Part shown: in pieces, positions 1-17,603 of the stretch
How the letters are laid out: each line of letters opens with the position of its first letter
Numbering within the stretch: position 1 is the stretch's first letter
Virus record (IMG/VR): IMGVR_UViG_2703718840_000011
Direction: 5' to 3' (one strand)
DNA from: a virus
Lineage: Duplodnaviria > Heunggongvirae > Uroviricota > Caudoviricetes
Length of the DNA: 17,603 nt
Translations under genes and position numbers: made by a program
The notes under the pieces: model-generated
The model's database searches: none
The model's input: the letters and a program-made list of their open reading frames with translations, nothing else
Told to the model about the DNA's origin: nothing

Positions 1-207
1 ATGCCAAACGGCGCTGTGGACGCGTTAAAGGAAGAATTAACTCGACGCATCAGTAAGCGTTATGACGATGTAGAGGTGATCGTAAAAGCCACCAGCAACG
101 ATGGCCTTTCTGTTACACGCACTGCCGATAAAGATTCAGCTAAAACTTTTGTTCAGGAGACTCTGAAAGATACCTGGGAATCTGCTGACGAGTGGTTTGT
201 TCTCTAA
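1..207 (+). CDS. DinI-family (damage-inducible protein I-like) protein; probably 5'-truncated by the window edge
   Basis: 68-aa ORF ending ...[18 protein letters not shown], matching the conserved C-terminal ETWESADxWF signature of DinI-like proteins. Full-length DinI proteins are about 80 aa, so roughly 12 N-terminal residues appear to be missing. Family call is by motif recognition, not a search. Confidence 0.6.
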
Positions 208-273
208 TTAACACGTAAAATCGGTAACGGCTTGAAATCATTAAATACTCGCCCTATCGAAAGCTCACCAGCC

Positions 274-309
274 AGCCGCAACACGTTCTTACATATGACG
301 TGTCTGCGG
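274..309. repeat. 36-bp imperfect palindrome, copy 1 (AGCCGCAACACGTTCTTACATATGACGTGTCTGCGG)
   Basis: Seen directly: internal inverted arms CCGCAACACGT / ACGTGTCTGCGG. About 83 percent identical (30/36) to a second copy at 2741-2776 in the same orientation. Confidence 0.5.
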
Positions 310-323
310 TTTCAACTCCACCA

Positions 324-357
324 GCCCACCAATCATGATTGGGCTTTTTCGTTTTTC
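324..357 (+). terminator. Putative rho-independent terminator downstream of the DinI-like gene
   Basis: Short GC-containing hairpin (GCCCA ... TGGGC around the palindrome CCAATCATGATTGG) followed by CTTTTTCGTTTTTCTTC on the + strand. Confidence 0.4.
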
Positions 358-486
358 TTCACCTGCAAGCAAACCGTTGTATCATGGCGGAATGAAGATG
401 AGCTAGGAATAATCTTATGAATCAGCTCAATATTCATATAAAAACATTTCGAACTTTGGTGTACAAAACTACATAGGGATAACTTT

Positions 487-1689
487 ATGTCTCTTCGTTT
501 CAGACAAACCTTTACTTTATTTCCTGGCGTTCGACTCAACATTGGCAAGCGTGGAATAAGTGCAAGCATTGGTATGCCTGGCGCAACTGTCAATGTTGGT
601 AAAAAAGGGGTTAGAGCAACTGTCGGATTACCGGGCACAGGCTTATCTTATACTACACCTACCTTGCCCTATGATGATGGATACTCAGTTACCAATCCAT
701 TAAATCCAGCCCCTACAGAACCTCATTTGGGGTCTGGGTCATCTCCAGAAAACACACCATCGAACGCTAAAATATATATGCCTGTAGCTGGCATGAATGA
801 AATATCCAGCGCTTCGGTAGAAGTCCTTACAAGTACCTCCCTTTTACCTTTACGAGATTTGATTGCTAAAGCACGAGAACAAAGAGCAGAGATAAAAGCA
901 GATCTTCAAGAGGCTCTTGCCGAAGAATCAAAACAAAAAAGCGAGCTGGCTCGACGCAAATCAAGTCTATTCCGTTGGTTTTACAAACGACGCATCGCAG
1001 AACTTGAGACACTACTCCCCCTAACCCAAGCTGAGATATCTCGCCTAGTTTCATGGGAAGACAGCACAAAAATAGCCATAACATTCGAGAGCAGTGATGC
1101 TTCACAGCGCGCATATGCAGCGATGGTCCATGCATTTGATATGTTAAAATCGAGTGTCAAAAAATGGGATATTACTGCAGATAAAGCTACAGACCAGTTT
1201 GCTGAAAGAACATTAGCAACCCGGTCTGTTAATCGTCACCCAGTTACCTTTGATTTTAGTTCAACGGATCTCATTCAATTTACAGGGCGTGCGATGAGGT
1301 TTGAAAATGCAAATGGAGACGATATTTTGCTTTATCCTGGAGTTGCAGTCATACCACGAGCCGATGGAGCATTCGCTCTGATTGATTTACGCGAATTACA
1401 AATTAGTTCAGAATATCTAAGATTCCATGAGGAAGAAGGTGTTCCCAGTGACTCACGCATAGATGGTTATACATGGGCGAAAACGAATAAGAATGGCTCA
1501 CCAGACCGTCGTTTTAAAGACAACTACCAAATCCCTATTTGCATTTATGGAAATATTACTTTCCATTCTCAAACAGGGGTAACTGAAGAATATATGGTAT
1601 CAAATGCAGATGCCGCGCACGCCTTTGCTGAGGCAGTAAAACGCTATCAGATTTCACTCACAGAAACAGAAGCGTTGGTACAAGCCTAA
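487..1689 (+). CDS. Hypothetical protein with N-terminal DUF4236-like glycine-rich motif (400 aa)
   Basis: Long ORF with AGGGA about 8 nt upstream of the ATG. N-terminus FRQTFTLFPGVRLNIGKRGISASIGMPGATVNVGKKGVRATVGLPGTGLSY fits the pattern I associate with DUF4236; the remaining ~340 aa have no domain I recognise. AT-rich relative to neighbouring phage genes. Confidence 0.7.
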   Translation: MSLRFRQTFTLFPGVRLNIGKRGISASIGMPGATVNVGKKGVRATVGLPGTGLSYTTPTLPYDDGYSVTNPLNPAPTEPHLGSGSSPENTPSNAKIYMPVAGMNEISSASVEVLTSTSLLPLRDLIAKAREQRAEIKADLQEALAEESKQKSELARRKSSLFRWFYKRRIAELETLLPLTQAEISRLVSWEDSTKIAITFESSDASQRAYAAMVHAFDMLKSSVKKWDITADKATDQFAERTLATRSVNRHPVTFDFSSTDLIQFTGRAMRFENANGDDILLYPGVAVIPRADGAFALIDLRELQISSEYLRFHEEEGVPSDSRIDGYTWAKTNKNGSPDRRFKDNYQIPICIYGNITFHSQTGVTEEYMVSNADAAHAFAEAVKRYQISLTETEALVQA

Positions 1690-1885
1690 TTTATCGCCGA
1701 TATGGGGACGAATCGTAGGTTAAAACCCCTCGAACAAAAAAACCTTAAGAACCAGACTATTATGGCTGGTTCTTATACGGAGGATTTGTTATTGTACAAC
1801 TCTTCTATCTGGTATATTTACGGATAGAACTGTTCGGGCTACTCAATCCTTTTTAAGTACAAATGAACAGATAGAAATAGTTATA

Positions 1886-2688
1886 TTGCAAGGAGCTATC
1901 ATGCACACTGAGTATATATGGCGATATCTTGACATAGAGAAGTTCTCTATGTTACTCGAACAAAATGCTTTATTTTTTTGCTCAGCAAAAAATTTTGAAG
2001 ATCCGTTCGAAGGTGAATTTGCTTGGGGACATACTGGCTATAAAAAATTCATTGAGACACAGGAAAAACTATGCGCTACTCATGGTGCCGGCATGGACTT
2101 AGAGCCTTTCATGGCATTCAATTTAAAGACACTTAAGGAAATAAGCGAGAGGACATATATAAGTTGCTGGCATTGTAACGAACATGAATCTGAAGCTATG
2201 TGGAAGCTGTATTGTAAAAACCCCGCTAAAGGCGTTGTCATAAAATCAAAGAAAAAAACCTCCAAAGCCAACTTGAAAATAATAATCTAAACAAACTACA
2301 ATTAAAACACGTAAAATACATCAAAAATTTCTGGATAAAACAATACAATCCAGAATCAGATGTATTCTTTAACAAGAGACCATCTTTCGAACACGAAAAA
2401 GAGTTTAGAGCTATTTTTCAAGAGAATACCTTTAACACTCCACCTGTAAAGGGAAAATTAGTCCCTGTATCTCTTAATAATCTGTTGGAAGAAATAAGGA
2501 TTTCACCTTTCGCAGATAAGGATTTCAAAAATGAAGTTTTACAAATTTCAAAAAAATATGGACTAGATCTAAAAGTCAAAAACTCTGAAATTGAAATGCA
2601 TCCCATCATGCATGTTGAGGAAGAAATAATTGCAGAAGGCCCCAATTGGTATCAGTCAAAAATCAGGTTGGCAATACGTGATGCTTAA
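1886..2688 (+). pseudogene. DUF2971-like protein gene interrupted by a -1 frame change in an A7 run (track ORFs 1886-2290 and 2485-2688 are the two halves)
   Basis: N-terminal half carries the DUF2971-like signature (RYLDIEKF...LFFCSAKNFEDPFEGE). Frame 1 is open from about 2230 to 2688 and continues the protein sensibly. Adding one A to the A7 run at about 2252-2258 would fuse both halves into one ~267-aa ORF, a typical DUF2971 length. Confidence 0.6.
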
Positions 2689-2740
2689 TCTTATATTGAA
2701 TTTTTTTATGTCTCCTGCTGAAACTAGCTAAAATTTACCA

Positions 2741-2776
2741 AGCCGCAGCACGTTATTGCATACAACGTGTATGCGG
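2741..2776. repeat. 36-bp imperfect palindrome, copy 2 (AGCCGCAGCACGTTATTGCATACAACGTGTATGCGG)
   Basis: Seen directly: 30/36 identity with the copy at 274-309, same orientation. Lies between the stop of the DUF2971-like gene and the stop of tfa (convergent), so it may also act as a hairpin terminator for the minus-strand tail operon. Confidence 0.5.
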
Positions 2777-2791
2777 CGTATCTCAAAACGA

Positions 2792-3376
2792 TTACTCCAT
2801 AACAGGGACAGCAGGCCACTCAATATCCGGTGCTACTGATGTATCAACACGGTTCAGCAACACCCGATACTTTTTCCAGGCTTCCAGCAATGAGGTTTCT
2901 TCCTCCGTTGCAATTTCCAGATCTGCAGCATCCTGAAGCGGCGCAATATGCTCACTGGCTACCTGCATCAGGTTGTTTTTTGTTTCTTCCGCCTCCCGGA
3001 TCCGGAACAGTTTTTCTGCTTCCGTATCCTTCACCCAGGCTGTGCCGTTCCACTTCTGAAACTCCCCTTCCGGCGATAACCAGGTAACATTTTCCGGTAA
3101 CGGACCGAGTTCAGAAATAAATAACTCGTCCCCTGACGCTACGTCATAAACCGTTTTACCCCGATGGTCTTCAACGAGATGCCACGATGCCTCATCACTG
3201 TTGAAAACAGCCACAAAGCCAGCAGGAATATCTGGTGGTGCAATATCGGTACTGTTTGCTGGCAGACCTGTATGAGGCGGAATATATGCGTCACCTTCAC
3301 CAATAAATTCATTAGTTCCGGCCAGCAGATTATAAATTTTTATGGTCCGTGCTTGTTCACTCATTCTGAATGCCAT
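2792..3376 (-). CDS. tfa: Tail fiber assembly protein (Tfa family, lambdoid type)
   Basis: 194-aa [57 protein letters not shown]... closely matches Tfa proteins of E. coli lambdoid prophages as I recall them. Start overlaps the stop of the upstream stf-type ORF (TAATG). Confidence 0.85.
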
Positions 3377-4455
3377 TATGCAAGCCTCACAATATAGTTA
3401 AATGCGATGTTTTTGACGGTGTTTTCCGCGTTACCCGCAGCGTTAACGGTGATGGTGTGTCCATGTGAACCAATCGCAACGGAGTGCGTATGCGCACCAA
3501 TACCTACAGTATGTGCATGTGCGCCAGAACTTGCTGCAGTACCAGACAGCGAGTGGGTATGAGCACCTGCTGACTGTGTCTGAATACGTTGATAATACGA
3601 TCTATAGGAAGAAGTCTCCGGGCTTACTTGATACTGTGAATTCTGGACATAAGTGAACCCACCGCCATCATAAAATGCTAACGCAGAACCGCCGCCTCCT
3701 GGCCAACGAATACCATTACCATGAGTATGAACACCGGCAGACCCCGTAGAGCCACTCAGACTGTGCGTATGCGCCCCGGTGTTATTCGTGGATTTAGTGC
3801 CGTAATCAAACGACGATGTGGTTTTCGTCCCTAAATCCGTACTGGATGCGCTGGCGCTGTGGGTGTGCGATTTAATGCCGTCCTGTTCCTGAGACAATAC
3901 GGCCCGGCCACTGGCGGGTTTGCCCTTGATTGTCCAGCCGCGCATATCTGGAATAACACCTGAAGGATAGGCAATAGCCAGTTTCGGATATGCTGCCTTA
4001 TCAAACGTCTGCCCCTGCATGATTGCATAACCTGCAGGTGGTGTATCTGATGGCCACGGCAGCGGAACACCTGGCGGAAACGCTTCAATATTTGCCGAGC
4101 CGTCAAATTTTACGCCGTTAATTGTCCTTGCAGTTTGCAATTTGGTTGCTGTGCTTGCATTACCCGATAAAGATCCAGTGATACCACCACTCGCGTTTAA
4201 TTTAGTTGCAATTGTAACATTGCCAGTATGGTTACTAATTATAAACGGCCTTAAGCTATTGTGCGTACCAAGACTGTTAAACTCATAACGGTATTTCACG
4301 TTAATCCCGTTCAGATCATCACTACCGGGAACGTTCGTCGAGGCATGGAGATACCCCGCGCTCAGCGTGGACTGATGTTCTGCTGCACTCGCTGGCGTAG
4401 CAGCGGCGACCTGCCAGACTACTGCGGACAAAATAACAGCACATAATTTACGCAT
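3376..4455 (-). CDS. Chimeric ORF: Lom-type signal peptide and N-terminus (~60 aa) fused in frame to the C-terminal part of a side tail fiber (Stf-type) protein
   Basis: N-terminus [59 protein letters not shown] is lambda Lom-like (signal peptide plus first beta strands). The rest is tail-fiber-like ([13 protein letters not shown], repeated HxH motifs, C-terminal [11 protein letters not shown]). Junction near 4270-4285. GAGG RBS upstream of the ATG. Confidence 0.7.
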
Positions 4456-4477
4456 AATTACCTCTCGCTTTTCTGCA

Positions 4478-4504
4478 ATAAAAAAGGCGCCATTTCTGGC
4501 GCCC
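4478..4504 (-). terminator. Rho-independent terminator between J remnant and lom' (tJ-like)
   Basis: On the minus strand: GGCGCC-AGAAAT-GGCGCC hairpin followed by TTTTTTATTGC, located between the J' stop and the lom' RBS. Confidence 0.55.
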
Positions 4505-4522
4505 GTATCTGGGTTATAAAAT

Positions 4523-5660
4523 TCAGCTAATCGTGATGCCTGCAGTGGCTTTCTTCATCACCACAACCAGCAAATCGCTGATACTTGCTGTGGGATACCA
4601 GTTATTTACCAGCCATGCTGACACCGAAAACTCCAGTGTCATGTGACCGTGACCGGCAGGCATATCAATAACACCACTGTAAATCAGCGTATTATCCAGC
4701 GCGGTACGGTTATAAATTTCAGCACCGTTTTTCCGTACTATCAGGCGGCATAACGAATAAATATCGTTATTCTCCCGCTCATGTTTAGCGCCGCTGAATG
4801 CCACCGCCGGAATAACAATCTGCCGGTCAAACGGCTGATCGTCATAAACCCTGACGGTGATGGTCCCTGATGGCCACCGTTCCGGTGCACGGGAGTCCCG
4901 GGGGAAAGCTTTGCCCACTGTTTTAACGAGATCGCCTTCAATCTGGTTGGCGGACAATTTTCCCAGAACCCGACAGTTCTCGTTAATCGTGACGTTGTTG
5001 AGCGTCCCGGAGTTCGCATTCACGTTACCGCTGATATCGGCATTTTTCGCCGTCAGCCGCCCGTCCGGTGTCAGGGAAAATGCCGGAGGATTACCGCCGC
5101 TGGTAATGGTCGGAGCCGTCAGGCGTTTCAGGAACACGTCGTTCATGAATATCTGATCGCCCTGACCAACAAACATCGGCTTTGTGTTGCCATTCGCAGG
5201 ATTAATCATCGCAATCCGGTCAGCAGCCAGAAGCACCTGACTCTGCATACCTGCTGGCGTATTCTCAATACCGGCTCCGATACCCGCAATATAAAGGCGT
5301 CCGTCCTTCATCTGCTGCAGTTTCACGGCCCACATGCTGTTCAGGTTATTATTTGTATCAACCTGAACTTTCTGTATCTGCTGGATTGCCGCACTCTGGT
5401 CTTCCAGTTTTTTATTGACGGTCTGCGTGATTTCATTGCTGACATTCGTAATGGACGTCCTGATTTCAGCCAGGTCCGGCGCAAGCTGACCGTTATCAAT
5501 CTGCGTCCACAACTCCTGGGCCAGATGTGTTTTCCCGATTTCTCCTTTGAAAAAATCCAGGTAACCTTCCGCATCATCGCTCGCCCGACCGACAGCCTCC
5601 ACGAATGCCGATTTGCCAACGGTGTTCACACTGCGAACGTAAAAATAATAATCATGGCCC
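4523..5660 (-). pseudogene. C-terminal ~380-aa fragment of J-type host specificity (central tail fiber) protein; N-terminal two-thirds deleted
   Basis: Translation from ...[39 protein letters not shown]... through [30 protein letters not shown] to the C-terminus matches the C-terminal region of lambda J as I recall it. The first ~34 codons of the track ORF (starting at 5758) are out-of-frame read-through of rusA sequence. Full J proteins are about 1100 aa. Confidence 0.7.
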
Positions 5661-5891
5661 GGTTTGATATTGATACTGGCGGCTATCCGGAGGAAACAAC
5701 ACGATCTCCACTGAAGCAGGTGCCGACGTTGGTTTCGGCAGGCGACGTAACTGCTCAACTATTGCTGCGCACGCCGCGCTCTGGAATTTGCGCCCCGCTG
5801 CGCTTATCAGACTCTTACCAGCAAACGCCCCTTTGTTGGGGTGTCGCCAGTACGTGTTCACGCTGGGCGGAAAAGGCAGGATCAGCTTCAT
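5652..5891 (-). pseudogene. rusA: RusA-family Holliday junction resolvase, N-terminal fragment (truncated at the deletion junction with J)
   Basis: MKLILPFPPSVNTYWRH... matches the RusA N-terminal LPxPPSxN motif. The ORF ends after 79 aa with non-homologous residues (YQYQTGP), whereas RusA is about 120 aa. GAGAGGGG RBS and ATGA overlap with the upstream gene are intact. Confidence 0.55.
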
Positions 5892-6214
5892 ACTTTCAGG
5901 CCCCTCTCATGTAACCAGTGGGCTGCACGCAGCCTGGCGTTTTCCTCACCGGCAAGCAGTGCGCGGATAATCCCGACCGCCTCGCTGTCGTCGTCCTTCA
6001 CAGCGGTATGAAGCGTTATCCCCCGTGCCACGCCACGCTTTATCGTGATGACGCCTTTTTTCTCCAGTGCGCGAAGATGCTCCACCGCTGCATTCACCGA
6101 ACGGTATCCCAGCATGGTTGCCACCTCCTGATTGGTTGGCGGAAAGCCACGCTCTTTCTGGTAAGAAATCAGCATATCCAGCACCTGCTGCTGGCATTGA
6201 GTTAACGTCGTCAT
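5888..6214 (-). CDS. Small winged-helix DNA-binding protein resembling the LexA N-terminal DNA-binding domain (no S24 peptidase domain)
   Basis: 108 aa; QQQVLDMLISYQKERGFPPTNQEVATMLGYRSVNAAVEHLRALEKKGVITIKRGVARGITL parallels the LexA DNA-binding domain (QQEVFDLI...[36 protein letters not shown]). ATGA overlaps at both ends and a GGAG RBS. Confidence 0.55.
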   Translation of the reverse strand: MTTLTQCQQQVLDMLISYQKERGFPPTNQEVATMLGYRSVNAAVEHLRALEKKGVITIKRGVARGITLHTAVKDDDSEAVGIIRALLAGEENARLRAAHWLHERGLKV

Positions 6215-6864
6215 GCCGCCATCTCCCTGACCAGTTTTTCCGCCTGCTGGCGAACCTGCACCAGAAAGGCTTCACCACATGCCTCAAGTTCATCGCGCCC
6301 GATGTAGCTGATTGCCGGTCCCTTCCAGGTCTTGTCGAAAACAGCAATAGCACCAGCGAAGAAAGCGCCTGTCGGCACCTGCTTCTCATCCTTCGGGATA
6401 AACCAGGCAGGCAGTTCAAAACCAATACGCCCGCGAATAAAAGCAATATGGTCCGCATCTTCCGGCCACCACACTTCGCTGGTGGCAGCTTTGATCAGGA
6501 AAACATAGCGCCCGCCCTTATCACGCATGGCACTGGCATGTTTCATGATGTAACGCATGCCGGTGATGTATTGTCCCTCATGCTGACTGGCGCGGCTGTA
6601 TGGGGGATTACCAAAGGCAGCACCTTTAAGCTCCGCAAGACGTTCTGACCAGTCATGCGCCAGCGCGTTATCTTCCGCCGTGTAATACGCGGCACATTTG
6701 GCGTTATCACCGTCAGTAAACAGATCCAGAACAAACGGGCCAAACAGGGTGTTAATTCCCCAGAAAATGTTGTCCGGCGTGCGCCACTGATCGCCCACTT
6801 CCTTCAGTTCATGGGCTGGTTTGTTCCGCAGTTCCACCAGCGCCTGGCAATATTTATTACTCAT
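6211..6864 (-). CDS. Phage-type DNA N6-adenine methyltransferase (Dam family)
   Basis: MSNKYCQALVELRNKPAHELKEVGDQWRTPDNIFWGINTLFGPFVLDLFTDGDNAKCAAYYTAEDNALAHDW... with catalytic NPPY motif (GNPPYS). I place the start at the internal ATG (6864, residue 12 of the track ORF), which overlaps the O-like stop by 1 nt and is preceded by a GGGGG RBS. Confidence 0.8.
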   Translation of the reverse strand: MSNKYCQALVELRNKPAHELKEVGDQWRTPDNIFWGINTLFGPFVLDLFTDGDNAKCAAYYTAEDNALAHDWSERLAELKGAAFGNPPYSRASQHEGQYITGMRYIMKHASAMRDKGGRYVFLIKAATSEVWWPEDADHIAFIRGRIGFELPAWFIPKDEKQVPTGAFFAGAIAVFDKTWKGPAISYIGRDELEACGEAFLVQVRQQAEKLVREMAA

Positions 6865-7817
6865 TAAGCCCCCACGTAATTCCCTGACAGATACCACTCT
6901 TCACCCGATGCAGCGCGCTTGCTGCTTTTCCGTAAACACCGCTCTTCGCGTTTTTCGGTGTACGTGCTGACGGACGGCGATAAGCGCAGGGAAAGCTCAT
7001 CCCATTTTTCCCGCAACTTCGACGGGCTGAGCACGTTACGGCACCAGAACGGATCGCGGCTGACGCGGCTGTACATCTCGCAGATTTGTTTGTGAGTACG
7101 ACCATCCTGCACACACATCAGGCGAATTTCGTTTGCCCAGGCTGTCCAGTTCGGTTCTTTGGGACGAACCACCTCGCCGTCACATTCGGCGGCTTGCTCG
7201 TACAGGGCGATGATTTTTTTCCAGAGCCACTGTGCGCAGGTCAAATCATCCTGCGTTCCCCACTGGCGCTTTTTAGGGCTGAATACAACCGCATCAGGAT
7301 GGCGAGTTAAAAAATCCTGTTCATCCGTCTGCGTGTCCGGTTGCGAAGCGTCCGGACGAGAAGGTTTTTTATCTGACGGATCATGTTTTGATTTTACTGA
7401 CGGATCCCCGCCAGATTCTGACGGGTGAAAACCCGCTTTTTTGCCAGATTTCGACGCATCAAATTTTGACGGGTCAGATTTTGATGCGTCAGATTTTGAC
7501 GGGTCAGAATCTGACAGTTGAGAAAATGCCGCTGCCTGAAGCTTCGCAACGTTAAGCTGATAAACATTCGACGCATTGCGGTTACCCTGGCGACGCGCCT
7601 TACGCGTTAACCAGCCTTCTGCTTCCAGCCGTGCGATAGCCGTTCTGACGGTACTCATCCCCGCGCCAATCTGACGGGCAATGGTTTCAATTGATGGCCA
7701 GCACACACCTTCGTCATTACTGAAATCAGCCAGGCGGGCCATAATTGCCACGCTGGATAATTTCATGCCTGATGCAGCGCAACCATCCCATACATAGCCG
7801 GTTAATTTAGTGCTCAT
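6864..7817 (-). CDS. Replication initiator, lambda O-like (N-terminal wHTH origin-binding domain, repetitive acidic linker, C-terminal domain)
   Basis: 317 aa; N-terminus MSTKLTGYVWDGCAASGMKLSSVAIMARLADFSNDEGVCWPSIETIARQIGAGMSTVRTAIARLEAEGWL is typical of phage replication O-type HTH domains. An internal repetitive linker (SDSDPSKSDASKSDPSKFDASKSGKK) is encoded by an iteron array. GAGG RBS 6 nt upstream. Confidence 0.7.
   Translation of the reverse strand: MSTKLTGYVWDGCAASGMKLSSVAIMARLADFSNDEGVCWPSIETIARQIGAGMSTVRTAIARLEAEGWLTRKARRQGNRNASNVYQLNVAKLQAAAFSQLSDSDPSKSDASKSDPSKFDASKSGKKAGFHPSESGGDPSVKSKHDPSDKKPSRPDASQPDTQTDEQDFLTRHPDAVVFSPKKRQWGTQDDLTCAQWLWKKIIALYEQAAECDGEVVRPKEPNWTAWANEIRLMCVQDGRTHKQICEMYSRVSRDPFWCRNVLSPSKLREKWDELSLRLSPSVSTYTEKREERCLRKSSKRAASGEEWYLSGNYVGA
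7369..7517. repeat. Iteron array (candidate phage origin of replication) inside the O-like gene
   Basis: Seen directly: about 8 copies of a ~15-bp unit with core (A/C)AGATTTTGACGGGTC. The last five (about 7445-7517) are strictly tandem: cagatttcgacgcat / caaattttgacgggt / cagattttgatgcgt / cagattttgacgggt / cagaatctgacag. Parallels ori-lambda, which lies within O. Confidence 0.55.
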
Positions 7818-7826
7818 GACCGACCT

Positions 7827-8165
7827 CTACTTCCCTGAATTTACGACGAAACTGTTCGAGCGGGCTGAAGCACTCATGCTCATAGCCTTCGCGGAGGTAG
7901 ATAACCCGTTGTGTTTCCGGCTCCCAACGAATGACTCTGACGGGCACTCCGTAGTGATCTTTGAACCAGCGGTTAACTTGTCGCAAAGGACTGTCTCCTT
8001 CTGCCGGTTGAAATCACCCACAGCCCACTCTGCAAAGCTGTGGGTTACAATTTCCCTGTCACCTGGTACATTTACTGCATAGCAATACTCCACCTTCGCT
8101 TTTCCACCCGGTACAGGAAGTGCAATCAGTTGCGAGCGACGGTAGTGTGTTGTTAAACTGTTCAT
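7827..8165 (-). CDS. Hypothetical protein (112 aa) between cII-like and O-like genes
   Basis: Start overlaps the cII-like stop (ATGA) and the stop lies 10 nt before the O-like start. The C-terminal third is low-complexity, so the true extent is uncertain. No family recognised. Confidence 0.4.
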
Positions 8166-8776
8166 GCGTTAGTTTCTCCACAACCAGAAGCAATCGACGC
8201 CACGACGCCCGGAGCTGCACACTCGCGGGCGTCATTACTTTCTGAAATGCAAAAAATTTTGTAGACAAGTGCTGCATGCTCCTGCAGCTTCGAAATTGAG
8301 AGATACAGCTCGTCGTTAATTGCTGTCTTCTCATGCGGTTCCACTACACCGTCTTCGATTGCTGAACGAATCTGTTTTGAATAACTGCCGATCTGTTCAA
8401 TGACTTCCAGCAGACGCTGGTTAATATCGGCGTTGTCCACATCCTCGACGTCAGGAAGAGACACAAAGACGCCATTTGCAGACTGCGCCACAGCATCAGC
8501 AATGAAGTGAGTTCCACCAGCACGTTGCAAAATCATTGCCCATCCCAGCGGGAAAATCTGATCGCCATCAGCACGAAGGCGGTTAAATAATGCGTTCTCT
8601 GTTACATCCAGCCAGTCAGCTGCTTCAGCGTAACCACCCGGCAACTTTGCGATAGTTTTTCTGACAGCTTTCACGTACCACTCAGGCTGTTTTTCTACTT
8701 TCCAGTGATGCTTACCCACGGTTAGCCTCATCGTTCTGTGGTTTCTGTTAATCGATTTATCCATTAGATTTTTCAT
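8162..8776 (-). CDS. CII-like regulatory protein (phage 186 CII / YdaT-like); start uncertain
   Basis: Sits immediately downstream of cro. The segment [25 protein letters not shown] resembles the 186-CII-type motif (LRNKLNPEQPHQFTPPELWLL). The track ORF begins at a GTG (8833) inside cro; in-frame ATGs at about 8776, 8764 and 8731 are more plausible, none with a strong SD. Confidence 0.45.
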
Positions 8777-8957
8777 AAAGCTCAGGTTTAAATGGCAACC
8801 GTCCGCAAGTTCTATATGCAGCTTCTGCTGCACGTCCTTTTGGAATTAACTGGCCCGGACGGTTTCGCCACTGATAAACGGCTTCAGTTGTTATGCCGAA
8901 AAAAGCAGCAACTTTCTCAATACTGCCGAAGTAGCTTTCGATATCGTCAGTTGTCAT
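8757..8957 (-). CDS. Cro-like small HTH regulator (YdaS-type)
   Basis: 66 aa, divergent from the cI-like repressor with a ~97-bp operator-containing intergenic region; GGAGGG RBS. HTH-like segment VAAFFGITTEAVYQWRN. Confidence 0.65.
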   Translation of the reverse strand: MTTDDIESYFGSIEKVAAFFGITTEAVYQWRNRPGQLIPKGRAAEAAYRTCGRLPFKPELYEKSNG

Positions 8958-9054
8958 ACGCCCTCCAAACTAAGTTTTATTAGATGCTAATTACAAATCT
9001 ATCTTTGGTCAATAAAAACTAAGATTACTTAGCAATTCAAGAAATGGTGCTCCT
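8958..9054. promoter_or_regulatory. Immunity switch region (OR-like): divergent promoters with palindromic operator candidates
   Basis: Palindromes TTAGATGCTAA (about 8980-8990) and CTAAGATTACTTAG (about 9019-9032); ACTAAG repeated at about 8969 and 9018. Candidate minus-strand promoter TTGACC-17 bp-TAGCAT whose -10 overlaps the first palindrome. Confidence 0.4.
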
Positions 9055-9681
9055 ATGGAAACGGTTGGTCAGCGTATAAAAGCTCTGAGAAGAGTTACCA
9101 GAACGTCCCAGAAAGAATTGGGTAAATTTTGTGGAGTAAGCGACGTTGCTGTGGGGTACTGGGAGAAAGACATCAATACCCCTGGTGGGGAGGCACTTTC
9201 GAAATTAGCGAAGTTCTTCAATACGTCAATAGATTACATTCTTTATGGTGCTGAGTTTGAAGGCAAACTCGTCACAAACATGCGCAGAGTTCCTGTAATA
9301 TCGTGGGTTCAGGCTGGGCAGTTTACTGAGTGCAGGGCAGCAGAAGTGTTTAGTGAAGTGGACAAGTGGGTAGATACATCATTAAAGATTGGTGATAACT
9401 CATTTGCATTAGAGGTTAAAGGTGACTCCATGACTAACCCTAATGGCCTCCCAACAATACCAGAAGGCGCAACAGTGATTGTAGATCCAGATGCAGAACC
9501 TCGTCATGGAAAAATAGTCATCGCTCGACTTGATGGAACAAACGAAGCTACAGTAAAAAAATTAGTCATCGATGGCCCTCAAAAGTTTTTAGTGCCATTA
9601 AATCCTCGGTATCCCAACATCCCTATCAATGGTAATTGCCTTATCATTGGTGTAGTCAAAGGAGTTCAATACGAACTCTAA
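9055..9681 (+). CDS. cI-like prophage repressor (N-terminal XRE-type HTH, C-terminal S24 LexA-like autopeptidase)
   Basis: 208 aa; HTH QKELGKFCGVSDVAVGYWEKD; C-terminal domain with Ser nucleophile in GDSMTNP and Lys in ATVKKLVIDG, the hallmark of RecA-stimulated self-cleaving repressors. Confidence 0.85.
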   Translation: METVGQRIKALRRVTRTSQKELGKFCGVSDVAVGYWEKDINTPGGEALSKLAKFFNTSIDYILYGAEFEGKLVTNMRRVPVISWVQAGQFTECRAAEVFSEVDKWVDTSLKIGDNSFALEVKGDSMTNPNGLPTIPEGATVIVDPDAEPRHGKIVIARLDGTNEATVKKLVIDGPQKFLVPLNPRYPNIPINGNCLIIGVVKGVQYEL

Positions 9682-9695
9682 GACCTCTCTTCTCT

Positions 9696-9763
9696 AACTA
9701 AGGCACCGAACTAAGAAAAGTTTGGTGTTTTCTCTTGCCATAATAACTAAGTTAAGTTAGATT
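9696..9763 (+). promoter_or_regulatory. PL-like early-left promoter/operator candidate immediately downstream of cI
   Basis: Three AACTAAG copies (about 9696, 9709, 9745), sharing the ACTAAG core seen in the cI-cro intergenic region. Candidate promoter TTGCCA (about 9735-9740), 17-bp spacer containing AACTAAG, TAGATT (about 9758-9763). Confidence 0.35.
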
Positions 9764-9865
9764 TTATGTCAAAGATAACGAACAGGCAGGACGCCCACGA
9801 AGTAGCCGCCGGTGGCGTATGAATGACCGGATGATTCGTTAAATACTATGTGTAAGAGAGCGCAA

Positions 9866-10068
9866 ATGAACCGTTATTTCACATGCTCGTTTTGTGGCGC
9901 AAACGAGCTGCAGGCAAAAAAATCATCGCCAAAGGCGGAAAAGATGAAGTTGCTATCTGCTCTGAGTGCGTAGTCTTGTGTGTCGGAGCATTAATCAATA
10001 TCAGCACAACTATTCAGTTCACACCAAATGAGAATGCGCCTTTAGATGCGCGGAAATCTGGAGGTTAA
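9866..10068 (+). pseudogene. Small ClpX-N-terminal-type C4 zinc-finger protein ORF, split by a -1 frame change at an A7 run (slippery heptamer A AAA AAA)
   Basis: ATG at about 9866 opens MNRYFTCSFCGANELQAKK..., which stops after 35 codons. The track ORF 9883-10068 in the -1 frame continues ...KKIIAKGGKDEVAICSECVVLCVGAL. Joined, they give CSFCG...ICSECVVLC, similar to the ClpX zinc-binding domain (YCSFCGKSQHEV...YICDECVDLC). The frames meet in the A7 run at about 9916-9922. Confidence 0.5.
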
Positions 10069-10076
10069 AGAACAAA

Positions 10077-10352
10077 ATGAAAGTCCAGATTTTAAACAAT
10101 AGTGGTGAAGTCGTTTGGTCATACGACATAGCCGCTCCTGTAGATCAGAGCGGCGATAGCTGGACCAATGGGAAACATCAGATTATGGCTGGAGTTGTAT
10201 TCTCTTTACACCGTGCTTTGGAACAGGCTGAAGTATTTCCATCAGACCCTGAATGGAAATGGCCTTTTTCTATTTGTCCAAATTCGGAGAGCACATTTCA
10301 GAAAATTGGTCAGAAAGTCGCACTCGAAGAGCATCAGCCAACTGTTTTCTGA
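10077..10352 (+). CDS. Hypothetical protein (91 aa)
   Basis: GGAGG about 10 nt upstream of the ATG and immediately after the stop of the zinc-finger ORF, which is operon-like. No family recognised. The 3' end overlaps a convergent ORF. Confidence 0.45.
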   Translation: MKVQILNNSGEVVWSYDIAAPVDQSGDSWTNGKHQIMAGVVFSLHRALEQAEVFPSDPEWKWPFSICPNSESTFQKIGQKVALEEHQPTVF

Positions 10353-10515
10353 TTTTTTCAGGTAACTCGTCGGCATCGCAGAAACAACAACGCTCGATCA
10401 TGTTGAAAGCCGATTCGTAGAACTGTTTCTGCTGAGTGTCGCTGAGACAGGAAAAGAGCGACGTTACGATGATTTTATTAATTGCATTATCAAGTTCTTT
10501 TTCATCAAAAGTCAT
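10270..10515 (-). CDS. Hypothetical protein (81 aa), convergent to the early-left operon
   Basis: Plausible amino-acid composition; AAGGAAAA RBS-like sequence 5-6 nt upstream of the ATG. Its 3' end overlaps the + strand 91-aa ORF by about 83 bp, so one of the two is probably shorter or not real. Confidence 0.35.
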   Translation of the reverse strand: MTFDEKELDNAINKIIVTSLFSCLSDTQQKQFYESAFNMIERCCFCDADELPEKIRKQLADALRVRLSDQFSEMCSPNLDK

Positions 10516-10769
10516 TTGATTTTCCTTTTATGTATACGGGCTTAAAAGGATACCACCGAGCCTGAAGTGGTGAAAAGACAGGCACATAACAGCTAAGTAT
10601 TTTCAACCAGAGAGAATCCTTAGCGTTGTGGTGAATGCGGCTCAGCGCACGCGGGTTAAGGTTGAGGCTGACAGTCGACCTTCTGTGGATACCCACCCGT
10701 CTGGTGTGCAACCTTCGCCAGGCACCGGGAGGCACCCGGCACCACAACTTTATGCTGTGTGTAGTCCTG

Positions 10770-10815
10770 GCGGTACCAGTTTGTACCCTTGCTTCCGGCT
10801 GGTACCGCTCTTTTT
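10770..10815 (+). terminator. Rho-independent terminator inside the early-left transcription unit
   Basis: GCGGTACCAG - 19-nt loop - CTGGTACCGC followed by TCTTTTTAC, a 10-bp perfect stem with a T-run on the + strand. Confidence 0.5.
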
Positions 10816-10904
10816 ACAAAACAGAGAAGAGCATCACCGGACGACGGGCTCATAACCCAATCCATCCGGGCGGCTGCCACCGCAGGTGTTCTTCTCTGTT
10901 TTGT
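10816..10904 (+). other. Large stem-loop: perfect 15-bp inverted repeat (ACAAAACAGAGAAGA ... TCTTCTCTGTTTTGT) separated by ~59 nt of GC-rich sequence, in the leader of the yfdP-like gene
   Basis: Seen directly, immediately after the terminator T-run and about 50 nt before the next gene's RBS. The stem can extend by a few pairs and the interior contains sub-hairpins. Confidence 0.45.
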
Positions 10905-10952
10905 GGAGAAACCAACCGACCTTGCAGGGTCGATATGATGAGGAGCAGCAAA

Positions 10953-11315
10953 ATGGCTAGCGAACGCAGTACTGATGTGCAGGCATTTATCGGGGAGCTG
11001 GACGGCGGCGTATTTGAAACCAAAATCGGCGCAGTTCTCAGTGAAGTCGCTTCCGGTGTGATGAACACGAAAACCAAAGGTAAGGTCTCGCTCAACCTGG
11101 AAATCGAACCGTTTGATGAGAACCGTGTGAAAATAAAACATAAACTCTCATATGTTCGCCCGACTAACCGCGGGAAAATTTCCGAAGAAGACACCACCGA
11201 AACACCGATGTATGTCAATCGCGGTGGTCGCCTGACTATTCTGCAGGAAGACCAGGGACAATTACTGACTCTTGCCGGTGAACCTGACGGAAAACTCCGC
11301 GCAGCAGGTCATTAA
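10953..11315 (+). CDS. Hypothetical protein, 120 aa (YfdP-like by position and length)
   Basis: Start chosen at the internal ATG preceded by GAGGAG with 7-nt spacing. The long track ORF from 10635 is an artefact of GC-rich structured sequence upstream. Length and position match what I recall for yfdP of CPS-53; the sequence identity is not confirmed. Confidence 0.55.
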   Translation: MASERSTDVQAFIGELDGGVFETKIGAVLSEVASGVMNTKTKGKVSLNLEIEPFDENRVKIKHKLSYVRPTNRGKISEEDTTETPMYVNRGGRLTILQEDQGQLLTLAGEPDGKLRAAGH

Positions 11316-11379
11316 TATCGTTTTTAATTAACTGATTATTTATCTCATCACTGAATATTTTATATAGTGAGGACTGATT

Positions 11380-12204
11380 ATGTCTCAGAACTTAGACGCA
11401 ACCGCAATTAATCAAATCCATGCCCTTATTTCTGCTCAGGGTGTTAATGAAATTATCAGTAAGATTGGTGCCGATGCTGTGGCATTGCCTGAGAATTTCC
11501 GCATTCATGATCTGGAAAAATTTAATTTAAATCGCTTCCGTTTCCGTGGTGCGCTTTCCACTGCCAGCATCGATGACTTTACCCGTTATTCTAAAGATCT
11601 TGCAGATGAAGGCACCCGCTGCTTTATCGATGCTGATAATATGCGTGCCGTCAGTGTGCTTAACCTGGGTACTATTGATGAACCAGGTCACGCAGATAAC
11701 ACCGCCACTCTCAAACTGAAAAAGACAGCACCGTTCTCTGCCCTGTTGTCTGTTAACGGCGAGCGTAACTCCCAGAAGTCACTGGCAGAATGGATTGAAG
11801 ACTGGGCCGACTACCTTGTGGGCTTTGATGCTAATGGTGACGCCATTCAGGCAACCAAAGCTGCTGCGGCGATCCGTAAAATCACAATTGAAGCGAACCA
11901 GACCGCTGATTTTGAAGATAATGACTTCAGCGGCAAACGCTCCCTGATGGAGTCTGTCGAAGCGAAGACCAAAGACATTATGCCTGTGGCATTTGAATTT
12001 AAATGCGTTCCGTTTGAAGGTCTGAAAGAACGTCCGTTTAAATTACGCCTCAGCATTATCACTGGCGATCGTCCTGTACTGGTTCTGCGCATTATTCAGC
12101 TGGAAGCGGTGCAGGAAGAAATGGCTAACGAATTTCGTGATCTGCTTGTTGAGAAATTCAAAGACAGCAAAGTAGAAACCTTTATTGGTACTTTCACCGC
12201 CTGA
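11380..12204 (+). CDS. yfdQ: YfdQ-like prophage protein (274 aa), function unknown
   Basis: 274-aa ORF with GAGGA RBS. Length, N-terminus ([14 protein letters not shown]...) and the yfdP-Q-R-S-T gene order match my recollection of the CPS-53/KplE1 yfdQ gene. Symbol given on that recollection, not a search. Confidence 0.7.
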
Positions 12205-12216
12205 TTTCATTACTGC

Positions 12217-12240
12217 AAATGCCCCTGCGGGGGCATTTAT
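12217..12240 (+). terminator. Hairpin (AAATGCCCC-TGCG-GGGGCATTT) after the yfdQ-like gene; weak terminator or attenuator
   Basis: 9-bp GC-rich stem seen directly, with only a short T tract (ATTTAT). Confidence 0.35.
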
Positions 12241-12331
12241 GGAAACGTAATTAACTCAATAATCACCGGATGGTGAGGGCTTCCTTTTACCAGAATTCAG
12301 CGCGGTGCAGTGCATATACGTGGAGAATAAA

Positions 12332-12868
12332 ATGTCATTTATTAAAACTTTTTCCGGGAAGCATTTTTATTATGACAAGATAAATAAAGACGACATCGAT
12401 ATTAACGATATCGCGGTTTCCCTTTCAAATATCTGTCGCTTTGCCGGTCATCTTTCGCACTTCTACAGCGTCGCCCAACATGCGGTTCTTTGCAGCATGC
12501 TGGTGCCGCAGGAATTTGCTTTTGAAGCGTTAATGCATGATGCAACAGAAGCGTATTGCCAGGACATCCCGGCTCCACTGAAACGCCTTCTTCCTGACTA
12601 TAAACGGATGGAAGAAAAAATAGACGCCGTAATCCGTGAGAAATACGGGTTACCCCCGGTTATGAGCACGCCCGTGAAATATGCCGATCTCATCATGCTG
12701 GCAACCGAACGCCGCGATCTCGGGCTTGATGATGGCTCTTTCTGGCCTGTACTGGAAGGTATCCCGGCAACAGAGATGTTCAAAGTGATTCCACTGTCGC
12801 CAGGCCATGCCTATGGGATGTTTATGGAACGTTTTAACGAGTTATCGGAGTTACGCAAATGCGCATGA
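12332..12868 (+). CDS. yfdR: HD-domain phosphohydrolase (YfbR-type 5'-deoxynucleotidase fold), YfdR-like
   Basis: Start at the internal ATG (MSFIKTFSGKHFYYDKIN) preceded by GGAGAATAAA, giving 178 aa. H...HD metal-binding motifs (SVAQHAV, ALMHDATEAY). Confidence 0.75.
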   Translation: MSFIKTFSGKHFYYDKINKDDIDINDIAVSLSNICRFAGHLSHFYSVAQHAVLCSMLVPQEFAFEALMHDATEAYCQDIPAPLKRLLPDYKRMEEKIDAVIREKYGLPPVMSTPVKYADLIMLATERRDLGLDDGSFWPVLEGIPATEMFKVIPLSPGHAYGMFMERFNELSELRKCA

Positions 12869-13221
12869 ATGTTTTCGAAATGGAAGGGTTTCTTCGCGGG
12901 AAATGTGTACCGCGAGATCTGAAAGTGAACGAAACAAATGCTGAGTACCTAGTACGTAAATTCGACGCGCTTGAAGCTAAATGTGCGGCACTGGAAAACA
13001 AAATAATACCAGTGTCAGCTGAACTGCCACCTGCAAATGAAAGTGTTCTGTTATTTGATGCTAACGGAGAAGGCTGGCTAATTGGCTGGCGTTCTCTCTG
13101 GTACACCTGGGGACAAAAAGAAACCGGAGAATGGCAGTGGACATTTCAGGTCGGGGACCTTGAAAACGTCAATATCACTCACTGGGCAGTAATGCCGAAA
13201 GCACCGGAGAATAAGAAATGA
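12859..13221 (+). CDS. yfdS: YfdS-like hypothetical protein (120 aa)
   Basis: Start overlaps the yfdR-like stop (translationally coupled). Length and order match my recollection of yfdS. Confidence 0.65.
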   Translation: MRMNVFEMEGFLRGKCVPRDLKVNETNAEYLVRKFDALEAKCAALENKIIPVSAELPPANESVLLFDANGEGWLIGWRSLWYTWGQKETGEWQWTFQVGDLENVNITHWAVMPKAPENKK

Positions 13222-13433
13222 GCGTGATAAAAACTCATACAGGAATTGTTATTACCCGAAACGGTCCGCAGGTAAAAAAACTGCACCAGACAAAGCGGAT
13301 GTGGGTCGTCGGAGAAAACGAGTTTTACCACAAAGAAACCGGACGCCGCCACTTTGCAGAAAATACGCGCCGCCGACTGCTCCTGGACAGCATCAGGCCA
13401 ATTAAACAGGTAGCAACCAGAGAACAAAATTAA
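13218..13433 (+). CDS. Hypothetical small basic protein (71 aa) in the yfdT position
   Basis: ATGA overlap with the upstream gene. K/R-rich. Shorter than the ~100 aa I recall for yfdT, so no symbol assigned. Confidence 0.5.
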   Translation: MSVIKTHTGIVITRNGPQVKKLHQTKRMWVVGENEFYHKETGRRHFAENTRRRLLLDSIRPIKQVATREQN

Positions 13434-13494
13434 TTATCAGGACTGAAATTTGATATTACTGCCCGTGTGCAGCGGGTTAAGTGGAGAAACAGCC

Positions 13495-13704
13495 ATGGCA
13501 AAACTAATGAAAGCGAGCCAATGGGGACGCCGTGAATTCTCTAATGGCTCAATTCCTGACAACCGAACGATAAAACGCTGGGTCGAGAACGGTCTGCTCA
13601 TGGGGCGTATAGTGGACGGTTCTGTTTTTGTCTGCGAAACAGAAAAATGGGGAGTCGACTCAATGGTTAGTCAAGCTGTTCGCAAGTTAATAAATGAGGG
13701 ATGA
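13495..13704 (+). CDS. xis: Excisionase (lambda Xis-type)
   Basis: KASQWGRREFSNGSIPDNRTIKRWVENGLLMGRIVDGSVFVCETEKWGV parallels lambda Xis (LQEWNARQRRPRSLETVRRWVRECRIFPP...GREYLFHESAVKV). Start chosen at the ATG with GGAG 8 nt upstream. Its stop overlaps the integrase start. Confidence 0.6.
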   Translation: MAKLMKASQWGRREFSNGSIPDNRTIKRWVENGLLMGRIVDGSVFVCETEKWGVDSMVSQAVRKLINEG

Positions 13705-14885
13705 CCATGGCGGCAAGGCCACGTAAAAAAGAATACAGACATCTTCCTGATTATCTGGTTTTTGATAAAGATCGAGGTGTTTATAAATTCACACTTATTA
13801 CCGGAAAAAAGAAAAATATAGGTAAGGATCGGGCAATAGCCGTTGCAATCGCCAGAGAGTACAACCTGAGGATGCGATCAGAATTATACCCATCAGTGGA
13901 TAATCTTATTAGAGAATCTGGCGGGGTCACCGGAGAAGCAAAACCATTTGCTGAACATGTCGATCACATAATGGCCAGAATTATCGAAGACGAACGACCT
14001 TCCCAGAGTACCTTAGATGACTGGAAAAATGACGCTCTACGCGTAAAAGCATTTTTCGTAAATGTTCCGGCATGCGATATCGAACTTGAACACGTTAATG
14101 CCTACATCAACAAATATCATGCCAGCGCATCCGCAAATGTGCAGAACAGAAAGGTCAGCTTTCTTAAAAAGTTGTTCTCTTATGCGGTCGATGAATCACT
14201 AATGCAGGATAACCCGGCCATCAGAAAAAAAATGCGTAGGACTGATGAGAAGAAAAGACGGCGCCTGTCACTCGAGCATTTTATAGCTATCAGGCAGGCC
14301 GCTGCACCATGGTTAAGAACAGCAATGGACCTAGCATTGCAGACTACACATGCACGACTCGAAGTATCGCGAATCCGTTACTCAATTCGCGAACCTAAAG
14401 ACGGTTTATGTGGATGTGTTTGGTTCGAACAACCACAAAATGGCATATATGGTACACTATACATCCATAGGCAAAAAGTACAAAAAAAGGAGGCATCACA
14501 TGTTGCAATACCAATTGGTGAAGAATTGAAACGGATAATTGACAATAGCCGTGACAATGTGGCCAGTCCCTTTGTCGTTCATAGAATCCCAGAACGGCAT
14601 GTTAAACGCAGTAAAGAGGTTTCGCACCCAACTCAAGTTGCACCAGATTATTTGAGTCGGTCATTCTCTTCCGTGCGAGACAAACTCGGACTATGCAATC
14701 ATCTAGCAATGGAACAAAGACCTACATTCCATGAAATAAGAGCTTTGGCAGCTCACCTATTTGATAAACAAGGGATTGATCCGCAGGGACGAATGGCACA
14801 TAGCGATGCGAAATCTACTAAAATTTATACTAAAAATCATATAGATTGGATTGTTGTCCCTCATGGAGAAATTAAAACCGGTTAG
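13701..14885 (+). CDS. int: Tyrosine-type site-specific integrase (lambda Int family)
   Basis: 394 aa. C-terminal catalytic region with H-x-x-R (TFHEIRALAAHLF) and the tyrosine motif (MAHSDAKSTKIYTKNH). Arm-binding-like N-terminus. Xis immediately upstream. Confidence 0.9.
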   Translation: MTMAARPRKKEYRHLPDYLVFDKDRGVYKFTLITGKKKNIGKDRAIAVAIAREYNLRMRSELYPSVDNLIRESGGVTGEAKPFAEHVDHIMARIIEDERPSQSTLDDWKNDALRVKAFFVNVPACDIELEHVNAYINKYHASASANVQNRKVSFLKKLFSYAVDESLMQDNPAIRKKMRRTDEKKRRRLSLEHFIAIRQAAAPWLRTAMDLALQTTHARLEVSRIRYSIREPKDGLCGCVWFEQPQNGIYGTLYIHRQKVQKKEASHVAIPIGEELKRIIDNSRDNVASPFVVHRIPERHVKRSKEVSHPTQVAPDYLSRSFSSVRDKLGLCNHLAMEQRPTFHEIRALAAHLFDKQGIDPQGRMAHSDAKSTKIYTKNHIDWIVVPHGEIKTG

Positions 14886-15022
14886 TTATTAAATTCTCCA
14901 CTTTATTTTGACTGACAATAACGGTTGCTAAGGCATAGAGTAAAGCTTAATTTAAAAGGCAGTTCTATGCCCATTTACCATAACTCCTCCCTTGTCCAGA
15001 AAGCAATATTTATTAATAAAAT

Positions 15023-15985
15023 TTATTTACCCTTATTATACTCTTCAGTAATCTTATTCATGGATGATATATATTTATCCAGCCCACCATAGTTGGCTAT
15101 CATTCGAAATGAATTACGGTACTCTGCCATTTTCACATCATGATTAGTAATTCCACACCAGCCACAAACTTTATTTTCCATGTTTAAAGGCTCATAACAT
15201 TTTTTACATTGCCTTGATGCAGGTATTATATTGCCATTAATAAATTGGTGTGATTTGAGATTTTGAGATAAAAGAAATGGTGTAGTTGTTGTTTTTCCTA
15301 TTACCATTTCGAAATATCTACATTTAGCCTTTTTAGCTAAAGATTGAATTTTCTGCTTTAATAAATCATTTGATTTGTGCCCAACTATAACTCCAGTTAT
15401 ACAATTAATCGGTACCGGAAGGAGCATAAGATTGTCATTCAGTTTAGTAAGTGCTTTCTCATTAATTATTACGCGACGTTCCTGCTCATAACTCCAGCAA
15501 GTTTGTTTTGTCAAATATGCGGCTGTCATTATACAGGATTGTAGCCAGTAGATATAACGAGGTTTACAGATATGAAATGCTCTCGCCAGAATGTCTTCAA
15601 TACCTGTATCTGGAGAATCTTTATATTCAACATCTGCTATTGAACTATGATCCTGGAAGCCGATTTCATCCAAATACTTTTTAAACTTCTCCTCATTAAT
15701 CTCTATTACAAAACCAGAAGAATTACCTGCATAATGTGCCCACATAGGTGGTATCACAGGGCTTTTCGTAAAACAAGTTGCTGGTTGTTTTGTAACCATG
15801 CCAATCATTTCATTGTAAAATGCTAACTCATCAGAACCGCGATTAAAATCAATAGTAAGGAAAAACTCATAGGGATCATTATATTCATGTAAATGAGAGA
15901 ATTTTATTCCTATATGTGTTTCATCCATCATCAATTTATCAATTATATCCGCTCCCATAAACTTATACAAATTGGTCATATACAA
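15023..15985 (-). CDS. DUF2971-family protein with C-terminal CxxC...CxxC zinc ribbon (320 aa)
   Basis: N-terminal NLYKFMGADIIDKL...IKFSHLHEYNDPYEF matches the DUF2971 hallmark (LYKY...FS.P..FNDPFE). C-terminus CKKCYEPLNMENKVCGWCG. AAGGAG RBS 7 nt upstream. Strongly AT-rich gene and flanks. Confidence 0.75.
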   Translation of the reverse strand: MYMTNLYKFMGADIIDKLMMDETHIGIKFSHLHEYNDPYEFFLTIDFNRGSDELAFYNEMIGMVTKQPATCFTKSPVIPPMWAHYAGNSSGFVIEINEEKFKKYLDEIGFQDHSSIADVEYKDSPDTGIEDILARAFHICKPRYIYWLQSCIMTAAYLTKQTCWSYEQERRVIINEKALTKLNDNLMLLPVPINCITGVIVGHKSNDLLKQKIQSLAKKAKCRYFEMVIGKTTTTPFLLSQNLKSHQFINGNIIPASRQCKKCYEPLNMENKVCGWCGITNHDVKMAEYRNSFRMIANYGGLDKYISSMNKITEEYNKGK

Positions 15986-16065
15986 CTCCTTTTTTATAAA
16001 ATAACATTTTAAATCATATGATTATGGAGGCACAAAATCCAGTAATTAGTTTTCAAGCCGGTTGT

Positions 16066-16428
16066 GATGTAGTTCGAGGACAAACTGAAACGTATTATTG
16101 ATAACAGTCGCGATAACGTTGCCTGCCCGTATATCGTTCACCGTATACCGAGCGTAATAACAAACGCAGTAAAGAGGTATCCGCACCTGCCTATCTTAGC
16201 CATACTTTTCATTGCCCCGTGATTCGTTAGGCTTGTGTAATAATTTGACGATGGAGCTGCGCCCCCACATTCCACAAAATACGCGCACTAGCTGCATTTT
16301 GTTTGATAAACAGGGAGTAGACCACAAGGGCTCATAGCCCACAGCGACGCGAAATCAACGAAAATTTATACGCGGAACCATATGATTGGGTAATGCTTCC
16401 GCACGGTGAAATTAAATACAATGCATAA
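16066..16428 (+). pseudogene. Decayed 3' fragment of a second, related tyrosine integrase gene
   Basis: Seen directly: nucleotide similarity to the 3' end of the intact integrase (e.g. identical AAACGCAGTAAAGAGGT; ...GCGATGCGAAATC.ACTAAAATTTATAC...; ...CACGGTGAAATTAAA). Translation gives KLKRIIDNSRDNVA.P.IVHRIP, then frameshifts and stops, then ...AHSDAKSTKIYTRNH...PHGEIK. It lacks the 5' two-thirds of the gene. Confidence 0.65.
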
Positions 16429-16430
16429 TA

Positions 16431-16458
16431 AAATTGGCCTCAAATGAGGCCAATTTTG
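16431..16458. terminator. Bidirectional rho-independent terminator (perfect palindrome AATTGGCCTCA-AA-TGAGGCCAATT flanked by A- and T-runs)
   Basis: Seen directly: AAAATTGGCCTCAAATGAGGCCAATTTTGG. Lies between the integrase remnant (+) and the convergent minus-strand operon. Confidence 0.6.
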
Positions 16459-16462
16459 GGGA

Positions 16463-16846
16463 TTAGGACGCTTTAGACTTGGTCATATTAGCGCAACGCT
16501 GGATTAATTTCTCTGCAGTCTTAATCGCGGTGCTTGATTGGGTTGGCGTAATAGTGTCGTTAAGTCTGTAATCACAAACTATTCTCTGATCCTTAAGCGA
16601 TTGAAGAGCATACCCCAAACCAATTAAGTCTCTTTTTTCAAAAGGTTCGTTACCCTTCCAAGCATCGTTAACAAGATAGTCAATGAGGCCTTGGTGACTT
16701 TCTTTCGGCCCCATGGTCAAACACGGAAGTACGTGGTGATAAGCACCATAATACGCACGTGCGACAGCGTTTCTGTAACCAATTTCGTCGTTACGCTTTT
16801 CACAATCTTTTGCGAAAGCGATAAAATCGGAACTATTAACTGGCAC
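16463..16846 (-). CDS. Hypothetical small protein (~127 aa from a GTG start); possible Rx6H HEPN-like motif (speculative)
   Basis: The track ORF starts at ATG 16897, which would overlap the upstream gene by 62 nt. An in-frame GTG at about 16846 is preceded by a perfect GGAGG 7 nt upstream (inside the 3' end of the upstream gene). The motif RAYYGAYHH is noted. AT-rich. Confidence 0.5.
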   Translation of the reverse strand: MPVNSSDFIAFAKDCEKRNDEIGYRNAVARAYYGAYHHVLPCLTMGPKESHQGLIDYLVNDAWKGNEPFEKRDLIGLGYALQSLKDQRIVCDYRLNDTITPTQSSTAIKTAEKLIQRCANMTKSKAS

Positions 16847-17603
16847 GCGCAGGTTCCTCCAAACGCCCTTCAAACCATACGCTGAAGGGTTTTCCAATCA
16901 AACTTTCATTTTCTGCAAGAGAAAATGCTATATCCAAGTTCATATCAGAGAGAACATCAGAATCTTCAGTATTAACTGCCATGACATATGATGACGTACG
17001 CTCTTCAGGGATAGAGCAGAAAGACATAGCAACAGGACTAACTTTATGGTCAGCCATGATATCCACTATGCGGTTTGCAATATCCTGTAGTTCTTCATCA
17101 GTAATTCCAGTTGCACTTTTGAAGGTCGTGGATTGGGCCAGTGCTGTGGCTGCGAGGTGCTTAACCAATTCAGCCTCCTTTTCATCTACCATACTTATCA
17201 ATCTCTCAGCATAGTAGAGCGCTTTGTCAATACGCCCCAAGAACAAGTTAGCTTCCCATGCATGGGACAGCATCGTAGGGGAGTTATAACGTTCAACTAA
17301 TCGATTTACCACTTGTTCAACTTCACGGAAGCTGCCGTAATCGTTGAGATAAACTACATAATTTTGAGCAATGATCAGGTTGTTATGCTTCAATGCTTCT
17401 TCAAAGAATGCAACTGCAGTATCTTTACGCCCAAAAGCACCATTAGCCAACGCTTTGAGATAGTCCTCAGATGCGCTGTCGCGCAACTTTTCTATATCTC
17501 TGATATAACGAAAATATTGCATTTCGGATATCGTATTCCGAGCCGCAAGAATATCGATTAATTCACTGCTGATTTCGTTCGCTTTTAGCGCCGGCTGTGG
17601 CAT
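16836..17603 (-). CDS. Hypothetical alpha-helical (TPR-like) protein, 255 aa; 5' end at the window edge, possibly partial
   Basis: Long ORF whose ATG coincides with the last bases of the window. Helical repeat-like composition (YLKALANGAFGRKDTAVAFFEEALKHNNLIIAQNYVVYL...). Its 3' end contains the RBS for the downstream gene. Confidence 0.55.
   Translation of the reverse strand: MPQPALKANEISSELIDILAARNTISEMQYFRYIRDIEKLRDSASEDYLKALANGAFGRKDTAVAFFEEALKHNNLIIAQNYVVYLNDYGSFREVEQVVNRLVERYNSPTMLSHAWEANLFLGRIDKALYYAERLISMVDEKEAELVKHLAATALAQSTTFKSATGITDEELQDIANRIVDIMADHKVSPVAMSFCSIPEERTSSYVMAVNTEDSDVLSDMNLDIAFSLAENESLIGKPFSVWFEGRLEEPARAS

Follow-up and report, generated by a model that had tools for sequence, protein, structure and literature searches.

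The 17,603-nt stretch of viral DNA analysed here (IMG/VR record IMGVR_UViG_2703718840_000011, Caudoviricetes; hereafter the window) contains an intact gene for a 318-aa DUF2971 protein that, on balance, is probably a prophage-encoded, single-chain defence enzyme of the abortive-infection type, which would carry out NAD+-dependent ADP-ribosylation of a macromolecule upon infection. The gene is the first from a prophage int-att slot to be described in E. coli, and it belongs to a zinc-ribbon-tailed clade of DUF2971 ADP-ribosyltransferase (ART) defence candidates. The DUF2971 family, its predicted ART fold and its association with defence have already been published; the gene extends this known work and does not open a new field. 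The gene and the signals around it are as follows:

15023..15979, minus strand: intact DUF2971 / PDC-S31 gene, 318 aa plus stop, with a predicted ART-fold core (about residues 1-230) and a clade-specific C-terminal tail
15986..15991, minus strand: Shine-Dalgarno sequence AAGGAG, six nt 5' of the ATG, read from the sequence
16006..16035, minus strand: candidate promoter TTGTGC-18-TAAAAT, weak, seen in the sequence and under the threshold of the scanner
About 14947..14972, minus strand: terminator-like hairpin followed by a T-rich tail, in the gap that separates the convergent integrase and DUF2971 genes

The sole long ORF at the gene site, 15023..15985 on the minus strand, encodes 320 aa if counted from its TTG codon (ORF listing), which is the length given in the initial annotation. 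However, the likely start is the ATG at 15979, two codons past the TTG at 15985 and six nt after the AAGGAG, giving 318 aa. RefSeq has the same 318-aa CDS at an identical locus (WP_000183538.1, “DUF2971 domain-containing protein”), in agreement with the earlier description of an intact, standalone gene with an AAGGAG ribosome-binding site. The gene had also been called very AT-rich, and its GC content is indeed about 33% (31-34%), as compared with ~45% for the whole window. The proposal that it has its own promoter fared less well. The letters of TTGTGC-18-TAAAAT are present, but the −35 agrees at 3 of 6 bases, the site was not reported by the scanner, and promoter-like sites around the gene occur at the frequency expected by chance (7 sites, versus 7.6 expected from shuffled sequences, with no enrichment). 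The candidate-promoter region shows partial conservation with the upstream DNA in Klebsiella aerogenes. Within 14850-16150, the hairpin is the single terminator-like site, with 0.4 expected. No substantial ORF adjoins the DUF2971 gene within the window, no Rfam families were found near it, and a repeat search around it returned nothing meaningful except a duplicated integrase 3' end, with no repeat array.

Membership of the DUF2971 family is directly established by Pfam (PF11185), whose model matches residues 79-170 with 39.3 bits against a gathering cut-off of 22 (E=1.8e-9) and recognizes 45 of 45 clade members. The family signature had initially been placed at the N-terminus; the Pfam match lies elsewhere, but the N-terminal LYKF...NDPYEF block is conserved across the clade. 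All five PADLOC models for PDC-S31 match the 318-aa protein, with E from 4.9e-22 to 6.8e-7, and zero NCBIfam models do so. A 2025 survey put DUF2971 in the HYE clade of ARTs; in its description, the His of motif I is poorly conserved, the Tyr of motif II is strictly conserved, motif III is ExE, the helical inserts are large, and DarT, AbiGi and Tox-ART-HYD1 are the nearest relatives (PMC12522546). The initial statement that the activity is unknown is thus no longer wholly true of the family, since an ART fold has been predicted in the literature (PMC12522546).

Structure prediction had been suggested as a check for a catalytic fold, and a confident AlphaFold model of the 318-aa protein (pLDDT 90.5) predicts an ART fold, in agreement with the published assignment of DUF2971 (PMC12522546). 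The closest folds to this confident model are the DarT DNA ADP-ribosyltransferases and Tpt1: structure comparison gave M. tuberculosis DarT at 8.5, three Tpt1 structures at 7.9, 6.9 and 6.3, Thermus DarT at 6.7, and E. coli DarT1 at 6.0, followed by a long series of ADP-ribosyltransferases that includes Rhs ART toxins, PARPs, pertussis-like toxins and scabin. An independent Foldseek search ranked four Thermus DarT entries at the top, weakly. The model also has helical inserts at residues 127-156, as in the description of DUF2971 in PMC12522546. Sequence profiles (Pfam, PADLOC and a PDB search) gave no link to DarT, AbiG or any solved structure. A likeness to ARF GTPases, which appeared when the clade profile was compared with PDB sequences (E>=0.35), was rejected as a chance match based on a short “PxWxHY” resemblance. 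There is good reason to expect that the protein is a catalytically competent ART. The more specific proposal of a nucleic-acid substrate, as suggested by the resemblance to DarT and Tpt1 together with the zinc ribbon, is tentative.

Alignment of 77 homologues with 32-83% identity, from Proteobacteria, Actinobacteria, Chloroflexi and other groups, revealed ~40 residues that are invariant across phyla. Three stretches of the core carry conserved motifs:

15866..15880, minus strand: NDPxE codons, N34-D35-P36-Y37-E38, of which N34, D35, P36 and E38 are (near-)invariant in sets of 45 and 77 homologues
15731..15748, minus strand: codons for P78-M-W-A-H-Y83, the putative ART motif II Tyr region, invariant in 77/77, in a helix after the C69-F70 strand
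15479..15490, minus strand: Y164-E165-Q-E167 codons; this putative ExE catalytic motif III opens a beta-strand, and Y164, E165, E167 and R169 are invariant in 77/77

The assignment of PMWAHY to ART motif II is a positional one, drawn from the family description in PMC12522546. The residues that correspond to the DUF2971-family motifs, Y83 and E165-x-E167, are invariant in all 77 sequences, the motifs having been placed by position and not by superposition. The full set of (near-)invariant core positions comprises K6, N34-D35-P36-x-E38, C69-F70, P78-M-W-A-H-Y83, G89, Y119, K139, R141, Y155, K158, W162 and Y164-E165-x-E167-x-R169; in the tail, C258, C261, E263-P264, C272, W274 and C275 are similarly constrained. 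The invariant motif residues and cysteines are ready targets for mutagenesis.

The gene is under purifying selection, with a dN/dS of 0.10 in comparison with the K. aerogenes and Pantoea orthologues. These data bear on the possibility that the gene has lost its function and is prophage cargo in decay, as is its frameshifted relative at the far end of the element, an idea that draws on the defective state of the prophage in the window and on the broken second DUF2971 gene. However, the ORF is unbroken, 53 complete E. coli genomes carry it at 99-100% identity, dN/dS is ~0.1, and the ~40 invariant residues extend across phyla. Decay is thus largely refuted by the conservation data, and we give it almost no credence.

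The C-terminal third of the protein is specific to the clade. Its features are as follows:

15026..15280, minus strand: C-terminal module, residues 234-318, with a small beta sheet, the zinc ribbon and three helices; clade-specific
15155..15208, minus strand: Cys4 zinc ribbon C258-x2-C261-x10-C272-x2-C275, read from the translation, with the four Cys, E263, P264 and W274 invariant

The ribbon runs C258-K-K-C261, ten residues, C272-G-W-C275. A C-terminal zinc ribbon had been noted from the outset, and all four of its cysteines are invariant, but the spacing is CxxC-x10-CxxC and not x14 as originally given. Zinc-ribbon models in Pfam match the tail weakly (DZR, E=0.024). The PDC-S31 and PHROG matches all stop near residue 229, leaving the tail outside the models. 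When the last 85 residues alone were used in a phmmer search of 1.84 billion representative proteins, 50 matches were obtained; these were proteins of ~305-317 aa, with DUF2971 wherever an N-terminus was detectable, as well as fragments and three unrelated multi-zinc-ribbon proteins. Because this tail-only search finds essentially DUF2971 proteins of this clade, the tail can be regarded as a clade signature. The alternative of a promiscuous, shuffled sensor domain was ruled out, since the tail occurs essentially only on the DUF2971 proteins of this clade. The high pTM of the model suggests that the tail packs against the ART core, where it might act as an autoinhibitory or sensing element.

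The genomic setting of the gene is that of prophage cargo. The element is a lambdoid prophage at tRNA-Pro (proL), between yejM and yejO. From the left end, the order is tRNA-Pro, a DinI-like gene, DUF4236, the second DUF2971 gene and the tail-fibre genes; at the right end, it is integrase, 318-aa DUF2971 gene, integrase remnant, two hypothetical genes and attR. The attR site is a 54-bp repeat of the proL 3' end, at 23157-23210 of locus L001, just past the window. Because the prophage ends map outside them, both DUF2971 genes and the integrase remnant lie within attL-attR. The prophage in the window is itself defective. An ARAGORN scan of the window and of loci L001-L003 detected no tRNA. The two integrase features that flank the gene are as follows:

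13701..14885, plus strand: intact lambda-type tyrosine integrase (Pfam Arm-DNA-bind_1 and weaker integrase-domain matches; RefSeq)
About 16074..16416, plus strand: decayed remains of a second, divergent integrase, a 3' fragment equivalent to about residues 275-392 and interrupted by frameshifts and stops

The DUF2971 gene is convergent with the intact integrase, and its position between this gene and a decayed second integrase is as the initial annotation described. The remnant was recovered by tblastn with the intact integrase (E=8e-20, in two frames), has ~75% DNA identity to relatives, and is annotated in RefSeq as a pseudogene of a partial, frameshifted recombinase. The repeated integrase 3' end lies at 14802-14842 and 16343-16383, with a spacing of 1541 nt. 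The DUF2971 gene is carried by 53 of 5,426 complete E. coli genomes at 99-100% identity, always as a single chromosomal copy with the same integrase allele and the same downstream block. A further 57 E. coli genomes have an integrase allele of ~91% identity and different cargo in the same slot, such as a 289-aa protein in E. coli LD91-1 and 283-aa and 66-aa proteins in APEC O78. Since LD91-1 and APEC O78 carry other genes there, the int-to-att slot is a variable cargo position. In K. aerogenes, an 82%-identical orthologue occupies the equivalent slot, between int and att(tRNA-Pro), of a related prophage that lacks an integrase remnant, and DNA homology to the window spans 13461 to 16018. Because the arrangement is the same in that prophage, the integrase and the DUF2971 gene form an ancestral pair. 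The integrase remnant, together with its own two genes on the reverse strand, seems to be left over from a previous occupant.

Tandem integration was considered for the origin of this arrangement and was not borne out; an extra att core was sought between the DUF2971 gene and the integrase remnant and none was found, the 54-bp proL repeat at attR being the single one. Recombination or deletion within the integrase are candidates for the event that produced the cassette. On one possible but rather speculative reading, the product would be an antitoxin-free, single-chain relative of DarT, a nucleic-acid ART that is kept off and activated by its own Cys4 zinc-ribbon/helical tail. The tail would then detect a cue from the phage or hold the nucleic-acid substrate in place, and such gating would be a separate way of regulating ART-based immunity. 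In addition, the int-att slot of proL-integrating lambdoid phages would recombine at integrase 3' ends, with cassettes of this kind being exchanged and integrase scars left behind.

A second member of the family lies at the other end of the prophage:

1901..2688, plus strand: second DUF2971 / PDC-S31 gene, at the tail-fibre end, with a −1 frameshift in the A run 2252-2258

The initial annotation had recognized a broken DUF2971-like gene here, and the lesion is the loss of one A from an A8 run (A7 at 2252-2258), and the window departs from the intact E. coli C51 gene at this position alone. The intact version encodes 262 aa, and the frameshift truncates the product in the window. The truncated ORF (1886..2290) still matches PDC-S31 models in PADLOC, and the restored protein matches both PDC-S31 (E=1.2e-21) and Pfam DUF2971 (E=2.2e-6). 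DNA of the second gene is present in 147 complete E. coli genomes, some of which annotate an intact DUF2971 protein. The second protein is without the zinc-ribbon tail, and its NDPxE-like, MW..Y and ExE motifs align with those of the 318-aa protein. The original term “paralogous” overstates the relationship, because comparison of the two proteins by BLASTP (E=0.024) and by hhalign with the family of the first gene (E=7e-5, 17% identity) indicates remote homology alone.

Relatives of the 318-aa protein are rare and patchily distributed. A search of 5.8 billion clustered proteins yielded 48 full-length relatives (33-99% identity, ~305-320 aa), all but one of which carry a precomputed PF11185 match, and a scan of one genome per species (~185,000 species genomes) found a relative in 117 species. 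Hosts include Alpha-, Beta- and Gammaproteobacteria, Desulfobulbaceae, Desulfuromonadaceae, Campylobacterales, Actinobacteria, Chloroflexi, Nitrospirae and others. Members of the clade come from bacteria of soil, sea and plants, and the E. coli carriers are diverse (ST131, ST167, ETEC, bovine and lettuce isolates). A tblastn search of 50,697 phage genome records returned one weak partial match, in a Klebsiella phage-plasmid, and there was no lactococcal match among the matches listed in a plasmid search.

Most of the inspected loci of close relatives are of mobile or defence type. The Morganella homologue follows Dam and Lar in a prophage nin region; the Edwardsiella homologue is in a prophage, between a Q remnant and the holin, on the opposite strand; and the P. 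syringae homologue is at a prophage edge. In Pantoea, the gene is in a P4-like satellite, adjoining the alpha primase; the int-alpha region of P4 is the P4 defence hotspot. The Serratia homologue lies beside a type III RM system, in an element with ParM and DUF3987. The locus of a Rhizobium homologue gave no clear assignment to such a type. The enzyme could, instead of protecting the lysogen, serve the phage in its lytic cycle, for host takeover or counter-defence, in the manner of T4 Alt, ModA and ModB. Consistent with this role, the Morganella homologue belongs to an early-right operon, where it has the orientation of the replication genes and immediately follows genes for Dam and Lar (restriction alleviation), and the family has a PHROG. 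However, the E. coli, K. aerogenes and Edwardsiella genes are transcribed against or independently of the phage operons, many homologues have no prophage around them and adjoin Lamassu, Thoeris, Gabija or RM genes or belong to a P4 satellite, and phage genomes hold little trace of the family, given the one weak match among 50,697 records and a BFVD viral fold search with no significant match. A role in serving the phage is therefore unlikely, with cell defence being the role that we favour.

Evidence on more distant homologues came from a neighbour set of three ORFs per side for 80 homologues. The 428 flanking ORFs fell into 404 clusters, the largest with three members, so there is no conserved partner gene in this set. 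Among the 150 immediate neighbours of the 80 distant homologues, Pfam identified SIR2_2 (3), AAA_23 (3), ResIII (3), TIR_2 (2), UvrD (2), AAA_21 (2), HNH_2 (2), integrases (2) and transposases (4), and PADLOC identified LmuB (3), ThsA (3), GajB (2), DRT RT-helicase (2), mad3 (2) and PDC-S66 (2). This amounts to about one neighbour in ten, well above our rough expectation for random genes. The initial annotation had proposed a neighbourhood check, by which its reading would be refuted if homologues showed no enrichment in prophage or defence-island settings; the check does not refute it, since prophage, satellite and defence-island contexts were found.

The same data bear on two further explanations. 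A toxin-like addiction or selfish module, which would stabilize the prophage or kill under stress with no specific anti-phage role, would be in keeping with a toxin-type ART fold akin to that of DarT, with carriage on mobile elements and with patchy spread (117 of ~185,000 species genomes). However, post-segregational killing normally requires an unstable antidote, and an antitoxin or conserved neighbour is absent, making this explanation quite improbable. Alternatively, the protein could be secreted as a virulence effector or toxin against eukaryotic host targets, comparable to Legionella lpg1268 or to the prophage-borne type III effectors of E. coli. In EHEC and EPEC, effectors are found in low-GC cargo at the ends of lambdoid prophages, which is the type of site that the gene occupies. 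The Legionella DUF2971 protein lpg1268 has been proposed as an effector, and ~18% of DUF2971 proteins are predicted effectors (PMC12522546). Against secretion, the clade is found in soil, marine and plant bacteria and in many kinds of E. coli lineage, secretion-system genes are absent from the neighbours, and the most similar folds are those of ARTs that act on nucleic acids (DarT and Tpt1), as opposed to toxins that target proteins. We consider an effector role very unlikely.

Taken together, these data support a model in which the gene would be accessory (moron) cargo of a proL lambdoid prophage, in the variable slot between the integrase and attR, with a product that would be a self-contained anti-phage protein of the superinfection-exclusion or abortive-infection type. 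The N-terminal two thirds would form an ADP-ribosyltransferase of the DarT/Tpt1-like, nucleic-acid-acting branch, with K6, N34-D35-P36-x-E38, C69-F70, P78-MWAHY83 and Y164-E165-x-E167-R-R169 as putative NAD-binding and catalytic residues, and the C-terminal third would be a Cys4 zinc ribbon with a three-helix tail, confined to the clade. The protein would be made in the lysogen and held inactive, with the C-terminal module as a sensor, gate or nucleic-acid clamp. Upon infection by another phage, NAD+ would be spent in ADP-ribosylating a nucleic acid (DNA or RNA) or, with lower likelihood, an essential protein, and phage replication would be blocked at the cost of the infected cell. The analysis shows that the gene is intact, belongs to the family, has a predicted ART fold, keeps its key residues invariant, is under purifying selection, has no partner gene and lies in a mobile/defence context; for the 318-aa protein, enzymatic activity, target, trigger and defence phenotype are what we infer. 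The initial suggestion of phage exclusion or abortive infection is supported by the PDC-S31 match, by Aristaios in the same Pfam family, by the DarT-like fold and by the contexts of homologues.

If active, the protein would be an E. coli prophage-borne addition to the very small set of ART defence effectors (DarT, CmdT, Aristaios); if active with no antitoxin, one would have to ask how an enzyme that uses NAD+ and is potentially lethal stays silent within one polypeptide. Carriers include the clinically important lineages ST131 and ST167, in which exclusion encoded by the prophage could influence the host range of phages used in therapy.

There are informative parallels with known ART systems. 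DarT is the toxin of the DarTG toxin-antitoxin defence system and ADP-ribosylates thymidine in single-stranded DNA. The predicted fold of the 318-aa protein is closest to DarT structures, but the protein has large helical inserts and an added zinc-ribbon tail. DarT sequence models gave no match at E<=1 in Pfam (DUF4433/DarT; 45 members) or at E<=0.1 in PADLOC. The DarG macrodomain antitoxin is absent, the flanks being an integrase and an integrase pseudogene, and there is no macrodomain in the 25 Pfam families listed for the 150 immediate neighbours of distant homologues. The protein thus resembles DarT in its predicted fold and probably in its chemistry, but it is not a DarT, because DarT models fail to match and DarG is absent. 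Tpt1/KptA is a housekeeping RNA 2'-phosphotransferase of RNA repair, with an Arg-His-Arg-Arg catalytic tetrad, and its genomic context is entirely different from that of the 318-aa gene. CmdT, of the CmdTAC system, is also an ART-fold effector of anti-phage defence on E. coli mobile elements (PMC9519451); it has an antitoxin and a chaperone, whereas the 318-aa protein is partnerless, and PADLOC gave no sequence match to CmdT.

Two systems within the DUF2971 family are closer. PDC-S31 is among the 145 untested candidates of PADLOC, embedded in BREX, DISARM and type I RM loci (bioRxiv 10.1101/2024.01.29.577857); a literature search for “PDC-S31” by name returned no papers. The 318-aa protein is matched by its five HMMs (best E=4.9e-22) and is likewise encoded by a single gene with no recurrent partner. 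In contrast to PDC-S31 as described, the E. coli copy is in a prophage int-att slot and is not embedded in BREX, DISARM or RM loci, and the models exclude its ~90-aa zinc-ribbon/helical tail. Aristaios is a 316-aa DUF2971 protein of the Lactococcus plasmid pUCCL641_199, shown experimentally to be a single-gene abortive-infection system; it acts after DNA injection and has been modelled as an ART, with the domain covering most of the protein (PMC11381338). Its host is Gram-positive and its carrier is a plasmid, and the abortive-infection phenotype has been shown for Aristaios only. Compared by published description, Aristaios and the 318-aa protein share the DUF2971 domain, their size, a solitary gene and a predicted ART fold.

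Two 33-nt stretches of the window, 16577-16609 and 16993-17025, are 100% identical to CRISPR spacers in ~20 other E. coli genomes, including LY180 (where the spacer array adjoins queE), KO11FL, a DH5alpha record and STEC719. Each protospacer lies within one gene of a two-gene cargo module:

16463-16897, minus strand: 144-aa gene, holding protospacer 16577-16609
16836-17603, minus strand: TPR-like gene, 255 aa, holding protospacer 16993-17025

In the minus-strand reading, each protospacer starts with a G, and the AT just before it completes the canonical type I-E ATG PAM. Given the spacer identity and the ATG PAM, this module has been sampled by E. coli CRISPR. Both genes match PHROG families of unknown function, and neither matched a PADLOC defence-gene model.

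Relatives of this prophage at proL that have a ~91% integrase allele hold different reverse-strand genes of unknown function in the variable slot between integrase and attR:

L002 (E. coli LD91-1) 7645-8514, reverse: 289-aa protein gene, PHROG match
L003 (APEC O78) 7444-8500, reverse: 283-aa and 66-aa protein genes, PHROG match

Pfam and PADLOC gave no assignment for these three proteins, for which PHROG matches were the only ones obtained; the genes could be further uncharacterised exclusion genes.

The opposite, tail-fibre end carries the second, broken DUF2971 gene and its neighbours:

487-1689, plus strand: 400-aa protein gene, DUF4236 domain at the N-terminus (E=7e-21)
2835-3033, minus strand: Rfam IS009 (RF02111), 221 bits, within the tail-fibre-assembly gene

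The DUF4236 gene adjoins the broken DUF2971 gene, in a position between tRNA-Pro/DinI and the tail-fibre genes. Its product has a match in PHROG (family 17982, function unknown) and none in PADLOC. The DUF2971 gene itself is broken by a frameshift where an A8 homopolymer has lost one base (window 2252-2258). Versions with the intact and the contracted A-run are both common across 147 E. coli genomes, and it is conceivable that slippage would switch this gene on and off. IS009 is the sole Rfam match across the window.

Between these ends, the prophage appears to be internally deleted around ~5684-5760:

4523-5758, minus strand: lambda J-like tail gene, C-terminal fragment, directly against the 5' part of rusA and a LexA-family regulator gene

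Window 5684-6214 is matched by 10862-11392 of L001, a locus carrying a fuller related prophage. In that relative, the Q, lysis and terminase genes, and presumably the head and tail genes also, lie between the points joined in the window. Since the tail-gene fragment abuts rusA where the relative has these genes, the window copy is probably defective as a prophage, with the cargo at both of its ends retained.

The E. coli CFS3313 prophage is otherwise ~98-99% identical to the window, but the immunity region (8745-10552) is nearly unmatched at the DNA level, the sole match being a 76-bp stretch at 9766-9841:

9055-9681: S24-peptidase repressor, within the immunity region

This divergence is ordinary lambdoid mosaicism.

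A shorter DUF2971 protein is found on >500 plasmids of Klebsiella, Enterobacter, Salmonella and E. coli (for example, NZ_CP097193.1 16464-17141); it shares 28% identity across residues 1-215 of the 318-aa protein and lacks the zinc-ribbon tail. Enterobacterales therefore have a second branch of DUF2971, which is carried on plasmids and very widespread.

Follow-up and report, generated by a model that had tools for sequence, protein, structure and literature searches.

Illegitimate recombination between related lambdoid phages is said to create novel joints, sometimes with partial genes, and in the same body of ideas (the Hendrix/Juhala model) extra transcription units with a promoter and a terminator of their own, the morons, reportedly gather near the genome ends by accretion. 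In Streptococcus thermophilus, the TP-778/TP-778L system combines a complete integrase gene with the truncated integrase gene of an older phage remnant, the two being direct repeats at the same attachment locus (PMC3952083). That arrangement was taken as evidence that the site had been occupied in succession, and aberrant excision results when the complete gene recombines with the truncated one (PMC3952083). According to a report on phage–ICE tandems, successive integration at one tRNA/att site gives composites that are mobile as a unit (PMC13651849). In phages P2 and P4, hotspots hold variable cargo between conserved flanks (PMC9122126, PMC13586616). In P2 and in PICIs, the interval between int and att is a hotspot for defence, though a minor one, and small intergenic pseudogenes of core genes are common in such hotspots, where they are read as remnants of intense recombination (PMC13586616).

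The DNA described below is a stretch of 17,603 nucleotides (IMG/VR record IMGVR_UViG_2703718840_000011), which we call the window. It is an Escherichia coli lambdoid prophage at the tRNA-Pro gene proL, between yejM and yejO/narP. The part at 13400-17603 is 99.9-100% identical to sequence in 52 complete E. coli chromosomes; a megablast search of the GenBank phage collection with the same interval gave no match. In strain 4224 (ST131), a lambdoid prophage of ~46 kb has this region at its right end. The left attachment site (attL) is the intact tRNA-Pro gene at the left end, next to yejM, and the right one (attR) is a direct repeat of ~55 bp of the tRNA 3' end, 3.1 kb past the integrase (int) stop codon (24641-24695 of locus L001, equivalent to window ~18040-18094, which is ~440 bp past the window end). 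The yejO pseudogene and then narP lie on the far side of attR. From the int stop codon to attR, the order is a DUF2971 gene (minus strand), the integrase remnant that is our subject (plus strand) and two overlapping genes for proteins of 144 and 255 aa (minus strand).

The window's copy of this prophage looks heavily deleted and is probably defective. Only the C-terminal 411 aa of the tail-tip protein J are encoded (4523-5758, minus strand), Dam methylase and replication genes (6211-6897, minus strand) lie ~450 bp from the truncated J gene, and the head, lysis and Q regions of strain 4224 are missing, along with most of its tail region. An open reading frame of 359 aa (3376-4455, minus strand) joins an Ail/Lom segment (residues 1-63) to tail collar and tail-fibre repeats, and appears to be a Lom–tail fibre fusion made by deletion. 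A full-length match to the Rfam family IS009 (RF02111; 221 bits, E=1.5e-54) is found at 2835-3033 (minus strand), in or over the tail-fibre assembly gene at 2792-3376.

The resident integrase gene (13701-14885, plus strand) is intact. Its product is a tyrosine integrase of 394 aa ending in ...PHGEIKTG*, with Pfam matches to Arm-DNA-bind_1 (a lambda-type arm-binding N-terminus) and Phage_integrase and further matches to PHROG integrase families. The gene is abutted by a hypothetical CDS of 69 aa in RefSeq (13495-13704, plus strand), which tblastn finds collinear with int at every locus of the two types compared below, X and Y. We call it xis-like from its position; its sole Pfam match is a weak one (HTH).

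The remnant (16060-16428, plus strand) is homologous to the last ~122 codons of this gene. MAFFT and BLAST pair 16060/16083-16416/16428 with int 14513/14524-14876/14885, and 65-66% of the ~355-362 aligned nt are identical. Local alignment gives a score of 85, where 200 shuffled versions of the remnant score 11.7±1.4 and at most 21; exact matches extend over up to 17 nt (AAACGCAGTAAAGAGGT, starting at 16162 and at 14604). The first-pass annotation, which had reported similarity to the 3' third of int with 17-nt identical runs, above chance, was right in this. The two int copies are direct repeats on the same strand, 1.54 kb apart.

Decay of the reading frame is extensive. Alignment with intact relatives shows five deletions and one insertion of 1 nt each in the remnant, plus a deletion of 15 nt; at least six of its indels shift the frame, and an in-frame TAG stands at 16068-16070, just within its left edge. 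The three-frame translation changes frame six times (0→2→1→2→1→0→2), reading FEDKLKRIIDNSRDNVACPYIVHRIP / ERNNKRSKEVS..APAYLSHTF / RDSLGLCNNLTMELRP and then TFHKIRALAA / LFDKQGVDHKG / AHSDAKSTKIYTRNH / YDWVMLPHGEIKYNA. The frame ends in ...PHGEIKYNA, where the intact gene has ...PHGEIKTG*, with the stop codon at 16426-16428. Frameshifts, an internal stop and the ...HGEIK C-terminus had all been noticed in the first reading of the sequence, and all are present. The remnant corresponds to int codons ~273-394 and so retains homology to the catalytic part of a tyrosine recombinase, including the HxxR box and the catalytic-Tyr region (TFHKIRALAA and AHSDAKSTKIY after frame stitching), and the stitched peptide of 121 aa matches members of the int family with E=1e-42 to 1e-45. 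There is no uninterrupted reading frame through arm-binding, core-binding and catalytic domains. With only ~122 codons, these frameshifts, the 15-nt deletion and the in-frame TAG, the remnant is a pseudogene fragment, and RefSeq/PGAP likewise lists it among the pseudogenes ('site-specific integrase; frameshifted; incomplete; missing N-terminus'). Judged by its sequence, it is the decayed, non-functional 3' end of a second, different integrase gene.

Other integrase 3' fragments came to light in the same comparisons. A large protein search with the stitched remnant returned only short C-terminal int open reading frames (108-202 aa), some of them frameshift artefacts, and the family phrog_10320 (89 positions, function not assigned) matches only residues 310-379 of the resident integrase (window ~14628-14837). 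Fragments of int 3' ends called as separate open reading frames thus appear to be common in databases.

The identity of the second integrase follows from two related arrangements that exist intact elsewhere. Type Y has the order xis–int(…HGEIKTG)–DUF2971–P arm, and type X has the order xis–int(…HGEIKYNA)–hairpin–144-aa–255-aa–P arm–tRNA-Pro core. With the 255-aa protein as query, species-representative genomes yielded type X in Pseudocitrobacter faecalis (L015) and Enterobacter wuhouensis (L016), where an intact int of 392-398 aa is followed by convergent homologues of the 144/255-aa genes and then by the P arm and the tRNA-Pro core. Closer type X loci came from IMG/VR (L032, L033, L034 and L037), with cargo proteins 92-94% identical in amino acids and intact integrases of 395 aa. 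The flanks of L015, L016, L033, L034, L036 and L038 have no match to the E. coli yejO–narP flank, so these loci come from other genera. Window 16083-17603 (plus strand) aligns with L032, L033, L034 and L037 as a single collinear HSP that runs from the int 3' end through the 144-aa and 255-aa genes (and on towards the P arm and core) at 82-87% nucleotide identity; the same stretch is collinear with the Pseudocitrobacter locus at 67.5%, and also with L016. Just 3' of the remnant's stop codon, identity is 88-90% with type X integrase loci vs 34-41% with type Y. The remnant itself is 70-71% identical to the closest intact type X genes vs 65-66% to the resident int. It is thus the 3' third of a type X int and, as the first reading had it, part of a second integrase.

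On the other side, window 13461-15994 is collinear with the xis–int–DUF2971 modules of IMG/VR contigs L022, L023 and L024 at 77-79% nucleotide identity, and the resident integrase is 88-89% identical in amino acids to those of L022 and L023, which have DUF2971 only. In L023, DUF2971 lies directly between int and the P arm, which begins ~95 nt upstream of the DUF2971 start; this single contig, ending within the P arm, is the source for the P arm of type Y.

The junction between the two types can be placed at 16056-16066. The DUF2971 upstream and ribosome-binding region (15980-16058, minus strand) derives from type Y and aligns with L023 from the ATG to ~75-80 nt upstream. Similarity to type Y ends at ~16055-16060, and similarity to int starts at ~16060-16066. 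Past this point, L023 enters the attP P arm whereas the window enters the remnant. On the Y side, the join falls near the P arm's outer edge. The window is best described as a type Y module joined to the final third of an int of type X, with the X cargo and att site behind it. The earlier proposal that the DUF2971 gene and its promoter occupy the place of the missing 5' part of the remnant was correct in that the DNA at the junction ends with these elements, but what was joined is the whole xis–int–DUF2971 module, not cargo alone.

The type X parent has no exact match among the loci compared. Third positions differ by 0.54 between the remnant and type X integrases vs 0.13 in the adjacent cargo genes, and even the closest type X relatives share only ~70% identity with the remnant body; thus, the parental int allele is an unsampled one, and from the alignments the type X parent must have been mosaic ~45 nt before the int stop codon. 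A search of 5.8 billion proteins with the stitched peptide gave 27 short or frameshifted open reading frames of the same family, at ≤71% identity, and no closer parent. Searching E. coli for diverged copies gave only integrases at 68%, besides the allele described next, and no tandem Y–X intermediate was found.

That allele, L039, is from the horse isolate E. coli T309.Ta3. It is a diverged version of the same arrangement (int–DUF2971–remnant–144 aa–255 aa–attR), and its junction is that of the window except for one base, with the same TAG; thus, the fusion was a single old event. Its remnant is nearly in-frame. Neither the six 1-nt indels nor the 15-nt deletion of the window occur there, and the single deletion that it does have, of 7 nt, is its own. 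Between the window and L039, the remnant has 10-14 mismatches per 100 nt plus 26 gap columns. Its body diverges by 12-13%, like the intergenic sequence at 17700-17800 (13% differences), while the DUF2971, 144-aa and 255-aa genes of the two alleles differ by 1.8-3.6% (third positions 4-8%). Divergence at the intergenic rate, together with freely gained indels, indicates that the remnant body is unconstrained. Second codon positions differ by 11% between the remnant and intact integrases vs 0-4% among the intact integrases themselves. Divergence from the resident int reaches 0.66 at third positions, and this strong third-position excess (0.54-0.66 over the comparisons) means that most of the divergence preceded inactivation. 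Conservation is confined to the last ~50 nt of the remnant and the adjacent hairpin (16429-16458); termination of the 255/144-aa operon by this hairpin is the probable reason.

In L039, an IS903B (3733-4791, equivalent to window 14830-14838) lies within the last ~16 codons of an otherwise intact int, with a 9-bp overlap resembling a target-site duplication. Identity between L039 and the window is 99.8% to the left of the IS903B and 95.3% to the right, a drop that points to a recombination boundary close to the 3' end of int.

The position of the remnant relative to the attachment sites was also compared. The interval from int to the P arm was searched for the core with a 25-mer, allowing ≤3-4 mismatches, and with blastn-short using the P arm plus core; these searches gave chance 8-9-mers only, and no further tRNA core or P-arm copy lies between the int stop codon and the P arm. 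ARAGORN, run on the window, found no tRNA near the remnant. The att-like repeats that the first-pass annotation suggested looking for are thus absent from this interval. The remnant has neither an att pair of its own nor an internal att between the two integrases, either of which would mark an independent tandem element. Because it lies between int and the sole attR, without an internal att, the remnant is within the element and not beside it. The possibility that two elements still stand in tandem was considered and rejected, as there is no tRNA or att fragment between the int stop codon and the P arm.

We consider it probable, at roughly 80%, that the remnant is a functionless scar left when two sister modules from the lysogeny end of lambdoid proL phages were fused. 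What carries this reading is the homology on both sides of the join, the survival of both parental arrangements, the junction shared by two alleles, the neutral decay, the lack of an internal att and the horizontal spread described below. One parent would have carried int(…KTG)–DUF2971–P arm and the other int(…KYNA)–hairpin–144-aa–255-aa–P arm–core. A single non-homologous join would then have connected Y, ~80 nt upstream of the DUF2971 start, to codon ~273 of the X int, with loss of Y's attP arm and core and of the first two thirds of the X int (and, had the two been tandem prophages, of the remainder of phage X as well). The product would have kept Y's int in working order, X's att site and both cargo sets stacked, and the orphan int fragment would have decayed neutrally from then on.

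The route to this join we infer. We prefer, tentatively and at somewhat under even odds, a deletion in a tandem Y–X double lysogen at proL or capture of an X cassette that had been stranded. The alternative, possible but rated a little lower, is that two co-replicating phages recombined illegitimately. Deletion in a tandem lysogen and recombination between co-replicating phages are indistinguishable here. The earlier claim of tandem or successive integration therefore stands as plausible, if followed by deletion, but illegitimate recombination between phages would leave the same product.

For the capture of a stranded cassette, an example can be seen in E. coli strain J2 (NZ_CP195980.1; L014/H168). 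There, an IS1-associated deletion took everything leftward from inside the remnant and left the 144/255-aa cassette stranded between attR and the intact tRNA-Pro gene. With such an orphan cassette in existence, a later phage integrating beside it is a realistic route. In the same locus (8001-11081), an IS1 adjoins the right part of the remnant.

Could the remnant instead have been kept for a function, as part of the DUF2971 promoter or its regulation, as an insulating spacer with a terminator, as the source of an antisense RNA or as a homology handle for cargo swapping? We regard this as unlikely. Persistence through at least 12% neutral divergence in two lineages is somewhat unexpected for a pseudogene under strong deletion bias, the 3' end and hairpin are conserved, and homology breakpoints in the family cluster at the int 3' end, all of which would fit a function; the persistence leaves a little room for a spacer or regulatory role. 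However, the body diverges at the intergenic rate and gains indels freely. The remnant contains no Rfam family, no open reading frame >48 aa and no consensus promoter on the minus strand, and the homology of the DUF2971 upstream region to type Y stops before the remnant begins. As a handle, it would offer the resident int a longest identity run of 17 nt, and a run of that length is a poor substrate for RecA.

The first-pass annotation favored an older element at this chromosomal locus, whose integrase was overwritten by cargo. Taken literally, this would make the remnant a footprint bound to the locus, outside the current element, which we think very unlikely. It is true that proL has been occupied repeatedly by different prophages, and the stranded cassette in J2 makes such an origin realistic. 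The remnant, though, lies between int and the sole attR with no att of its own, and the DNA said to have replaced the rest of the older integrase is a whole xis–int–DUF2971 module. Moreover, the block from attR to xis does not behave as a fixture of the chromosome. In eight other E. coli hosts, it is 99.5-100% identical in seven and 98.2% in one, while their ccm/narP flanks show 0.6-2.5% differences and their prophage backbones vary in the immunity region, in deletions and in IS content; the same block is present in five IMG/VR viral contigs. A near-identical block beside diverged flanks indicates that it now moves with the phage. The older-element account is thus wrong for the present state, and as an account of origin it merges with the fusion reading preferred here.

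An internal duplication of the 3' end of the resident int, later diverged, would account for two direct repeats 1.54 kb apart on the same strand, but it can be rejected as barely credible, as the third-position divergence from the resident int (0.66) is that between distant family members, the remnant is nearer to type X integrases (70-71%) than to the resident one (65-66%), the KYNA* end and the type X hairpin are absent from the resident int, and collinearity with intact type X loci extends from the remnant into the cargo beyond it.

The fusion reading places the remnant in a family of elements with a common order: xis – int – [variable cargo, transcribed towards int] – attP P arm – tRNA-Pro core. 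In other E. coli prophages at proL, int has 91-93% DNA identity with that of the window, and similarity ends at about the int stop codon. In the MLI107 and GZM7 prophages, the cargo is followed by a conserved P arm of ~140 bp and the tRNA-Pro core. The space from this int family to the shared P arm and core has at least five different contents: DUF2971 alone (L023), the 144/255-aa pair (L032-34, L037, L015 and L016), both sets plus the remnant (the window and L039), a gene for 289 aa on the minus strand (MLI107, L003) and genes for 283 and 66 aa on the minus strand (GZM7, L004). Cargo at this position, between int and the P arm, is thus variable, and the suggestion of a recombination hotspot in the earlier annotation holds.

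The DUF2971 gene (15023-15979, minus strand) encodes 318 aa, with matches to Pfam PF11185 (E=1.8e-9; 39 bits, for a cut-off of 22), to the PADLOC candidate PDC-S31 (E=4e-22) and to phrog_1762. A stand-alone DUF2971 protein of similar size, Aristaios (316 aa), has been shown to be an antiphage system in Lactococcus (PMC11381338). The window protein resembles it in its DUF2971 domain, in standing alone and in size, and its gene is a candidate single-gene anti-phage defence; a defence of the Aristaios type would also show abortive infection and an ADP-ribosyltransferase-like fold. Upstream of diverged DUF2971 genes, the motif TACTnGATTTT occurs with repeated GGATTT (window 16010-16045, minus strand; L023 ~105-150; L025 ~270-320), and it may be a conserved promoter or operator element.

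To the right of the remnant, a perfect 13-bp hairpin flanked by an A-run and a T-run (16429-16458) has folding energies of -18.3 kcal/mol on the plus strand and -17.5 kcal/mol on the minus strand (z = -4.4 and -5.0, respectively). It is conserved at 88-90% directly 3' of the stop codons of intact type X int genes. The hairpin is likely a bidirectional terminator that once served int and still serves the convergent 144/255-aa operon.

The first gene beyond it (16463-16897, minus strand) encodes 144 aa, or 127 aa from the RefSeq start (16463-16846), and belongs to phrog_5176, with function not assigned; the protein has no match in Pfam, PADLOC or the PDB. Homologues have 92-93% amino-acid identity in L032-L034 and L037 and 64-76% in L015 and L016, and are convergent with int throughout. 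The 255-aa gene (16836-17603, minus strand; phrog_17809) overlaps it, the two forming one operon. Its product has weak TPR signals, under Pfam cut-offs, and homologues at 93-94% amino-acid identity in L032-L034, 66% in Pseudocitrobacter and 48% in Enterobacter, with the P arm and tRNA-Pro core next to them. For both proteins, and for the cargo of L003 and L004, sequence searches of Pfam, PADLOC, PHROGs and the PDB gave nothing usable.

Residues ~42-57 of the 144-aa protein (RNAVARAYYGAYHH) resemble the HEPN-type R-x(4-6)-H motif. Together, this HEPN-like protein and its TPR-like partner of 255 aa may form a two-gene toxin/defence module, a suggestion from reading the sequence, for which no library match was found. 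Window 17129-17160, within the 255-aa gene, is an exact 32-nt match to a CRISPR spacer in the type I-E array at the ygcE–queE locus of E. coli strain NY1601 (NZ_CM135959.1), and the adjacent window triplet, CTT, is an AAG PAM on the opposite strand. This exact match means that E. coli has acquired immunity against DNA with the 255-aa gene.

These observations can be joined in a wider reading, set in the proL-integrating lambdoid phages of the Enterobacteriaceae, that we offer as speculative and doubtful. The int 3' end and the P arm would be handles of a cassette, allowing accessory or defence genes to be swapped or, via tandem lysogeny plus deletion or via a cassette stranded at the tRNA gene, stacked; the remnant would be a datable marker of stacking, and the 144/255-aa pair an undescribed, CRISPR-targeted defence.

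By itself, the finding matters little. The remnant is a real but ordinary scar of phage mosaicism, a neutral pseudogene already marked as such in RefSeq. Its value is as a clean worked example, in which both parental types and a less decayed allele of the same junction still exist, so that one can reconstruct how a temperate phage gained two accessory or defence units behind one int, with the scar decaying at the neutral rate. The interval between int and attP in proL lambdoid prophages is also a cargo site worth mining, with DUF2971/PDC-S31 and the 144/255-aa pair as candidates.

Of the known systems, TP-778 is the closest described case, since it too has a complete and a truncated int as direct repeats. 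In TP-778, however, the truncated gene lies outside the prophage and replaces attR, whereas the remnant in the window lies inside, with a normal attR beyond it. With 66% identity and a maximum run of 17 nt, the two copies in the window are also unfit for efficient homologous recombination. The accreted phage–ICE tandems keep the internal att and usually both integrases, whereas the window has lost the former along with most of the second element. The P2/P4 hotspots are alike in their cargo between conserved flanks, in the int–att site and in their core-gene pseudogenes. The window differs in that it is from a lambdoid phage at proL, in that two cargo sets have been stacked by non-homologous fusion and not swapped, and in that the scar is a recognizable third of a flanking core gene. 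From the Hendrix/Juhala model there is no essential difference: the window is an instance of it in which both parental configurations can still be found.

Follow-up and report, generated by a model that had tools for sequence, protein, structure and literature searches.

HEPN RNases are recurrent effectors of immunity, as in Cas13, Csm6, RnlA, AbiV, Tha and HepT, and the way in which they are restrained and triggered is mostly obscure. Proteins of the HEPN-T type usually pair with MNT, in systems that have expanded in the Archaea and have been transferred to thermophilic bacteria (PMC3710099). In this clade an Asp replaces the conserved His, and an alternative His is supplied from an insert between helices 2 and 3 (PMC3710099). 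The position of the alternative His is shared by AbiV (PMC3710099), for which an RNase activity that degrades rRNA and aborts infection has been reported (PMC13064643). Tha, a HEPN RNase of an S. aureus prophage, is activated by the tail proteins of incoming phages (PMC11087260). HEPN proteins can also stand next to repeat proteins, LA2681 being fused to, or in an operon with, TPR and AbiU2 in an operon with a Sel1-repeat gene (PMC3710099, Table 1 of that paper). In the gene pair described here, a HEPN-T protein seems to have lost the nucleotidyltransferase which is the usual partner of its clade, and to have gained a repeat-protein partner instead.

The pair lies in a stretch of 17,603 nucleotides, here called the window, which is E. 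coli chromosome. There it belongs to an island at tRNA-Pro (proL)/yejO, with an integrase remnant on one side and the attachment site on the other, and is present in 74 of 5426 complete genomes. The positions of all features are given in Table 1. An earlier note on this DNA, made from the letters alone, had read the two genes as a coupled pair with a GTG start, a GGAGG site and an 11-nt overlap, and this was confirmed from the sequence, from RefSeq and from 17 related loci, in which the two genes either overlap by 1–20 nt or stand no more than 15 nt apart. About half of these homologous loci have a clear site of the GGAGG/AGGAG type before gene 2. As read from the sequence, the overlap and the embedded GGAGG are translational coupling of gene 1 and gene 2. 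The cassette measures 1.15 kb, with a further control region of about 0.45 kb, and shows the generic layout of type II toxin-antitoxin systems, with small, co-directional and overlapping genes that are conserved together and move as one unit.

Table 1. Features of the gene pair and its surroundings (positions in the window)
Feature	Position	Strand	Description
Recombinase pseudogene, C-terminal fragment	16079..16428 (about)	+	RefSeq; converges on the operon
Bidirectional intrinsic-terminator hairpin	16430..16457	.	AAAATTGGCCTC-AAAT-GAGGCCAATTTT; 12-bp stem, 4-nt loop
Gene 2	16463..16846	-	127-aa HEPN-domain protein, pI 8.3; RefSeq WP_001145023; phrog_5176
R88-I-V-C-D92-Y93 of gene 2, end of core helix 3	16568..16585	-	Position of the canonical HEPN motif; R88, D92 and Y93 invariant
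His51 of gene 2, start of helix 51-66 inserted between core helices 2 and 3	16694..16696	-	Invariant in both alignments
RAYYGAYHH, gene 2 residues 30-38, helix 2	16733..16759	-	R30, Y32, Y33 and H37 invariant down to 29% identity
Overlap of gene 1 and gene 2, 11 nt	16836..16846	-	TAA stop 16838-16836; GTG start 16846-16844
Gene 1	16836..17603	-	255-aa acidic protein, pI 4.7; RefSeq WP_001136067; phrog_17809
Shine-Dalgarno GGAGG of gene 2	16856..16860	-	Within the last codons at the 3' end of gene 1; 9 nt before the GTG
Acidic alpha-beta-beta-alpha-beta domain, gene 1 residues 166-246	16866..17108	-	pI about 4.1
TPR-like helical repeats, gene 1 residues 1-140	17184..17603	-	Helices 4-20, 27-39, 43-57, 60-73, 76-89, 92-102, 109-121, 125-136

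The ATG of gene 1 is formed by the final three bases of the window, and RefSeq gives the identical start. The earlier note had proposed to look beyond position 17603 for the true 5' end and the promoter. In the matching E. coli genome there is an in-frame TAG 18 nt upstream of the ATG, so the open reading frame is complete; the promoter-like sites did not rise above chance, the sigma-70 scans upstream of the pair staying within the shuffled expectation. The GTG start of gene 2, giving 127 aa, is also the RefSeq start, and the homologues have an ATG at the aligned position and a shared M-P/S-V N-terminus. A TTG start at 16897, giving a gene 2 product of 144 aa, was dropped, since homology and annotation both favour the GTG.

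The integrase debris that had been noticed beside the pair is a recombinase pseudogene, which matches the 3' end of the intact prophage integrase with 72% identity over 72 nt. In Pseudocitrobacter and Enterobacter the intact counterpart has the order pair, convergent integrase and prophage. The pseudogene is the scar of the element that first carried the pair. The strong bidirectional terminator was found as well, with a predicted folding energy of -17.5 kcal/mol (z = -5.1, none of 200 shuffled sequences as stable). An A-tract and a T-tract flank it, one on each side, and it closes both the operon and the converging integrase remnant. A simple terminator scan overlooked this hairpin.

The pair is AT-rich only to a moderate degree. 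The average GC content of E. coli is about 51%, and the pair, at 42.8% (GC3 about 40%), is below it as the earlier note implied, but it is no outlier within the prophage, the window as a whole having 45.3%. The real outlier is the neighbouring DUF2971 gene, at 33%, which also matches the PADLOC defence candidate PDC-S31. About 200 nt upstream of the pair it was possible to observe an inverted repeat, TGTnnATAA-N7-TTATnnACA, conserved in four loci from two contexts. The candidate operator reads TGTGGATAA-N7-TTATCCACA and its inverted half-sites are DnaA-box-like, and it is conceivable that expression or activation of the toxin is tied to host DnaA or the state of replication. A search for an RNA component gave no Rfam family above threshold and no significant tandem repeats upstream of the toxin gene.

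The gene 2 protein had been taken as possibly HEPN-like on account of an Rx6H-type motif, RAYYGAYHH. The HEPN-T fold is supported by profiles, but the catalytic motif is not R30-x6-H37, which is on helix 2. The predicted fold is an all-alpha up-down helical bundle, as in solved HEPN domains. PF05168 matches 21 of the 28 gene 2 homologues (best E 2e-5), and several database members of the family bear a precomputed match to it. The window protein by itself reaches 13.2 bits against the PF05168 cut-off of 22, and the membership in HEPN-T therefore rests on the family and not on the single sequence. Against the PDB, the family profile matched the HEPN protein 9xbd at 7.8e-5 and AF0298 at 0.021, while single-sequence PDB searches with the proteins of the pair gave noise only. 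Gene 2 encodes a HEPN-T domain (PF05168, AF0298/UPF0332-like), and we propose that it is the RNase effector, or toxin, of the pair. The protein is matched over its full length by phrog_5176 (5.8e-30), which the PHROG listing gives as 'unknown function'.

RAYYGAYHH aligns with AYYAMFHAA of AF0298 and SRAYYAMFY of 9xbd, and judged from these alignments it is the 'sRaYYa.fH' signature of PF05168-type HEPN proteins, not a canonical Rx4-6H site. The idea that the motif arose by chance can be abandoned, because four of its residues are invariant down to the most distant homologues (Table 1). In all, E21, R25, R30, H37, H51, R88, D92 and Y93 are invariant at 29–64% identity, in a set of entero-, Vibrio-, Aeromonas-, Gilliamella-, beta-proteobacterial and phage members of the family. 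The canonical Rx4-6H motif is absent at the end of core helix 3, where there is an Asp in the place of the expected His, and R88-D92-Y93 aligns to 'R..SDY' of 9xbd and AF0298. His51 aligns with the His of 'DSKTHRGTI' in AF0298 and of 'SSHSAVI' in 9xbd. Gene 2 has the hallmark of HEPN-T, that is D92 in place of the motif His together with H51 as a second conserved His. The absence of the canonical His implies that catalysis would depend on the proposed alternative site.

The gene 1 product, earlier described as a 255-aa helical or TPR-like protein, does contain a TPR-like array, and in addition an alpha/beta domain. Inside the alpha/beta domain is the block that the family conserves best, DMNLDIAFSLAEN ... 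KxFSVWF. Both domains are kept at fixed length across about 140 clusters, and among 74 diverse members the positions that are at least 80% identical hold hydrophobic residues or Ala only. Pfam and NCBIfam gave no nucleotidyltransferase or other enzyme signature, and a cryptic nucleotidyltransferase or other enzyme was ruled out, as the family is without conserved polar residues. No DNA-binding domain (HTH, RHH or other) was detected, unlike in classical type II antitoxins. That the alpha/beta domain is a diverged DUF1902 of the HicB type was also ruled out, by an hhalign probability of 0.5%. We propose that the product is a binder rather than an enzyme, and that it may be the sensor or antitoxin partner. 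In the E. coli pair the acidic gene 1 protein, most of all its C-terminal domain, contrasts with the mildly basic HEPN protein (Table 1), but this is not general, the HEPN family having a median pI of 7.0 and a range of 5.3–9.8. The full length of the gene 1 protein is matched by phrog_17809 (3.7e-42), likewise 'unknown function' in the PHROG listing.

Two members of the gene 1 family, P0148 and P0199 (hhalign 99%), have a C-terminal DUF1902 domain, with a score above the Pfam cut-off in P0199 and below it in P0148. DUF1902 has been reported in class 7 HicB, and many DUF1902 genes adjoin hicA (bioRxiv 10.1101/2023.12.08.570793). After both P0148 and P0199 there is, with a 1-nt overlap, a HicA toxin gene (PF07927, 1.8e-10) in place of the HEPN gene, which suggests that this position is a toxin slot. 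The HicA-linked variants still have the alpha/beta domain, which can therefore not simply be HEPN-binding. A further relative, P0161, is found with a 135-aa partner, to which neither Pfam nor the PDB gave an identity. The association of the family with HicA as well suggests a modular 'sensor plus toxin' design. Taking this further, it is conceivable, although we hold it only tentatively, that gene 1 encodes a portable phage-sensing scaffold for interchangeable RNase toxins, which serves HEPN-T directly, HicA via DUF1902 and also the 135-aa partner, and that the pair belongs to a new two-component abortive-infection family in which the sensor is separable and which has its own DnaA-box-like operator.

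In every locus examined the HEPN gene was immediately preceded by a homologue of gene 1. Partners of the gene 1 type were recognised by hhalign at 95–98% probability in a Vibrio phage, in Klebsiella phage ST405 and in Gilliamella, and the pairing extends to the distant members P0150, P0188, P0124 and P0211 and to the partner of P0053. The pair occupies at least ten different genomic contexts, and the cargo sites that it uses in lambdoid, P2-like, Mu-like and other prophages are unrelated. In Yersinia and Serratia prophages it separates the antiterminator Q from the lysis genes; in E. coli, Pseudocitrobacter and Enterobacter it stands between int and the attachment site; in P2-like Vibrio phages its place is between ogr and gene A, and in Aeromonas prophages it comes ahead of the lysis genes. 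Other copies are inside tail or baseplate clusters, those of Mixta and Gilliamella are solo insertions, and on one metagenomic contig the pair adjoins a type I R-M gene. A nucleotide search of the phage collection with the pair gave nothing, nor did tblastn of gene 1 against phages at E 1e-3; the phage-borne gene 1 homologues were recovered only via profile comparison and PHROGs. The suggestion in the earlier note of horizontally acquired cargo agrees with both the tRNA-Pro island/prophage and the varied phage sites, and the comparisons support that the pair is a conserved coupled unit and acquired cargo of this island.

It is on balance probable that the pair is an uncharacterised toxin-antitoxin-like cassette for abortive infection, that is phage exclusion, carried by temperate phages. 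A toxin-antitoxin or abortive-infection pair had been suggested before, and it appears to be the best-supported reading because of the phage cargo context and the swap to HicA in relatives. What we infer is that the HEPN protein has RNase activity and is toxic, that its partner neutralises it, and that a trigger leads to an effect against phages. The gene 2 product would be a HEPN-T RNase with an active site formed by R88 and the alternative H51, and E21, R25, R30, H37, D92 and Y93 would be near this proposed site. Gene 1 would supply a non-enzymatic partner. Translational coupling would keep its amount in a fixed ratio to that of the HEPN protein, which it may hold inactive, and sensing is probably done by the surface of the TPR-like array. 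If a protein of an incoming phage were bound, or the partner lost, the HEPN protein could be set free to cut cellular RNA. The resulting arrest of growth may spare the population of lysogens from superinfection.

Some of the same observations would also be expected from a plain addiction module, in which a HEPN toxin and a labile TPR antitoxin stabilise the prophage or island, by post-segregational killing or anti-deletion, with no sensing of other phages. The coupled order with the antitoxin before the toxin, the HEPN toxin fold and the HicA swap all fit such a module, solo chromosomal insertions exist, and the E. coli pair persists beside integrase debris, as expected if it is resistant to deletion. 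We find this explanation unlikely. A TPR-like array of 140 residues is unusually elaborate for neutralisation alone, and the fixed length of both gene 1 domains across the clusters also speaks against it, as does the preference of the cassette for the moron and defence-hotspot positions of phages. Furthermore, a search of the plasmid collection gave no relatives of the HEPN protein, though such modules are common on plasmids.

It is more unlikely still that the pair is a non-toxic phage accessory, with a HEPN protein that is inactive or binds RNA or nucleotides, and that together with the TPR protein it regulates phage or host gene expression, for instance late transcripts or the timing of lysis, or forms a chaperone-like complex. 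Gene 2 does lack the canonical Rx4-6H histidine, non-catalytic RNA-binding HEPN domains have been discussed for several families (PMC3710099), and several copies are beside lysis or structural genes. The insertion points differ between phages, however, and this speaks against a role bound to a single function of the phage. The eight invariant polar or charged residues also match the alternative site proposed for the clade, and in relatives a bona fide HicA toxin takes the place of the HEPN protein.

The variable accessory loci of the phage-borne copies, and the ability of TPR proteins to act as sponges or binders, could be taken as signs of a counter-defence pair of temperate phages that, for example, sequesters or cleaves a host immune RNA or signal. 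This we regard as improbable, since the pair is kept in decayed remnants and solo insertions, where the benefit to the phage would vanish, and comes with a terminator of its own and, upstream, a conserved control region, as morons expressed in the lysogen typically do; nor does the HicA association fit. Finally, it is very improbable that the partner modifies the HEPN protein enzymatically at Y93, in the type VII manner of MNT AMPylating a Tyr of HepT, for although Y93 is invariant and adjoins the motif, the closest PDB relative has been deposited both as wild type and with Tyr-to-Phe at the aligned position (9xbd, 9xbc) and the usual partner of HEPN-T is MNT (PMC3710099), the partner here has a TPR-like fold with a small alpha/beta domain, no nucleotidyltransferase or enzyme signature and no conserved polar catalytic residues.

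To return to the proposed abortive-infection cassette, clinical lineages of E. coli carry it, and many temperate phages carry related ones. It is also small, and should therefore be easy to clone and to challenge. If active, it would add a defence family that PADLOC v2 and PHROGs annotation miss, and account for a further 'hypothetical' pair at the cargo sites of prophages; should it prove an addiction module only, the finding is modest. Neither protein matched PADLOC-DB v2.0.0 at E up to 1, or NCBIfam, and neither accession is among the entries listed in the DefensePredictor supplements. Literature searches turned up nothing specific on a HEPN-TPR pair, on UPF0332, on the RefSeq accession or on PDB 9xbd/9xbc, and the NetFlax paper does not cover the gene pair. 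The entries phrog_17809 and phrog_5176 carry no record of the pairing or of the domain identities. DS-28 (ANEX), a validated HEPN pair of similar size, was considered and is unrelated, having an RNSVAH motif and another gene order.

Among the described systems, LA2681 and AbiU2 share with the window pair the theme of a HEPN effector beside an alpha-helical repeat protein. Compared by description, they are listed with the canonical Rx4-6H and belong to HEPN clades separate from that of the HEPN-T-like gene 2. Tha offers a precedent for the proposed function and resembles the pair in its place near the integrase end of a prophage, in the combination of a sensor region with a HEPN effector and in having a cognate protein inhibitor (PMC11087260). 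This likeness is likewise one of description, and Tha is a single polypeptide of about 300 aa with a canonical R265-x4-H270 and an N-terminal sensor that is unstructured or unknown. It is inhibited by Ith, a small protein encoded antisense, whereas the window pair consists of separate coupled genes and is of the HEPN-T type.

AbiV of Lactococcus, a type III toxin-antitoxin system, lacks the canonical His and has an alternative one, as gene 2 does. The antitoxin of AbiV is an RNA, while the window pair has a protein gene upstream and no tandem repeats, and the structural similarity of AbiV to gene 2 is weak, ranking below the HEPN-T structures in Foldseek. With HicBA the connection goes through the other gene, as the arrangement of P0148 and P0199 links gene 1 and its relatives with an established toxin-antitoxin system of the RNase type; gene 1 of the window, however, has no DUF1902 domain, and its partner is HEPN and not HicA. 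The MNT-HEPN toxin-antitoxin systems have the HEPN-T (PF05168) protein in common with gene 2. There the partner is MNT, whereas the window pair has in its place the 255-aa protein of TPR-like repeats and an alpha/beta domain, without an enzyme signature, and while the expansion of MNT-HEPN is archaeal, the module of the window is found on temperate phages of Gammaproteobacteria.

The two genes form an operon whose coupled layout, proposed in an earlier note made from the sequence, was verified: gene 2 starts with GTG, its GGAGG lies within gene 1, and gene 1, which stops with TAA, runs 11 nt into gene 2. The GTG aligns with ATG or GTG starts in all homologues. The ATG of gene 1 is the final triplet of the window, and extension past 17603 for its true 5′ end revealed an in-frame TAG 18 nt upstream in the reference locus L001 (strain 51008369SK1; L001 minus 3601 gives the window coordinate, window 17603 being L001 21204). 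This ATG agrees with RefSeq, and gene 1 is complete, with no truncation at the window edge. The terminator, bidirectional as claimed, is a hairpin (-17.5 kcal/mol, z -5.1) standing between the operon and a converging recombinase pseudogene. The pair had been called AT-rich; its GC content is below that of the window, but only mildly (42.8% vs 45.3%).

Features of the operon, its surroundings and related loci (window coordinates unless a locus is named)
Feature	Position	Strand	Basis or remark
Gene 1, 255 aa	16836-17603	-	ORF; RefSeq same start
Gene 2, 127 aa	GTG at 16846, end at 16463	-	RefSeq start
GGAGG ribosome site of gene 2	9 nt upstream of GTG, inside gene 1	-	sequence
Terminator hairpin, 12-bp stem, A- and T-tract flanks	16430-16457		RNA folding
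Recombinase pseudogene	16079-16428	+	RefSeq; converges on operon
Intact integrase, 3′ end	14771-14842	+	compared with pseudogene
DUF2971 gene, 320 aa	15023-15985	-	PF11185 domain, 1.8e-9
Inverted repeat	L001 21400-21428		perfect; 196-224 nt upstream of gene 1 ATG
Repeat in further loci	L003 5019-5043; L002 5019-5045; L011 6995-7019 and 7115-7141		
ApeA-like HEPN gene, 565 aa, Serratia fonticola prophage remnant	L014-L016 1892-3589		weak PF18862/PF18739 matches

In Pseudocitrobacter, Enterobacter, Mixta and two Aeromonadaceae the gene just upstream of HEPN is a gene 1 homologue, and hhalign adds upstream partners in Gilliamella (98%), a P2-like Vibrio phage (95%) and Klebsiella phage ST405-OXA48phi1.3 (97%). 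The partner in Klebsiella phage Chronis was matched by hhalign in its N-terminal half, and PHROGs confirms this protein, gp57, over its full length. Distant gene 1 relatives from a representative search also have a HEPN gene of the same family downstream of them (hmmsearch 1e-23 to 1e-51). The two genes are one unit, carried as phage cargo. Its insertion points differ. Yersinia and Serratia prophages carry it between antiterminator Q and the lysis genes, and P2-like Vibrio prophages between ogr and replication gene A. In Pseudocitrobacter and Enterobacter it lies between the attachment site and a convergent integrase, which is the E. coli arrangement in intact form. Aeromonas prophages have it before the lysis genes, other copies lie within tail or baseplate clusters, and in Mixta and Gilliamella it is found solo, between core genes. 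A plasmid search gave no matches. The ApeA-like gene of S. fonticola lies about 3.7 kb upstream of the TPR-HEPN pair of that prophage remnant, which places two different HEPN systems in one small region.

Of 5426 complete E. coli genomes, 74 contain the region 16400-17603, 73 of them with 100% identity on the chromosome, in single copy every time and with no plasmid copies. In L001 the window takes in a lambdoid prophage, which has yfdP/Q/R-type early genes and an integrase, and beyond these the DUF2971 gene, the recombinase pseudogene and two hypothetical genes, which are the pair; about 450 bp further on come a tRNA-Pro 3′ fragment and then yejO. The remaining E. coli genomes have only the tRNA-Pro/yejO portion in common with this locus, and the pair therefore sits within an island integrated at proL. 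This location in an island bears out the idea of horizontally acquired cargo. The integrase debris described beside the operon is the recombinase pseudogene, a diverged copy of the 3′ end of the intact integrase (72% over 72 nt). Together with the single tRNA-Pro att fragment found within 41 kb, it suggests tandem integration of two related elements at proL and their later fusion by a deletion, in which the second integrase would have lost its 5′ part and the middle att site would have disappeared.

The DUF2971 gene is very AT-rich (GC 33%), and its protein has a Cys-rich, zinc-ribbon-like C-terminal tail and matches phrog_1762 and PDC-S31 (4e-22), a PADLOC defence candidate. The DefensePredictor paper lists another DUF2971 protein, of 181 aa, as validated system DS-45. 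Flanked by the intact integrase and the remnant, the gene in the window occupies the int-proximal slot of the adjacent prophage, which is the cargo position of the TPR-HEPN pair in related prophages.

Gene 2 alone gave a HEPN match only below the Pfam threshold; PF05168 matches were found in 21 of 28 homologues. The family profile matched PDB entries 9xbd and 9xbc ("HEPN domain-containing protein", 7.8e-5) and also AF0298, and JGI and UniRef label family members as UPF0332 or HEPN. An alignment including Aeromonas, Gilliamella, a betaproteobacterium, and Vibrio and Klebsiella phage copies (29-64% identity) has E21, R25, A27, R30, Y32, Y33, H37, H51, L81, R88, D92 and Y93 invariant. The RAYYGAYHH motif (residues 30-38), previously read as Rx6H, is real and conserved, but it is located in helix 2, as the counterpart of the AF0298 signature AYYAMFHAA; where the canonical Rx4-6H motif would stand, as the third core helix ends, the sequence is R88-IVC-D92-Y93. 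For the HEPN-T/PF05168 clade Anantharaman et al. (PMC3710099) note that "D replaces conserved H" and that another conserved His, in the helix 2-3 insert, could build an alternative active site. H51 aligns with the alternative His of AF0298 and 9xbd. AbiV has a HEPN-T-like alternative-His arrangement (PMC3710099) and has since been reported to be an RNase degrading rRNA. On the D-for-H replacement, the aligned H51 and the reported activity of AbiV, the protein of gene 2 is classed as a HEPN-T member, and one that is probably catalytically active. The closest solved relatives by sequence, 9xbd and 9xbc, differ from one another at the Tyr aligned to Y93 (SDY vs SDF), apparently mutated by the depositors.

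Gene 1 has only weak TPR matches in Pfam. In its AF2 model (pLDDT 92) residues 4-136 form eight TPR-like helices, as anticipated for a helical or TPR-like protein, and a long linking helix (141-165) leads to a C-terminal alpha-beta-beta-alpha-beta domain (169-246). Positions at least 80% identical among 74 diverse members are exclusively hydrophobic or Ala, which argues for a binding protein rather than an enzyme. The pI is 4.7 for gene 1 (4.1 for its C-terminal domain) vs 8.3 for the E. coli HEPN protein, but the HEPN family median is 7.0 and the contrast is not general.

In two relatives the HEPN gene is exchanged. P0148 (324 aa) and P0199 (317 aa), 50%-identity clusters that cover the gene 1 family from end to end in hhalign (99%), have an additional C-terminal DUF1902, at 29.7 bits in P0199 (above the Pfam cut-off of 22 bits) and 18.9 bits in P0148 (below it). 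In both, a HicA toxin gene comes next, overlapping by 1 nt, within a phage structural cluster. HicB proteins of class 7 are reported to contain DUF1902, and many of the genes encoding this domain to adjoin hicA (bioRxiv 10.1101/2023.12.08.570793). The replacement of HEPN by HicA implies that the position after gene 1 is a toxin slot and the TPR and alpha/beta unit a scaffold reused with different toxins. The swap may be a single evolutionary event, because both cases come from related metagenomic phages. P0161 (292 aa; metagenomic contig L029, 230-1527) also belongs to the family (hhalign 99.8%), with a 38-aa C-terminal extension; the 135-aa protein that follows is neither HEPN nor HicA, has no match in Pfam or PDB, and may be a third effector type on the same scaffold.

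About 200 nt past the window end, outside the window, L001 carries the inverted repeat TCTGTGGATAA-N7-TTATCCACAGA, whose half-sites are the sole two exact matches to the DnaA-box consensus (TTATCCACA) in 41 kb. Enterobacter has the identical repeat at equal distance from gene 1, Pseudocitrobacter a symmetric variant, TGTTAATAA-N7-TTATTAACA, and a Yersinia prophage, in which the pair has another context (Q to lysis genes), related repeats. A flanking block, ATAGCACTTTTTG...CTTAT, is likewise conserved. The repeat was not seen in Mixta, Aeromonas, Gilliamella or phage copies of the pair. It may serve the cassette as an operator, for autoregulation or DnaA.

We moderately favour the reading, raised in the earlier note, that the pair is a toxin-antitoxin-like abortive-infection module; from the HEPN fold we infer, in separate steps, an RNase toxin, its neutralisation by the partner and an anti-phage role. 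Translational coupling would supply both proteins together, and gene 1 would hold the HEPN-T RNase inactive until a phage product is sensed by the TPR array, or the partner is lost upon infection; the released HEPN protein would then cleave RNA and growth would stop. That the pair is purely an addiction module is unlikely, and a non-toxic regulatory or RNA-binding role somewhat less likely still. Counter-defence is improbable, and an enzymatic, MNT-like antitoxin hardly credible.

The domains of the pair are already auto-annotated, and PHROGs lists both families as of unknown function; PADLOC v2, NCBIfam, the DefensePredictor tables and the searched literature gave no function, pairing or system name. 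HEPN domains are familiar as toxins, and their genes were noted beside repeat-protein genes in 2013, in other HEPN clades (PMC3710099), so the abortive-infection module proposed here is a new form within the known HEPN theme and no new category. In function its nearest precedent is Tha, a HEPN RNase encoded by prophages, which is set off by the tail proteins of incoming phages and held by a cognate inhibitor (PMC11087260); the pair differs from Tha in having sensor and effector on separate genes and in belonging to another HEPN clade.
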